Assembly: GCA_021158105.1 (NCBI GenBank)
Contig: JAGGVH010000038.1
Span: forward strand, 11,387-75,386
Origin: Candidatus Micrarchaeota archaeon
GTDB taxonomy: Archaea; Micrarchaeota; Micrarchaeia; Anstonellales; JAGGVH01
Direction of reading: 5' to 3'
DNA length: 64,000 nucleotides
Both the position numbers and the translations under genes were made by a program. A model generated the notes under the pieces. That model did not search any database. It was given only the letters and a program-made list of their open reading frames with translations, and was not told the DNA's origin. Numbering within the stretch: the stretch's first letter is position 1; each line of letters starts with the position of its first letter. Below, one piece after another: positions 1 to 64,000 of the stretch.

Positions 1-1
1 T

Positions 2-493
2 ATCAACGACCCATTAAAATATGTTAAAGATGTTATTAATTCACTGGACATAAACAATAAAACAGTCCTTGATACGTGCATGGGATTGGGATACACTGCA
101 ATAGAAGCTTCAAAAAAAACCAAATCCGTGACAACATGTGAAAAATATAAAAGTGTCTATAATATTGCAAAGGTTAACCCGTGGTCAGAAGAACTTTTTA
201 AAAACAAAAATATTAATGCGATCAATAAAGATGTTATTGAATACCTAAAAAATAATAAAAAATTTGACATTATCATTCATGACCCTCCAACTATAAAATT
301 TTCACCAGAATTGTATTCAAAGGATTTTTATGAATTAGTGAACAATGCATCCCATCCCAAAACAAAGATGTACCATTACTTCGGCGACTTAACAAAAAAA
401 CAAAACATGAATGCATTTGAACACGCAAAAAAAACATTAAACTGGAAAGTCATCAAACAAGGAAGCATGGGAGCAATATTCTTAAATTCTTAA
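2..493 (+). CDS. SAM-dependent methyltransferase, archaeal COG2521-like (5' partial)
   Basis: Frame open from the window start. Motif I VLDTCMGLGYTA and FDIIIHDPP...ELYS are typical of this family. Confidence 0.75.
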   Translation: MNDPLKYVKDVINSLDINNKTVLDTCMGLGYTAIEASKKTKSVTTCEKYKSVYNIAKVNPWSEELFKNKNINAINKDVIEYLKNNKKFDIIIHDPPTIKFSPELYSKDFYELVNNASHPKTKMYHYFGDLTKKQNMNAFEHAKKTLNWKVIKQGSMGAIFLNS

Positions 494-495
494 AC

Positions 496-1302
496 TTAGA
501 ACAACTGAGTAGGCAATACCTTTTTAGCTTCATACAGTTGCCGGTCAATCTTTTCAATAAACCTATAATAATTCTTATCCACACCTATCCTAAACTTTGT
601 TCCCACAACAGGTTCAAACTCATATTTCATACAGATGTCTAACAGTTTTCCGATGTAATAATCATTATTCTGTGGTGTGAACACTTCTATGTGTTGTATG
701 CCCATATCCCTAAGTTCTAATAGCATAGATCCATTAAATATTTCTTTGTTTGGGATTATGATAATCATGTTCTGCAACTCAGCAATCTTGTCAATGGTCA
801 AAAGTGAAGATTTTAGTATACTGATGTACCTATGCTTAATCTGGCGTGCAAGTGAACGCAACTGTTGCTTGCTAAGTTCAGGGTTGACCATCTTTGCAAT
901 CATATAAAAATTAGGGTTTTTGTCATAATATATAGAACGAAATATGTGATATTCCTCCTTGTTTGAAAACTCTTTTGGCAATGTTGCAAGCAGATATTTT
1001 AAAGCTGTCAACCTCTGAATATGTAATAACTTCATTAGTTTATCAGCAAATTCTTCAGAAGGATAAACCAAAATATCAAACTCTTTACCTTTCCATAATA
1101 CCCACGTCCTTGCTCCATAAATTATGTTTGCACTTCTATTATTGATGTCTATCTTTGGTATAAGAGTATTGCCAACCATCCCTATCATTGGCAAATTAAA
1201 CCGATCAATAAATGCTTTAACCTCATGCTTCTTAGCATGAGATACTGAAACATGATAATCTCTTATTTTAAATTTGCACATCTTAACCACTCTCATATTC
1301 AA
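496..1302 (-). CDS. Degenerate PHP-fold protein, probable inactive paralog of the adjacent gene
   Basis: DYHVSV, MGIQHIEVFTP and VGTKFRIG align by eye with DFHIHT, MGVDAIEVLHP and MGSDFHG of 1299-2306. Metal ligands are replaced. 4-bp overlap with that gene. Confidence 0.5.
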   Translation of the reverse strand: MNMRVVKMCKFKIRDYHVSVSHAKKHEVKAFIDRFNLPMIGMVGNTLIPKIDINNRSANIIYGARTWVLWKGKEFDILVYPSEEFADKLMKLLHIQRLTALKYLLATLPKEFSNKEEYHIFRSIYYDKNPNFYMIAKMVNPELSKQQLRSLARQIKHRYISILKSSLLTIDKIAELQNMIIIIPNKEIFNGSMLLELRDMGIQHIEVFTPQNNDYYIGKLLDICMKYEFEPVVGTKFRIGVDKNYYRFIEKIDRQLYEAKKVLPTQLF

Positions 1303-2306
1303 CCTATAGCTTCAGCTCGTAAATCTTTTAAGCTCCTTATTATATTAACATATTCATTCTTGTTATTATCGTAATTACCATGAAAATCACTGCCCATTGT
1401 AACTCCAATGCTGTTTTCTTGTGCCAACTCATCCATAAACTTGACGTCCCATGGTCTGCCAAGCATTGAAGGATGTAAAACTTCAATCGCATCAACACCC
1501 ATCTCTGAAAACTGTGCAAATATTTCATATTCAAGTTTAATGTGTGATAATACGGGATGAGCGATTATAATCTTACCGCCTGCATTGTGCACTTTTTGGA
1601 TTAAATCTTCAAGTGGCCACCTCGCCATACCAACAACATGGTTAACCTTGCGTCTTAATACATAGAATAACTCACTTGCAACACCTTCTATGTCCAACGT
1701 CCTCTTTCCAGATCTATTGAATGTGTAAGGAATATGTTTAATCATTCTCAATACTTTATGCGCCTGTGTCCTCGCAATATGCCTTGCAATGTCCCCTATC
1801 AGCATATTAGATGTTTTTCCGGCAACATCAATCTTTCCAATGTTGACCCCATACTTTCTCAGTTCATACCTTAACGCATCAACAATATCTTTCCTTGCAT
1901 TGGCAAGCTTAATCAACCCCCTTATTACTCCTTCATCACTCGGTTCAAACCCCACTGCCAACACATGAGCCCAGTGTTCATTATAATCATTCTCAAGCAT
2001 ATAACTAACAGTGATTTCAACAGAAGGTGTTATTGAAACTCCATCAATATAATTCGTTGTGATCCATGATAACGTTTCATGGTTTGCAAAACCTACCACA
2101 TTGGGTGTGCCACTTAAAAACACCATATCAATAGCTTCTGCCAAGTTTAGATTACTGTCAGCAGAGACGTCTGTGTGTATATGAAAATCTGTATTCAATA
2201 TCTTAGGATTTCTCATACTTTCAACAATAGGTTTAAGATAATCTGTTTTCCTTCTCATTTTTTTCTTCTTTTTGCTTCCACCCACATAACATACACCATT
2301 TCTCAT
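1299..2306 (-). CDS. PHP-family metal-dependent phosphoesterase (YciV/TrpH-like)
   Basis: Motifs DFHIHT..SD, NHET, VEIT, HVLA, IIAHP, IEVLHP, GSDFHG. Confidence 0.85.
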   Translation of the reverse strand: MRNGVCYVGGSKKKKKMRRKTDYLKPIVESMRNPKILNTDFHIHTDVSADSNLNLAEAIDMVFLSGTPNVVGFANHETLSWITTNYIDGVSITPSVEITVSYMLENDYNEHWAHVLAVGFEPSDEGVIRGLIKLANARKDIVDALRYELRKYGVNIGKIDVAGKTSNMLIGDIARHIARTQAHKVLRMIKHIPYTFNRSGKRTLDIEGVASELFYVLRRKVNHVVGMARWPLEDLIQKVHNAGGKIIIAHPVLSHIKLEYEIFAQFSEMGVDAIEVLHPSMLGRPWDVKFMDELAQENSIGVTMGSDFHGNYDNNKNEYVNIIRSLKDLRAEAIG

Positions 2307-2473
2307 GTGTATATTTATGGTTTAAAGTGTTTATAAATATTGTGGTTGAACGTGGAAAAAATCAAAAGGTTCAAATATTGTTTTGAACTTAATAGAATCA
2401 TGACACTTAAAAAAACAAAAAAAAGATTGAAAACTAAATTCTCAAAAGTATTGCCCTTTTTTTAATACCGGTT

Positions 2474-2818
2474 ATGGTGCCACCATTGTTTGCTGAACAG
2501 GACAGCATAAAAAATAAGAAAAGATATTATAGGGGTATAGATTACATCATGGAAAATCAAAATGAAAAAGCTTTTGCAATTTCAGATTCGCTTGACAAAG
2601 AAATAAGGTTTGATTTCTTAAAATTATATTATGAAGTAACGTATGTTCAATACATTGAAGGCGACACGACCATTACTGAGATAGATAAAAAAATGTTGGA
2701 AAATATGCTGATATGTGCATGGAAAAGGAGTTATATGATAAAGCAAGAAAAGTGTACAGTTTTCTTGGTGATAAAAAAAGGAAAGAAAGTGTTTAAAAAA
2801 GATTATACAATACATTAA
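2474..2818 (+). CDS. Hypothetical protein (start may be 2549)
   Basis: ORF in an AT-rich tract, coupled to the next ORF by TAATG. No recognisable motif. Confidence 0.45.
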   Translation: MVPPLFAEQDSIKNKKRYYRGIDYIMENQNEKAFAISDSLDKEIRFDFLKLYYEVTYVQYIEGDTTITEIDKKMLENMLICAWKRSYMIKQEKCTVFLVIKKGKKVFKKDYTIH

Positions 2819-3075
2819 TGAAAAATCAGAAAATAGAAATGGTAAAAATAATGAGCCCAGTGGTTCAAGAATTAAAAAATAAAGAAAAGGAGTTCATTAA
2901 AGAAATTCAAAAACCCAAAATAATCAATCTGTCACCAGATAAAAAGATAAGGTTATACTTAAAAGAAGCGATAGATCATAATAAACCTGAAAAGATTCTT
3001 GGTGTATTAGATATTTATCAAAAAACATTGGACTTACAAAATATGTTACTAAAATATGTGCATTTTAGCAACTAA
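2818..3075 (+). CDS. Hypothetical protein
   Basis: 85-aa ORF with stop/start overlap with the previous ORF. Confidence 0.45.
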   Translation: MKNQKIEMVKIMSPVVQELKNKEKEFIKEIQKPKIINLSPDKKIRLYLKEAIDHNKPEKILGVLDIYQKTLDLQNMLLKYVHFSN

Positions 3076-3136
3076 ATTCACCAAAATGCATACATTTTAG
3101 GGGATTAATTAACCAAAATGTGGAAAAGTTTATAAA
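3049..3136. promoter_or_regulatory. Phased palindromic array (32-bp period) running into the TATA box of the AAA ATPase gene
   Basis: CTAAAATatgtgcATTTTAG at 3049, CCAAAATGcataCATTTTAG at 3081, and half-site CCAAAATG at 3113 followed by TTTATAAA (3129-3136). Confidence 0.6.
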
Positions 3137-3157
3137 TATTTGCATTTAGATAATATT

Positions 3158-4378
3158 ATGGAAAAACAAATTTTAGAATTTAATGAAATTGCAAAAAAAG
3201 AAGGGAAAAAATACCCAAAAAATAGATTTATTTATGCAGACATTAAAAAAAGATTAGGCAAAAAGATTTTCATAGGTATAATAGGTCCGAGAGGGGTTGG
3301 TAAAACAGTTTTACTTAAGCAGTTTAGTTCATTATTGGATGATTCATTTTACATTTCTTTAGATACAGTTGTCTTAGGAAGACCATTATTTGATGTTGCA
3401 AAAGAATTAGAAAAAAGAGGAATTAATTATTTACTATTAGATGAAGTGCACTTTCTACCAAATTTTGCGAGAGAAATTAAAAAAATTTATGATTTTTTAA
3501 GTATACAAGTAATATTTACTGGTTCTGTTTCAATTTCTCTTTATGATTCTGCATATGATTTGTCCAGAAGAGTTATGGTTTTTCATCTTTATCCTTTTTC
3601 TTTTAGTGAATTTTTATACTTTACTAAGAATATGTCTTTGAAACAAATTGGGCTTTCAGACTTCTTGGATTTAGGAAAATCAAAACAATATTATGGTAAG
3701 GTTATACAGTTTGAACATCTTTTTGATGAATATCTCAAAGGTAATTTATTTCCATTTACTTTAGGAAGCGGTCTTGAAAAATCACTTTTTTCCAATCTTT
3801 TGAATACAATACTCCGCAAGGATTTTATCGGAACTGGGGCAATCAAAACAAATGAACTGGAAGAAGTATGGAAAGTAATAAGATTTATAGGTCTTTCATC
3901 TGTTGATGGTATAAGTTATTCCTCAGTTTCTTCTAATACTGGAATAAATAAATATCGTGTTAAGAAATATATTGGTCTACTTGAGAAATCATTTATTTTA
4001 AATGTTATATGGCCAAGAGGTACAAATGTGACTAAAGAACCAAAGATACTAATGGAACTTCCTTTTCGTTTGTTATATAAAACATTTGACAGTTGTTTAG
4101 GTGAGATTAGAGAGGATTTTTTTGTAGAAGCATCAAAAATGAATGGTTTAAAAATTAATTATTTAAAATCAATACGTGGTGAGAAGGTCCCTGATTATTA
4201 TTTACCAGAAAAAGATATAATATTTGAAATTGGAGGTAAAGGCAAAACAACAAAACAATTTAAGGGTTTTCCCCTAAAAAGAAAATTAATTCTTACACAC
4301 CCAGGTAAAATAGGTGAAAATTACCGTCCCCTATTTATGTATGGGATGTTAGAAAATGAGATTAATAATTTAATATAA
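3158..4378 (+). CDS. AAA+ superfamily ATPase (AAA_14 plus DUF4143-like C-terminus)
   Basis: Walker A GPRGVGKT, Walker B LLLDEVH, FTGS, LYPFSFSEF, and a C-terminal PD-(D/E)xK-like PDY...IFEIG. ATG 3158 lies about 22 nt after a TATA box. Confidence 0.85.
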   Translation: MEKQILEFNEIAKKEGKKYPKNRFIYADIKKRLGKKIFIGIIGPRGVGKTVLLKQFSSLLDDSFYISLDTVVLGRPLFDVAKELEKRGINYLLLDEVHFLPNFAREIKKIYDFLSIQVIFTGSVSISLYDSAYDLSRRVMVFHLYPFSFSEFLYFTKNMSLKQIGLSDFLDLGKSKQYYGKVIQFEHLFDEYLKGNLFPFTLGSGLEKSLFSNLLNTILRKDFIGTGAIKTNELEEVWKVIRFIGLSSVDGISYSSVSSNTGINKYRVKKYIGLLEKSFILNVIWPRGTNVTKEPKILMELPFRLLYKTFDSCLGEIREDFFVEASKMNGLKINYLKSIRGEKVPDYYLPEKDIIFEIGGKGKTTKQFKGFPLKRKLILTHPGKIGENYRPLFMYGMLENEINNLI

Positions 4379-4381
4379 TAT

Positions 4382-4501
4382 TGAAGCGGAGAAGCTCCTT
4401 GCTCTAAAGAACGAGTATGCTTCATCCGTTCAATAGCTGTTAAATTCGGCTTCGGAATTCATCCAACAACTAAACCAGTTGGTTTTCTGCTGAATTTAAC
4501 A
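4382..4501. mobile_element. Probable IS200/IS605-end remnant (non-autonomous palindromic element)
   Basis: Two imperfect hairpins: TGAAGC...GCTTCA (4382-4424) and TGTTAAATTCGGC...GCTGAATTTAACA (4438-4501). The inner AATTCATCCAACAACTAAACCAGTTGGTTTTCT resembles IS200/IS605 subterminal palindromes. No transposase nearby. Confidence 0.4.
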
Positions 4502-4557
4502 TAAACTGCATTTCCTTTTTTTATCAAAGCGTGTAAAACTCACTTAAAAACTTTTAA

Positions 4558-6243
4558 TTATTCTACAAACATATCAATGGGCAACATATCACTGACTACT
4601 CCAAACCTGTTTAATGCCTTTTTAATTGTTGTTATCTCAATCTTTGTAAACGGTCTTTGTAACAGCCACGAGAATACATAAACCATCCCACCGAATAAAA
4701 CCAAAATCCCAAGCAATAATATCGTAACATACTTCACAGGTTGAATGATCACTGAACTGATATGTATAGTTGGAAGAGTTAAGGGAAATATTCTTAACAC
4801 CCATTCTGAAATTGACTCAACATTTGTAAAATATTGTACAAACAACAAGAACAATAACATCAACAGCCCCGATATAAATATTTTGTAAACGCCTCTTGAG
4901 AACCATACACCATAATATTTATGTGAATAATAAATGAACAGTGATTCTGACGAGATAAACGCAAACATTGTAGCGATCGCACCACCCAATAATCCATAGA
5001 CTGGTATAAGAATCACATTAAGAATAAAGTTAGGGATAATTATTCCAAGAGTAACATACATAAAAATCTTGGTTTTGCCCGCCGCCCATAACACACTCCT
5101 AAAAGGTGATGACAAAATCGTAACAAAAAATGTCGGACCCAATATATAAAACAACCAGTATGAGTCAACATACTGAGGAAATGCATACATTAAAATCTGT
5201 TTAGGAAATGTTAAGATTAAAAGCAAGATCGGCAGTGCAAAAAAGATATACCATTTTGTCCCATACTCTGCAATCTTCTTAAAAAGCTTCATATTTTTTT
5301 TACCATAATAATATGCCAACACAGAATTTAACATTCCTGTAAACATTGATGTTATGAACGAACCAATGTTTCTTGCGATCATCCCAACTGAATTATACAT
5401 TGCAACGAATTCTGGTTGCATAAAATAACCAATACACAATGTATCAATCTGTGTAGATATTGACCCAGCACTTGCAGTTATGTATATTGGAATGCCGTAT
5501 GAAAATAAATCAATATATTCTTTCATGCTTATCTTTTTCTTATCGTGCGCCATCTTTCCAATCATTTTAACATAATCATACAACACTACCAGTAGTCCGA
5601 TTATAAACATGGCAAATATACTTATGATATGTGCAAGCAATGCATAGTACGCAGTCTTAAACCCATGAAGTATAAAAAAGGTTAAAAGCAACAGTCGCAA
5701 GCCTGGTGAGATGAAACGCAACGCTGACGACATCACAAACCGTTGTTTTCCATTGATGAACGAAGTGACCACTGCAGACAGTATTGTTAAAAATGAACCG
5801 ATTGCGATCAGAATAATCAAACTGTTCAACTCCTCCTGGCCATACAATGCGACCAGCTGCCCCCTAAAATATAATATGCTTAATGCTATTGCTCCAGAGA
5901 AGATAAACGTTAATGCACCACCCTTTATCAGAAGGTCTTTTAATTTTCCATACTCTTTTCTTCCATAATAATATGCAGTAAACCTGTTGATTGTTGCAGG
6001 AAGACCGAGCGATAAGAATGCACCGATTATCCCAATAAAACTCAAACTTAGAAGGAACAGGCCGGCATCTTCTTTTGTTAAGAACCAGAAGATTAAAAAA
6101 TAAAACAATAACGTTAAAACCTTTGTCAATCCTGTTGATAATATCCCGCTAATACTACCTATACTGATACGTTTGGCAGCTTGTGCAGCTTCAGTTTTAT
6201 TTCCTATACTCTTTGTAATGTGCCTTTCATCCACCGGTTTCAT
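4558..6243 (-). CDS. MOP-superfamily flippase (Wzx/RfbX-like oligosaccharide transporter)
   Basis: About 14 hydrophobic segments, with LGLPATINRF, QIDTLCIGYF and NFILNVILIPVYGLLGGAIAT motifs. Confidence 0.85.
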   Translation of the reverse strand: MKPVDERHITKSIGNKTEAAQAAKRISIGSISGILSTGLTKVLTLLFYFLIFWFLTKEDAGLFLLSLSFIGIIGAFLSLGLPATINRFTAYYYGRKEYGKLKDLLIKGGALTFIFSGAIALSILYFRGQLVALYGQEELNSLIILIAIGSFLTILSAVVTSFINGKQRFVMSSALRFISPGLRLLLLTFFILHGFKTAYYALLAHIISIFAMFIIGLLVVLYDYVKMIGKMAHDKKKISMKEYIDLFSYGIPIYITASAGSISTQIDTLCIGYFMQPEFVAMYNSVGMIARNIGSFITSMFTGMLNSVLAYYYGKKNMKLFKKIAEYGTKWYIFFALPILLLILTFPKQILMYAFPQYVDSYWLFYILGPTFFVTILSSPFRSVLWAAGKTKIFMYVTLGIIIPNFILNVILIPVYGLLGGAIATMFAFISSESLFIYYSHKYYGVWFSRGVYKIFISGLLMLLFLLFVQYFTNVESISEWVLRIFPLTLPTIHISSVIIQPVKYVTILLLGILVLFGGMVYVFSWLLQRPFTKIEITTIKKALNRFGVVSDMLPIDMFVE

Positions 6244-6353
6244 AACAATAAAAAAGAAGTTAATGTTTTAAAATCCATTTGTTTTATGAAATACATTAAT
6301 AACAACCAATCTCCCCCAGAAGATTTTTAAATTCTTTCTTTGTTTGAATTATA

Positions 6354-7625
6354 ATGACAAATATAAAGTTTTATTTATTATTTATATTTTCTTTTTTTAT
6401 ACTGATAAACATCTCATCTGCAACCAGTGGGACAACAGTCAACATGTGGTTATACTATGCGATTACAGTCATAATCTCACTACTCCTTGCAGGAATTTAT
6501 TATGCATTGTCACAGGTTGCACAATCTCCACAGGTTGCTGCACAGGCAAAGAACGAGTTCAAATCAGTAATTGGCACAATTATATTAGGAATTATATTGT
6601 ACACTCTAATTTTCGGGACAGATATAACATCTAAAATCATTGGCGGCAGCAGTGATGCAACACTTTGGACTACTGTTCATAACAATGTAGGTTACCAATT
6701 TAACATCTTACAAAAAGGGTTCAGACAATTGCACAGAGGATATTATTTAATAGGCAAGATTGTAGGGTATTCGTACACTGCTACAATTTCATTGCCTTCA
6801 CTTGCAACAAAGTTTGAGTCTGGAATGCCGGGAATAGGATTGAGTACAATCTATGGTCAGTATGGCCAGATTTTCCAAACACTTTCACAAGGCATGCTGT
6901 TCATCATAGGAGAACTTGTCATAATAAAGTTTGCAATATTTGCAGTGCCACTGTTCATATTTCCATTAGGCCTAATCCTCAGATTATTTTCGCCAACACG
7001 AAGATGGGGGTCAACAGTGATTGCATTAGGTATTGGAATGTATTTCATATTACCGTTCAGTGCAGTATTTAACTCGTTGATATACAGGTCATTGGAGGGT
7101 GTTGAACCTGTTGACGGTGCAATTGATGAGATGAATCAGAACATAATGAGCGTTATGCCGATTGATAAACAACCACCGAACAGGTGGCTTATATGTTCAC
7201 CGGTTGTTGTGCCGTTTGCAGCACTCGGTCATTTAGGATTTAGAGCAGCGATAGTATGTGGCCCATTATGTACAATAGAACATGCTGCTGACTTAGGAGC
7301 AGGTTGGTTACCATGTTATATTGGATGCGTTTCTGGGGGAACACCAGAATCTGAATTTTCAGATTTTCTATACTACGTTGCACAACCCGGATATCAATGG
7401 GGATTATCGGGTCCATTAAAGAATTTTATATCAATAAGTGATGCACAGGTTGAACAAATTGGGAAATCAGTGGCGAATGTAATACTTCCAGTCATTTCAT
7501 ACCAATGGATGCTTGCAATGATGTTACCAGTTTTAAATTATATAATAACGATTGGGTTTATACGGTCATTGTCAACCGCTATAGGCGGTGAGGTGTACTT
7601 TTATGGGATTACAAAGATACTTTAA
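6354..7625 (+). CDS. Polytopic membrane protein A1 (VirB6/CedA-like paralog family)
   Basis: Signal-like N-terminus, AKNEF, FPLGLILRLFSPTRRWGSTVIA, and C-terminal LPVLN...AIGGE shared with 11 other ORFs. Confidence 0.7.
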   Translation: MTNIKFYLLFIFSFFILINISSATSGTTVNMWLYYAITVIISLLLAGIYYALSQVAQSPQVAAQAKNEFKSVIGTIILGIILYTLIFGTDITSKIIGGSSDATLWTTVHNNVGYQFNILQKGFRQLHRGYYLIGKIVGYSYTATISLPSLATKFESGMPGIGLSTIYGQYGQIFQTLSQGMLFIIGELVIIKFAIFAVPLFIFPLGLILRLFSPTRRWGSTVIALGIGMYFILPFSAVFNSLIYRSLEGVEPVDGAIDEMNQNIMSVMPIDKQPPNRWLICSPVVVPFAALGHLGFRAAIVCGPLCTIEHAADLGAGWLPCYIGCVSGGTPESEFSDFLYYVAQPGYQWGLSGPLKNFISISDAQVEQIGKSVANVILPVISYQWMLAMMLPVLNYIITIGFIRSLSTAIGGEVYFYGITKIL

Positions 7626-8538
7626 GATCACATTACTTGTTGTCATTATGATGATAACAAATACGTTTGCATACAGTTTTAATGATATGAAATCAGACAC
7701 AATTTTATACATGGCGTTTGCAAGCATGCTTTTATTGGTTATACTTACAGGTGCATACATTATCGGAAAAGGATTAAACAATCCGCAACTCGTTGCATGG
7801 GTTAATGTTGAATGGGTGAATATAATCGTTTCAATACTCTTGGGATTGTTTGTTCTTGGGATGTTTTTAGGGATTAATCAGTTTGTTGTTGACAATTATG
7901 GTGATGACATTTACACCACATCATTCAATTATATTGACGGGCTGACTAACGAGGCGTTATCGTTTGCACAGACCGAAACCAAGAGAAGTTTGACTGACCA
8001 GTTTAAGACGACTGCATATGCATTCATCGGCACGCCGATGACTGAATCTGGCGGGTGCGGCAAGTCATACATGGCATATTTTATGGCATCTGCACAGCAC
8101 AGGGACATGGTTGTTGACCTGTTGACAACTGCAGGAATCAGTTTACAACTGCAGAAGTATGTGTTGTACGGTGGGATGTTGGTTGTGATGACGTTTGCCT
8201 TGCCCGTTGGTATAATGTTGCGCATGTTCCCAGGAATACGCAAACTTGGCAATTTCCTGATAGCTGTGGCGTTTGCAGTGGGCATAGTATTCCCGTTAAC
8301 TTATGTAGTCAACAGTGACATGCACAGGAACATATTCAGTTATTCTGGTGGGTCATGCCCTGTAACGACATTGGGAGCTGACGATGAAGTGTTTCCCAAT
8401 GATCCCGCGCATGGGTGTGTACTGTCAAGGATGGCACTGATATTTCCACAGGCGTTCTTTTTCCCGAACATTTCAATGATAATAACCGGTGCATTCGTAG
8501 CAGGACTTATGCAGGCATTGGAGGGGATTAAGGCATGA
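7603..8538 (+). CDS. Polytopic membrane protein A2 (same family)
   Basis: AWVNVEW and LPVGIMLRMFPGIRKLGNFLIA. SD GGTGAGGTG precedes ATG 7603. Confidence 0.7.
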   Translation: MGLQRYFKITLLVVIMMITNTFAYSFNDMKSDTILYMAFASMLLLVILTGAYIIGKGLNNPQLVAWVNVEWVNIIVSILLGLFVLGMFLGINQFVVDNYGDDIYTTSFNYIDGLTNEALSFAQTETKRSLTDQFKTTAYAFIGTPMTESGGCGKSYMAYFMASAQHRDMVVDLLTTAGISLQLQKYVLYGGMLVVMTFALPVGIMLRMFPGIRKLGNFLIAVAFAVGIVFPLTYVVNSDMHRNIFSYSGGSCPVTTLGADDEVFPNDPAHGCVLSRMALIFPQAFFFPNISMIITGAFVAGLMQALEGIKA

Positions 8539-11441
8539 GGAAAAACTGCATGTTAAGTATTATACTTATAATAACACTCTTGACAATGTTAATGCTTGTC
8601 CATACTATGCACGCAACAGGTTATGAAATCTGCGACAATGGTATTGATGATAATGGTAACGGGGAAACTGACGAGTCAGACTGCATACCTGAAAGCATGA
8701 GCGATTATGTTAACAGGATATATTCTGAATGTCAATCAAACTGCTCATTCACTCCAGAATGTGAATACCTTGATATATGTAACTATACCCACAACCATTA
8801 TTGTGCATGGCCCGGTGAAATTGGACAAACATATACAATAACATTCGATGACGGAACTACTACAACTGTCTCAGATTGTGAGAATGATTGTACAGATGGT
8901 CATGATGATGACGGTGACGGGTTGATCGATTGTTCTGACCCGGATTGTATGGGCAGGGAATGTGATTGGTGTGTATTATATGATGATGAGACTCGGATAT
9001 ACTATGATGATGGAGGTATAGGACCTGGACTAGGAGTTGTTTATGCAGACGGTCGTAGAGTAGAAAGTCGGGTAGAAACTAGAATATGTACTGCTCCTGG
9101 CCAACGCAATAATAGTGAAAAAGGACATTGTGATGACAACTTTGATAATGATGGTGATGCATACAATCAACTGTACTACAAAGAAATTGGAACAGGATAT
9201 ATAATGATATATCCTCAATCCGCACCGGTTGACTGTGTAGACTCAGACTGTTATCTTGATCCAATTTGCTGCGGTGATCATGTTTGCAGACCGCACGAGC
9301 AATGCCCTGCAGATTGTGTTAATGAAACATGGTGTCATGATGGTGTTGACAATGACGGTGACCATTTGATTGACTGTGACGACCCTGACTGTAATTCATA
9401 CTTCTTATGCCAAGGGATACACTTTGAATGCCCAACTGGCAACTGCTCAGTTGACATGATTCATGAGATTGAACAGGGCAACCTGTTCCCGTTCAGTCCT
9501 GCGATCAACAGCATGTTAATGGACTGGAAACTTGTATCAGTAATCCTAATCATGTTAGCACTGGTCATCATTGCACTGATTTACATGGCAGGAACAACAT
9601 TCCAAAACCCGCAACTTATTGCGTTTGCAAAACATGAGCTTGGCCAGGTCATTGTGTCAGCAATCTTCTTAGCAATCATAATAGGTGTATTGTTATTATT
9701 AGAAGTTGTATCGTCATACGTCGGCGAACAGGTGTTCGGGTCAGAGTTTGTTTTCACGTCTAACATGAGCAAACATTTTACGATTGCACACATTTATATT
9801 GAGAATGTTAAGGACGTTGGTGTTACAAAGAGCATAGAACTGTTAAAAGAGAATGTTAAGCTTGGCAAACAGATGACACATAGGAAAGGATGGTCTTTGC
9901 AAACATATCCTTATATTTCATATTCCCAAGCACCTGATGCAGGATATAGAATGAAGTATGAAAGGAATAACCAGATCATGCAAGCATACTCTGGCATGAT
10001 TTCAGCATTGAGCGTCCAGGATGCAGTCCTGAGAGGGTTTGCATGGGTGATCGGCCCGTTGCTTATCATGCTTGGAATAATATTCAGGTCATTCTCGTTC
10101 ACGCGTAAGATTGGTGGCATGCTGCTCGCAGCAGGATTAGGTTTATTCTTTGTTTATCCGTTGACATACTCGCTTGCACTGTTTACTCTTGCAACAACAA
10201 TCTATGGCAATTCGCATGCCATGCCACCGCCCACTGACTGCCCAAGCGAATGCTTAATGGAGCTTCCTATTGCATACAACGGGTCAACAAAGTATTACCA
10301 AGAAGACCTGCTCAACCTAACACCGTCTGGCCATTTCTGGAACGACCCTGAAGCAAAAGAGCATATGAAGGATTTAGGATTAAAGTTCTGTGATGATAAC
10401 ATAACTGAAGGCGGATGTTGTCATAATGACATGTGCAATGATACTCAATCGTGCCCGCGGGAATGCAGGAACAAGCCTTTGATGGGCAACCAGTGCGGAT
10501 GCCCATTTGAAGGTTGCGGGAACTGTCCTGATGAATGTAAGATTGTAAGGAACATGAGCGCGTGCACAGACAGACAAACAAGGTTTGTTGAGGACTATTG
10601 CCCTCAAACATTATGCCCTGACGAGTGCAAAAAAGACATAACTGATGCAATAAACGGTAACGAAAGCGGGTGTGGGAATTGCCCGTGGATGTGCAGATGG
10701 CAAGATGATTCTACAACAGGGTGGAACATCTCAACAGACCCAATATGCAAAAATTATGCAAGTGATTGTATAGGGTGTGATGCTAAGTATAAAATGCCAA
10801 ACACAAATGTAATAGAAAAACAATGTGAAGACAACTGTACATGTCCACATTATGACAGGATATTACACGGAGATCACCCATTACCTGGCCACACAAGAAC
10901 AAATTGTGGCAGTTGTCCTGATGACTGCAAGTATGACATGCGTTTTGACCAGTGGCACTTCACATGCGAAGATGCATGCACCTACATTAACGAGACAACT
11001 GATGAAGAAGTAGTGTGTCCTGACGAGTGCAGGTTTGACGAGCAATACATGGCACCTGAATGTTTTGATAATGATTCAATAATCAAAGCATGTGAAAACT
11101 GTCCAAAGTATTGCAAGGTTATGGAAGTTAAACGAACACCGTGCTCAGCATGCATACAATGCAACAATGACTGCACACGAAAACCTGCAGTGCGCACTGA
11201 CTGTGCAGGGTCATGCTTAGCATATGAGGGCGAGTTTACATTAAACCCAGCAGTCCTGGTCAAAGACCTTAGCAAGGTTGCTGCTGACGGCGACCCTGAC
11301 CTGCAGGCAGCAGGGGTATTGATGGTGCCGGCATACATATTACCATTGTTTAATGTTATTTTAACATTAGCATTCATACGAGGGTTCTCCAAATATCTTG
11401 GTGGTGATTATGAAATCCCTGGGATTGAAAAGGTCATCTAA
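8535..11441 (+). CDS. Polytopic membrane protein A3 with Ca-binding-like CxDxxDxDxD repeats and a CPxxC-rich insert
   Basis: AFAKHELGQ, LGIIFRSFSFTRKIGG and LPLFN...LGGD, plus two large Cys-rich extracellular regions. Confidence 0.75.
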   Translation: MRKNCMLSIILIITLLTMLMLVHTMHATGYEICDNGIDDNGNGETDESDCIPESMSDYVNRIYSECQSNCSFTPECEYLDICNYTHNHYCAWPGEIGQTYTITFDDGTTTTVSDCENDCTDGHDDDGDGLIDCSDPDCMGRECDWCVLYDDETRIYYDDGGIGPGLGVVYADGRRVESRVETRICTAPGQRNNSEKGHCDDNFDNDGDAYNQLYYKEIGTGYIMIYPQSAPVDCVDSDCYLDPICCGDHVCRPHEQCPADCVNETWCHDGVDNDGDHLIDCDDPDCNSYFLCQGIHFECPTGNCSVDMIHEIEQGNLFPFSPAINSMLMDWKLVSVILIMLALVIIALIYMAGTTFQNPQLIAFAKHELGQVIVSAIFLAIIIGVLLLLEVVSSYVGEQVFGSEFVFTSNMSKHFTIAHIYIENVKDVGVTKSIELLKENVKLGKQMTHRKGWSLQTYPYISYSQAPDAGYRMKYERNNQIMQAYSGMISALSVQDAVLRGFAWVIGPLLIMLGIIFRSFSFTRKIGGMLLAAGLGLFFVYPLTYSLALFTLATTIYGNSHAMPPPTDCPSECLMELPIAYNGSTKYYQEDLLNLTPSGHFWNDPEAKEHMKDLGLKFCDDNITEGGCCHNDMCNDTQSCPRECRNKPLMGNQCGCPFEGCGNCPDECKIVRNMSACTDRQTRFVEDYCPQTLCPDECKKDITDAINGNESGCGNCPWMCRWQDDSTTGWNISTDPICKNYASDCIGCDAKYKMPNTNVIEKQCEDNCTCPHYDRILHGDHPLPGHTRTNCGSCPDDCKYDMRFDQWHFTCEDACTYINETTDEEVVCPDECRFDEQYMAPECFDNDSIIKACENCPKYCKVMEVKRTPCSACIQCNNDCTRKPAVRTDCAGSCLAYEGEFTLNPAVLVKDLSKVAADGDPDLQAAGVLMVPAYILPLFNVILTLAFIRGFSKYLGGDYEIPGIEKVI

Positions 11442-12513
11442 CATTAAACCTATAATAATGTTTATGCTGATTGTGACCAGTGTTAGCTTTGCAAGTTTTT
11501 GGGATTTATTCTTCTTCCCTATAAACAATTGGATGTTAGTGTCAACCATTGCAGTGTTATTATCAGGAGTGCTCTTAGCACTCACATACATGGTCGCACA
11601 ACTTATGAACAACCCTTATATGACAGCAGCAGTCAAGAATGAGCTTGTGCAATGGGCGATAACATCTTTCATTGTCATGGCGTTTGTTATAATACTTCCG
11701 TCCTTGCTGATGATAGTTGCTTCAGGAAGTTTATCTTTTGGACAGGAGTATACTCCACCAACTGGGTTAAGTGGTGAAGAAGTTGGACCGTCAGGTGTAC
11801 TTGTAACATATGTCCAATACGCTGCAGTAAACATAATCAATCAGACAACCGATAACCTCAAAAAATTAGCCAACAGTCTTGACCGTAGGATTCAAGAGGT
11901 CAGTGAACAATCTGCGATGACAGGAATATGCAACTTTTGGCAGGTAGGGTTTTCAATGAGTTTCTGTGGTGCGCTCGGTGCATTGCAAGGCCCGTTGACC
12001 AACGGGTTTAATGTTGTCAACATGGGAATCGCAGAACTTGAAATGTTAAAGGTGCTGGTTGTGATGGGTGGCAACATTGGACTGCTTATCCTGTTCCCTG
12101 CAGGCATAATCCTGCGAACATTTTCAATGACGCGCAAAACTGGCGGGATATTGATTGCATTGGGTTTGGCGCTCGGGATAATCTTACCATTGAGCGTAAT
12201 ATTCTTAAGGTTTACAGTTGACCAATACTATGCACATTACGGTGGGACTAGAATGTATCATGTCCCATATTTTTATGAACATGATGATGACACATGCGAC
12301 GAATTCTCTACAAACTATGACAAACACATGAAGGTTCCCATATATAGATATACTGATGAAGGTTTTCTGCTTAATGTGGCAGAACCGTTCATCTTAGAAT
12401 CTGTAATAATAACACTGGGCTCATTGTTTTTCACATTAACATTCATTACTTCAATGGGTGCACTGTTTGGTATGCCTGTTGACGTATCAGGACTTGTGAG
12501 GTTAGTGCAATGA
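11410..12513 (+). CDS. Polytopic membrane protein A4 (same family)
   Basis: VKNELVQ and FPAGIILRTFSMTRKTGG. SD GGTGGTGA precedes ATG 11410. Confidence 0.7.
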   Translation: MKSLGLKRSSNIKPIIMFMLIVTSVSFASFWDLFFFPINNWMLVSTIAVLLSGVLLALTYMVAQLMNNPYMTAAVKNELVQWAITSFIVMAFVIILPSLLMIVASGSLSFGQEYTPPTGLSGEEVGPSGVLVTYVQYAAVNIINQTTDNLKKLANSLDRRIQEVSEQSAMTGICNFWQVGFSMSFCGALGALQGPLTNGFNVVNMGIAELEMLKVLVVMGGNIGLLILFPAGIILRTFSMTRKTGGILIALGLALGIILPLSVIFLRFTVDQYYAHYGGTRMYHVPYFYEHDDDTCDEFSTNYDKHMKVPIYRYTDEGFLLNVAEPFILESVIITLGSLFFTLTFITSMGALFGMPVDVSGLVRLVQ

Positions 12514-13646
12514 AAAGGGTTATGATATTATTATTGATGATAAACATAACAAATGCAACATTCTGTGAAGTGCCAGAGGCAAACTCATGGCTGTTACCAG
12601 TGTTCATTGCATTATTCATTGGACTTTTGTTGTCAATCATTGGATACTTTGTAAGCTTATTCTTAAACTCTCCAAAAATGGCGGCATGGGCAAAGGTTGA
12701 AGTCAGTCATCTGGGTACTGCAGCGTTTGTTGCAATATTAATATATGGTGTGATGACATTTTCATGTGATAATAATGCAACACTGGTCTTAGGCGCGTCG
12801 TTCTGGCCCACACCATATAACGAATCGATAACTCCTCAAAACTTCTTTAATGCATCAGCAGACTACTTTGACGGAGTAGCAAATACATCTTATAAAGCAA
12901 TAAAAATGATGAGGTATAACTTAGCAGTGGCTTATGTTCGCGCGTCAATCAGCGCGTTCGGTTCACACCCGCACAGTGGTGGAGCATACGGAATAATACA
13001 ATTGTTGGGTGGGCCGTCAACGTCATGGTCAAAGTTCCCTGATGCTTATGTCCAGGTTTCAATGTTTCAGATGGTGCTGCGCACTGCAACTGTTGCATTC
13101 TTTAACATATTGTTCTTGAAAGCAGTGTTTTCATACATATCAACAGGCGTGTTAACAGTAATGCTGCCAGCAGGGATAGTACTCTATGCAATCCCGTTGA
13201 CAAAAAACATTGGTGGTGCACTCATAGCATTAGCAGTCGGCCTGTTTGTGTTCTATCCTGCAATGTTTGCAATATTAGACATTTATTGGCTACCGTATGT
13301 CCAGAGCGAATGGGAGGTTGCTGACGTTCCAACATTAACAGAAGTTACAGGGTTTACATCCCACATTGCACTCAGTGACTTAGTAAGTGCTGACGTGTGG
13401 GACTGGTGCAAACAACCTGAATATATCTACCCAGTAGGCACATATTCAACATGCGACAGCGGTGATACTGGATTTAATAATTGTTATATAAGAATTTATG
13501 ACTTTATGAGTTATACAGGAATATTGACATTGTCAACAGTATTCTTCCCATACCTTGCAATAATCGTGGCGGGCGCATTGACAAGGGAAGTATCAAAAAT
13601 CATGGGGCAGGAGCTTGACATAACACGACTGGCAACCATGTTGTAG
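12510..13646 (+). CDS. Polytopic membrane protein A5 (same family)
   Basis: AWAKVEV and LPAGIVLYAIPLTKNIGG. ATGA overlap with A4. Confidence 0.7.
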   Translation: MKRVMILLLMINITNATFCEVPEANSWLLPVFIALFIGLLLSIIGYFVSLFLNSPKMAAWAKVEVSHLGTAAFVAILIYGVMTFSCDNNATLVLGASFWPTPYNESITPQNFFNASADYFDGVANTSYKAIKMMRYNLAVAYVRASISAFGSHPHSGGAYGIIQLLGGPSTSWSKFPDAYVQVSMFQMVLRTATVAFFNILFLKAVFSYISTGVLTVMLPAGIVLYAIPLTKNIGGALIALAVGLFVFYPAMFAILDIYWLPYVQSEWEVADVPTLTEVTGFTSHIALSDLVSADVWDWCKQPEYIYPVGTYSTCDSGDTGFNNCYIRIYDFMSYTGILTLSTVFFPYLAIIVAGALTREVSKIMGQELDITRLATML

Positions 13647-13660
13647 AATTGGGTGGTGAG

Positions 13661-14746
13661 ATGAGGAAGGCATTATTGTTTTTGTTTGTGCTCGGAACAG
13701 TACTGTTTGCACAGGTTGACACAGGCGTAGAATTTAACCAGACAGGTAACGTTTCAACAATGTTGGGGATCAATACACCACCCGGCAGCAGTAGTTATGG
13801 GTGGGCATTGTATGCAATCCTATCATTATTCTTTGTCCTCATGCTTGCTGCGATAGTTTATATGTTAGGAAAATCGTTCAATATACCACAGGCAGAAGCA
13901 TGGGCAAAGGTTGAATTATTAAACATCTTTGGCTCGTTCTTGTTGCTCATTATGATATTAGTAATATTGAACGCAATATATTCAGTGTTTATGGGTTCAA
14001 TGCTGCAAGGCAGTGCATACTGTTTAAAAGAGGGGTATGACGGCAATCATACTATGGACTTTGCAATGTGTAAGGTGCAGGCGCAGATTACTACGCTTGA
14101 CAACCTATGGGCACAGGCTAATGAAGCCAACAAACCACAAGAGGTTGAAGCATCAACATGTTATTCATTATGGGGGCTTACATTATGGTGCGGGGATTGG
14201 TACGGTGACCTGAGGCAGAGGATCGAATCTGCACATTATGTCGGCACAAAAGTTTTAGGGTTGCTGATCCCGTTGCACGCAGAATTTGTCTTGATGCGGT
14301 ACATTGCACAGAACATGTTGGCAGTGTTCTTGCCACTGGGAATCGTACTGCGATGTTTTCCGCCAACCCGTGGACCGGCAGGGTTATTGATTGCGATGAG
14401 TATAGGATTATACTTTGTGTTCCCAGCATTAAACTTTGTCCTTGACCCGTCAACCACACAACCACAGATTGACCAGCCAATAACAAATCAAAAGACTGAT
14501 TATGCATGTTTCCAGGGGTTTAAGAATACCATAACACAAATACAGTATGAAACAGACGTTGAACAGTCACAAATAATGACATATTCCTATGAACAGGCGG
14601 CTGACATAATCGCAGATATTACAATAACAGGACTGTTCTATCCGATGGTGGCGTTTGCGGGTGCTGTGATGTTTATTTATGTCACTGCACCGTTCTTCGG
14701 TGGTGAAGTCATGGACTTCTACAGAGTAGTCAGTAAGATGGTATAG
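13661..14746 (+). CDS. Polytopic membrane protein A6 (same family)
   Basis: AWAKVELLN, LPLGIVLRCFPPTRGPAG and FFGGE. SD GGTGGTGAG. Confidence 0.7.
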   Translation: MRKALLFLFVLGTVLFAQVDTGVEFNQTGNVSTMLGINTPPGSSSYGWALYAILSLFFVLMLAAIVYMLGKSFNIPQAEAWAKVELLNIFGSFLLLIMILVILNAIYSVFMGSMLQGSAYCLKEGYDGNHTMDFAMCKVQAQITTLDNLWAQANEANKPQEVEASTCYSLWGLTLWCGDWYGDLRQRIESAHYVGTKVLGLLIPLHAEFVLMRYIAQNMLAVFLPLGIVLRCFPPTRGPAGLLIAMSIGLYFVFPALNFVLDPSTTQPQIDQPITNQKTDYACFQGFKNTITQIQYETDVEQSQIMTYSYEQAADIIADITITGLFYPMVAFAGAVMFIYVTAPFFGGEVMDFYRVVSKMV

Positions 14747-14754
14747 GTGGTATC

Positions 14755-17700
14755 ATGAAAAGATTATTGATCATTGGACTGTTGGTTGTTATGTTTTTTA
14801 TATTGGGCTGTGGCAACAAGCCGGCCTATGTGCCGTGCTGTGTTAATGTCAGTGATACAATTACTTGTTATTATGGTGAAGACCATTTCACAGTCGACCC
14901 TGCGAACTGTACAGGTGAAGGAGTTAACATGACATGCAATGCAACAAACATTGACATCAACGGGACATTAATGAATTTTACTAACATGCGCGCATGCAAC
15001 ACTGGCAAGGAAAACCCGTGCGTTCACCACGGGTGTTATGCAATGGTGTGCGGGGAAAGTTATTATGACCCGAGGGAAGACCCGAGCTATTGTATGCTTG
15101 TCAAGAATCAGACTATAACACCTAACACTAATGCACCAACTGGGCTGTACGGGTCAAAGTGTGCATTCTATGAACTTGATGAGATTACACAAAAAAAACT
15201 TAACAAGGGCGCATGGGTCAATTCGTTCCGCGCAGGAGTTGGAGAAAATTATGATGACTTTGAAGAGGCGAAGTGGTATTTCCCAATAACTGACAGGTTG
15301 ACTTATGCAAACCCGTCAGGGTTTGTTGACAGGTATGCAAACTATCTTCCAGGTAGGCAGAGTCCGTGGTTTCATAAGAAGGAAGATTTTGTAAATATCA
15401 TAAAATTCCAAACCGGTGCAGGCCTGTGCGAACTTAACACTTCGCTCAATGCTTATGTGTGCGCGCTTGAACCAGACATAAAAGTTTACTTGGACGCATA
15501 CCATGGTGCAAAAGGCACTGCACAGGCATGGTGCAACCATCTATGTTTTCACATGACACAGAATAATGTGTCAAAGTGCACTGCAGATGTTCCAGAGGGA
15601 TGGCGGGCACCATGGTTAGCTACATCATACATATATTATCCTGGGGGTATTAATGATTATCCTGATTTTAATACTACAATTCCAGAGTATAGCTTCACTT
15701 TACCTTATTTATATAGAAATTATACAGGATTTGAATATGTAGAGTTCTGGGCATGGGGATATGAAAATGAATTGGAGAAGGGAATGGTGAGGACATCTAT
15801 CGGAGTGGGAGATGACGGTGACCCCTACTACGAGAACACCAGCGGTTGGACAGACGGAAAAGGCACACCGCACATCGGCATGCCATTTGAATGCCTTAAA
15901 CACAGCGACTGCATATCAGGACACTGCACGTGGAATGAATATAAACGGTTCTCATGTGTTGATAAAAATACTGGCAAGGAGATTGACTGCGGGATTGAAC
16001 TTGATTATGAAGACAAGCCAGTGTTCAGAACAATTCAGACTTATGTAAGATGGCATAAATATAATGATTGGGAGGACACCGAGGAAGATGTGGTGGGGGG
16101 TTTGGCAAACGGTGATACCACACTAGTTTCACAAGGCTGCCCACCAAGGGAAAGTGGCGGGGGTTGTGATGATATTACAACTGTTGATGTTGATGAACCG
16201 TTAGTTCCTGGTTCTTCAGGAGTTGTAGAATTCAGAACAAATGAAGACCCTCACAATTTAAAATTTATTAAAGCATGTAATATGACAGAAGGAACGGATT
16301 ATGATTATGAAGTGATAAGTTATGACCATAAAGACTGGATTGATGATCCTCATGAAGGAAACATGTGGGCAGAAGTTTGTTATAATTTAATACCTTATTG
16401 GTGGCAATGCAGAGATTGGTTGGATAATGAGTGGGATAGTAGTGATTATTGTAGTTTTCCATCAAATTATGTTGCAGGAAACTGTGATTTAATACCACAT
16501 TCCACCCATATTTGCGATGCAGATACAAATACAGGGGGGTGGTGTAGTTCAACCAGTCCCATATGGGCTGGGTGTCACCCTTACTCAGGTGATTTAACTG
16601 TGTGTAGTATATGTAATAGACATAGTTGTAAAATGTATGCTAACACATATTGTAAAGTCTATGATAATATATTAAATTCATACGTTCCAGGGAGTTATGA
16701 AAAGGAAAGTGGACAATGTGATGGATGGCAGGACGTTCACGGCCGTTTTGCACGGTATAAAGTTATTATCCATTCATTCGGCAGATGTGAAATGGAGAAC
16801 AAAAGTATTGAAGGCGAAGATAAAACAGTTGTAAAGGTTAACAAGTTTGGATGGTGCGAACCTGCAACATTCTTAGGGTTTGTAGTTGATTATTTGCCAC
16901 TTAATGATATTACTATAACAACAAATGGTGGGGATACTCCCTCAATTGAAAATGAAGATGCAGAAAAAGTAACAGATTATTTTGACAAGATTGCAAATTA
17001 CCAAAAGAATAATTTGATACCTGTCTTATTCTTAGAAGATGTAACAAAAGGATATTCATATTTTCATAATGCTGGGGAGAAATATTTTTCTACACTTTAT
17101 GAAATCCCAGACTATTGGTGTGGTGTGTGGACCAATACTGAATGGGGTTGTGGAAAAAATAATGTACATGTAGCTATGAAAGAAAGTGGATATAATTGGG
17201 GAACATGTAATACTGATTGTGGGAAAGTGAAAGGAACATTTAAATATGAATGCCAACCAACAATGTGGTTTACAAATGAAGTTGACCCATTAAGTTTTGA
17301 AACAGATGATAAACCATTCACATCAGGACATGCAGACAATATATGGGATAATAATCAACACATTTCAACATGGCATAAAAAGTGCACGACTGAACCACAC
17401 CCATTATTTCCAACAACCGGTGCAGCAATTATTGTTGTTGACAGGTTTAAACCCCATGGAAGTGGAAATAGAGATAATATTAACGAATCAATAGAGAGAG
17501 CACGGTTTGTTAAAAAGGAATGCCCATTATGCCTAACTGGTATTTATGTCGGCCAGAAGCACGGTACACAAGAAGGGATAAACAACAGAAAAAAATCTAT
17601 AGACTTATTGTTCAATTACGACCCAACAACAGAGAGGTATGATCATATGGTATCATCAGCATTTGACGTTGTCCTTCTTGAAATGCCTTCAAATGAAGGA

Positions 17701-18639
17701 ATAACTGAAAACAACTTTGCTGAGATGCTCAACGTTTCTAAACATCTTGTCCGCGCATTCAACAAACCATCAATCTGGGTGTTCTCAGAATCAAGCGCGC
17801 CTCCTGACTACGAATACCTGTTTGCTCACCAGCGCGAGCTGACAGATTCAGGAGTTATAGGGATAATCCACCTGCCATGGAAAAAGAATGGTGGGAGCAG
17901 CATTTACATGAACAAACCTGACAAAGGCACAACGTTCTGCTCATTCCAGAAAGGTGCCAATAAACTGATAAGGGTCAAGGTTGACTCAAATTATATGAAA
18001 GTTACAGCAATGAACAACACAGGATGCGAATGCCAACCGTGTGAACCAACAGAAATCTCAGCAGGCGTGTGCAATCCGATATGCGCTGACGGAAAATACT
18101 GTGACGGTTACACACCGGGCGCAGACGTCAAATGCTCAAGCGGCGGGGTGTGCGCACGAATGCAGAACTGCACACCGTGCACCAACATGACACAGTATTT
18201 GAGAGAACATGATGTTCCAGACCCGCACAACCCAGTTCATCATGGCCCGATAAACAATGTCAAGTATAACTGTTCAATACTCACGCCAAACGGTTCAGTA
18301 GTTGAAGGACCGAAAGGCAACTTTGACAATCTTTCAATACTATGGCCCGACGTGATTGCTTCACTACCGGATAGTTTTAGGTGTTGTGTTGTTGAGCCGC
18401 AGACACGGTCTCCTGTAACATTTATAAAGCAAAGTTACTCATCAACTGATAGCGAACTTGACATCTGGAACAGAAAAGCTGACGACGCAGTTGAATGCGG
18501 CAAACCACCGTCCGGCACAAACTGCACATGGTGCCAGGAGGTGCCGACTTTACCGATTGATAAGGGTGAACTGATATGCAACGTGATAGTGGAAAGGGAA
18601 AGCGGAAACGAAGTAATAGAACATGGAGAAGCATATTAA
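14755..18639 (+). CDS. Large Cys-rich secreted/lipoprotein-like surface protein, paralog of 35374-37890
   Basis: MKR-hydrophobic-LGC lipobox-like N-terminus, many Cys and NxS/T sequons. Blocks FRAGVG, IPVLFL, CPLCLTG, KPSIW and GVIGII are shared with the operon B protein. Confidence 0.65.
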   Translation: MKRLLIIGLLVVMFFILGCGNKPAYVPCCVNVSDTITCYYGEDHFTVDPANCTGEGVNMTCNATNIDINGTLMNFTNMRACNTGKENPCVHHGCYAMVCGESYYDPREDPSYCMLVKNQTITPNTNAPTGLYGSKCAFYELDEITQKKLNKGAWVNSFRAGVGENYDDFEEAKWYFPITDRLTYANPSGFVDRYANYLPGRQSPWFHKKEDFVNIIKFQTGAGLCELNTSLNAYVCALEPDIKVYLDAYHGAKGTAQAWCNHLCFHMTQNNVSKCTADVPEGWRAPWLATSYIYYPGGINDYPDFNTTIPEYSFTLPYLYRNYTGFEYVEFWAWGYENELEKGMVRTSIGVGDDGDPYYENTSGWTDGKGTPHIGMPFECLKHSDCISGHCTWNEYKRFSCVDKNTGKEIDCGIELDYEDKPVFRTIQTYVRWHKYNDWEDTEEDVVGGLANGDTTLVSQGCPPRESGGGCDDITTVDVDEPLVPGSSGVVEFRTNEDPHNLKFIKACNMTEGTDYDYEVISYDHKDWIDDPHEGNMWAEVCYNLIPYWWQCRDWLDNEWDSSDYCSFPSNYVAGNCDLIPHSTHICDADTNTGGWCSSTSPIWAGCHPYSGDLTVCSICNRHSCKMYANTYCKVYDNILNSYVPGSYEKESGQCDGWQDVHGRFARYKVIIHSFGRCEMENKSIEGEDKTVVKVNKFGWCEPATFLGFVVDYLPLNDITITTNGGDTPSIENEDAEKVTDYFDKIANYQKNNLIPVLFLEDVTKGYSYFHNAGEKYFSTLYEIPDYWCGVWTNTEWGCGKNNVHVAMKESGYNWGTCNTDCGKVKGTFKYECQPTMWFTNEVDPLSFETDDKPFTSGHADNIWDNNQHISTWHKKCTTEPHPLFPTTGAAIIVVDRFKPHGSGNRDNINESIERARFVKKECPLCLTGIYVGQKHGTQEGINNRKKSIDLLFNYDPTTERYDHMVSSAFDVVLLEMPSNEGITENNFAEMLNVSKHLVRAFNKPSIWVFSESSAPPDYEYLFAHQRELTDSGVIGIIHLPWKKNGGSSIYMNKPDKGTTFCSFQKGANKLIRVKVDSNYMKVTAMNNTGCECQPCEPTEISAGVCNPICADGKYCDGYTPGADVKCSSGGVCARMQNCTPCTNMTQYLREHDVPDPHNPVHHGPINNVKYNCSILTPNGSVVEGPKGNFDNLSILWPDVIASLPDSFRCCVVEPQTRSPVTFIKQSYSSTDSELDIWNRKADDAVECGKPPSGTNCTWCQEVPTLPIDKGELICNVIVERESGNEVIEHGEAY

Positions 18640-21600
18640 TCATATTATTCTTATTGTTACTGGTTAATCTTACGTTTTCCATACCAATAACACCAGAAAA
18701 CGAAAGCCAACGAATGTGTGGCCAGCCCACAGCATTCCAGACAAACTTGTTCCTGTCAGTCAACAGAACAAATGTTACAATCATAGGAAGTGCGGTCAAC
18801 CTTACAAACATCAGTGACAGGATCGCGCTCGACAATAAACCAATTTTTGTCAAGGCGGTATGTTCAGACGGCAGCACACACCTGTCCTTCATACAAACAG
18901 ACCCTGAAGGAACTGCAATTTATGACTTATCATCATTATCATCATGCTCAAACTGCACAATTGTTTATTTTATATTTTGCCCGAACACTGAAAATGATAC
19001 TGTTCTTAGGGATTGCTTAAATGTTAATAATACTGTTACACTGCCAGCATTGGGTGGTTCTGCATTATACACATTAAATTATACCTCAGATGTCAAATCC
19101 TACAGGTATTGCCCGCCAACTTCTGCTGACATGCCAAAAGAGGCGTGCATGTTAATCATGTTAATGTTCGGCATACTGGGCGGGGCAATATATTTGTCAG
19201 GGTCGTCGCCGTTCAGGTTCTTCACTGTCCCGCGGATGCGGATGCCAAAGACACAGATGTATCAGGTTAAACCGCAGAGTATGAGCTTTACGATGATGAG
19301 TGTTTCAAGCATTGCAGGCAAGGCAGTGGGCGGGCTTGTAAAATTGGCAGGGAAAGGACTCAAAAAGTTGGGCGTCGGAAAAAAGGGTGACAAGGCAACA
19401 AAAAAAGAAGCTGCTGCAGACCAACCCGAACAGTATAAACCCAAAACGATCTTTGGTAAAGTTTTACAAAACTATAGTGGGTTTGTTGGCATGGTGAACA
19501 TGGCAACAAAAGGAACAATCGGAAAGATTGATATCACTGGAGGTGGGAGAAGCAAAGTAGACAGCAACAGGTTAGCTGCACTTGGCATGGCAGCATTTGC
19601 ACAGGAAGGTGGGATAAACTTTGGCGGAAAAGCATTTAGTGGTGATGTTACAAAGATAAGTGAAAAAATCATTGCAATGATTATTGCAATGATTAAAAAA
19701 ATTCTTGGCATGCTTTTAATGGCACTCTTACCACGACTGTTGGCGTTTTGTCCATTGACAGCAGGAATTGCGGGTTCATTGGAAGGCACCAGTGATTTTC
19801 TGGAAGGTGTGTCATCTTTTTTCAGGTCAGTCGGACTGGGAAAAGCAGCAGATTTTATTGACAAAAACATGGTGAGTAAGATAAGGGGGATATTTAGGTT
19901 GTGGGGCTTGCTTGATAAGTTAGAAGATTTATGCTTAGGCATTGAAACAAGAAAAGGTATGAAATGGTTGGAAGAAATTGCAAAAGGAGTGGAACTTCCT
20001 GAGGAAATTCAAAAGAAACTCAAAAATGGCGAAGCCCTCAGTGACAATGACCTTGAAGAAATAAACAAAAAAATAGAAGACAAAGGATATAAAATGGATA
20101 TGAAGGATGGTTATTTCATTATTCAACACAGAAACTCAAAAGGGAAATGGAAAACTGTCAAACTAGCAAAAGAAGACTTTTCACGTATGCTCAGGATTAT
20201 GCCTGATGACATGCGTGATGCATTACAACCTTTAATAGAATCAATGATCGTAATGTTGGACAAAGGTGCATTCTTAGACAAGTTTGATGCTAAAAATATT
20301 GGTAAGATGAAAGAATGGATTGACAACTTTTCAGAAAAGTATAACAATGCAAAAACAGATAAAAATAAAGAAAAAGTGCTCAATGAATTCAAAAAGAAAT
20401 TGAGAGCACTGGGACTGAACGCAGATGACCCAACTTCAATGGGATTTGAATTTGCAGAGCTCGCAGTAAAAGCAGTAATGGGCGAGAAGGACCAAAACGG
20501 AAAACAGATAACCAGTGATACTGTAATAAATGCGATTGAAAATGCTAAGCAATCCTTAAACCTGAACACTCCCATTGTTGCCATATTATTTGGAAATGCA
20601 TTGAATGCTGCACAAGAAGTAAAAGAATTAGGACTGGGCCATCAGTATTCGGCAGCAGAAGTTGAGAGGAAGATTGATAATGCAAAAGAAGCGATTGAAA
20701 AACTGAAAAAGGAGATTGAACTGCAGACAGACATAATTGACAAAATCAAGAACTCAGATGATATGATAGATTTTGCCATTGCATTAAGAATTAGGGAAAA
20801 GATTGAAGAATTAGAGAGTAAGAAAGAGGCACATACACTATCTGATGATGAAAAGAAAGAATTGGAAAAATATGAGAAGATGTTGGCAGGCAATAAATTC
20901 AAAGATTATTCCATTGATGACTTAAAAGGTATGGAAAAAATTGTCAAAGAAAAGTTCTCTGATGGGTTGCAGCTTGCAGACAGTATTGCAGGTGCAATCA
21001 TTGACAAAAACATTGGTGTAAAACCTGAATTCTCAGACAGTGAGATAACACAGCTGAAAAACAAGCTAAGCAGTATGACAAAAGAAATACGTAAAAATGA
21101 TGTTTTTGAATATGGACTTACTGATAAAAGGGAAGAAATTAATATGTATAAAAAAGACATAAAAGATGCTGAGAAGTTTGCGAAGGGAAGAAGAAATGGT
21201 GAAAAGTTTGCTAATACATTTAAAATTGAAAGCCCAACCGCTCCACCAATCACTGTCAACTTTGATGAATACATTGACAAATTGAAGAAAGACAAGGCTG
21301 AAGCACTTGCCACTGGCGATAGTGCAAAAGCACAAGAGATAGAAACTAAAATAAAAAATGCATATTCAGAAAAGGCCAAACAGTTGCAAGACAGGTATGC
21401 AAAACTTCTCAGTAAACTGGGAAAAGCAGAAGGTGCAAAGCAGCTTAAGATTTGTGGTGAACTTTCAGCACTTGAAGAGGCAATGTACAGTCTTCAGCAA
21501 GACGGAACAACAAACTATTACGAAAACAAGATTGAAGAACTTAAACAGCAAATGATTGATTCACAAAGTAAAGGAGATATAGGAACATATCTGCAAACAC

Positions 21601-23645
21601 AGATAGATATCAGAAAATTAGAAGATGAAATGGACAAAACATTGGGCGGACCAAATAACTATGTTGACATGCAAAAATATAGGATAAACGCGATAACTAC
21701 AACTATCGGGCAATATGATGCATCACTGTTTGGCGTTTCAATCATAAGAGCATTGGACACCAGCAGCAAGGAAAGGTCGCAGTTGTTAGAACAAAAAGGC
21801 AGACTGGTTCAGAACAAGACATTGATTAAACAACAACTTGATAATATTAAACAGCTAAAACAAGTAATGTATGACACACCTTTTGCCCAGGAAAAGATAA
21901 AACAACTTGACATGGAAGAAAAAGAACTAACCAAACAATTGAAAGACATCGATTCAAAAATAGATAAGATTGATATCAAAATAAGTGCAATTGACAGCAA
22001 AGGCTCCACTGCAGCAGTTGCATGGGCAAACTCGTCATACATGCTGAGTACATATGAACTGACCAAGCATAGTCCAATGGAGGACTATTCAAAAGAGGAA
22101 AAAATTAATGTGTTGAAAACTGGCGCGTTCACTGACACATTTAATTCATACTCTCAGATTTACAACCAAACAGCAAACGACCCGTTGCTTTCTCAAACTT
22201 ATGCAAATTATATAGGATATATGACAACTGAAAACTTTATTGATTATTCTGAAAGGTTAAAAGATTCTGCAAAATGGGTTAATGAACAAACGCAAAAGAT
22301 TGAAAAAGTAAACAAAGAATTTAACACTGAAAAAGAAGACATCCTGAAGTCAGCACAAGAGATTGCCAGCAAACAAAAAGAAGTCATAACAACAACCGCA
22401 AACATACCTTGGGGCAGGATTGAACAGCAAAGAGAAACAATAGAAAACTTAAAAACACAAAGGGACGAACTGGCACAACAGAACAAGGAGATAAGAGAAA
22501 GGTTGGATACAATACAAACAGAAAAAGAAAAATTGGTTTTCATGATCGCCACATCCCCCCAACCCCAAAAAATAAGAGACAAGATTGATAAACTTAAAAA
22601 GGAAGAGCAAGACCTGCAAAAGCAGTGGGAAGACAACGATTCAGAGATTGACAGGATTGATATTGAGATAAACGCAATAAACACCAAGATAAATGATGCA
22701 ACAGAACCTCTCAATAAACTAGAAAAAGAAATAAGAAATGCGCAAACTGATTTAAGCAAGAAAGTAACAACAATTGATGTTGAAGTTAATGAAAGTTTGT
22801 TTGAAAATGAGGTATGGTATGCAACTGAAATAGTAGAAGCTGTTGAATATAAATCAAAAAGTGAAGAAAAAATATTTAGTAATATAATCACTCCTGGTGT
22901 TACTACACAGTACAGAAAAATTGGTGATGAGATAAGAAAGATAAGGGACAACTTTGAAAGTGTGAAAGAAAATGGCGGCGGGGCAATCAGTGCAGATATT
23001 TCAAGCAAACTTGCAACTACGATAATAACTGCTGACAAGGCATACTCACAAACAATATCTGCAATATATCTAAATGAACATCCAACAGGTAGCATGTTGG
23101 AAGTATTAGGTATAAAGAATGTTAGGAGTAAAGAGAAATGGTTTAAGAACTTTAATAAGAGTGCAAAGAGGATCAGTTTGGGCATTAAAAACACTTTGCA
23201 GAACATACTTGACAGTAATGTTGCCAGCAACACAATCAATTTAGAAGAAGGATTGGCTCAGAATAAAGAATTGAACAAAAAATTAGAGGACGCTCAGGCT
23301 CATGGTGATGAAACAGAAGTTGAGCAACTTGAAACAAAAATAAAAGAAGTCGACGCTCAAAACCAGTCAATACTAACAGAATTGAACAGCACCCTTAGAG
23401 GAGAAGGTTCCCAGCTGGAGCGGTTGACAAACATAAACATAGAATCAAAGATACTTGTAAACAGCACAAAGTCGCCAGCATCATCATGGAGAGAATGGAA
23501 TGAAATAAGGGAAGGGTGGATCAGGGGTGCACCAAGATTAGATACTGAAACAGTTAAACGTAAGAACGAAACTACTGATGAACATGATAAACCTGTAGCA
23601 AAAGGAAAAAATGGAAAACAGTCTTCATCTTCTGACAAGGGGTGA
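18576..23645 (+). CDS. Giant membrane-anchored coiled-coil protein (1689 aa)
   Basis: Signal peptide, small Cys/sequon-rich domain, TM CMLIMLMFGILGGAIYLSGSSPF, a second hydrophobic segment, then over 1200 aa of K/E/Q-rich helical sequence. Confidence 0.7.
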   Translation: MQRDSGKGKRKRSNRTWRSILIILFLLLLVNLTFSIPITPENESQRMCGQPTAFQTNLFLSVNRTNVTIIGSAVNLTNISDRIALDNKPIFVKAVCSDGSTHLSFIQTDPEGTAIYDLSSLSSCSNCTIVYFIFCPNTENDTVLRDCLNVNNTVTLPALGGSALYTLNYTSDVKSYRYCPPTSADMPKEACMLIMLMFGILGGAIYLSGSSPFRFFTVPRMRMPKTQMYQVKPQSMSFTMMSVSSIAGKAVGGLVKLAGKGLKKLGVGKKGDKATKKEAAADQPEQYKPKTIFGKVLQNYSGFVGMVNMATKGTIGKIDITGGGRSKVDSNRLAALGMAAFAQEGGINFGGKAFSGDVTKISEKIIAMIIAMIKKILGMLLMALLPRLLAFCPLTAGIAGSLEGTSDFLEGVSSFFRSVGLGKAADFIDKNMVSKIRGIFRLWGLLDKLEDLCLGIETRKGMKWLEEIAKGVELPEEIQKKLKNGEALSDNDLEEINKKIEDKGYKMDMKDGYFIIQHRNSKGKWKTVKLAKEDFSRMLRIMPDDMRDALQPLIESMIVMLDKGAFLDKFDAKNIGKMKEWIDNFSEKYNNAKTDKNKEKVLNEFKKKLRALGLNADDPTSMGFEFAELAVKAVMGEKDQNGKQITSDTVINAIENAKQSLNLNTPIVAILFGNALNAAQEVKELGLGHQYSAAEVERKIDNAKEAIEKLKKEIELQTDIIDKIKNSDDMIDFAIALRIREKIEELESKKEAHTLSDDEKKELEKYEKMLAGNKFKDYSIDDLKGMEKIVKEKFSDGLQLADSIAGAIIDKNIGVKPEFSDSEITQLKNKLSSMTKEIRKNDVFEYGLTDKREEINMYKKDIKDAEKFAKGRRNGEKFANTFKIESPTAPPITVNFDEYIDKLKKDKAEALATGDSAKAQEIETKIKNAYSEKAKQLQDRYAKLLSKLGKAEGAKQLKICGELSALEEAMYSLQQDGTTNYYENKIEELKQQMIDSQSKGDIGTYLQTQIDIRKLEDEMDKTLGGPNNYVDMQKYRINAITTTIGQYDASLFGVSIIRALDTSSKERSQLLEQKGRLVQNKTLIKQQLDNIKQLKQVMYDTPFAQEKIKQLDMEEKELTKQLKDIDSKIDKIDIKISAIDSKGSTAAVAWANSSYMLSTYELTKHSPMEDYSKEEKINVLKTGAFTDTFNSYSQIYNQTANDPLLSQTYANYIGYMTTENFIDYSERLKDSAKWVNEQTQKIEKVNKEFNTEKEDILKSAQEIASKQKEVITTTANIPWGRIEQQRETIENLKTQRDELAQQNKEIRERLDTIQTEKEKLVFMIATSPQPQKIRDKIDKLKKEEQDLQKQWEDNDSEIDRIDIEINAINTKINDATEPLNKLEKEIRNAQTDLSKKVTTIDVEVNESLFENEVWYATEIVEAVEYKSKSEEKIFSNIITPGVTTQYRKIGDEIRKIRDNFESVKENGGGAISADISSKLATTIITADKAYSQTISAIYLNEHPTGSMLEVLGIKNVRSKEKWFKNFNKSAKRISLGIKNTLQNILDSNVASNTINLEEGLAQNKELNKKLEDAQAHGDETEVEQLETKIKEVDAQNQSILTELNSTLRGEGSQLERLTNINIESKILVNSTKSPASSWREWNEIREGWIRGAPRLDTETVKRKNETTDEHDKPVAKGKNGKQSSSSDKG

Positions 23646-23649
23646 TTGA

Positions 23650-24450
23650 ATGATTTCAAACAAGATGGTAGTATATGCGCTGTTGCTCATTGCAATAGCT
23701 ACTTTATTGTTATCATTCTACATTGGCGGCGCAATACCTTTCCTGTTCCCGTTGAACCTGATTTTGGTCCTGATAGCGCTTGCACTGTGGAAATTCGGTT
23801 ATCTGTTCACCCCAATATTGGGTGGAGTGATAAGGTCAGACATTCAGATTGGGAAATATGAAATATTGCCAAGCTTAGACGGGATATACCGAAAAGCAAA
23901 CGGGCAATATTATGTTTCAAAATTCTTGACAGCCAACATTTATGAGTCAACAACTGAAAAGACTGAAAGCCAGAAAGGGTTGATGATGGAATATTTTGAA
24001 CGTGCGATAACATCGTTTAAATATCCTGTCAAGATCTCAATGCTTGTTAGAAACATTGACCTTACAAAAAAGCTTGAAGAACTGCGCGCTGAACGTAGCA
24101 GGCTTGAAACACGGAAGGGACACCTAGCAAATGATAACCCACAAAAGAACGCTCCACAGATCTCAATCATTGACAGGAAGATTGCCATGGTTAACAAGGA
24201 ACTTGAAAGACTGACGACTGGCGATAAACCAATGGAAGTTGTATCGCTGATAATGATAACTGCAAAAGGCGCAGGCATTGATGAAGCTAAGATGAAAGCT
24301 GAAGCGCACGCAAAAGAAGTTCAAGCAGTAGTAGGCAACGCATTAGGTGTGGAGGTGTTGCCGTTGAGGGGTAATGAAATGTTGAAAGCGTTTGACTTTC
24401 AATTTTTTATCCCGAGCGACAGTGGAGAGTTTACTGACATGCTTGAATAA
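23650..24450 (+). CDS. Two-TM membrane protein with coiled-coil insert; probable ATPase partner (VirB3/VirB4-N-like)
   Basis: Two N-terminal hydrophobic helices, then an alpha/beta domain interrupted by a coiled coil. Lies directly upstream of the ATPase. Confidence 0.55.
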   Translation: MISNKMVVYALLLIAIATLLLSFYIGGAIPFLFPLNLILVLIALALWKFGYLFTPILGGVIRSDIQIGKYEILPSLDGIYRKANGQYYVSKFLTANIYESTTEKTESQKGLMMEYFERAITSFKYPVKISMLVRNIDLTKKLEELRAERSRLETRKGHLANDNPQKNAPQISIIDRKIAMVNKELERLTTGDKPMEVVSLIMITAKGAGIDEAKMKAEAHAKEVQAVVGNALGVEVLPLRGNEMLKAFDFQFFIPSDSGEFTDMLE

Positions 24451-24483
24451 CCACAAACATTGTAGACAAGACAAGGTGGAAAC

Positions 24484-26016
24484 ATGTATCTCAAACCTAA
24501 TAAGATTATAAGTTCAAAACTTGCAATGAGGCGGATTTGGGTCCATCCCCCTGAACCTCCAAAGAGTTTTCTGCTCAGTGATCCCGCAAAGGGTGTATAT
24601 CTAACAAAAACTAAACTGTTCAATGTCCCATTCTTCTGGGATTTTAGGAAACTTATAAACCCCCACATCGCAGTCGTTGGAGTTACTGGTGCTGGCAAGT
24701 CATACCTAGTAAAAACATTCCTGACCCGTGCAAACCTGACATGGAACACTAATGCAATGATAATTGACTGGGTCGGAGAATACAATGACTGGGTTAAACA
24801 GACCGGCGGTCATACTTTGCATTTTGGCAGGGGCGAATACCTTAATTTATTAGACCTGGCAGGCATGAAACCAATACAAAGAGTTAAACAGATCATCAGC
24901 GCATTAGAGATATTGACGGACATTGGAAAGTATCCTGTCCAGAAAAGGTTTACAGAAGATGCACTGATGAACACATACAAAAATCACGGGTTTGAACTTA
25001 CAAAAAAATCTAATAATAAACCGCCAGTGTTGTCAGATGTTATAAAAGAACTTGAGAAGATTAAAAACAAACAGAAAACTGAAAAGAAAAAGGATGACGT
25101 TCAAGAATGCATCCACAGGTTAAAACCCATGACAATAAAAGGTAATGATTACTTTGCACACCATTCAACCATCAACCTTGACAAGATCATAAAGATGGGG
25201 CTTGTCAACATCGACCTTCACGAACTACCATCAGAAGAGATGAGGAGTTTGGCAGGGCTAACCATCCTCCAGATGTTAAAAGAAAAGATGAGGTTTGAGG
25301 GTTGGTCGCCTGAGAAGGGATTAAAACTGTTCATTGTTGCTGACGAGGCATGGAAGATTGCAAAAGATGACAGGAGCGACCTGATAACCATTGTCAGAGA
25401 AGGAAGGAAGTACCAGTTCGGACTGATCGTGGCCAGTCAAAATCCTACTGACATTCACAAGGATATATTTTCAAACGTTGGCACATTGTTCATAATGAGG
25501 TTAATGTTTAAGGAATTTAAGGAGCATGTGCGGTCATCATTACACTATTCTGATTACATTGCAGAACAGATTGACAAGCTTGGTGTGGGCGAATCGATTG
25601 TATACTTGGGTTATGCACAAAAAACTGATTTTAGCAATGTTGTAATATTAAACAAGATTGATGGTGAAGAGCCTTTAATAAATTATACATTAAAAGGTGA
25701 TAAGATGGAAGTTACATTTATGAAAGAGAAATTTAAAAGACAATTAAAAGAGTTTGGACTGAACACGCAACAGATTAAAAATGTATGTGCAATGTTTGAA
25801 GAGCATGACAATGTAATCCATGTGCTACAACTGATTGAACAGCTTGAGAAGTATGGTTTCGGTCCGTCGTTAATCATAACATTCATGAGGGAATTGGGGC
25901 TAAAAGAAGGTGAACTGATCCCGTTATTCTCAAGATTGCAAAGGAAAAAGATGGGTATAGAGTCTGACAAACTTGTACGGTTGGTGGTTGAAGATGAAGA
26001 AACTAAAGAAAAGTAA
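24484..26016 (+). CDS. FtsK/HerA/VirB4-class P-loop ATPase (DUF87/CedB-like)
   Basis: HIAVVGVTGAGKS, IIDWVGEY, Walker B VADEAWK, arginine finger REGRKY, and ASQ. No N-terminal HAS barrel. Confidence 0.85.
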   Translation: MYLKPNKIISSKLAMRRIWVHPPEPPKSFLLSDPAKGVYLTKTKLFNVPFFWDFRKLINPHIAVVGVTGAGKSYLVKTFLTRANLTWNTNAMIIDWVGEYNDWVKQTGGHTLHFGRGEYLNLLDLAGMKPIQRVKQIISALEILTDIGKYPVQKRFTEDALMNTYKNHGFELTKKSNNKPPVLSDVIKELEKIKNKQKTEKKKDDVQECIHRLKPMTIKGNDYFAHHSTINLDKIIKMGLVNIDLHELPSEEMRSLAGLTILQMLKEKMRFEGWSPEKGLKLFIVADEAWKIAKDDRSDLITIVREGRKYQFGLIVASQNPTDIHKDIFSNVGTLFIMRLMFKEFKEHVRSSLHYSDYIAEQIDKLGVGESIVYLGYAQKTDFSNVVILNKIDGEEPLINYTLKGDKMEVTFMKEKFKRQLKEFGLNTQQIKNVCAMFEEHDNVIHVLQLIEQLEKYGFGPSLIITFMRELGLKEGELIPLFSRLQRKKMGIESDKLVRLVVEDEETKEK

Positions 26017-26761
26017 AGATATTAAGAAAGTTAAAGCATCTAAGAATACTGAAAAAAACACAGTGAAAGAAAATGTCATAACACTCACCGGCAAACGTAT
26101 TAAGAGCATTAATGAACTTAAGAATGCAATTGAAAAATTAGGGTTCAGAGAAATTGACATCAAAAAGAATGTAATGACGGTTAAAGTTGTTGAGAGGGAA
26201 ACCATCAAAGGCGCTCCCTACCTTTACATATCAATCACATTCGAACCTGACAAAATGGTTGTAGAATACAATGTTCCAAAAGATTACAGTAAAAATCTTA
26301 GGGCTTTTGAAGTCGCAAGCTTGCTGCTCAGGATATTGCTCCTAACAAAAGCATATGACATTAAAAGCGAAAAGATATACAAAATGATATTTGACGTGTT
26401 TGACACTGTCAACGAGATATTAACAAAGGATTATGTCAAACTTAAGAGCAGATATGACAACCTTGCCGAGGAGCACAGAAAACTTAAAATGCAATTTGAT
26501 GAAACTGAAAAGATAAACAGAAAGATCAACAAGACGATGTTAGAAATTGAAAAACGAAACCAAGAATTTGAAGAAAGGATTAAAAAGCTTGAAAGTGTAA
26601 GTAATGAAACACTTGAAGAGATGTTGATAGACTGGTTAAAAACAAACAGTGGCAGGATTAATGTTTATGAGTTCTCAAAAGTCAACAACATTTCGTCCCC
26701 CAGAGTTGAAGAAGGGTTGGATATATTAATGAAGAAAGGTGTCATTGAAAAGGTTGAATAA
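25994..26761 (+). CDS. Coiled-coil protein with C-terminal winged-helix-like domain
   Basis: Heptad-rich centre. C-terminus LIDWLK..GRINVYEFS....SPRVEEGLDILMKKGVI has a wHTH pattern. Overlaps the ATPase stop. Confidence 0.6.
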   Translation: MKKLKKSKDIKKVKASKNTEKNTVKENVITLTGKRIKSINELKNAIEKLGFREIDIKKNVMTVKVVERETIKGAPYLYISITFEPDKMVVEYNVPKDYSKNLRAFEVASLLLRILLLTKAYDIKSEKIYKMIFDVFDTVNEILTKDYVKLKSRYDNLAEEHRKLKMQFDETEKINRKINKTMLEIEKRNQEFEERIKKLESVSNETLEEMLIDWLKTNSGRINVYEFSKVNNISSPRVEEGLDILMKKGVIEKVE

Positions 26762-26770
26762 GTGGTAAGT

Positions 26771-26893
26771 ATGGGCAAATGTTTGAAGTTTAGGTTGCTA
26801 TCATCAGAAAAGGTTTCAAGAGTGTTCATCGTCAAAGAAACAAAACAAAACCTGTTCCAGAAACTTGTTTCATTGTTCAAAAAAACTGAATAA
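26771..26893 (+). CDS. Small 40-aa protein with C-terminal amphipathic helix
   Basis: MGKCLKFRLLSSEKVSRVFIVKETKQNLFQKLVSLFKKTE fills the gap between two genes. A GTGGT SD-like sequence precedes it. Confidence 0.45.
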   Translation: MGKCLKFRLLSSEKVSRVFIVKETKQNLFQKLVSLFKKTE

Positions 26894-26911
26894 AAGTAAA
26901 AGGTGTGTTGA

Positions 26912-28474
26912 ATGGCAGTCATAAGATATCAAAAGGAATATGTTGATAAAATATTGGGCGATTATTCTATACTCCCAGAATTGGGCGTCCAAGTCGAAAC
27001 TGAGAAAGATGAAAACAAAGGAGTTGAAGAGGTCGAGTTTGAAATCACACCTGACAGGCCAGACATGTTAAGCATTTATGGGTTACGCAGACTGCTCGAC
27101 GTATATAAAACTAAAAAGCCAAGGTTGTATGAACTAGAATCAAAAAAACCATACGGTGAAATAATCATTGACCCTTCTGTTAAAGACATCAGACCGTACA
27201 TTGTCGGTGCAGTAGTCAAAGGGGTTGACATATCAGATGATGATTTGAAAGATTTAATGCAGTTTCAGGAAAAGATTCATACAACATACGGCAGAAAACG
27301 AAGGAAGATAGCGATCGGGATACACAACTTGTCAGTTATAGAGTTTCCTGTAACTTATCGCAAGGATAAGCTTGACAGGGTAGTCTTCACACCGTTAGAA
27401 GAAACAAAAAAGATGACTGGGGAGGACGTTGTTAACAAGACTGAAAAGGGCAAAGCATACGCGCACCTGACAAAAGACGGTGAAGCAGTATTTGTTTTTG
27501 ATAAGAAAGGGGTAGTTTCACTGCCGCCGATAATCAACGCAGACAGGACCAAACTTACCCCGGGAAAGCAGGACATATTTATTGATATGACTGGCACCGA
27601 CCTTAATGCATTAACCAAAGGACTGAACATGATCGTAACAATATTATCTGAGATGGGTGGCAGGATTGAACCTGTAAAGGTAAACGGTGAAATATATCCA
27701 AAACTAACTTACAATAAATACAACATCCCAAAAAAATACATTGACATGTTTATCGATAAGAAACTAAAAGATAATGAAATCAAAAAACTTCTGATGTCTA
27801 TGGATTGGGTAGTTAAAGGCGATTATGTATGCTCGCAACCATACAGGACAGACATCATAAGCGAGGTTGACATTGCTGAAGACGTATTGATCGCATACGG
27901 CTACAAAAATATAACGCCGGAATATCCTAACCTTCCAACAATAGGCAAACAGAAAAAAGAACACATATTCCACAAAATATTAACAGGATTAGGGTTCCTT
28001 GAAATCAAGACATGGACGTTGACCAACGAGACCAAGCTCAAGAATGCAAACACAACAAGCAAAGAACTCATAAAAATATTAAACCCGCTGAGTGAAGAGT
28101 TCACTGTATTCAGGCCAACACTGCTCCCGGGAATATTAACCGTCCTGAATGAAAGCAAGAAGGTTGCAATGCCTCATAAAATTTATGAGCTTGGCGTGGT
28201 TGCACCCCCAGAGAGAGAAATGTTGGGTGTTGGCATGTGCTACCCAGGCGCAACATTTTCACACATCCGTTCCATCGTTCAATCACTTATAACAGAAACA
28301 GGTGTTAATGCAGAAATCAAGGAACATGATGACAACAGATTTATCCCTGGAAGGTGCGCAGTTGTAATGATAAATGGTAAAAGGTATGGTGTGTTTGGCG
28401 AAATTCATCCTTTAATCATTGAACGGTTTGGCATAGAACAACCTGTGTTATACTTTGAAACAGAATTATGGTAA
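26912..28474 (+). CDS. pheT: Phenylalanyl-tRNA synthetase beta subunit
   Basis: EITPDRPDMLS, QEKIH..GRKRRKIAIGIH, SLPPIINA, YRTDII.EVDIAEDV, GVFGEIHP. Confidence 0.95.
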   Translation: MAVIRYQKEYVDKILGDYSILPELGVQVETEKDENKGVEEVEFEITPDRPDMLSIYGLRRLLDVYKTKKPRLYELESKKPYGEIIIDPSVKDIRPYIVGAVVKGVDISDDDLKDLMQFQEKIHTTYGRKRRKIAIGIHNLSVIEFPVTYRKDKLDRVVFTPLEETKKMTGEDVVNKTEKGKAYAHLTKDGEAVFVFDKKGVVSLPPIINADRTKLTPGKQDIFIDMTGTDLNALTKGLNMIVTILSEMGGRIEPVKVNGEIYPKLTYNKYNIPKKYIDMFIDKKLKDNEIKKLLMSMDWVVKGDYVCSQPYRTDIISEVDIAEDVLIAYGYKNITPEYPNLPTIGKQKKEHIFHKILTGLGFLEIKTWTLTNETKLKNANTTSKELIKILNPLSEEFTVFRPTLLPGILTVLNESKKVAMPHKIYELGVVAPPEREMLGVGMCYPGATFSHIRSIVQSLITETGVNAEIKEHDDNRFIPGRCAVVMINGKRYGVFGEIHPLIIERFGIEQPVLYFETELW

Positions 28475-28501
28475 ACCACAATCAAAATTTAAGGTGATTA
28501 A

Positions 28502-29113
28502 TTGCCAACAAAAGAAGACGTCTTAGACAAGATAAAAACATGTGACAACGTTTACCCACCAAGAGAGGATACATTTTTGATGCTTAAAGCTATTGACAAA
28601 TTAAAAAATAAAATCATGGGTAATGAGAAAATAATTGATATGTGTTGTGGCACGGGAATACTGGGGATTTATGCATCACAATATGTCAAATCAGTAACTT
28701 TTGTTGACATATACAAAAACGCAATAGAATGTGCAATTGAAAATGCAAACTTGTTCAACACCACTGGGAAATTTATACAGTCAGATTTGTTTGATAAAAT
28801 AAACAGAAATGTAAAGTTTGACATTATACTGTTCAACCCCCCATACCTGCCAACAGACGAAGATACAAAAATAAACGGCCCGTTCAATATAAACTTGGAC
28901 GGCGGGCCAGACGGCAGGAGAGTGATTGACAAGTTTTTAGAGCAAGCGCCACAATATTTGTCTGAAAAAGGCAAAATATTAATGTTAGACAGTTCATTGG
29001 ACAACACAGAGAAAACAATTGATAAACTGGCAATGCATGGGTTTAAAATAGAGATAATACTATCACAAAGTTTTTTCTTTGAAAAACTCAATGTGATTCT
29101 GGCAGAAAGGTGA
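28502..29113 (+). CDS. HemK2/Mtq2-like (release factor glutamine) methyltransferase
   Basis: VYPPREDT, DMCCGTG, FNPPYLP, LDGGPDGR, FFFEKL. Confidence 0.88.
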   Translation: MPTKEDVLDKIKTCDNVYPPREDTFLMLKAIDKLKNKIMGNEKIIDMCCGTGILGIYASQYVKSVTFVDIYKNAIECAIENANLFNTTGKFIQSDLFDKINRNVKFDIILFNPPYLPTDEDTKINGPFNINLDGGPDGRRVIDKFLEQAPQYLSEKGKILMLDSSLDNTEKTIDKLAMHGFKIEIILSQSFFFEKLNVILAER

Positions 29114-29119
29114 GGCAAC

Positions 29120-29860
29120 ATGGAATATTTACTAGTCGAACCCGAATTTCCCATCAACCTTGGGTCAGTTGCACGAGTGCTAATGAATTTTGGGATTAGG
29201 CATCTTCATATTGTAAACCCGAAGTGTAAGTTGGATGATAAAGAAGTCAAGATGTTTGCTAAGAAAGCCTATTCTTTAGTCCAGAACGCTAAGGTTTATG
29301 ACACAATGGACGATGCAATCAATAAAATCAAACCTAACCTGGTCATTGGAACTACAGGTGTGCATGACAGGTTCAGAAAAGGGATAATGAGAAAAAATAT
29401 AGCTCTCAAGGATGCGAAGGCAAAACTGGAACGTAAAGGCAAATTCTTAATAGTATTCGGAAGGGAAGGCACAGGACTGAACAGGCATGAGAGCGGGCTG
29501 TGCAATTTTTTTATCACTGTTCCAACTTCTAACAAATATCCTGTCATGAACCTTTCCCATGCCGTTGCAGTTGTAGGGTATGAATTAGAATATGAAAACG
29601 TTGCCAAGAAGAAAAATAAGGTTAGAAACATTGACAAGGTAGGCAACATTAAATACATCTATAATATGTTCAACTCATTTGTTGACGTATTAGCCGGAAA
29701 GACAAGACTTAGAAAAAGCAATAAGATCAAACAATCTTTTAAAAATGTAATATCGCGTGGCATGCCCACCCCAACAGAAGCTAATTCCCTGATTGCAGTG
29801 TTCAACAGGGCAAAAACAGTCATAGGAAAAGAATTTAAAGACAACCCGGGAAAGAAATAA
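29120..29860 (+). CDS. trmJ: TrmJ/LasT-family SPOUT RNA methyltransferase
   Basis: LVEPEFPINLGSVARVLMNFG, VFGREGTGL, YPVMNLSHAVAV. Confidence 0.85.
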   Translation: MEYLLVEPEFPINLGSVARVLMNFGIRHLHIVNPKCKLDDKEVKMFAKKAYSLVQNAKVYDTMDDAINKIKPNLVIGTTGVHDRFRKGIMRKNIALKDAKAKLERKGKFLIVFGREGTGLNRHESGLCNFFITVPTSNKYPVMNLSHAVAVVGYELEYENVAKKKNKVRNIDKVGNIKYIYNMFNSFVDVLAGKTRLRKSNKIKQSFKNVISRGMPTPTEANSLIAVFNRAKTVIGKEFKDNPGKK

Positions 29861-29861
29861 C

Positions 29862-30215
29862 ATGTTATCATACCTTTCAACAGAACATAAGATAAGAGTA
29901 ATGGAGAAGGTATTAAGCAAACTTGCAAATGAAGACAAAGAAATTGAGACATTAGATGCCAAGAAACTTGAATCGCGGCTCAGTAAATACAATAAAATGT
30001 TGAAGTTGTACGAAACAAGGATTTCACAACATTGTAAAAAGATTGTGAAAGTCTCGCCACCCAGCAGGGTAAACAGACATGTTGCATCAGTTGTTGCATA
30101 TTCTGAAATAAGAAAACGGTTATTAAGAATGATCAGAAAAACCAAAAGGATGATAAAATTAAGAGAATCAGGAAAACCAGTCAACCGAAGAGGGATAGCA
30201 AAATATCTAAAATGA
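29862..30215 (+). CDS. Hypothetical basic helical protein
   Basis: 117-aa K/R-rich ORF starting 1 bp after trmJ. Confidence 0.55.
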   Translation: MLSYLSTEHKIRVMEKVLSKLANEDKEIETLDAKKLESRLSKYNKMLKLYETRISQHCKKIVKVSPPSRVNRHVASVVAYSEIRKRLLRMIRKTKRMIKLRESGKPVNRRGIAKYLK

Positions 30216-30269
30216 GGTTTCTTTCTTTTAAAAAGAAAGAACATTAAAATCTATCATGAGGTGGTATGT

Positions 30270-31553
30270 ATGGAAAACTATCTTGAAATGTTAAAAAATG
30301 GTGAGATTAAACCTTACATGTTAGACCAAATCATATTCGACAAATTAAAAGAAAACATGGATGATAATGACGCATGGCACGAAGCATGCAAAACAGCATC
30401 AGAAGTAAGGCTGAAATGGATAGAATATAAAACAGGCAAGACATTCAAACATATAAAACAATGCTACATCAAAACCGAACTTGAAAACAAAAGATTGACA
30501 GGCATTGAAAATAAGATAGGCGGGATTTCTATCCCTTTGGGGTTTACAGGCCCTGTCAGGATTAACGGCGAATATGTAAAAGGCGAGGTCGTCATCCCTT
30601 TAGCAACAAACGAGGCCGCCCTCATAGCAGGGAACAATAGGGGCGTGTCAGCTATTAACATGTCGGGCGGCATCACAACTGTACTCACAAGAAATTGTAT
30701 GACGCGCGCGCCGGTTGTTGAACTCCCAGACATTAAAAGCGCGCGCGACCTTGTAAACGAAATACGCAACAAAGGTGGATTATATAACGAACTCAGGAAA
30801 ACTGTTGAGGAAAAATCAAAATACACTAAACTGCTGGATATCCAACCGTTCCAGATGGGCAGGAGGGTATGGTTAAGAAATTCGTTCAGCACTGGAAACG
30901 CAATGGGCATGAATTCTGTTACAAAGTATTCTGCATCAATACTTAAAAAACTTCAAGAACTCAGGCCAGATGTAACGGTTATCGCATTGTCCGGCAACAT
31001 GTGTTCTGACAAAAAAGCATCGCATGTTAATGTAATGTTTGGCAAGGGCAAAGGTGTAGAAGGTGAAGTTGTCATCCCGCGAGAAGTCATAGAAAAGGTA
31101 TGGAAAACAACCCCTGAGGCGATGATTAAAGTTAACAATATCAAAAACTGGCAAGGGTCTGCGTTATCAGGGACATTAACAGGGTTTAATGCCAACGCGG
31201 CCAACACAGTTGCAGCATTCTTTGCAGCAACCGGCCAAGACCTCGCACATGTTGCAACATCAAGCACATGTTTTGACATGCTTGAGATGGACGGTGACAA
31301 TCTAAGGTTTAACATATCACTTCCCAACTTAGAGGTTGGATCATTGGGCGGCGGCATGTTTTTCGGCACTGCAAAGGAATGTTTAGACATGATCGGATGC
31401 ACTGATGACGATGACGGTGAAACCAATGCTAAGAAGGTTGCAGAAATATTAACTGCAGCAGTTGCCGCTCAGGAGATTAACCTAATCGGTGCACTAGCAA
31501 ACCAGTTTGAACTTGCAGAATCACACGTCCGCCTTGCACGCGGTGAAAAATGA
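30270..31553 (+). CDS. hmgA: HMG-CoA reductase (class I, NADPH)
   Basis: IENKIG, PLATNEAALIA, GNAMGMN, LSGNMCSDKK, EVGSLGGG, and C-terminal catalytic His (ESHVRL). Confidence 0.93.
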   Translation: MENYLEMLKNGEIKPYMLDQIIFDKLKENMDDNDAWHEACKTASEVRLKWIEYKTGKTFKHIKQCYIKTELENKRLTGIENKIGGISIPLGFTGPVRINGEYVKGEVVIPLATNEAALIAGNNRGVSAINMSGGITTVLTRNCMTRAPVVELPDIKSARDLVNEIRNKGGLYNELRKTVEEKSKYTKLLDIQPFQMGRRVWLRNSFSTGNAMGMNSVTKYSASILKKLQELRPDVTVIALSGNMCSDKKASHVNVMFGKGKGVEGEVVIPREVIEKVWKTTPEAMIKVNNIKNWQGSALSGTLTGFNANAANTVAAFFAATGQDLAHVATSSTCFDMLEMDGDNLRFNISLPNLEVGSLGGGMFFGTAKECLDMIGCTDDDDGETNAKKVAEILTAAVAAQEINLIGALANQFELAESHVRLARGEK

Positions 31554-31579
31554 TTAAAAAATAAAAAGGTGACCTTTGA

Positions 31580-32566
31580 ATGATTTTTAAAAACTTGCAT
31601 ATGTTTGATGATGAATTCATTCCTAACAAAATCATTGGCAGGGAAAAAGAAATCTATGATATTTCATCTGCAATAAGGCCACTGTTCAATAAAATGCCCG
31701 GACAAAACCTATTCATATTCGGACCGCCCGGGACCGGCAAGACGTTATGCGCCAAGCATGTGTTAACCGAAATCTCAAAATCATCCAAAAAGATTTATCC
31801 TGTTTACATAAATTGTTGGGTTAACAGGACACGCCCTGCTATAATGTATAAGATCATGAAATCGTTGGGAGATTTTGTTCCCAGGAGAGGAATTTCGCCC
31901 GATGAAATGATTGACGATTTAAACAGGACATTATCAGATTCTTGGGGGGTAGTCATAGTCCTTGATGAGATAGACAAGACAGAGGATAGGGAGATATTGT
32001 ATGACATACTGAGGATGTTGAATACAAACATTGTACTGATTGGCATAAGCAACCTAAACAGTTTTGAGATTGACATTGATGACAGGATACTCAGCACCTA
32101 TTCACCAAAAAGGATTGAGTTTAAACCATATTCTGTCAACGAAATCAAAAAGATTTTAGAGGAGAGGGCAAAGTATGCACTTTCCCCTGGATCGTATAAT
32201 GATGATGTGTTAGGGTTATGTGCGGCAATAGGATACAATGCAGGAGGCGACGCGCGTGTTGCACTGAACGCGTTACTTTCGTCCGCAAAAGAAGCGCAGA
32301 TGAATAATATGGAAAAGATCACAACCGACATTGTTAACAAGGTTAGGCAGGAATTGTTTGTAAGAAAACATGTCAATGATTTAAAAGGTCTTGAGAAAAA
32401 AGTGTATGACTGTATAGGGAACGGCAAGACAAGCAGTGAAATACACAACCTTTTTCCTGATGTGACTGAAAGAACGATTCGCAACATATTATCAAAACTT
32501 ATCAACAAGAACATGTTGAAACGTATTAAACTAAACGGTAACAGGTACAGATATGTAAAAAGGTGA
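31580..32566 (+). CDS. cdc6: Cdc6/Orc1-family replication initiator (short)
   Basis: F.P..IIGRE, GPPGTGKT, YINCW, VLDEID, FKPYS, GDARVAL, and a C-terminal wHTH. Confidence 0.88.
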   Translation: MIFKNLHMFDDEFIPNKIIGREKEIYDISSAIRPLFNKMPGQNLFIFGPPGTGKTLCAKHVLTEISKSSKKIYPVYINCWVNRTRPAIMYKIMKSLGDFVPRRGISPDEMIDDLNRTLSDSWGVVIVLDEIDKTEDREILYDILRMLNTNIVLIGISNLNSFEIDIDDRILSTYSPKRIEFKPYSVNEIKKILEERAKYALSPGSYNDDVLGLCAAIGYNAGGDARVALNALLSSAKEAQMNNMEKITTDIVNKVRQELFVRKHVNDLKGLEKKVYDCIGNGKTSSEIHNLFPDVTERTIRNILSKLINKNMLKRIKLNGNRYRYVKR

Positions 32567-32571
32567 TTATT

Positions 32572-33030
32572 ATGGAATGTGAGATATGCGGCAAACATGA
32601 GGCGCGGTATGTTGTAATGATAGAAGGTGCTAAACTCAATGCGTGCCCGGTATGTGCAAAGGGTGCAAAGATCATCTCGGAAATAAAAAACAATGAATAC
32701 AAAACCAAGAAAGGCGGCAAACAATATGAAACTGAGAAAAACAAAACACAGATTGAAAAAGAGGTGTCAGAAGACTATGCAAACATCATAATGCAAGGAT
32801 TAAAAAATATGACGCTCTCGGTAGACGTGCTTGCAGAAAAACTTAACATAAAATATTCTTACCTCAACCACATCGTCCATGGTAAGATCATGCCAGACAT
32901 TAAACTTGCCAGCCGTCTTGAAAAGGAACTTAACATCAAACTTATTGAAGACGTTGTGATTGAAACCGGCGGGAAACAAAAAAAGAGTGATGACAGGTTA
33001 ACCTTAGGCGACATTATAGAGGTGGACTGA
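32572..33030 (+). CDS. Archaeal multiprotein bridging factor aMBF1 (Zn ribbon plus HTH)
   Basis: CEICG...IEGAKLNACPVC, an HTH region, and terminal LTLGDII. Confidence 0.88.
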   Translation: MECEICGKHEARYVVMIEGAKLNACPVCAKGAKIISEIKNNEYKTKKGGKQYETEKNKTQIEKEVSEDYANIIMQGLKNMTLSVDVLAEKLNIKYSYLNHIVHGKIMPDIKLASRLEKELNIKLIEDVVIETGGKQKKSDDRLTLGDIIEVD

Positions 33031-34064
33031 TGGGAGTTGACATAAGAGAACTTGTAACCCATAAAACTGTCACATTTGACGACTTAGCGAACAAACCGTT
33101 AGCGTTCGACGCGTTCAACATCATTTATCAGTTCCTAGCATCTGTCAGGCAAGCCGACGGTACCCCATTAATGGATTCTAATGGCAATGTCACAAGCCAC
33201 TTGTCAGGATTATTCTACAGGAACACTAAATTTTTAGAAGCAGGAATCAAACCCATTTATGTGTTTGACGGTAAACCTCCACAGTTTAAACGCACAGAAT
33301 TGATAGAACGGCAAATGCGAAAGGAGAAGGCAGAAAAAGAATTAGAAAAGGCCGCCGAACTTGAAAAATGGAAAGAGGTTAAGAAACTTGCAAAGCAAAC
33401 TATAAGGCTAACCGATGCAATGATAGAAGAATCAAAAGAATTATTGCGCGCAATGGGGATTCCCATTGTACAGGCACCGAGCGAGGGCGAAGCACAGGCA
33501 GCATACATGGCGGCAAACGGGTATGCATATGCTTCAGTGTCTCAGGATTATGACTCGCTCCTGTTCGGCGCTCCAAGGTTGATAAGAAACCTGTCAATAA
33601 CCGGCAAGCGGCATCATGTCCGCGGCGGGATTATTGAAATCAAACCTGAAGAAGTTATACTTGACGACGTGCTGAAAACACTCGGGATAACAAGAAAACA
33701 ATTAATATGGCTTGGGATTCTAATCGGGACAGATTTTAATGAAGGCGTGAAAGGCATTGGCCCGAAAAAAGGATTAAAGATTGTTAAGGAATGTAAAAGT
33801 ATTGACGACGTAATAAGGATTGTTTATGAGAAAAAGGGGTATGAGTTTATTGAGGATGTCAAATCAATCGAACAATTCTTTTTAAACCCGCCGAAAACTA
33901 ACAAATTTAAGACTGAATGGAGAGAAATCAACAAAGAAAAAATCATTAAGATATTGGTTGACGCTCATAACTTTTCATACGACAGAATCATGTCAACAAT
34001 CGAAAAACTTAACAGGATTCAAACTGAAATAAATAAACAAACCGGGCTGGCAGAGTTTATGTGA
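33030..34064 (+). CDS. fen: Flap endonuclease 1
   Basis: MGVDI, DAFNIIYQFL, VFDG, APSEGEAQAA, SQDYD, GTDFN, GIGPK, and PIP box QTGLAEF. Confidence 0.97.
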   Translation: MGVDIRELVTHKTVTFDDLANKPLAFDAFNIIYQFLASVRQADGTPLMDSNGNVTSHLSGLFYRNTKFLEAGIKPIYVFDGKPPQFKRTELIERQMRKEKAEKELEKAAELEKWKEVKKLAKQTIRLTDAMIEESKELLRAMGIPIVQAPSEGEAQAAYMAANGYAYASVSQDYDSLLFGAPRLIRNLSITGKRHHVRGGIIEIKPEEVILDDVLKTLGITRKQLIWLGILIGTDFNEGVKGIGPKKGLKIVKECKSIDDVIRIVYEKKGYEFIEDVKSIEQFFLNPPKTNKFKTEWREINKEKIIKILVDAHNFSYDRIMSTIEKLNRIQTEINKQTGLAEFM

Positions 34065-34072
34065 TTATGCAA

Positions 34073-34699
34073 TTACCTTGTCAGCTTGTCAGCAATCCTG
34101 TCAAGTTCTGCGCCCATTATGTCGCCCAAGGTTGTATTGACAACCACTGTCGCTGACACGTTTGACGGTGCATAAAACTGCGAATTAAGTTCTGGGAACG
34201 ATGCAATCTCAGCAGAAGTTAACAATGTCTGGTCAACATCTATTGACACTGGCGCCCCCGTCCTCTTATCAATCCCTTTCAACGTCCCTTTAATAGGAAT
34301 CGTAAAAGGAACGTATATTGACTGATTAGTAAAATGGAGTTTGATATCACCGCCAATTATCACTGGCTGGCTGGTGTCCATCTGAATGACAACTCTTTTA
34401 CTTTTCAATGCACGGATCTCTTGTGCAACCGATGACATATCATGCTCAGGCGTAACAGGCGGCGCCTTTGATAATGACAAGTATAATGATACTAAGGATA
34501 TCAACAGTGCAAGTATGGCTAATAACAATGTTAAATTAAACGGATGCTTCTTGGGCACAGTCGTTTGCGGTTCAAGTTTAGGGAACGGCGTTATCTTCTT
34601 CTTAGGGATAAGGTTTTCATACCTCCCCAAATTTGGCCTACTCCTAAGTCCACTACTTTGCACATCACTCTGCCCATCAGTCATAATACTACTGAACAT
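34073..34699 (-). CDS. Single-pass membrane protein, hypothetical
   Basis: One TM (LTLLLAILALLISLVSLYL) followed by a beta-rich domain. Confidence 0.6.
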   Translation of the reverse strand: MFSSIMTDGQSDVQSSGLRSRPNLGRYENLIPKKKITPFPKLEPQTTVPKKHPFNLTLLLAILALLISLVSLYLSLSKAPPVTPEHDMSSVAQEIRALKSKRVVIQMDTSQPVIIGGDIKLHFTNQSIYVPFTIPIKGTLKGIDKRTGAPVSIDVDQTLLTSAEIASFPELNSQFYAPSNVSATVVVNTTLGDIMGAELDRIADKLTR

Positions 34700-34747
34700 G
34701 ATTTATTTAAAAATCTTATGTATATGAAAGTATTGGGGGGTGAAGGT

Positions 34748-35377
34748 ATGAATATAAACATATCATCAAACTATAACATACTAGTCGAACAATTCAACAC
34801 TATAACATCAAACGTATATGGCAACTTGGCTGTCAACATCTTGGCACTTGCAGCTGCAATGTATATTGTATGGTACCTTTACAGAAAGATTGCTAAGAGG
34901 GACATGTTTACGTTTGAGAACAAAAATTATGGGGAAGGATTTACAGGTATAATAAAACAAATATTTTCAGTTCTCATTTATGTATTTAAATATGGTATAA
35001 TGTTTCCGTTGTATTCATTCCTAATGTTTGCATTATTATCTGTGAGCATCTTTTTCTTATCAACGGGCATGACTGTGCCAAATGTATTATATATATCAAT
35101 CATTATAATTTCAGTCGTTCGTTTGTTAGCATACATAAAAGAAGACACTGCACAAGAGCTTGCCAAGATGTTGCCGTTCGGACTAATATTCCTGGTGTTG
35201 ACACGGCCCGACGTTGCACAGCAATATGCCCTGCCAAACCTTGCCAACATAACAAACTCAATACCAACCTTAGAGCAATATATACTATTCCTGATAGGTT
35301 TAGAGTTTGTGTTGCGGGTGTTATACATAATCTCAGCAAACATATTAACCAATCATAAAAAAACCAAAAAGGACTAA
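34748..35377 (+). CDS. Multi-pass membrane protein, hypothetical
   Basis: About five hydrophobic segments. SD GGGGTGA precedes ATG 34748. Confidence 0.65.
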   Translation: MNINISSNYNILVEQFNTITSNVYGNLAVNILALAAAMYIVWYLYRKIAKRDMFTFENKNYGEGFTGIIKQIFSVLIYVFKYGIMFPLYSFLMFALLSVSIFFLSTGMTVPNVLYISIIIISVVRLLAYIKEDTAQELAKMLPFGLIFLVLTRPDVAQQYALPNLANITNSIPTLEQYILFLIGLEFVLRVLYIISANILTNHKKTKKD

Positions 35378-37890
35378 TATTCCTCAGTGGCCTTAACATA
35401 CCATGTGAACGCTTTGCGGACGTCAGTTGCCCCCAACTGCCCCGGTGATTCACAACGCCCCTCGCCCGTTGCCAGTACTGAATCAACAAGGTAGATTATT
35501 ATTGTGTTATCATTGGGGTTGCTACACAGGCAATCACTTGACCATGGATAATCATCATGAAGGTCTTCCAAACACCCATCATGATAATATTCACAAAATG
35601 TCAGGTATGCAACTGACCAGTCATAATCCTCAATATCTTTTATCTTAACAAAATAACGATCATTATCTTCTACCATCTCAGTCTCATACCATGACGCCCA
35701 TGCAGAACTTGCCATGTTTTCTGCCTTGTCATGCGCCTTAAACAAGTTATAAACTTTATCAGGGTTATCCCTGAGCCACTGGTTAAAATCTTTTGGGTTG
35801 AACCTGCTGGTGTCATGACTTTGCATATAAACAGCCCATAACATCCACGGGTCAACACCGTAAACGCTCGCGCTCTGGTACATCGGCCACATGTCAAACG
35901 ATGTCTGGTTATACTTATCAAACAACGTATCAAAGTCCACTGCATCAGAGTTTACAGTTTTTTCAAGGTTCTTGAGTTTATAAGTCGTTCCATCACACTT
36001 GTCCTTTGCATCACCGACATCATCGAGCATGGGCTCAATGCCCGTGGTGGATGTTAAATAATCATTGTCACTCCTCTTAGGTATGATGTGCCACTGGGTA
36101 ACATTGTAGGACCAGTTTACTACATCATCATTTTCAACATACCTGCTTATGTCCCTAAACATAAACTTGCACCCCATCGCACCGGACTCCTTTGGCATGA
36201 GCAGTCCGGACTGTGCATCCTTGCCACTCCAAAAAACTTTATACCCTTTGATTACAGGGACTGAATAATCATAAACTGTACCATTCCATGCAAACATTCC
36301 CTGCTCATGAGCAAGGTCATAATACGGGTTATACACTGAATACCCGTCACTCACTGCACTATCCAGAAATCCGCTCGGTAGTGACATTGACGGCATGACC
36401 AAACCCATCACACCTTTAACAGACATCGGGCCCACAGCATCAAGCCATGCCTTATTGAATTCTCTAATATCATCTTTGCTATAATTGCATCGCCCGCCCG
36501 GGTATCCCCCAGTATTGAACACCAGCAAAGGTTTGCCCCTTGTATCCTTGATATGTTCTGCCATGTCAAGGACATTAAACAGTTGGATATAAGGGTTGCA
36601 GTCGCCCGAATTATTATACTTCATCTGATAATTCTCAGTGGTTGCAATGCTGTCAACGCACAAAGATTCTGAAGGTGATGACAAATATTTTGACTGGATA
36701 TGGTTGGGCTCACATTTTTCAGTAATGTTAGGGTAATGATACCTTTGGCATGTTGATATCATATCATTTACTTCTGGGCTTGCAGCAGAACTGTTAGGCG
36801 CCAATATCTTCATGATATCGTCAACATCAGAATAATTAGCAAGCAGATTGTCTGATGATTTAACAGTATCAAGCGGCACATGAACAGTTATTATGCACGT
36901 GGGGCAGGCGCGTTTAAGGTTGACTGCGAGCGAACGGAGGTAACAGTATGCCTTTGTCATATTGTTAGCATTAAACTCTATGCCCGGCCCGATTACTATC
37001 ATCATCGGCCCCACACCCTTATATGGATACAACCATGTTGAAAACCGTGAACGGTTCATCTCATTGTTAACAGTTTCAACCGCCTTTGTAAGCGAATGAA
37101 TATGCTCAACCTGCTGGTCATACGTTGCACTCCCCCACCAGTCATAAGGCACAGCATAAACAGGTATGGCGCCGCGTTTCAGATATTTCTTAACAACCAA
37201 TGGTGAAGGTTTGGCTGCAAGGTGACCGTCACTGCCGACCGGTAAAAACTGCACTGCTATATTGTTGTATGTTGCAGGCGTATGGTTGTAAACGTCACAC
37301 CTTGGAATAGAATAACCATAAACGTCACACCTTGGATTAGAATAACCACTCTCATTCATTTCTAGATAAACATTTATAATATTACAAAATCTGTCTGGTA
37401 AAGGACCACGTACAGTCTCCATGGGGATGTCCTCTCCTGCGTTCATTATAGCATTCTCTGTAAACGTATAACCAGAACCCAACATAAAAATGCGCACATT
37501 TCTCATGTCTGGTGGGTTGGCTGTAAAACATTCCCAAACCCCATCACATTTATAATTATCATCCAACCAATCATCAAGTGTTTTAGGGTCGTACACATCC
37601 TGGACTGCAATAAGACTGCAACTGCTCTCTTTAAGTTCACCCCCGCTGAACAAACTCCCGAGACCGAATATCCCTCCACCGGGCTCACAGATGTAGGCAT
37701 AACACCCATGACCTTGGCACCGGTTTTCATACTGTGAAAAGTTTTTTGTAATATATTCATTCTTTGCCCATGCATCCGTAAGCATTTTAGATTGCCCGCA
37801 CATATTAAACTCTGACACACACCCGTTCAACAGGAGCAATACCAATATTGACAAAAACAACATTCCTTTATACATTGCCTTATTCACCAT
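35374..37890 (-). CDS. Cys-rich lipoprotein-like surface protein with C-terminal degenerate SLT-like domain; paralog of 14755-18639
   Basis: LLLLNGC lipobox-like motif. Blocks FMLGSG, IPVYAV, CPTCIIT, KPLLVF and GVMGLV. C-terminal YGVDPWMLWAVYMQSHDTSRFNP. Confidence 0.65.
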   Translation of the reverse strand: MVNKAMYKGMLFLSILVLLLLNGCVSEFNMCGQSKMLTDAWAKNEYITKNFSQYENRCQGHGCYAYICEPGGGIFGLGSLFSGGELKESSCSLIAVQDVYDPKTLDDWLDDNYKCDGVWECFTANPPDMRNVRIFMLGSGYTFTENAIMNAGEDIPMETVRGPLPDRFCNIINVYLEMNESGYSNPRCDVYGYSIPRCDVYNHTPATYNNIAVQFLPVGSDGHLAAKPSPLVVKKYLKRGAIPVYAVPYDWWGSATYDQQVEHIHSLTKAVETVNNEMNRSRFSTWLYPYKGVGPMMIVIGPGIEFNANNMTKAYCYLRSLAVNLKRACPTCIITVHVPLDTVKSSDNLLANYSDVDDIMKILAPNSSAASPEVNDMISTCQRYHYPNITEKCEPNHIQSKYLSSPSESLCVDSIATTENYQMKYNNSGDCNPYIQLFNVLDMAEHIKDTRGKPLLVFNTGGYPGGRCNYSKDDIREFNKAWLDAVGPMSVKGVMGLVMPSMSLPSGFLDSAVSDGYSVYNPYYDLAHEQGMFAWNGTVYDYSVPVIKGYKVFWSGKDAQSGLLMPKESGAMGCKFMFRDISRYVENDDVVNWSYNVTQWHIIPKRSDNDYLTSTTGIEPMLDDVGDAKDKCDGTTYKLKNLEKTVNSDAVDFDTLFDKYNQTSFDMWPMYQSASVYGVDPWMLWAVYMQSHDTSRFNPKDFNQWLRDNPDKVYNLFKAHDKAENMASSAWASWYETEMVEDNDRYFVKIKDIEDYDWSVAYLTFCEYYHDGCLEDLHDDYPWSSDCLCSNPNDNTIIIYLVDSVLATGEGRCESPGQLGATDVRKAFTWYVKATEEY
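37289..37348. repeat. 30-bp tandem duplication (2 copies, 1 mismatch) inside the lipoprotein gene
   Basis: TAAACGTCACACCTTGGA(A/T)TAGAATAACCA x2, encoding GYS(N/I)PRCDVY twice. Confidence 0.9.
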
Positions 37891-37930
37891 GCATACCACT
37901 TCACACACCATATAAAAACTCTAAACCCAA

Positions 37931-40900
37931 TCATTCTAATTTCTCACCACACCAGCAATGTGTCACACGCTCGCCTGAGTGGACAGGGATTAGGTGGCCA
38001 TGCTTACACACCCTATACCCAACAATAATCTGGCCAAACGTCTTGACCTCGTCTGGGACATCAATCCCTGCCCTATCCAGAGGTGAGAACAAATATTCCT
38101 GAACCTTTGACGCTGCATCCTTAAACTTTCTTTTGTCATGCTTAATTTCTTGAGATGTTCTGAGAAATGTACTGCCAAAATACCCTATCCCCATACCTAT
38201 CGGGCCCAATGTCAATGCACCAACAGTGGCAAACGGGTATTCCCCGGCCATGTACAACGGATTGATCATATACCATATTGATGAAAACTTTTTTTGATCC
38301 ATAACATATCTTAAATATTCATCCTTTGCCATCAACAATGATGGCCATAATGCACTACCCAGTTCGCCTGCAAAATGTCCTTGGTCGTCAAACTTTGAAT
38401 ATATATCCCTGTAAACATCATTTCTCAGGTCAGGATTTTCCAATGTATAATCAGGATGGATTGCAACCAATATTCTTGCTGCCTGTGGAGTATAATGTCT
38501 CCTGCCGTCCCACCCAGTATACGTAATCCTGTCCTTATTAATATTTTCAAGGTTTATGAACATGTCCCATTGTTCTGGTAAAAACTTGCGGACCCCAGTA
38601 TAATAATCCCTTCCTGCAACGCCCTGCATGTCAAAGTAATACGCATGAGTGTGATGATAAACTTTTGACGCCCATTCTGCACCAGTATATTCATGGATTA
38701 GACGGGCAAGTGTGCCTATTATTGTGTTTCCTACTTCTGCTGTCCCAACAAACGCTTCCCATTTCTTAGGGCCCGGCAGGGCAGGGTCATACATGTTTGC
38801 ATTCTTTGACGACCATGACGCGCGCTTAGCCATTGCAGTAAACTCCTGTTTAATCATTCCCAATTCATAATGCAACGGATAAAGAAGTTTCTGGAGAGGA
38901 GCATATATGTTAGAATTGGATGATAACAATTCGCTGGGCGTGGGGGCAGCATGCACACCGAACGGCAACAAACTCCATCTCTGCTCATTGTTAGGGTCAA
39001 GCTTGAGTGTCAACGGACCCATAAATCCTCCACCCCATTCCCACAATGTCAAGTTGGCATTTTTCAGTATCATGTCATCAAACTGTTTTCTTGTTTTTTC
39101 CAATGCCTTATAAACATCCTTATACTCGCCACCAGCATACTTCCTCAGCTTTCTCAAATCCTCTTCAATCCTCTGATAATTCTCATACCACAAGTCTGCG
39201 CGCGCATCAAACTCTGCATTGAGCCTTAGACGGGTGTTGAGATAACCTGCAGTCTCACTTTCCAGTTTATTCATCAACTTGTCAAGCTGCTTGTTAGCAT
39301 GGTTTACAGTATTATAATATTCCTCTTCAACAGCCCTTTTCAGTGATCCATAATCTTCATAAGATAACTGTTCATTACGATACTGTTGCAACAAATCGTC
39401 TAATTCTTTGTTCTTTTCAGTATTTACCTGTTCAATAAACTTCCGTGTATTATAAATCTGTTTTCGTATTGATTCAATCCGTGGGGGCTCCTTGCCAACC
39501 CCTGACAACATTAAATCATAATTATACATCTGGAACAGGCGAGCCGATTCTTTTGCCTGTTGGGCAGCCTGCATAACTGCAAAATCTGCAATGTCATGCG
39601 AATTTGTAAGCTCCATCTTTAACCCAGTAAACAGAACCATTAACGACCTGTCCATCTTGTCATAACCTGCTCCTATGCTGCCCAATGTCTTGGCATTAAA
39701 CCTTCTGAGGGCAGCCCCAAGTTTGGTTTGAAATATCTTGCCAGCAAGTTTTGTTGATAACCCAAAACTCATAGCATCAGCAAAAGTAATCGCAGGATTT
39801 AGCAATAACGGGACAAGAGCATTATTAAACATCTTATCCCCTTCATACATCTTCAAATACTCCTTATCAAGTTCATCCAGTGGTTTAATGTCAAAATAAC
39901 CCCAACTGTCCATCTTGCCAACAAATTCCATTCTTGGGTGGTCAGACATTATCTTTCCAAAAATACTAATCCCTTCCTCGTCTAAATATGGGTGGCCTGT
40001 TGCAATGTTTGCCTCGCGGACAAGCGGAAGATAAACATCCCTGTTTATGTCAACATATGTATTTTCATCAACCTTTCCTTTAATATCTGAAAATGTAACC
40101 TTTTTAGTATAACTTTCCGAATCATACCGATTATCTTTATAAATCCTGATAATACGTTCTGTGAACCTTTGTTCTTTATCATTATATTGATAAACATGAA
40201 CCTCTTTGAATTCAGCATTGTTCTTATCCTTGTCCTTTCCATCAACAAACTTATAAAATATTGAACGTTTATAATCCAAATCTTTAAACTCTAAAAGGTT
40301 AGGGTCATACCTTTTACCGTTGAACACTATACGTTTGCCGTTATACCCATATTCTCCTTCCCACCCCTTGCCATCAGCAAGTTGGACATTAACGCCGTTA
40401 TCCTTTAATGTCTTATACATTCTTTCCATCATTTCAACATATCTCCTGTTTACTTGCCCATTACGGTCAATACTACTTATACCAAACAATTCATTAGGCA
40501 TATAATGAGTCTTGCCGCGCGCGTTGTATACCAGAACACCGTTCTCAATCGTATCAGATTTGCCAACCGGTGCACCTTTAAAATAAGGCATAAAATGACG
40601 GCTTTCAGTAAACACCCAAACGCCCCTTTGTAAATCTTCATATGTGGGCCCGCCCTGAGAGATATACTCTTCCCAATTTTTGCCATACAACTCTTCATAT
40701 TTGTTTGCCAACTTATTATAAATTTCCCTGTCCTTTTCTACCTTGTCAACCATAAACCATGATGAATGGTCGCGGATTACTGCTTTCAATCTTAAACCTA
40801 ACATGTCATTGATTTCATCATTATACCTGTTGTTTGCTTTTAACAAATAATACATAGTTTTCATTTCAGATAATTTCTCTGGAGGGGTGGATTTAACAAT

Positions 40901-43690
40901 CTTTCCATACATTCTTTCAACAACATCATACAACTTTGAAACTATAATCATCTGGTCAGTATCTGCAAGCGTTGAATACCCATGTGTAGCATCTCTAATT
41001 TTTTTAGAAGTAGTCCATTTTAACAATTCATCATAAGATTTAAACTTCTGTAGTGCATCGATTAATTTGATAGGAATCTTATGACCGTTGTCATCATATA
41101 TGGCAACCTTTTTGTTAAGATATTTTTTCAATTTTTCCTTTTCATTACTACCATCATCCAACGAATCATAATATTCAAGGAATGTTTGTATTGCAGCCTC
41201 GCGTGAAAACGCAAAACGTCTAAAAATATCTTCAGGCTTTAATTTGCCTTTGCCCAAACCTTTAGCATATCCTAAACTCAACAATGTCTTGTTCATTACA
41301 TAATCTTCAATCCCAAGAGTCTTGTCCTCTGGTGGGAGAGTTTCTTCATGCTCAACAAGCTTTTTTTCGTTTGCAATCAATGCATCAAACGATGACAACA
41401 ACCTATCCAATTGATTGATAATCCTCTTATCAGTTGTAAGCGTCTTTGCACGTGCAACACGATCCCTGAGAACCTTGTCCAACCTGCTCAGTGTTCTATA
41501 ATTATAATCTTTTTGAAGGTCTTCAAACGTTAACCCTAAACTTTTTAATATTTGAGCAATCTCGCCTTCTTCTGCCCCCAATAACGCGTCAAGAGAATCC
41601 ACTTCTGAAAGGAACGTTGAAAACGCCTTATTATAATTGTCTATATCTTTTTGCAATACTGACCTAACCTTGCCAGTGCCAAACTTTAGCTCCTTTGCAC
41701 GACCTCGCAAAAACTCTTTTATCTTAATCTCAACATCTGCCAATGCATCATCAAAAGTTATATCTTCACCGTTTGCAACCTTTTCTGCATAAATAAAAAA
41801 TGCCCAGGCATACTTCATCTTTTCAATGCTTACTCTTTTTTTACGCGTTGTATCAGAAGCATTTTTAGTGTTCATAGTCCATTGGGGAGTAGAATCATAA
41901 TCTGTCATAAAAGGAAAGACAATTACTGGGTTTTTCCATCCCTCAACACTACCACCCAAGGTTTCAATAAATGTATCTCTGAGTGTGGTTTGAAAAGATG
42001 AAAGAAAGACTGTCAACTTGTCAAATTTATCTTTACACGAATCAGAAGAATTGATTATATTCAAGAAATCATTGTATACTGTCAAACTCCATTGTGTTTC
42101 TGATATGTCAACAATATCCATAATCTGTTTATAGAATTCTTCTAACTCCAACCTCCCGGCTATCATTTGCTGGTATAACTTATTAATCTTATCTCTTTCT
42201 TTCTTAGTTTTAATGTTTGAAAGTGCAGTGACATAAATGTATGTGCTTACCATTTTATGAATACCCCTCCTATAATCCTCAAAATTAACCTTTGCCCTGT
42301 CAACAGGATTATAGAACGCTGCAATACGCTGTTTAGGTGTTTTCTTTTTCCATAGTATTTTCTTTAAAGGTGTTGCTGCATAGTATAATCCCTTGGCAAC
42401 CAAACTATGCTTTTTGTATGCCTCTGCCCATTCTGAAACATGTTTAACCTGCTTCTTAAACCGATTCTTAGGCTTGGTCCATAACCGCACCACGCCACCG
42501 ACAAGTGGCACCTTGCCCAATGCACCAGGGCGATACCATTCAAATTCAGCATTCACACTTTCCCTATACTTTTTGACTGTCATCAACTGCGACATATAAT
42601 TTACTCCACTTTCTGTAACATTATACATCTCCATGTCAATACCATAACGAAGCAAGATCCGTTTTAACATTTCTTGGTACTCTTTCTTATTTTTCACGTT
42701 TAGGTTATGGGATTGAATGTCGCCAACCATGTTCATAGCTTCTGCTGCATACCTCTTTTCCTCATCAGTCAAAGTAAAATCTTCTTTCATCCTTGTTGCA
42801 CGACGCAACATTTCCCTAACCTTATTATGTCTTCCCTTAAGAAGCATCATGATAGCAGCAAGCTGGGCCTGTGGAGACAAATACGATATCCCCCTCATTC
42901 CTTTTGTCCCATTGAACCACATCTTAAGGTGTATGCCTCCAAAAGTAGTACTGCCAAACGTCTTCAATAAAATCTTCTTGGCCTTGCCTGCAATAACCAA
43001 CGAATTAAGATATATGCGGTTTAGACGTTTTAATCTTCCTGACTGGGATTTCCCAACAGCCCCAACCCTTTTCCGAACTGCTCTAAACCGTTTAAATTTG
43101 GGTGTTACGATATCAAGCATGGACAACGGGTTGGCACCAAAATAAAACATTGAAGCTGCAAGCACACCAACCAACAATGAAAACAATAAACATACTGTCT
43201 GGTTTTTAGAAAACAATAATGTCAACAGATTATTAACATTCTCAACATCTGTGCCTCCGGGAGCGGGAATATACACATAATTCTGTGATGTTACACTACA
43301 CTTGTCTGCCTCTGCTGACAACCTATACCATTTGCCCGGATTAAAGTGTGACCCGCTTATGATTACCTCAAGAGTCCCATTGTTGTCTGTCCTCCCAGAA
43401 CCGACCAATGTTTTAGTGGTGTCGTTCAATATGAATATGTTAACATCACAATCAGGAACAACGTTTGATACGCCAATCGTTGCAGGATTAGTATATGAAA
43501 CTGTCTCACACCCTGGGTTTAACTCACCGGCTTCAGTCATGGGCTGTTCTGTGATATTATAAACAGAAATGATTACACTTACACTGCCATTATCCAGAAC
43601 ATGAGTGGTCATGTCCATAAAATAAGAAAATGATATGGGCGATAATAAAAACAACAATGCCAACAATATTGTAGTATGTTTAACCATCAC
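37931..43690 (-). CDS. Giant membrane-anchored protein (1919 aa) with C-terminal Zn-ribbon-like motif
   Basis: Signal peptide, small beta domain, TM CLLFSLLVGVLAASMFYFGANPL, a long helical region, and terminal CKHGH...CWCG. Confidence 0.7.
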   Translation of the reverse strand: MMVKHTTILLALLFLLSPISFSYFMDMTTHVLDNGSVSVIISVYNITEQPMTEAGELNPGCETVSYTNPATIGVSNVVPDCDVNIFILNDTTKTLVGSGRTDNNGTLEVIISGSHFNPGKWYRLSAEADKCSVTSQNYVYIPAPGGTDVENVNNLLTLLFSKNQTVCLLFSLLVGVLAASMFYFGANPLSMLDIVTPKFKRFRAVRKRVGAVGKSQSGRLKRLNRIYLNSLVIAGKAKKILLKTFGSTTFGGIHLKMWFNGTKGMRGISYLSPQAQLAAIMMLLKGRHNKVREMLRRATRMKEDFTLTDEEKRYAAEAMNMVGDIQSHNLNVKNKKEYQEMLKRILLRYGIDMEMYNVTESGVNYMSQLMTVKKYRESVNAEFEWYRPGALGKVPLVGGVVRLWTKPKNRFKKQVKHVSEWAEAYKKHSLVAKGLYYAATPLKKILWKKKTPKQRIAAFYNPVDRAKVNFEDYRRGIHKMVSTYIYVTALSNIKTKKERDKINKLYQQMIAGRLELEEFYKQIMDIVDISETQWSLTVYNDFLNIINSSDSCKDKFDKLTVFLSSFQTTLRDTFIETLGGSVEGWKNPVIVFPFMTDYDSTPQWTMNTKNASDTTRKKRVSIEKMKYAWAFFIYAEKVANGEDITFDDALADVEIKIKEFLRGRAKELKFGTGKVRSVLQKDIDNYNKAFSTFLSEVDSLDALLGAEEGEIAQILKSLGLTFEDLQKDYNYRTLSRLDKVLRDRVARAKTLTTDKRIINQLDRLLSSFDALIANEKKLVEHEETLPPEDKTLGIEDYVMNKTLLSLGYAKGLGKGKLKPEDIFRRFAFSREAAIQTFLEYYDSLDDGSNEKEKLKKYLNKKVAIYDDNGHKIPIKLIDALQKFKSYDELLKWTTSKKIRDATHGYSTLADTDQMIIVSKLYDVVERMYGKIVKSTPPEKLSEMKTMYYLLKANNRYNDEINDMLGLRLKAVIRDHSSWFMVDKVEKDREIYNKLANKYEELYGKNWEEYISQGGPTYEDLQRGVWVFTESRHFMPYFKGAPVGKSDTIENGVLVYNARGKTHYMPNELFGISSIDRNGQVNRRYVEMMERMYKTLKDNGVNVQLADGKGWEGEYGYNGKRIVFNGKRYDPNLLEFKDLDYKRSIFYKFVDGKDKDKNNAEFKEVHVYQYNDKEQRFTERIIRIYKDNRYDSESYTKKVTFSDIKGKVDENTYVDINRDVYLPLVREANIATGHPYLDEEGISIFGKIMSDHPRMEFVGKMDSWGYFDIKPLDELDKEYLKMYEGDKMFNNALVPLLLNPAITFADAMSFGLSTKLAGKIFQTKLGAALRRFNAKTLGSIGAGYDKMDRSLMVLFTGLKMELTNSHDIADFAVMQAAQQAKESARLFQMYNYDLMLSGVGKEPPRIESIRKQIYNTRKFIEQVNTEKNKELDDLLQQYRNEQLSYEDYGSLKRAVEEEYYNTVNHANKQLDKLMNKLESETAGYLNTRLRLNAEFDARADLWYENYQRIEEDLRKLRKYAGGEYKDVYKALEKTRKQFDDMILKNANLTLWEWGGGFMGPLTLKLDPNNEQRWSLLPFGVHAAPTPSELLSSNSNIYAPLQKLLYPLHYELGMIKQEFTAMAKRASWSSKNANMYDPALPGPKKWEAFVGTAEVGNTIIGTLARLIHEYTGAEWASKVYHHTHAYYFDMQGVAGRDYYTGVRKFLPEQWDMFINLENINKDRITYTGWDGRRHYTPQAARILVAIHPDYTLENPDLRNDVYRDIYSKFDDQGHFAGELGSALWPSLLMAKDEYLRYVMDQKKFSSIWYMINPLYMAGEYPFATVGALTLGPIGMGIGYFGSTFLRTSQEIKHDKRKFKDAASKVQEYLFSPLDRAGIDVPDEVKTFGQIIVGYRVCKHGHLIPVHSGERVTHCWCGEKLE

Positions 43691-43895
43691 TTCACCTATC
43701 TTTTCAAATGCTTTTCAAACAATGATTTATTTGAAGTACCAAGTTTACAGAACCAAATCATAAAAATATAAGTTGGGAACACAAATATTTAAACCTTTCT
43801 AAAAATTAAAAATGGAAATTAAATTTATACGAACTCTTTTTGCAATCCATCATACAACCAAAACTTTTTAAACATCAAAATAGAATATATTAAAC

Positions 43896-45065
43896 ATGGA
43901 AAGATTATGGGATGAAAAAGAAATACTTAATGTTATACTCATCGAAATGAACGAAAAACAATTAAAAGAATTTGTTAATGATGAAAATAAGTTATTGGAT
44001 TTGTTATTAAAAAAGATATCAAATAAGAATCGGGTCAAGTTTGATGAGAAATACAAAAAAGAAATTAACGAATATGTTTCAAAATTGATTAAAACATTGG
44101 CAGACCTTGATGACATAGTAACAAAAACTAAAGAAATCATAAAGACATACAGTGAAACATGTTCAGACAATGCGTCAACTCCCAACCTTAAAAAACTTAA
44201 TAAGAAAACCGAAGAAATAAACAAACAAATCAAAAAGATTGACCATAAACTGAAAAAGTTAGGGCTACATACTACTGAGAAAATGATGGCACTGTCAAAA
44301 CAAATCACAGAGTTTGCTGCTGATGCAATGCTGCCAGATGATGATGTTATTAAAACAATCATTGAAATCGTTCCAACATTAGAAACATTAGACAACGACC
44401 TTAAAATATTAAACGATGCAAGATATCAAGAATATAGAGGGCCAAACGATTTGCTCAACAAATGGTATGTTAAACGGATTTCGCGATGGCCGTTATTAAA
44501 CATAAAAGGAAGGAAAAAGGTTAAACAATACCTAAAAACGCCTGACATCATAATAAAATATGGTGAAATGGTGGACAACATGCCAAATGTCCCATTAATC
44601 GACTGGCAGGGGTACAATTCATTAATAATAAAAAAATCCCAAGTATTATTTAACAAAATTATAAAAACCAAAGATAAAGATGAAAAAACAGAAAACCCAT
44701 TAAACAGACTAAAAACCAATCCGTTAAAATTATCATTTGCGTTGGGTTATATTACAAACGAATTAGAATCAAAAAGAAGCAAAAAGATTGTAAGGAGAAT
44801 ACTAATAATCGGGGCAGTGGTGTTGGGTGCAGTATTAAATTACAGCATACCATCACCAAAACAGGCCCCACAATCATACCAGCCAAAGGATAAACAAGTC
44901 ACAGAAGTCATTGATAATATTAAACAGAAAAAACAAATGTTTACACAGCACAATGCTTCTAAACACGTCCAACCAACCACTAAATCATTACAAGATTCGT
45001 CATCAAACACAAAAGATAGTAAAACAAAGAACAAATTGTACAAGATAAGAAAATCTAAATTCTAA
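43896..45065 (+). CDS. Hypothetical coiled-coil protein with late TM segment
   Basis: K/E-rich helical ORF with TM ILIIGAVVLGAVLNY. Lies antisense to the surrounding operon. Confidence 0.65.
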   Translation: MERLWDEKEILNVILIEMNEKQLKEFVNDENKLLDLLLKKISNKNRVKFDEKYKKEINEYVSKLIKTLADLDDIVTKTKEIIKTYSETCSDNASTPNLKKLNKKTEEINKQIKKIDHKLKKLGLHTTEKMMALSKQITEFAADAMLPDDDVIKTIIEIVPTLETLDNDLKILNDARYQEYRGPNDLLNKWYVKRISRWPLLNIKGRKKVKQYLKTPDIIIKYGEMVDNMPNVPLIDWQGYNSLIIKKSQVLFNKIIKTKDKDEKTENPLNRLKTNPLKLSFALGYITNELESKRSKKIVRRILIIGAVVLGAVLNYSIPSPKQAPQSYQPKDKQVTEVIDNIKQKKQMFTQHNASKHVQPTTKSLQDSSSNTKDSKTKNKLYKIRKSKF

Positions 45066-45069
45066 AAAA

Positions 45070-45603
45070 TTAATCCATGTTAGTCAAATTCCTGCAATAC
45101 TCCTGCTGTGTCATCCTATCTGCTGAATCCCCAAAAATCATCTTCATAACTTCCTGGTCCGTGTCTGCATAATAATTCTCAACATAATCGCAATAATTAG
45201 AATCATTGGTTTCAGTTGCCAAAAATATAAAGCACTCATTTTTAGATTCTTTATTCTTGATATTACTGCACAGGTTTACAACCTCGGCATAATTATTGCT
45301 GCTTACAGACTGTAACGCCAAATATCTATATATTGCCGATGAAAATAAACATTCATCCCTCCCAAAAGAAGTGCTGATTTTATCACAAACATCAATAACT
45401 TCAATATAAGTGTGGGAAGTGCTCCGCGCCATTGTGTATGCCACAGTCAGGTAACATTCATCTTTGTTTAAATCATTATCTAAATGCCCGCACTGGCTAG
45501 GGTCTGATAATTGATGAAGATGAACACAACCTGTAAACATTAATAATACTAATAGTATAGCAAAACCTATCACACCAATATCACATCTTAATTTTCTTTT
45601 CAT
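45070..45603 (-). CDS. Small Cys-repeat lipoprotein-like protein
   Basis: FTGC lipobox-like motif, with three C-x(8-9)-(D/N)EC(Y/L/F) helical repeats. Confidence 0.65.
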   Translation of the reverse strand: MKRKLRCDIGVIGFAILLVLLMFTGCVHLHQLSDPSQCGHLDNDLNKDECYLTVAYTMARSTSHTYIEVIDVCDKISTSFGRDECLFSSAIYRYLALQSVSSNNYAEVVNLCSNIKNKESKNECFIFLATETNDSNYCDYVENYYADTDQEVMKMIFGDSADRMTQQEYCRNLTNMD

Positions 45604-46761
45604 TTATATCACCTTTGCCAACCCTCTGGCAATCTCAGTAAGGTCAGCACCCAGCAACAATCCTGCTGAACGTATAAACGTATACAGGCCTGTAAGTGCA
45701 ACAACTGGATAAATCAAAGTGCGGTATATCCACACCACAAACATGTTTGTTGTGATATAAGATATAACTGTCTTAAACAATTTAAACAGACTACCATACT
45801 GCCCCATTATTAAAGAAATATCATCCTTGTCTATCCTGCAATCCTCTGTAATCTCAGTCATCAACCTCACAACCTGCTGATACGACCCAGACTTTTCAAT
45901 ATTTTTATAAAATGCATTCAAAAGGTTTGAAGGATAGATGCCTTCCATTATCACAAAAACATAAACATAAATCGTATGGATAACAAACCCTAATCCCAAC
46001 CCAAACGCCACCAACATCGCACCTGCACCCCTGGTGTTTGGAAACATACGCAACACTATACCCAAGGGTAGTAAGAACGATGCAATGCATGGACCGTATA
46101 ACATCAATTCCATAAACAAATATTGTGTAAATATGATTGTATCAATCTTATCCATAATAAACTCTGTAAATGTCAAAAGCGGAAGACCTATTCTTCCTGA
46201 GAAAAATCCTTTGGGCTTACCGCTATTTTTCACTATGGACGTTTCAGATGCAACTTTTATAGGATAATATACAGTATTAAAAACCTTGTACATGTTCGCC
46301 ATAGTATGCACAGTATCCTTTACAAGAAGCACAGAATAACTGTTAACTGAACTGATATTGTATAATTTAGAATATTTAGGATTGTTGGCTTCTGCATTAG
46401 GTATCACAGTCCCTTCAACATAACCAAACACAGTCGCTGAATCGGGCCATGTGCCGACTGTCACGCCCAACCCAGAGTCATGGGCATAATCTTCGATATC
46501 AAAATCCAATTCTTTAATCACAGTGCCACTTTCAATCATGTGTGATATTGTCAGCACTCTCCCGCCAACTGCCAAAATTTCTATGAACGAAATAAGTATT
46601 ATAACTATCAACACTGTTGAAAACACATCGGCTAAGAACCCCTTTGCTTTAAACTCCAACTCAGATGACTTGAAAAACTTTGCCAACAGATACAATAACA
46701 CTGAAACAATCAATCCAGTCATCATAGAAATTACTACCAACAACATCCAATCATTGAACAT
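45604..46761 (-). CDS. Polytopic membrane protein B6 (counterpart of A6)
   Basis: LPLGIVLRMFPNTRGAGA and IYPVVALTG. Confidence 0.7.
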   Translation of the reverse strand: MFNDWMLLVVISMMTGLIVSVLLYLLAKFFKSSELEFKAKGFLADVFSTVLIVIILISFIEILAVGGRVLTISHMIESGTVIKELDFDIEDYAHDSGLGVTVGTWPDSATVFGYVEGTVIPNAEANNPKYSKLYNISSVNSYSVLLVKDTVHTMANMYKVFNTVYYPIKVASETSIVKNSGKPKGFFSGRIGLPLLTFTEFIMDKIDTIIFTQYLFMELMLYGPCIASFLLPLGIVLRMFPNTRGAGAMLVAFGLGLGFVIHTIYVYVFVIMEGIYPSNLLNAFYKNIEKSGSYQQVVRLMTEITEDCRIDKDDISLIMGQYGSLFKLFKTVISYITTNMFVVWIYRTLIYPVVALTGLYTFIRSAGLLLGADLTEIARGLAKVI

Positions 46762-46773
46762 TCATACCACCAT

Positions 46774-47895
46774 CTATATCATCCGGGTGAGGTTTGCAAC
46801 ATTTAAACTTTCGCCTAATATTCCAGAGATTGTTGTGCTGATGCTTGAAAGGATTAAGATATTAAGCACCGGCAGTAACACACCCCCAATGAATAATGAG
46901 CCGATTATCCCAATCAAGAATACTATATAGAAAAATACTGACAATAATATTGAAATCAAAACTGCATAGTGCAAACCCTTGTCCAACTTTATAAGCACAT
47001 CTGCTATTTTCATTACTCTGCCAGTACCAATATGGCCTTGGAGCCAATGTGCAATGGTTGGGTTTTTCATGGCAGACATTGCAATCTTATTACCACTTAG
47101 CGCCATCCATGACAATACAACAGAACCCGATGCAAGAGTTGCAGGGCCAAGATAATTCTCAGGCATGATTGTCTTCATTATCAACCCGTCCAACATCAAC
47201 AATAGAGGATAAAATATTGATAATGTCAAAACTGCCCCGATGATTGCACCGCCGATAGTCCTTGTTGGCGCGAACGACCTGAACAGAAAACCTATTGGTA
47301 AGAACACCCCAACCATCGGAGACCATGAGAAGTAAAGGATAAATATCTGTGTCATGGCAGAAAGCAACATTACGACAATACTCATCGCACCCAGCCCTAT
47401 AAACAAGTCAACAAATGACTTGACACCGCCGAACGGTGAGAGTGAATTAGTTTCAATGTTGACGTTAGTTCCTGCCACACCACCGGCGGTTGAGTATGTT
47501 ATTGTTGTGACAACAAACATGTCAGATGACCATGTCAAGAACTTTTTAAGGTATGCCATTCCAAAATCAAACGGTGAAACACAATCTGATGTGCCGCAAT
47601 AATAACTCTCATAGTTGCCATCTGCACCAGGCAATGAATCCATCATAGGACCTAAATCAAACCCACACATCCCGGAATATAACATTAAGATAACAATGAA
47701 CAAACCGGTTGTGAAAAACATCTGCATGATCTCATGAGACACCCGCGATGAAAGTTTAGAATTATTCATTATCTTTGACAAGAAATAAATAAACGCATAT
47801 ATCGCAGTACTTATAATCAATATTATAAATGTGTATAATGCCCATTGACCAAACGGCGCACCGCCAGAACATACAGTTTCCATTGTCGTAAACAT
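46774..47895 (-). CDS. Polytopic membrane protein B5 (counterpart of A5)
   Basis: SHEIMQ, LPIGFLFRSFAPTRTIGG, and terminal GESLNVANLTRMI. Confidence 0.7.
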   Translation of the reverse strand: MFTTMETVCSGGAPFGQWALYTFIILIISTAIYAFIYFLSKIMNNSKLSSRVSHEIMQMFFTTGLFIVILMLYSGMCGFDLGPMMDSLPGADGNYESYYCGTSDCVSPFDFGMAYLKKFLTWSSDMFVVTTITYSTAGGVAGTNVNIETNSLSPFGGVKSFVDLFIGLGAMSIVVMLLSAMTQIFILYFSWSPMVGVFLPIGFLFRSFAPTRTIGGAIIGAVLTLSIFYPLLLMLDGLIMKTIMPENYLGPATLASGSVVLSWMALSGNKIAMSAMKNPTIAHWLQGHIGTGRVMKIADVLIKLDKGLHYAVLISILLSVFFYIVFLIGIIGSLFIGGVLLPVLNILILSSISTTISGILGESLNVANLTRMI

Positions 47896-47909
47896 TCAAT
47901 CACCAAAAA

Positions 47910-49307
47910 TCATATCAAACTTACCAATGACGCAAAAGATATTTCAGACCCTAAGAACCGTGAAATGTCCTTTGCAGCTGTCAATGTCACAGTAATATTA
48001 ACCAAAGGCAGTATTATACTTATAATCAACAGGAATGAGACCATGCGCGACATGAACAGTTCAAGTATATGGGCAAACATACCAATTATAAGGGTTGCAG
48101 ACATGATAGGTAGTATAATCTTTAATATTTTGTTAAGGATGTATGCTGCTCCTGCAACCTCATTCGTTGGGACAGGTGAGCCGCCAGAAAGTATACTCTG
48201 CGCTACCGAACTTGCAAAATTAACCCCTACGATTGCTATTATATCACGTGCGAACGATGCCACAAGATTAAGCAGAAACACAGAAGAATACGGTGGAAGA
48301 ATATTGAGTGCAATACTTTTTTTCGTAAAGAATTGTGAAAGAATTTTTAATATCTTAAACCCAGATGCATTGATTATTGCATTGCCATAGTTGACCATCT
48401 GTTTAAAACTGGCATGGAACCAGTCATTAACTATTAATGCATTCATGTATAACATTGCAGGATAGATAAAATACAATGATAACGATAGTGCTATGATCGC
48501 CCCGCCTGCCTTGCGCGTCACAGAAAAATTGCGCATTATCAACCCAAACGGAAGGAACAATTCAATCAATAATGTTGATATGAACTGTATAAACGATGCC
48601 TTGACAACCCATTCTGCCATACCAAGTGCATATGCCTGTATCAATTTACCAAAATACCCTTCCAAAACCATGTAAAAGTTGTTTATATTCAAATCAAACT
48701 GGACAAACCCAAAAGGGATGGCTGGCAGTTCAAGTGTTGACGCCAAATGAACAACAGACTGCATAATTGCCAATGATACAGTATCTACAAGCATAGAATT
48801 CCGAACTGATAATGTATAATAACACGCTGCCTGTTGCAATGTGCACGGTGAATCCAAACCATGAACAGACTGGATTACTTTGGCAATTTGTGGATTGATA
48901 AGCCCTAATAAAAATACAATAAAAAGTATCAGAAATATGTTTGCAATGATTTGATACAACTCCTTTTTCATCCATGCACTAACTGAAGGGTCATTAAAGA
49001 ACATTCTTCCAAAATAAAATAATACTCCTATCACAACACTCAATACTGCTGCAACTGCGATCGGCAGGAACCATCTGCTGCCGATCCCGGGCTGCTCACC
49101 GGGTCCTATACCCGGCGGGTCACACCCCACATTCCCTGACCAGTCAGTAATATTAGTGAAATTCATTATCATTGAAGATTGGTCTTCAGGTGTGGCACCG
49201 AGAAAGTCTGATATAAAAGAACTATGAACATTCATAATAAACAATAACAAAATGAAAAGCATGCACATTTTCAACATCCTTAATTGTTTCCGTCCCATAC
49301 ATACCAC
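47910..49307 (-). CDS. Polytopic membrane protein B4 (counterpart of A4)
   Basis: AWMKKELYQ, LPFGLIMRNFSVTRKAGG and LPLVN...LGSE. Confidence 0.7.
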   Translation of the reverse strand: MVCMGRKQLRMLKMCMLFILLLFIMNVHSSFISDFLGATPEDQSSMIMNFTNITDWSGNVGCDPPGIGPGEQPGIGSRWFLPIAVAAVLSVVIGVLFYFGRMFFNDPSVSAWMKKELYQIIANIFLILFIVFLLGLINPQIAKVIQSVHGLDSPCTLQQAACYYTLSVRNSMLVDTVSLAIMQSVVHLASTLELPAIPFGFVQFDLNINNFYMVLEGYFGKLIQAYALGMAEWVVKASFIQFISTLLIELFLPFGLIMRNFSVTRKAGGAIIALSLSLYFIYPAMLYMNALIVNDWFHASFKQMVNYGNAIINASGFKILKILSQFFTKKSIALNILPPYSSVFLLNLVASFARDIIAIVGVNFASSVAQSILSGGSPVPTNEVAGAAYILNKILKIILPIMSATLIIGMFAHILELFMSRMVSFLLIISIILPLVNITVTLTAAKDISRFLGSEISFASLVSLI

Positions 49308-49343
49308 ACTACTAATTTATAGCTAACATTTTATATGAAGATA

Positions 49344-50648
49344 TTATAGAAAGTGTGACAACCCAACAATCTTTGATTCGCCTCCCAAGATATATGAAAA
49401 ATACTTAATCGACGCCACCACTGCATACAATGACAATATTGGTGTTACTATTATATACATAGATAATCGCGCTGCCATGTGCTCCCAGCCACCATAATTA
49501 ACCATGAACGCTCCTATGCCTTTAAACATAGCAGCATCAATGAACGTGCGGAGCACAACATACCACATAACATCAATATAAAACTTAAACGTAAGCAATA
49601 CTACAAACCAAAACAAATTAACAACAAAACCTATGACAGTAGTTATTTTATCCCACAACCATTCAAAAACAGTTTCGGCACCAGTATCATTAACACTTTG
49701 TATTGTGTTATCAAACCTTCCAAATATCTGCAATGCACTCTTATAACTATCCAAATTTGTTAGGTCATTATAAAATACCTTACCCTCATCATTGGTTGTG
49801 AGGTATTTGGGATGGTCTGGATAATAAAAAAAGTGATAGTTTATCATATAAAACAACGGACCTATCAAAAACAATGCCAATGCCAATGCTGCAATAAACC
49901 CACCCAATCTTCGTGTTATATAAAAGTTACGCAATACCATGCCCAACACTAAGAACAAAGGAAATATGACTTGTGAAATTAAATCTAAAGCAAAATACTG
50001 TAAAATTACAATGACATATCCAGTCATAAGGATATCAAACAATTCCTGCATCTGTGCAATAAGTATTGTAAACCCTGCACCGGGATAACTTTTCCAACCA
50101 TACTGGTATGTCCCGAGCTGGATGTATGATTCCCTAAAAACCTTATACAAACTACCCTGGTAGAACACATATGATAATGAATCGCCCGCAAGACCCGCAA
50201 TGTCGTGAAGATTGCGCAGTGCTAAACACACATGGACTGGATAATAAACATATTTCTTGCCAGTGTCGCCTGCATATTCCTTTGTAATCAAACATGTATG
50301 ATTGACACTGTTCCATACTGCACCATGGGTCCAACCATCAGAAATATTATTATAAAGAAGAGTGTTTGCAGCATCGGCTTCTGGAAAAAACATTATGACT
50401 GAATTTTCTATCAACCCGTCTGGACCTAACAATATACCCAATGAAAAGAATATCAACCAGAAAAGTAATATGTTCATAAATGCCTGTCCAATCTCCTTTT
50501 TTGCAAACGCCTCCCACTTTGTATGCTTTAAAATGAGAGAAATAAAGTAAACTATAACAGTAATCGCAAGCGAAATGACAGTGCCAATAACCATTAATAA
50601 CGGCACATTGCCCCAATCAAACATATTCCACGGTTCAAACATTACCAC
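49344..50648 (-). CDS. Polytopic membrane protein B3 (counterpart of A3, without Cys-rich inserts)
   Basis: AFAKKEIGQ, LGMVLRNFYITRRLGG and ILGGE. Likely start ATG 50642. Confidence 0.7.
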   Translation of the reverse strand: MVMFEPWNMFDWGNVPLLMVIGTVISLAITVIVYFISLILKHTKWEAFAKKEIGQAFMNILLFWLIFFSLGILLGPDGLIENSVIMFFPEADAANTLLYNNISDGWTHGAVWNSVNHTCLITKEYAGDTGKKYVYYPVHVCLALRNLHDIAGLAGDSLSYVFYQGSLYKVFRESYIQLGTYQYGWKSYPGAGFTILIAQMQELFDILMTGYVIVILQYFALDLISQVIFPLFLVLGMVLRNFYITRRLGGFIAALALALFLIGPLFYMINYHFFYYPDHPKYLTTNDEGKVFYNDLTNLDSYKSALQIFGRFDNTIQSVNDTGAETVFEWLWDKITTVIGFVVNLFWFVVLLTFKFYIDVMWYVVLRTFIDAAMFKGIGAFMVNYGGWEHMAARLSMYIIVTPILSLYAVVASIKYFSYILGGESKIVGLSHFL

Positions 50649-50657
50649 ACCTTTTGA

Positions 50658-51611
50658 TTATACAAACGATTCAAACCATTTTGTAAACGCATTGATTGAT
50701 GTTGTTGTGACGATTATTGAAAACGTTGGGATGACAACGCCTTGAAATCCTATTATAGTAAACCATACTAAAACCTTATAAAACATATAAAAATATAAAT
50801 GAAACAACTTGTTAAGCCCGGGAATAAAATTTAATACGAGATACATCAAATCCCCCGGTGTTCCCCAAACATTGACAACTGATAAAATACTGGTATCAGA
50901 TATATCTTTAATTTGGTTATATATCACGCCACTTGAAATGATATTGGTCATTATATAACCATTTAATGCATACATTGATATAAAAATTACGTATGATGAC
51001 AAGCCAAGGGCAACCATAAAACTGCCAGCCCTGCGCGTCAGGTCAAAAAAACGCAATATCAATCCTGACGATATAAGGTATGGATAGAATGACATTATCG
51101 TCATGATAACCAACAACTGGACGTATAAACTGCCAAGGAGTGGCGAGATAAACATTATCATATAATTGATTAACCTGTCATACAACGTAAAATCCAATAT
51201 TGCCCCTGTGATGACTGACCCGACTGCAAAGGATACTATTGACTTCAAACTCTGGACAAGGCCAAGCAGACCTATCAACGTATTCAACAACAAAGGAACC
51301 TGATGAAAGATTAATGATGAAAGATAATTGTACACATAATCCTCAATCACTGGTGGTGATGATGGATTAATCATAAAAGAAATCAATCCCGGCGATACCC
51401 CTCTAACACCCATGAATATCATGATAAACAGCAGTATAAACCCAAACAGTAAAGAATTCATTATCGCAGTATGGAGGCGAACCTTTGCCATTGCGATGAG
51501 CTGAGGATTTTTTGTCATATTGCCCCAGTAATGTTCAATGACTGTATAACTAAGATAAATCATCAGTGCAACCACAAATATTATACTCGCCACCAGCATA
51601 CAACACACCAA
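50658..51611 (-). CDS. Polytopic membrane protein B2 (counterpart of A2)
   Basis: NPQLIAMAKV and GLILRFFDLTRRAGSFMVA. Short C-terminus like A2. Likely start ATG 51599. Confidence 0.7.
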   Translation of the reverse strand: MVCCMLVASIIFVVALMIYLSYTVIEHYWGNMTKNPQLIAMAKVRLHTAIMNSLLFGFILLFIMIFMGVRGVSPGLISFMINPSSPPVIEDYVYNYLSSLIFHQVPLLLNTLIGLLGLVQSLKSIVSFAVGSVITGAILDFTLYDRLINYMIMFISPLLGSLYVQLLVIMTIMSFYPYLISSGLILRFFDLTRRAGSFMVALGLSSYVIFISMYALNGYIMTNIISSGVIYNQIKDISDTSILSVVNVWGTPGDLMYLVLNFIPGLNKLFHLYFYMFYKVLVWFTIIGFQGVVIPTFSIIVTTTSINAFTKWFESFV

Positions 51612-52913
51612 TTAAACTTTTATGAACATCCTTCTCATTCTGCCAAATCCCAACAACCCTTCCTCACCACCGATCGCAAGGGAAATGTCTTTCATTGAAG
51701 TCAAGAAAATCATCACGTCTAAAATGAATAATAATAATGCAAGCCCGAACTTCTCAGCATACACAGTATATGATGTCAACAATGTTTTTATGTACGCATC
51801 CATTGAATTCCCAAGCCCTACCTTAAACAATGGCACAAAGAAAAATGAAGCAACCTTGACAAGTGCTTTTATTACATCAATCCCGCCTGCAAAATCTTTA
51901 AGTACATCTGATATACTATCCATTGCATAAACCAATCCCACACCTTGGGGTGTTGTTGATAAAATCTCCTCAAAATCGTGGAGCAATTTAGCATGGTTGG
52001 GTTGAGGGGGATTATTATAACTATCATAACCTATCCCGCCAGTATTGGGCCGTTCAGAACTCTCAGACACTGTTTTCAAATCATTTATTATATTCTTAGC
52101 ATCATTAATGTCATCATCTGACGGCATCTTCTGGTTCATCATATTTTTTGTGTATACCGAATAATCACCCAACATATAATCCGGACCAACTATTGCACTT
52201 ATGGGTTCGCCCCAAACATAATTATCAAGCACCATACTGTTTAGGATTAACAACAACGGATATATAAAAAAACCACAGATCGCAAACGCTATAACAGTCG
52301 ACCCTGTCTTTCGTGTTATGGGAAACGCACGCAACACTACTCCTAAAGGTATGAGATATCTCCACGAAAACACTCTAAAAAAGGTTAACAGCTGCTGTTG
52401 AAAATCTATCAATAGTATTCCAGACAAAGAAAGCAAAGAATACTTTTGAAGAAAAGTTAACAGGAATGAAAACCCTGCCAATGGTGAAACATGGTATATT
52501 AAAAAGTAAAAGCCTGTCCCGCTGAACATCCCAAAATAAAAGAGCGTTATCAAGCTTACCAAGAAGAAATTATAAAAATAATGGTGTAGCGAAACAAGAT
52601 AGATGCGTGCATAAGTAAAATAAAAAGGAGCGAGAATATTACCGCCCGTAGCTGGAAACCCGAACGCTGCACGGATGATAATATCAATGAATACTACTGC
52701 AGAACCCAACAACCCAATTATGAAAATGGTTTTTAATACCTCGCCCAGCTCAGTTATCGCCCACCCTTTCATCTCTGGATAATTGAGAAGCGAAGAAATC
52801 ATGTATGCAAGTGCAACACCAATAACACTAATCATAATGCCTACAAGTATCGCCACAACTGCAAACCCTGATATTATTGGCGTGTTGCCAAGAACCGCAT
52901 AACTTATATCCAA
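51612..52913 (-). CDS. Polytopic membrane protein B1 (counterpart of A1)
   Basis: GWAITELGE, IPLGVVLRAFPITRKTGSTVIA and AIGGE. TTG start after GGTGGT. Confidence 0.7.
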   Translation of the reverse strand: MDISYAVLGNTPIISGFAVVAILVGIMISVIGVALAYMISSLLNYPEMKGWAITELGEVLKTIFIIGLLGSAVVFIDIIIRAAFGFPATGGNILAPFYFTYARIYLVSLHHYFYNFFLVSLITLFYFGMFSGTGFYFLIYHVSPLAGFSFLLTFLQKYSLLSLSGILLIDFQQQLLTFFRVFSWRYLIPLGVVLRAFPITRKTGSTVIAFAICGFFIYPLLLILNSMVLDNYVWGEPISAIVGPDYMLGDYSVYTKNMMNQKMPSDDDINDAKNIINDLKTVSESSERPNTGGIGYDSYNNPPQPNHAKLLHDFEEILSTTPQGVGLVYAMDSISDVLKDFAGGIDVIKALVKVASFFFVPLFKVGLGNSMDAYIKTLLTSYTVYAEKFGLALLLFILDVMIFLTSMKDISLAIGGEEGLLGFGRMRRMFIKV

Positions 52914-53041
52914 AATACCACCATAGTCCCTATCTGTTTTGCTAAACTATATCCACTCCACACATTCAAAACAATATTAACAACAGTATTAATTTTTCAT
53001 AGAGTTAAACTATTTAAACTTATCCGTATTTATTTTTGATT

Positions 53042-54205
53042 ATGTACGATGTTGCAATAATAGGTGGAGGACCCGGGGGATTATCTTTTGCAATCCATGC
53101 TGAGAACATAAAATCCATAGTTATAGAAGAACACAAAAGTATTGGCGTGCCTGTCCACTGCGGAGAATGCATCTCAGACCTGTGCCTGAGGAAGTTTGAA
53201 CTTAGACCGCCAAAGGATGCCATCGCCCGTGCAGTTAACGGTGTTAACGTAATATTTCCTGGCAATTCTGAAACTGTGTTGAATGAAAAGGGCTATGTAT
53301 TAAACAAGGACAAGTTTGAACAATACTTAGCAGACATAGCACTCAAAAAAGGAGCAGAAATCAAGACAGGCGCACGGGTAGAAAATATTGAACGCAAAGA
53401 AGGCTATTGGTCTTTAAAGACGTCAGAAGGAACGATTGATGCTAAGATGATTGTTGACGCCAGCGGACAAAACCAGTTAATATCACAGTTGTTAAACATT
53501 AACAAACCTTCAAAAAAGGTTATTGGCATCCAATACAGAATGGATAATGTTGAACTGAACGATTACCTTAACTTTTATTTATGGCAGGAGTATGCACCAC
53601 ACGGTTATGTATGGGTGATACCAAAGTCTATGAAAGAGAATGGTATGGCCAACGTCGGACTGGTCACAGACGACATCAAAAATGCTAAACAAAACCTTGA
53701 CAGGTTTATAAAAGAAAAAGGATGGACAGACATCAAATTTTCGTTTGGTGGTATGATACCGTCGTCAGGCCCGCTAAAACAGACATATTACACTGGTGTG
53801 TTGTTAGTTGGGGATGCGGCGGGGTTTACCTCTCCTTTGTTTGAAGGGGGAACACATTTAGGTTTAATGTCCGGCAAACTCGCTGCACAGGTTGCATCTG
53901 ATGCCGTCAGGACAAATGACTACTCACAGAACAAATTAAAAGAATATGAAGAATTATGGAAGAAGGAATTTCCACCATATAATACAATCATAAAAGGCAA
54001 AGATGCGTTGTATGATAAACTAACAACTGATGACCTTGAAGAGATTGGAAAGCTGCTACCGAAAAACTTTGACAATTTTGGGTGGAAAGAAAAGGTATTG
54101 CTCGGTGCAAAGATGATGATAAAGAATCCTGTCCTTTATAAAAAGAACATATTAGATGCATTGTTTGCACTTGCATATTCTGAAGCAAAATATTATGGGT
54201 GGTAA
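53042..54205 (+). CDS. Geranylgeranyl reductase family (digeranylgeranylglycerophospholipid reductase)
   Basis: GGGPGG FAD motif, PVHCGECIS, APHGYVWVIPK, ANVGL, LVGDAAG..SPLFEGG. Confidence 0.88.
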   Translation: MYDVAIIGGGPGGLSFAIHAENIKSIVIEEHKSIGVPVHCGECISDLCLRKFELRPPKDAIARAVNGVNVIFPGNSETVLNEKGYVLNKDKFEQYLADIALKKGAEIKTGARVENIERKEGYWSLKTSEGTIDAKMIVDASGQNQLISQLLNINKPSKKVIGIQYRMDNVELNDYLNFYLWQEYAPHGYVWVIPKSMKENGMANVGLVTDDIKNAKQNLDRFIKEKGWTDIKFSFGGMIPSSGPLKQTYYTGVLLVGDAAGFTSPLFEGGTHLGLMSGKLAAQVASDAVRTNDYSQNKLKEYEELWKKEFPPYNTIIKGKDALYDKLTTDDLEEIGKLLPKNFDNFGWKEKVLLGAKMMIKNPVLYKKNILDALFALAYSEAKYYGW

Positions 54206-54230
54206 GAAGTAAGAAGGTTGAGGTGATAGT

Positions 54231-55577
54231 ATGAAAGTAAGATTTAGTTTTAAAACCAACAAAAAAGATATTGTATTTAAAGGCGAATATGGCGAATCAT
54301 TATACAACCCAAAAACAAAAGAGCTTACTATAGGATTGGGTGATATTAAAGATGAGCCTCTTGATGCACACAAAATCAAACTGTTGGGCGGAGTAATCGG
54401 ACAAGTCGGCAGGAAATATAATGAAACAACATTTGAGATAACACTCCCAAAAAGTATTGATAAAAGTGAAGAGGTTGTGTGGGTTAGGGAGATTGAATTC
54501 GGAATAAGGGTTTATACTCATTTGATTTCGTTCAAAACTCATGATGAAAACAAAAGATATAAAGTAAAAAAGATTGTGTTCAACAAAAAAGTAAGAACAG
54601 ATGCAAAGATGTTGGCAGATGTAGTAAACATTACAAGGGACTGGGTTGACACGCCTTCTAACATGAAAACACCTGAACTGTTCGCACAGAAAGTTAAGAA
54701 TGCTTTGAAAGGTGTCGCACACGTTGAAATACTTGGTGAGAAAAAACTGAAAGGGGTTGGCATGAACGGGGTGCTCGCAGTCGGTCAGGGAAGCAAACAT
54801 CCTCCAAAGGTTATAATCGCTGAGTATGGCAAGGAATATAAAAAAAATGGAACGTATGCTTTTGTCGGCAAAGGCGTAACGTTTGATTCTGGCGGGATCT
54901 CATTAAAACCTTCAAAAAACATGGACGAGATGAAGAGGGACATGGCGGGTGCAGCTGCAGTGCTTGGTGGACTAATTGCCCTGGCACATGCAAACGTCAA
55001 AAAACATATCATTGCAGTTGCCGGTGTTGTTGAAAACATGCCGGACGGTGGTGCTCAAAGGCCTGGCGACATAATCAAGATGTTCAATGGGAAGACTGTT
55101 GAAGTGCTCAACACTGACGCTGAAGGAAGACTGGTCTTGGCAGACCTGTTATCATACACTGAGAAACGATTCAAACCAAGAATAATGCTTAATTTTGCAA
55201 CATTAACCGGTGCAGTCATTGTAGGGTTGGGACACAGGGTTGCAGGAGTGATGTCTAATGATCAGGATTTAGTGTGTGAAATACTGAATGCCGGAGAAGA
55301 AAGTGGGGACAGGTGTTGGCAATTGCCATTGTGGAATGAATATGCTGAGAACATTGAAAGCAAGATTGCAGACATTACAAACATAGGGAACCCGCCCGGA
55401 GCAGGCAGTATAATCGGTGGGATATTCTTAAAACAGTTTGTTGAAAGAACTAGGTGGGCACATGTTGACATTGCAGGGACTGCATGGTATGACCTGAAAA
55501 AGCCGTTCAGTTTTAGCGGTGCCACAGGGTTTGGTGTAAGATTGATTTATGAATTAGTAAAGAACCACTTATCATAA
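54231..55577 (+). CDS. pepA: Leucyl aminopeptidase (M17)
   Basis: VGKGVTFDSGG, MKRDMAGAA, NTDAEGRLVLAD, ATLTGA, WAHVDIAG. Confidence 0.95.
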   Translation: MKVRFSFKTNKKDIVFKGEYGESLYNPKTKELTIGLGDIKDEPLDAHKIKLLGGVIGQVGRKYNETTFEITLPKSIDKSEEVVWVREIEFGIRVYTHLISFKTHDENKRYKVKKIVFNKKVRTDAKMLADVVNITRDWVDTPSNMKTPELFAQKVKNALKGVAHVEILGEKKLKGVGMNGVLAVGQGSKHPPKVIIAEYGKEYKKNGTYAFVGKGVTFDSGGISLKPSKNMDEMKRDMAGAAAVLGGLIALAHANVKKHIIAVAGVVENMPDGGAQRPGDIIKMFNGKTVEVLNTDAEGRLVLADLLSYTEKRFKPRIMLNFATLTGAVIVGLGHRVAGVMSNDQDLVCEILNAGEESGDRCWQLPLWNEYAENIESKIADITNIGNPPGAGSIIGGIFLKQFVERTRWAHVDIAGTAWYDLKKPFSFSGATGFGVRLIYELVKNHLS

Positions 55578-55629
55578 ATAGGGATAGATAAATAGCAACA
55601 TATTTAAACTAATAAAATCATAACATAAA

Positions 55630-55707
55630 TTGTGATGATCGAGGTGATCTCTGAACTCTTTGCCATGTATGCAAAGGGTTGTGATGAATGACGTGCGGTC
55701 TGAACAT
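55630..55707 (+). ncRNA. Box C/D methylation-guide sRNA (dual guide)
   Basis: C box GTGATGA (55632), 12-nt guide, D' CTGA (55651), hairpin ACTCTTTGC/GCAAAGGGT, C' GTGATGA (55681), 12-nt guide, D CTGA (55700). Intergenic, with TTTAAA about 25 nt upstream. Confidence 0.88.
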
Positions 55708-55758
55708 AAACAAACCCGGCAACCAAAAACTTAAAACCCTTATCATACCAACAGTATT

Positions 55759-56670
55759 ATGCGGTTGGACAACAATGATTACAAGATATTGGATTTACTG
55801 TCCAAAAATTCTAAGTTAAGGATTAAAGAAATTGCCGGGAAACTTAAATTAAAAATGCCAACTGTAGCATATCACTTATCAAAACTATCAAAACATTTTG
55901 TCAGACAACCAATAATAGATTATTATAAGTTTGGTGTTACACCTTACAATTTCTATATAAAACTTAAAGATTTTGAAGATGAGACAAAAGAAGAAATTGA
56001 AGAATTCTCAAAAAAGTTTAAAGAAGTTTATAAGGTATCACATTTAAACGGAACGTTTGATATCATGATAAGTCTGTATATCAGAAATAATGAATCATTC
56101 GCTAAATTTTATGTTCAACTCTTAAAAAAATTCAGCAAGAAAATGATATTCCGGGACATTACCATACCATACAAAAAGATAATCATAACAGGAAACATAT
56201 TCGGTACAACATCAAACAACCCAATATTAATCGCTCCAAACCGCGCTTTACAGCTATCAAAAAACGAAACAAAAATGCTGGACGTGTTTACCACACTAAA
56301 AACAACAAAACAAATAAGCATTGAAACACAACTTGACGAAAAAACCATACGGCGATACATCAGAAACAATGAAAAGAAAAAGGTTATATTGGGTTACACT
56401 ATAAACATCCTGCCCAACCTTGAACTGTATGAAAAGTATTTTGTCAGGTTTAATGTTGGAAATAAAAACGACCTGGTTGCACAGCTCGGCAGGACAAAAG
56501 GGGTAATGGCAATCGAATTCCCAATAGGCAAGTGGGACGTTGAAGCATATGTATTGGCAAAGTCGCATTATGAGTTATCAAAGATAATAAAAAACACAAA
56601 AAGTGCAGTGCCTTCAATATCAAAATATGACATATTATACATAGAAAAGGAAGTGATAAACAATATCTAA
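55759..56670 (+). CDS. Tandem (double) Lrp/AsnC-family transcriptional regulator
   Basis: Two HTH plus RAM-like units: LDNNDYKILDLL...GTFDIMI and LSKNETKML...GKWDVEA. Confidence 0.8.
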   Translation: MRLDNNDYKILDLLSKNSKLRIKEIAGKLKLKMPTVAYHLSKLSKHFVRQPIIDYYKFGVTPYNFYIKLKDFEDETKEEIEEFSKKFKEVYKVSHLNGTFDIMISLYIRNNESFAKFYVQLLKKFSKKMIFRDITIPYKKIIITGNIFGTTSNNPILIAPNRALQLSKNETKMLDVFTTLKTTKQISIETQLDEKTIRRYIRNNEKKKVILGYTINILPNLELYEKYFVRFNVGNKNDLVAQLGRTKGVMAIEFPIGKWDVEAYVLAKSHYELSKIIKNTKSAVPSISKYDILYIEKEVINNI

Positions 56671-56757
56671 ACGTTTAATCATCCTTAAAAATTCGCAAAG
56701 GTTTATATTTTAATTGTTAAATAAACATTTCAATAAACAATTTTTGAGGTGTTAATA

Positions 56758-59751
56758 ATGAATATTGCCGACAAAGAAATAGAACAACTGAAAAAATGGG
56801 AAAAGGATAAGGCATATGACAAAGTTAATAACAAAAATAAAGAAGGTGAAGAATGGTATTTCTGCGACGGGCCACCGTACGCAACAGGTCAAATGCATCC
56901 CGGGACTGCTTATAACAAATGTGCAAAAGATGCGATATTGAGATATAAACGATGGAGGGGGTATAATGTATTAGCACGGGCGGGGTATGACACTCATGGT
57001 CTGCCGATTGAGGTTAAAGTCGAGAAAGATTTGGGTGTCAAACACAAAAATGATATTGAAAAGATAGGTGTTGAAAAATTTATCAAGAAATGTAAAGAGT
57101 TCGCAACTGAACATTTATCAAAAATGTCAAAAGATTTTATCAGGGCAGGAGTATGGATGGATTTTGACGACCCATACCTTACATACACAAGGGAATACAT
57201 TGAACCTGTATGGGGCGCAATAAAAAAGATTAATGATAACGGGTTGTTATATCGTGGGTCATCAGTCTTGCCATATTGCCCAAGGTGTGAAACGCCACTG
57301 GCAAATTATGAATTGGAATATAGTATGATAAAAAGCCCCAGCATCTTTGTAAAGTTTAAGGTCAAAGATACTGAAAACGAATATTTGATAATATGGACGA
57401 CTACGCCGTGGACATTAGTTGCAAACATGGCAGTAATGGTCCACCCCAGCGAAACATATGTAAAAGTCAAACCTGATGATAAGGATGAAGTATGGATTAT
57501 TGCAAAAGCCAGGATGGAGCACTTGTCAGAACTGTTAAACATAAATCTTACAGTGCTGAGTGAAATGAGCGGGAAACGCATTGACGGAACAAAGTATGAA
57601 TCACCGTTAGGCGTCAGGCCAGAAGTTGAACGCAGGGTAGTATTATCTGATGAATATGTTACAATGGATGAAGGTTCTGGGTTGGTCCACTGTGCACCGG
57701 GCCACGGACCAGAGGATTACATTATAGGAAAGAGGTATGATATTGAACCGTTTTCACCTGTTGACGACAATGGAAATTTTACTGAAGCTGCTGGGAAGTA
57801 TAAAGGCAAGAATGTTCTTGAAATTAATGATGAGATCATAAATGAATTGAAAGATAAAGGTATACTCCTGCACAGTGGCACGATTGAACATAGGTATCCC
57901 CATTGTTGGAGGTGTAAAACACCATTAATATTCCGAACTACTAAGCAATGGTTTGCAAAGATAAGCGATGTTAAAGAGAAAATGATTGACGAGATAGATA
58001 AGGTAAACTGGATACCAGACTTTGCAAGAACACGATTTTCTGATTTTGTATCAAACGCTCCCGACTGGTGCATTTCACGGCAGAGATACTGGGGCATACC
58101 AATACCAATCTGGGTAAACGAGGATGATGAAACAGATTACATTGTATTGGGAAGTTTTGATGAGTTGCCTGAAGAGATTGAAGATGTTCACAGGCCGTAT
58201 GTTGACAAAGTTATCATTGAAAAGGATGGAAAAAAATACAAAAGAGTTCCAGACGTGTTGGACGTATGGATAGACTCAGGAAACGCTGTGTGGTCCGGGT
58301 TGCACCCAGAATTACGAAAAGAGAAGAACAAAACACAATTTATCATTGAAGGTAAGGACCAAACCCGTGGCTGGTTCTATTCATTATTAGGCATGGGGGT
58401 CATGACACAAGGGTATGCACCTTATGAAAGTATTATGATGCACGGGTTTTTTGTTGATGAGAAAGGAGAAAAGATGAGCAAAAGTATGGGCAATTTTATA
58501 CCGTTTGATGAGATTGTTGAAAAGTACGGTGCTGATGCGTTCAGGGTATGGGCATTGTCATCAGTGCCATGGAATGATTTAGTGTTTTCATGGGGAGGAA
58601 TAAAAGAAGCATATTCTTTTGTGAACACTGTTGACAACATTGCAGTATACCTCAAACGTTTTGCAGATGACGTTCCATATGAAACGCCAATAGTCAACGA
58701 ACTGACAAACATTGAAGACAGATGGTTGATTTCAAAGTTTAACCAAACACTCAAAAAATGCGAAGAGGAATACGATAAATACCATTTCCACACTGCATCA
58801 CGCGAGATAGTTAAATTCATATTGGACGATATCAGCAGATTTTACATGAAACTTATAAAATCAAGGAATGACAAAGATGGGTTGAAAGTATTAAAATACA
58901 TATTTATAGAATCCCTCAAAATGTTAAACCCTATCGCGCCTTTTGTAACTGAAAGAGCTTATGCCAACATAATCCCAAATCACAAAGAAACCATCTGCTT
59001 AGAAGATTGGCCTGCACCAGTAGGCGTTGCAGACAACACATTACTGTCAGACATGGAAATCATTAAAGAGATATTCCCTGAAATAATCTCTGCAAGACAC
59101 AAGATAGGAATAAAACTAAGATGGCCGATCGACACTGTTAAAATATACCCATACGACGACATAGTATCAACTGCTGTTGAAAGATTGAGTAACATCATTA
59201 AAGTAATGGCAAACATCCACTCAGTTGAAACTGTAAAAGAACCGTTAGGTAAAATAAAAATACAATATGATTCATCATTGCCAAAAGAAGAAATTGAAAA
59301 GATTGATCATCTCGTTAAAGAAAACATGTATGAACTTGAAAAGAAGCTTAACGTTGGAAAGAGTGTAACAATAGAAGATAAAAAGATATCACCAGAATAT
59401 ATAACAATAAAAGAAGAAGCTGATGACTATTATGTAAACTATTTCTCAGGCGGAAAAATCTATGTGCACACAAAACTTCCAAAAGACGTCATTGAAGAAG
59501 GCATCGCACGGGAAGTGATAAGGAGGCTGCAGTCAATGAGGAAGGAGCTAAAACTCATTGAAAAGAACAAGATAAATGTCATCTATTCTGCTGACGATGA
59601 CGTAACCAAGGCAATTGACAAATTCAAAGACATGATAACAACCAAGGTAAACGCAGTTAAATTTGATAAAGGTAAACCAAAAGGTAATGAATGGAAGATT
59701 CAGGGGATTAAGAACGAATACATATTTAAAGCTGAAATACAAAAAATATAA
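56758..59751 (+). CDS. ileS: Isoleucyl-tRNA synthetase (archaeal/eukaryote type)
   Basis: DGPPYATG, HPGT (HIGH), GYDTHGLPIE, WTTTPWTL, DWCISRQRYWG, EGKDQTRGWF, KMSKS. Confidence 0.97.
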   Translation: MNIADKEIEQLKKWEKDKAYDKVNNKNKEGEEWYFCDGPPYATGQMHPGTAYNKCAKDAILRYKRWRGYNVLARAGYDTHGLPIEVKVEKDLGVKHKNDIEKIGVEKFIKKCKEFATEHLSKMSKDFIRAGVWMDFDDPYLTYTREYIEPVWGAIKKINDNGLLYRGSSVLPYCPRCETPLANYELEYSMIKSPSIFVKFKVKDTENEYLIIWTTTPWTLVANMAVMVHPSETYVKVKPDDKDEVWIIAKARMEHLSELLNINLTVLSEMSGKRIDGTKYESPLGVRPEVERRVVLSDEYVTMDEGSGLVHCAPGHGPEDYIIGKRYDIEPFSPVDDNGNFTEAAGKYKGKNVLEINDEIINELKDKGILLHSGTIEHRYPHCWRCKTPLIFRTTKQWFAKISDVKEKMIDEIDKVNWIPDFARTRFSDFVSNAPDWCISRQRYWGIPIPIWVNEDDETDYIVLGSFDELPEEIEDVHRPYVDKVIIEKDGKKYKRVPDVLDVWIDSGNAVWSGLHPELRKEKNKTQFIIEGKDQTRGWFYSLLGMGVMTQGYAPYESIMMHGFFVDEKGEKMSKSMGNFIPFDEIVEKYGADAFRVWALSSVPWNDLVFSWGGIKEAYSFVNTVDNIAVYLKRFADDVPYETPIVNELTNIEDRWLISKFNQTLKKCEEEYDKYHFHTASREIVKFILDDISRFYMKLIKSRNDKDGLKVLKYIFIESLKMLNPIAPFVTERAYANIIPNHKETICLEDWPAPVGVADNTLLSDMEIIKEIFPEIISARHKIGIKLRWPIDTVKIYPYDDIVSTAVERLSNIIKVMANIHSVETVKEPLGKIKIQYDSSLPKEEIEKIDHLVKENMYELEKKLNVGKSVTIEDKKISPEYITIKEEADDYYVNYFSGGKIYVHTKLPKDVIEEGIAREVIRRLQSMRKELKLIEKNKINVIYSADDDVTKAIDKFKDMITTKVNAVKFDKGKPKGNEWKIQGIKNEYIFKAEIQKI

Positions 59752-59752
59752 C

Positions 59753-60030
59753 TGGCACGGGGAGGATCGCTGACGGTGTCCGCATGGATGCTGAGGAAGG
59801 TCCACCCACTGACCCGTTTACTAGAACGGGTAAAAAACAGGCGCCGCAAGGCACGACCGGGAGACTGGTCAGAAGAGGAACAGAAACGCTCCCTGCTCGT
59901 GTGCACTATGAAGACCGCTGAGGTTGCACGTGATGGGATGAAACGGCCTCTTCTCTGTTGCAGTGCAAGCCCTTTCGGGCGCGTAGTATAATGCGATCAC
60001 GAACAAAAGGTGGCCTACTACCCCGTGCCA
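59753..60030 (+). ncRNA. rnpB: RNase P RNA
   Basis: P1 TGGCACGGGG/CCCCGTGCCA, P2 GATCGC/GCGATC, P4 halves GAGGAAGGTCCACC and AACAAAAGGTGGCCTACT, and conserved ACAGAAAC and GAAACGG. GC-rich island. Confidence 0.93.
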
Positions 60031-60564
60031 TTACAATCTCATCCAAACAGCATCATGATATCTATTCTTATGCTTGATCCATTTTGGAAATACTGCAAAC
60101 TCTTTGAACCCTATTTTTGTGTATAACCTTTCAGCTGCAGTGTTGCCTCTAATATAACTAATTGCAATGTTCTTTGGCTTCCATTTCTGTTTAGTTTTTT
60201 TTATCACTGTGGTTAACATGATATTGCCCAATTCTTTTCTTCTCATCTCTTTAGCTATGGCTATCCCAAAAGTAACATTACCCTTTTCTTTAAACTTTCC
60301 ACGTCGAGCGTCACAAGTACCTACTATCCTCCCACCCTTTTCTGCTATTAACCGTATTAATTCTCCGTGTTTTATTCTTTTACAGCCGTCCTCCACCCAT
60401 TTTTTCTCAGCCTCTAGAGTTGTTGGTTTATCCATAAGAATGTATGCACCCTCACGAATGATTGGATTGATAAAATTCAAGAACTTTTTAGGATCTTCCT
60501 TTTTAGGGTTGACACTCTGCCATCTTAAACTTACTATTGTGCCATCCTTTAGAGTGACCTTCAT
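60031..60564 (-). CDS. GNAT-family acetyltransferase (RimJ/RimL-like)
   Basis: IVG, FGIAIAKEMRRKELG, NTAAERLYTKIGF. SD GGGGGTGA precedes ATG 60564. Confidence 0.85.
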   Translation of the reverse strand: MKVTLKDGTIVSLRWQSVNPKKEDPKKFLNFINPIIREGAYILMDKPTTLEAEKKWVEDGCKRIKHGELIRLIAEKGGRIVGTCDARRGKFKEKGNVTFGIAIAKEMRRKELGNIMLTTVIKKTKQKWKPKNIAISYIRGNTAAERLYTKIGFKEFAVFPKWIKHKNRYHDAVWMRL

Positions 60565-60595
60565 CCGCTCACCCCCTTTGGAAAATTTAGCGCTA

Positions 60596-60659
60596 AGTTG
60601 CATAAAATCGGTTTTAATGCAATTTAGGTTGCATAAGCTTATAAATTTATGCTACCTAA
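60596..60659. repeat. Palindromic repeat pair upstream of the ATPase (left copy of the 40-bp direct repeat, 60596-60635)
   Basis: AGTTGCATAAAATCGGTTTTAATGCAA, then AGGTTGCATAA-gcttataaat-TTATGCTACCT bracketing the TATA box. Confidence 0.85.
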
Positions 60660-60667
60660 ACACAATC

Positions 60668-61687
60668 ATGTACTTTGACATCGGCCCAAAAGAAAAGATT
60701 AGGGACTTCTACAATTACAGGGAAGAGTATAAGAAAATAAAAACAGCTTTGAACAGAGGTGAAAAACTCATTGCAATCACAGGTGTAAGAAGGGTGGGAA
60801 AAACAAGCCTTATGAATATTTTGTTTAATGAACTAGATGGAATAAATGTTTGGGCAGACGGTCGGATAATAAGAAACGCAGCTCATTTAATTTCAATTTT
60901 AGAACAAGGAATAAAACAAAAGGGTGGAATCTTTGGGTCTATTAAAAGTATAGGGATATCAATAGCAGGTATAAGTCTAACCACAGAACCTTCTATCCCC
61001 AAAGCAGAAAGGTTTATACGAAGAAGAGGAAAAGTCCATCTTTTCATTGATGAAGCACAGTATGCTAATTCTTTAGAAATTGCCAAAGCCCTATCCTATA
61101 TTTATGACAGGTTACCAAACGTTCAAACAATAATCTCAGGTAGTGAAATACGTCTCATTAACGAAGTTTTAGGGGTGGAAAACAGTTCTCATCCATTATA
61201 CGGAAGAAGAGTTGAGTTGATTGAACTAAAAAGATTAACAAAGGACAAATCCTTAGAATTTCTTAAGTTAGGCTTTAAACAACCTCATAAAAGAGTGCCA
61301 AATAATGAATTAAAAGAGGTTGTCGAAAGGTTGGACGGACTTATTGGATGGCTCACCCTGTATGGTTACGAAAGAGCGATTGCCAACAACGAAAAACCTT
61401 TAGAAAGAGTTGAGTCCATTGCGATAGGGATAGTGGAAGGAGAACTTAAGCAGTTATTAAAGGATAAAAGAAACAAAAGGTTGTACCTATCAATATTAAA
61501 GTATGCTAATAACAGAAGATGGAAAGAGTTATTATCCGTTGTTAGAGATGAAATAGGCAAAGTGAACAATAGTTCATTCAGCAGAGCACTAAAAGAACTT
61601 ACAAGATACTCTTTTATTGAAAAGGTAAACGAAAAATATTCAATAGCAGACCCTATCATAAAAACTACTGTCATGAAGAAGTTTTAA
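60668..61687 (+). CDS. Archaeal ATPase (ATPase_2/COG1672-like) with C-terminal winged helix
   Basis: MYFD..PK...DFYNYREE, GVRRVGKTS, FIDEAQY, ISGSE, PLYGR, LDGLIGWL, and terminal wHTH ending ADPII. Confidence 0.88.
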   Translation: MYFDIGPKEKIRDFYNYREEYKKIKTALNRGEKLIAITGVRRVGKTSLMNILFNELDGINVWADGRIIRNAAHLISILEQGIKQKGGIFGSIKSIGISIAGISLTTEPSIPKAERFIRRRGKVHLFIDEAQYANSLEIAKALSYIYDRLPNVQTIISGSEIRLINEVLGVENSSHPLYGRRVELIELKRLTKDKSLEFLKLGFKQPHKRVPNNELKEVVERLDGLIGWLTLYGYERAIANNEKPLERVESIAIGIVEGELKQLLKDKRNKRLYLSILKYANNRRWKELLSVVRDEIGKVNNSSFSRALKELTRYSFIEKVNEKYSIADPIIKTTVMKKF

Positions 61688-61703
61688 TTTAGAACCTGTA
61701 GGG

Positions 61704-61764
61704 AGTTGCATAAAATCGGTTTTAATGCAACTTGAGTTGCATAGATATCCAATTGAACGCAACT
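61704..61764. repeat. Palindromic repeat pair downstream of the ATPase (right copy of the 40-bp direct repeat, 61704-61743)
   Basis: 27 bp identical to 60596-60622, then a second AGTTGC...GCAACT unit 31 bp later. Confidence 0.85.
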
Positions 61765-61807
61765 AAAAAACACAACCCATAAAGAAGCCATAAAAGATAT
61801 AAAGAAC

Positions 61808-62176
61808 TCATAATGGTCTCTCAACCTCAACATGTTTAATCTCTCTTATATAATCTTTCAAAAATTCTAACACCTTATCAACATCAAACTTCTTGCATGT
61901 AAATATGTCAAGGGCGCAATAACCATTTTCAAAAAAAGTGTGGAGTGCAATGTGGCTATAATCAACAATTACAAACCCTGTAAACCCATCATTATAAGGT
62001 TTGCCGCGCACGACAACTGGTCCGTAAAGAATGATGACATCAATAAACTCTGCAATATTTGTAAGGAACTGCTTAATCTTATCTTCACTGTTCAGTTTAT
62101 CAGTATATTCTCCTTCAACAATCAAATGAACCCAGCCATCACCAGTATTCTTATTAATGCTAACGCCATCATTCAT
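61808..62176 (-). CDS. speD: S-adenosylmethionine decarboxylase proenzyme family (pyruvoyl-dependent)
   Basis: HLIVEG, GFTGFVIVDYSHIALHTF and ALDIFTCK. The cleavage site reads YSH instead of ESH. Confidence 0.75.
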   Translation of the reverse strand: MNDGVSINKNTGDGWVHLIVEGEYTDKLNSEDKIKQFLTNIAEFIDVIILYGPVVVRGKPYNDGFTGFVIVDYSHIALHTFFENGYCALDIFTCKKFDVDKVLEFLKDYIREIKHVEVERPL

Positions 62177-62229
62177 ACATAATATTTTGCCAGAATAAAT
62201 TTATAAATTCATACCACTTTACTACAACC

Positions 62230-63399
62230 ATGAAAAAGGTTGTTCTTCTGATAATGGACGGGCTAGGTGACGGACCAACAGATAATGGGTCGCTAGCAAA
62301 GGCAAAAACACCCAACATTGACAACATGAAAAAAGAACATGGTGTGTGTGGAGGAATGATAACATTAGGCAAAGGCATAACACCGCACAGTGATAATGCG
62401 CACTTAGTACTTTTTGGTTACCCTCTTAACAGGTACTACGTTGGGAGAGGAACGTATGAGGCATTGGGTGCGGGCATAAGAATGAAACCCGGAGACATTG
62501 CATTCAGGGCAAACTTTGCAACTGTAAAAGATAATATTGTAATTGATAGAAGGGCAGGAAGAATAAAAACAGAGATTGCACACAAGATTGCGCAACATAT
62601 TAAACACATAAACATTGAAGGGGTTGACATAACATTCACACCAACAATCGAACATCGCGGTGTTGTGCTATTAAGGGGAAAGGGGTTATCACACAGGATA
62701 ACTGGCACTGACCCACACAAGATAAACGTCAGGTGGGCAAGGTGCAAACCCTTAAACAAAAAAGCAAAGAAGACTGCTGAAATCATTAACAAATATATGG
62801 TATGGGTGCATCAACAATTGGAAAAAGTGAAAACCCAAAGAAAACTTAAACCAAACTTCTTACTACTTCGCGGAGCAGGGTATTATAAAAAGGTGCCAGG
62901 CATTAAAGAGAGGTTTGGAATACGTGCAGTGGCAGTTGCAGGGGGGGCGCTGTATAAAGGCGTAGCACGGTTTGTTGGGATGGATACGCCAGACATCAAA
63001 GGTGCAACAGGCGATAAACATACAGATTTGAACGCAAAGTTTAATTCTGCATACAATTACCTGAGAACAAACGATTTAGTATTCCTTCATATAAAAGCAA
63101 CAGACTCGTTTTCTCATGATAAAGATTGTAAAGGCAAACAGAAATTCATTGAAAAGGTTGACAAGCACATTTTAAAATTAACAAAACGGGCTGATTATAT
63201 CATGATAACCGGCGACCATTCCACACCTTGCACACTCGGCGAACACAGTGCAGACCCTGTTCCTTTTATGTTATGGGGCAAAGGCATTGATCCAGACAAT
63301 GTAAGATTTAATGATGTTGATGCATTAAAAGGTGCACTGAAAACATTCTATGGAAAAGAAGTCATGAAAAGCATAGTAAAACTGATAAAAAATGAATAG
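62230..63399 (+). CDS. apgM: 2,3-bisphosphoglycerate-independent phosphoglycerate mutase (archaeal type)
   Basis: MDGLGD, AKTPNID, SDNAHL, GRG.YEALG, AFRANFAT, DRRAGRI, HIKATD.FSHD, TGDHSTP, HSADPVP. Confidence 0.93.
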   Translation: MKKVVLLIMDGLGDGPTDNGSLAKAKTPNIDNMKKEHGVCGGMITLGKGITPHSDNAHLVLFGYPLNRYYVGRGTYEALGAGIRMKPGDIAFRANFATVKDNIVIDRRAGRIKTEIAHKIAQHIKHINIEGVDITFTPTIEHRGVVLLRGKGLSHRITGTDPHKINVRWARCKPLNKKAKKTAEIINKYMVWVHQQLEKVKTQRKLKPNFLLLRGAGYYKKVPGIKERFGIRAVAVAGGALYKGVARFVGMDTPDIKGATGDKHTDLNAKFNSAYNYLRTNDLVFLHIKATDSFSHDKDCKGKQKFIEKVDKHILKLTKRADYIMITGDHSTPCTLGEHSADPVPFMLWGKGIDPDNVRFNDVDALKGALKTFYGKEVMKSIVKLIKNE

Positions 63400-63999
63400 T
63401 TAAAAAGACACTGTAAACCCTACAAACGGTGTAACTTCAACATCTTTAAAGTTCTCAAATTCAGTTCCTGCGGTTACGCCAATTCTTCTGTAAAAGACAC
63501 TGCCTGAAACTGAAGCCTTTGACCCTTCTGGATTGTAGGGATAGGATATTGGCAAATAATAAGACACTTCTGGTTCAAACCACCACTGACCACCAGATAC
63601 AGAACGACCCAAACCGATGTCCAGTTTAATTCTTGTTCGCACATGTCTTAGTGTGAACGAATATTTTGAATCCTTTAACATGAGAGGTTTATAATTTACA
63701 GGGTCCTTTCTCTCATGAACAGTACTGACCACAGATGCATCAAACTGTATTCTAGGCGTTGCAACGCCCATCCCAAACAGATATTCGCTTGTTGTTAGGG
63801 ATATACTATCATTTTCGATTGCCCCACCAATTATAAACGAAAATATATTGCCTGTCTCAAACTCAAAAGATGTATTACTTTCAGACGCATGAACATCGAA
63901 CCTTATCTTTCTAACAGGTGCCCTTGCCAACTTTTCTACTCTTTTTTTGGATTCTTCCTCCCTTCTTAATATACGTGCAGTTAACTCTCCTGCAATTTC
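63400..63999 (-). CDS. Hypothetical beta-strand-rich protein (5' partial)
   Basis: Frame stays open to the window end. The C-terminal part has alternating strands and ends VTPFVGFTVSF. Confidence 0.55.
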   Translation of the reverse strand, partial: EIAGELTARILRREEESKKRVEKLARAPVRKIRFDVHASESNTSFEFETGNIFSFIIGGAIENDSISLTTSEYLFGMGVATPRIQFDASVVSTVHERKDPVNYKPLMLKDSKYSFTLRHVRTRIKLDIGLGRSVSGGQWWFEPEVSYYLPISYPYNPEGSKASVSGSVFYRRIGVTAGTEFENFKDVEVTPFVGFTVSF

Positions 64000-64000
64000 A

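Follow-up and report, generated by a model that had tools for sequence, protein, structure and literature searches.

A Micrarchaeota box C/D sRNA pairs with the 16S decoding strand and the anti-Shine-Dalgarno tail through one contiguous and one recurrently mismatched guide

The window that we analyzed, a stretch of 64,000 nucleotides from a Candidatus Micrarchaeota genome, contains the gene of a dual-guide box C/D sRNA. Its D' guide is complementary to the 3' tail of 16S rRNA, including most of the anti-Shine-Dalgarno (anti-SD) sequence, and its D guide is complementary to the strand of helix 44 (h44) at the decoding site. Homologs of this sRNA are widespread in the order, and within the genomes searched, the D guide of the anti-SD-joined family is never perfect. 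At a probability of roughly 60%, we read the sRNA as a methylation guide that binds the two ends of the h44-h45 region for a short time, selection favoring a releasable hold.

The gene occupies positions 55632 to 55703 of the window on the forward strand, and all four boxes are on consensus. The C box (55632 to 55638) and the C' box (55681 to 55687) match RUGAUGA perfectly, and the D' box (55651 to 55654) and the D box (55700 to 55703) both read CUGA. They follow each other in the order C, D', C', D, and the spacers that hold the D' guide (55639 to 55650) and the D guide (55688 to 55699) are both 12 nt long, a length given as typical of archaeal C/D sRNAs in the accessible text of Yang et al. 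(PMC7229835). Judged by its sequence, the locus is a member of the archaeal box C/D sRNA class. The TGATGA core of the C box is unchanged in six of six aligned close homologs; the D' box is CTGA in 58 of 107 parsed homologs and degenerate in the other copies. An AT-rich, TATA-like motif at 55603 to 55609 (+), 30 nt before the C box, may serve the sRNA gene as an archaeal TATA box. In the 71 homologs with enough upstream DNA, hits to such a motif, which can score twice where they overlap, peak at -35 to -31 (50 hits, against 14 in the next bin), and the motif is also visible in an alignment of homologs. We infer that the sRNA is transcribed from its own promoter. No Rfam family reached its gathering score on the sRNA, the strongest likeness being a weak one to sR2 (17.7 bits versus a gathering score of 42), and none claims the sRNA or the 20 loci from the guide scan.

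The gene is flanked upstream by a leucyl (M17) aminopeptidase gene (54231 to 55577, +; Pfam PF00883, E 1.5e-118) and downstream by a gene for an Lrp/AsnC-type regulator (55759 to 56670, +; Pfam PF13412 and PF01037 over cut-off). Elsewhere in the window, an archaeal RNase P RNA (59754 to 60029, +; Rfam RF00373, 126.9 bits) starts 3 nt downstream of a class I tRNA-synthetase gene (56749 to 59751), and three consecutive genes for multi-pass membrane proteins of similar make-up lie at 49344 to 52913 (-). The host genome measures 0.96 Mb. As no rRNA, 16S included, is assembled in this 88.8% complete genome, the targets of the sRNA were judged on the rRNA of its relatives; ARAGORN, run without intron search, reports only three tRNAs in it.

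The 16S rRNA of these relatives ends in AGAUCACCUC in 25 of 25 among the ends listed, and the D' guide consequently makes 10 contiguous Watson-Crick pairs (10/10) with positions 1529 to 1538, G55646 at position +5 facing C1533. This exceeds the run of at least nine contiguous Watson-Crick pairs through +5 by which we judged C/D guides. Positions follow E. coli numbering, which we verified with the E. coli line of the Dennis supplement and with the published sR13 sites. The same stretch is the best site for the D' guide in the 16S and 23S of three relatives, and none of 300 shuffled versions equaled it against same-genus 16S and 23S. The original prediction, that this guide targets the tail with C1533 at the methylated position, is thus borne out in the relatives' 16S. 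From this pairing, the D' guide is likely to direct 2'-O-methylation of C1533.

The D guide presents a different picture. The 1400 region of 16S is ACCGCCCGUCA in 27 of 29 relatives' 16S and in all three further 16S that were found when five genomes were searched. Against this sequence, 10 of 11 possible pairs form with positions 1398 to 1408; G55695 (+5) faces C1402, and U55694 (+6) is mismatched to C1403. The guide thus pairs as five pairs, a U·C mismatch, and five more pairs, short of nine contiguous ones. The target had been foreseen correctly as 1398 to 1408, but the complementarity was written with a bracketed A, which is a C in the rRNA; that the lineage's 16S might carry an A at 1403 is rejected, as 0 of 29 relatives do. 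Shuffled D guides did as well in 8 of 300 cases (same-genus 16S and 23S), and by itself the D match has only moderate significance. It is the best or near-best site of this guide in the relatives' rRNA; G·U pairs give one 23S site, in relative G003, a slightly higher score. None of 33 rRNA loci, flanks included, contains the perfect 9-mer target of the D core; its one occurrence elsewhere in the genome is on contig C11, where a rough estimate predicts about one for the genome. For the other D cores of the family, perfect 9-mer targets are scattered hits, one of which is a 16S variant (G024) discussed below.

The family was searched for with the perfect C1402 guide pattern, allowing up to two mismatches, in 176 genomes of the order. 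It is present in 140 of them, mostly in single copy, with 148 matches compared to 8 for a reversed control, the latter in 7 of 176 genomes. None of the 148 matches had zero mismatches. Two rows did show a perfect core; their boxes are broken, the host genomes also carry a normal copy, and we read them as chance. A second order has the pattern in 23 of 121 genomes, again never perfect, a tally that includes one unpublished genome (G306) excluded from all parsing. The Nanobdellota are at about control level (3 of 151 genomes). Since the genomes are related, these counts carry no p-value and overstate independence. They nevertheless refute the reading, to which we assign a negligible chance, that the match is a coincidence or an SD-like motif preceding a short open reading frame. 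The Rfam result and the shuffles of the D guide would be compatible with a coincidence, but 140 of 176 genomes versus 7 with a control hit, and four boxes in register, are not, and the nearest ATG, at a distance of 18 nt, starts a frame of just eight codons. The prediction of a dual-guide C/D sRNA aimed at these two 16S targets is supported.

For closer analysis, 60 further copies, a subset spread over genera, were fetched, and 125 loci were parsed into 124 rows, 107 of them with both halves. The 17 dropped rows comprise one likely chance hit, one contig end, four with linkers reaching beyond the parsing range, two degenerate copies, two with a different D' guide, and seven copies from the second order with A at D' position +5. 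With the common 16S sequence as reference, every one of the 107 parsed copies has an imperfect D guide, the mismatch lying at +6 in 44, at +5 in 34, at +7 in 18, and at +3 in 11. Position +5 is G in 73 of the 107, and 37 have a D guide core identical to that of the host's copy. Eight metagenome copies, some of which duplicate genome copies, are all imperfect in the D guide as well. Two loci (L189 in G010 and L190 in G174) have the same D guide and a D' guide switched to another sequence, which by eye pairs with 16S 1493 to 1499 on the opposite strand of the top of h44. A further locus (L087 in G276) joins the anti-SD D' guide to a D guide for A1409 and is nearer to sR13 of Nanoarchaeum equitans.

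In all 107 parsed copies the D' guide has Watson-Crick pairs at positions 2 to 7 and G at +5, a core that the parser required. Position 1 is paired in only 49% of homologs. A suspected covariation of U at this position with a lineage-specific A1529 was dropped, given that low figure and the occurrence of the U in other archaeal groups as well. The seven second-order copies (L202, L203, L205, L211, L212, L217, and L218, of the 17 rows dropped by the parser) carry an A at +5, mismatched to C1533. Cm1533 is therefore not universal, and these copies may be without methylation at the tail site.

The overlap of the D' target with most of the anti-SD raises the possibility that the sRNA masks the anti-SD of the mature 30S subunit and thereby regulates or silences translation. 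In the host's copy the guide covers 7 of the 8 bases 1532 to 1539, and the host does use SD pairing: 109 of 582 long open reading frames have an SD match of at least 6 nt upstream, versus 1 of 582 coding controls. Most homologs, however, pair with only six to nine tail bases and reach no further than 1535 to 1537, positions 10 to 12 of the D' guide being paired in 24 to 30%. The conserved part is centered on +5, as in a methylation guide, and the D target at 1398 to 1408 is base-paired in the mature subunit. Masking is thus a very improbable function.

Could a C1402 guide in this lineage be perfect at all? The same search in Thermoproteota gave 41 matches in 35 of 201 genomes, and 18 of the 41 are perfect or G·U-only, 5 with a CUGA box next to a perfect core and 13 differing by G·U alone. 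Among the matches listed, these guides have no anti-SD guide as a partner, and three genomes outside Micrarchaeota carry their C1533 and C1402 guides on separate sRNAs. Within the order, a guide for 23S U2552 served as control. Its pattern occurs in 161 of 176 genomes, with zero mismatches in 53 of 150 among the matches listed (there were 121 further matches), and it pairs at nine positions with three 23S genes. Therefore, Micrarchaeota guides can be perfect, and so can C1402 guides elsewhere. The U2552 guide is the D' guide of a second C/D sRNA of the host genome, located outside the window (contig C38, position 16441, +) and near-universal in the order. Its linker is 31 nt long. Its D guide, for U2504, shows an A·C mismatch at +8 when compared with three 23S genes; the C1402 sRNA is therefore not the only one with an imperfect guide. 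A third credible C/D sRNA (contig C22, position 3163, -) has candidate 23S and 16S targets, and C/D sRNAs appear to be few in this genome.

Two rRNA variants speak to the target itself. In G004, where 16S has C1400U, the D guide carries an A at +3 and retains its mismatch at +6; in G024, with C1404U, it has A at +7 and keeps its mismatch at +3. That the guide matches both variants supports the predicted target, within two limits: binned 16S genes can be misassigned, and the covariations are not exclusive, because A at +3 or +7 is also found opposite C in other genomes (G039 and G036). Both variants (L002 and L004) are in themselves substitutions at near-invariant bases of the decoding region, and the 16S of G024 also differs near position 1497. 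Many 16S genes of the order (L019 to L029 and others) are well over 1.5 kb long or split, suggesting introns. The peptidyl-transferase-center region of 23S is ACAUCGCUGUCGGC in all three of G001, G003, and G039 (L092, L090, and L091), which departs near 2499 and 2503 from the usual sequence.

Whether C1402 is methylated is less certain than the site itself. The prediction that C1402 lies at +5 holds for the host's copy, but Cm1402 is uncertain because the D guide always has a mismatch, and in 34 of 107 copies the mismatch is on C1402 itself. By the sequence of their guides, these 34 copies, with A at +5, cannot direct canonical methylation of C1402. In the present organism +5 is a Watson-Crick pair, and in an engineered, non-specific archaeal half-complex mismatches at positions 3 to 5 lowered activity and more distant ones did not (PMC1635284). 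On these grounds we incline, if only slightly, to the view that the D guide probably still methylates C1402 here. The equivalent nucleotide of Pyrococcus abyssi carries the modification (Cm1376; Coureux et al., PMC7005279), which according to the available Table 4 of that paper occurs in all three domains.

The sRNA might instead be no more than a regular double methylation guide that serves C1402 and C1533 without a role in folding. The mismatch would then ease release of a GC-rich product or represent drift, and the lineages mismatched at +5 would have lost Cm1402 or make it non-canonically. Consistent with this are the G at +5, kept by 73 of 107 D guides and by every parsed D' guide (in the latter as a parser requirement), the occurrence of Cm1402 in all three domains, and an RsmI-type enzyme over cut-off in none of five genomes, the host's included, a result that agrees with our preferred reading as well. 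In addition, over-long pairing inhibits C/D ribonucleoproteins (RNPs) in vitro, as described in the accessible portion of PMC7229835. Drift should, however, sometimes yield a perfect guide, which it did in 0 of 148 matches although perfect C1402 guides exist in Thermoproteota, and 34 of 107 copies keep the rest of the D guide in spite of a mismatched +5. We therefore regard methylation without a folding role as rather unlikely.

The duplex energies suggest what the mismatch might do. The D guide pairs with -14.3 kcal/mol where a perfect D guide would reach -21.5, and the D' guide has -14.9. Hence, the mismatch would lower the very GC-rich D duplex to about the strength of the D' duplex. The two strengths do not covary across the family (Spearman -0.08, p 0.41); compensation between them was not seen, and a fixed total of D and D' strength is unsupported.

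The D' and C' boxes are separated by a 9-bp hairpin (55655 to 55679, +) with a fold z score of -3.2, and none of 200 shuffles was as stable. It follows the D' box directly, and 3 nt separate its end from the GA of the C' box. A stem placed in this way is the canonical stem of a kink-turn (K-turn), here the internal one at C'/D'. Among the homologs, 54 of 87 distinct linkers form their first three base pairs in K-turn register, versus 1 to 6 of 87 in slid registers, and the pairs are of the types G-C, C-G, A-U, and G-U. The linker measures 3 to 88 nt, with at least 10 nt in 90 of 107 copies and fewer than 10 nt in 17. The hairpin had been called unusual; it is real and conserved, but ordinary in kind, being a canonical C'/D' stem of a sort that is common in homologs, and the second sRNA has a long linker too. 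In one group of homologs (family f8, L140 to L180), the linker has expanded to branched structures of 75 to 88 nt. An internal-loop motif is common to 21 of the 87 distinct linkers and is possibly a protein-binding site.

Such linkers invite the alternative that the sRNA brings in or places a base-modifying enzyme at C1400 to C1404, by analogy with eukaryotic U13/snR45, the mismatch exposing the base and the enlarged linker binding the protein. The lengths of up to 88 nt and the shared internal loop would fit this, as would the base modifications at or beside C1402 and C1404 that are known in archaea, as far as the accessible parts of PMC5389701 and PMC7005279 go. Set against it, the mismatch shifts among +3, +5, +6, and +7, a poor fit to one fixed modified base, the host's copy has a plain hairpin only, and 17 of 107 linkers are shorter than 10 nt. 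We consider enzyme recruitment improbable.

Our preferred reading, a methylation guide with a releasable hold, can be formulated as follows. The sRNA would assemble with L7Ae, Nop5, and fibrillarin, the genes of which are all over cut-off in the host genome. The RNP would then bind immature 16S at both ends of the 3' minor domain (1398 to 1408 and 1529 to 1538), looping out h44 and h45. As the two sites are the ends of this domain and the 109-nt segment between them folds as h44 and h45, both could be bound at once. The D' guide would direct methylation of C1533 and the D guide, probably, still that of C1402 in this organism, while weakened rather than perfect D pairing would be selected across the group, so that the RNP might keep the top of h44 open temporarily before releasing it. 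A role in 16S folding, as originally proposed, is plausible. We have also considered, more tentatively, a lineage-wide version that we do not expect to hold in full: the sRNA would be a clamp for late assembly of the small subunit that acts beside KsgA and requires one mismatch at a free position, perfect pairing to the decoding strand being selected against, and some lineages would have given up C1402 methylation, and a few C1533 methylation, while binding was kept. Replacement of KsgA by the sRNA is rejected. KsgA is present in five of five genomes tested, in the host as a full-length PF00398 match of 143 bits, and the published rationale that such an sRNA replaces KsgA is therefore inapplicable here.

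Whether archaeal C/D guides act as folding chaperones or merely place methyl groups has so far been argued mostly from single cases. The present family amounts to a natural set of variants, with the mismatch at +3, +5, +6, or +7 and never none, at a universally important site of the ribosome, and makes the chaperone question testable with standard reconstituted RNPs and short rRNA substrates. If the clamp reading is true, it would be a natural, replicated case of archaeal C/D RNPs kept for tuned, transient pairing beyond the methyl group. Furthermore, guide searches that require perfect pairing would miss C1402 guides of this kind. Missed imperfect guides may explain the orphan Cm1402 of N. 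equitans, which was measured there and has no candidate guide in the available text of the report (PMC5389701); in the accessible list of 26 N. equitans sRNAs we saw no clear candidate either. No paper on a Micrarchaeota C/D sRNA was found in the literature that we searched; subscription papers and bioRxiv supplements, outside the search, may hold modification maps. The accessible parts of Breuer et al. (PMC7994747), Bourgeois et al. (PMC11698992), and Yang et al. (PMC7229835) do not report this sRNA.

Several known systems share one feature or another with it. The Rfam families sR1, sR2, and snoPyro_CD have the same box architecture but different guides and score far below gathering. The predicted tail site is that of Cm1533 in Ignicoccus hospitalis, where the modification is measured and no guide is assigned in the available text (Seistrup et al., PMC5389701). 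The family thus supplies the sequence of a guide for it that is widespread: the same D' guide is found in C/D sRNAs of Desulfurococcales, Bathyarchaeia, Asgard, and Thermoplasmata genomes, although its partner D guide is unrelated outside Micrarchaeota, and a stretch similar to it is carried by sR305 of I. hospitalis. Like sR15 and sR17 of N. equitans, listed in the accessible Table 3 of Dennis et al. 2015 as proposed rRNA chaperones, the sRNA has two targets more than 100 nt apart that are close in structure; those two join both strands of one helix, whereas the present pair of targets is absent from that table. On the D side, the nearest likeness is to Pyrobaculum sR25, with a conserved +5 mismatch at C1368 (Lui et al. 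2018, PMC6009581, as available), and to sR135 of Thermoproteus tenax, both of which have a D guide with a conserved mismatch on the C1402 region. The guide of sR135 has the same A-at-+5 core as 34 of 107 Micrarchaeota copies, and in the accessible material of Dennis et al. (PMC4644070) the same C1402 site bears an asterisk and none of the listed sRNAs has a perfect core. The sR25 mismatch is fixed at +5, on C1402, and the partner guide of sR25 and sR135 is directed to a nearby site in the h43 region (alignment position C1349). Here, +5 is G, the mismatch is at +6 and moves within the group, with A at +5 in 34 of 107 relatives, and the D' guide targets the 3' tail.

The closest parallel is sR13 of N. 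equitans, whose sequence is given in supplement 1 of Dennis et al. 2015 (PMC4644070, available in part). It guides Am1408 and Am1534, and an RNA-based maturation checkpoint that replaces KsgA has been proposed for it in the accessible text of Seistrup et al. (PMC5389701). The idea of a guide that pairs with the h44 strand and the anti-SD tail has therefore been published already; the combination of C1402 plus C1533 with an apparently required, movable mismatch sets the present sRNA apart. Both are dual-guide C/D sRNAs on the h44 decoding strand and the anti-SD tail, and sR13 is proposed to delay or order the folding of h44 and h45. In sR13, however, A1408 is served by the D' guide and A1534 by the D guide, whereas here C1533 is served by D' and C1402 by D, in swapped order. 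The sR13 sites are measured and the present ones predicted, and N. equitans is without KsgA (RsmA), whereas the host of the present sRNA has it. With neither the A1408 and A1534 guides nor a KsgA-free host, the sRNA described here works like sR13 yet stands outside the sR13 family.
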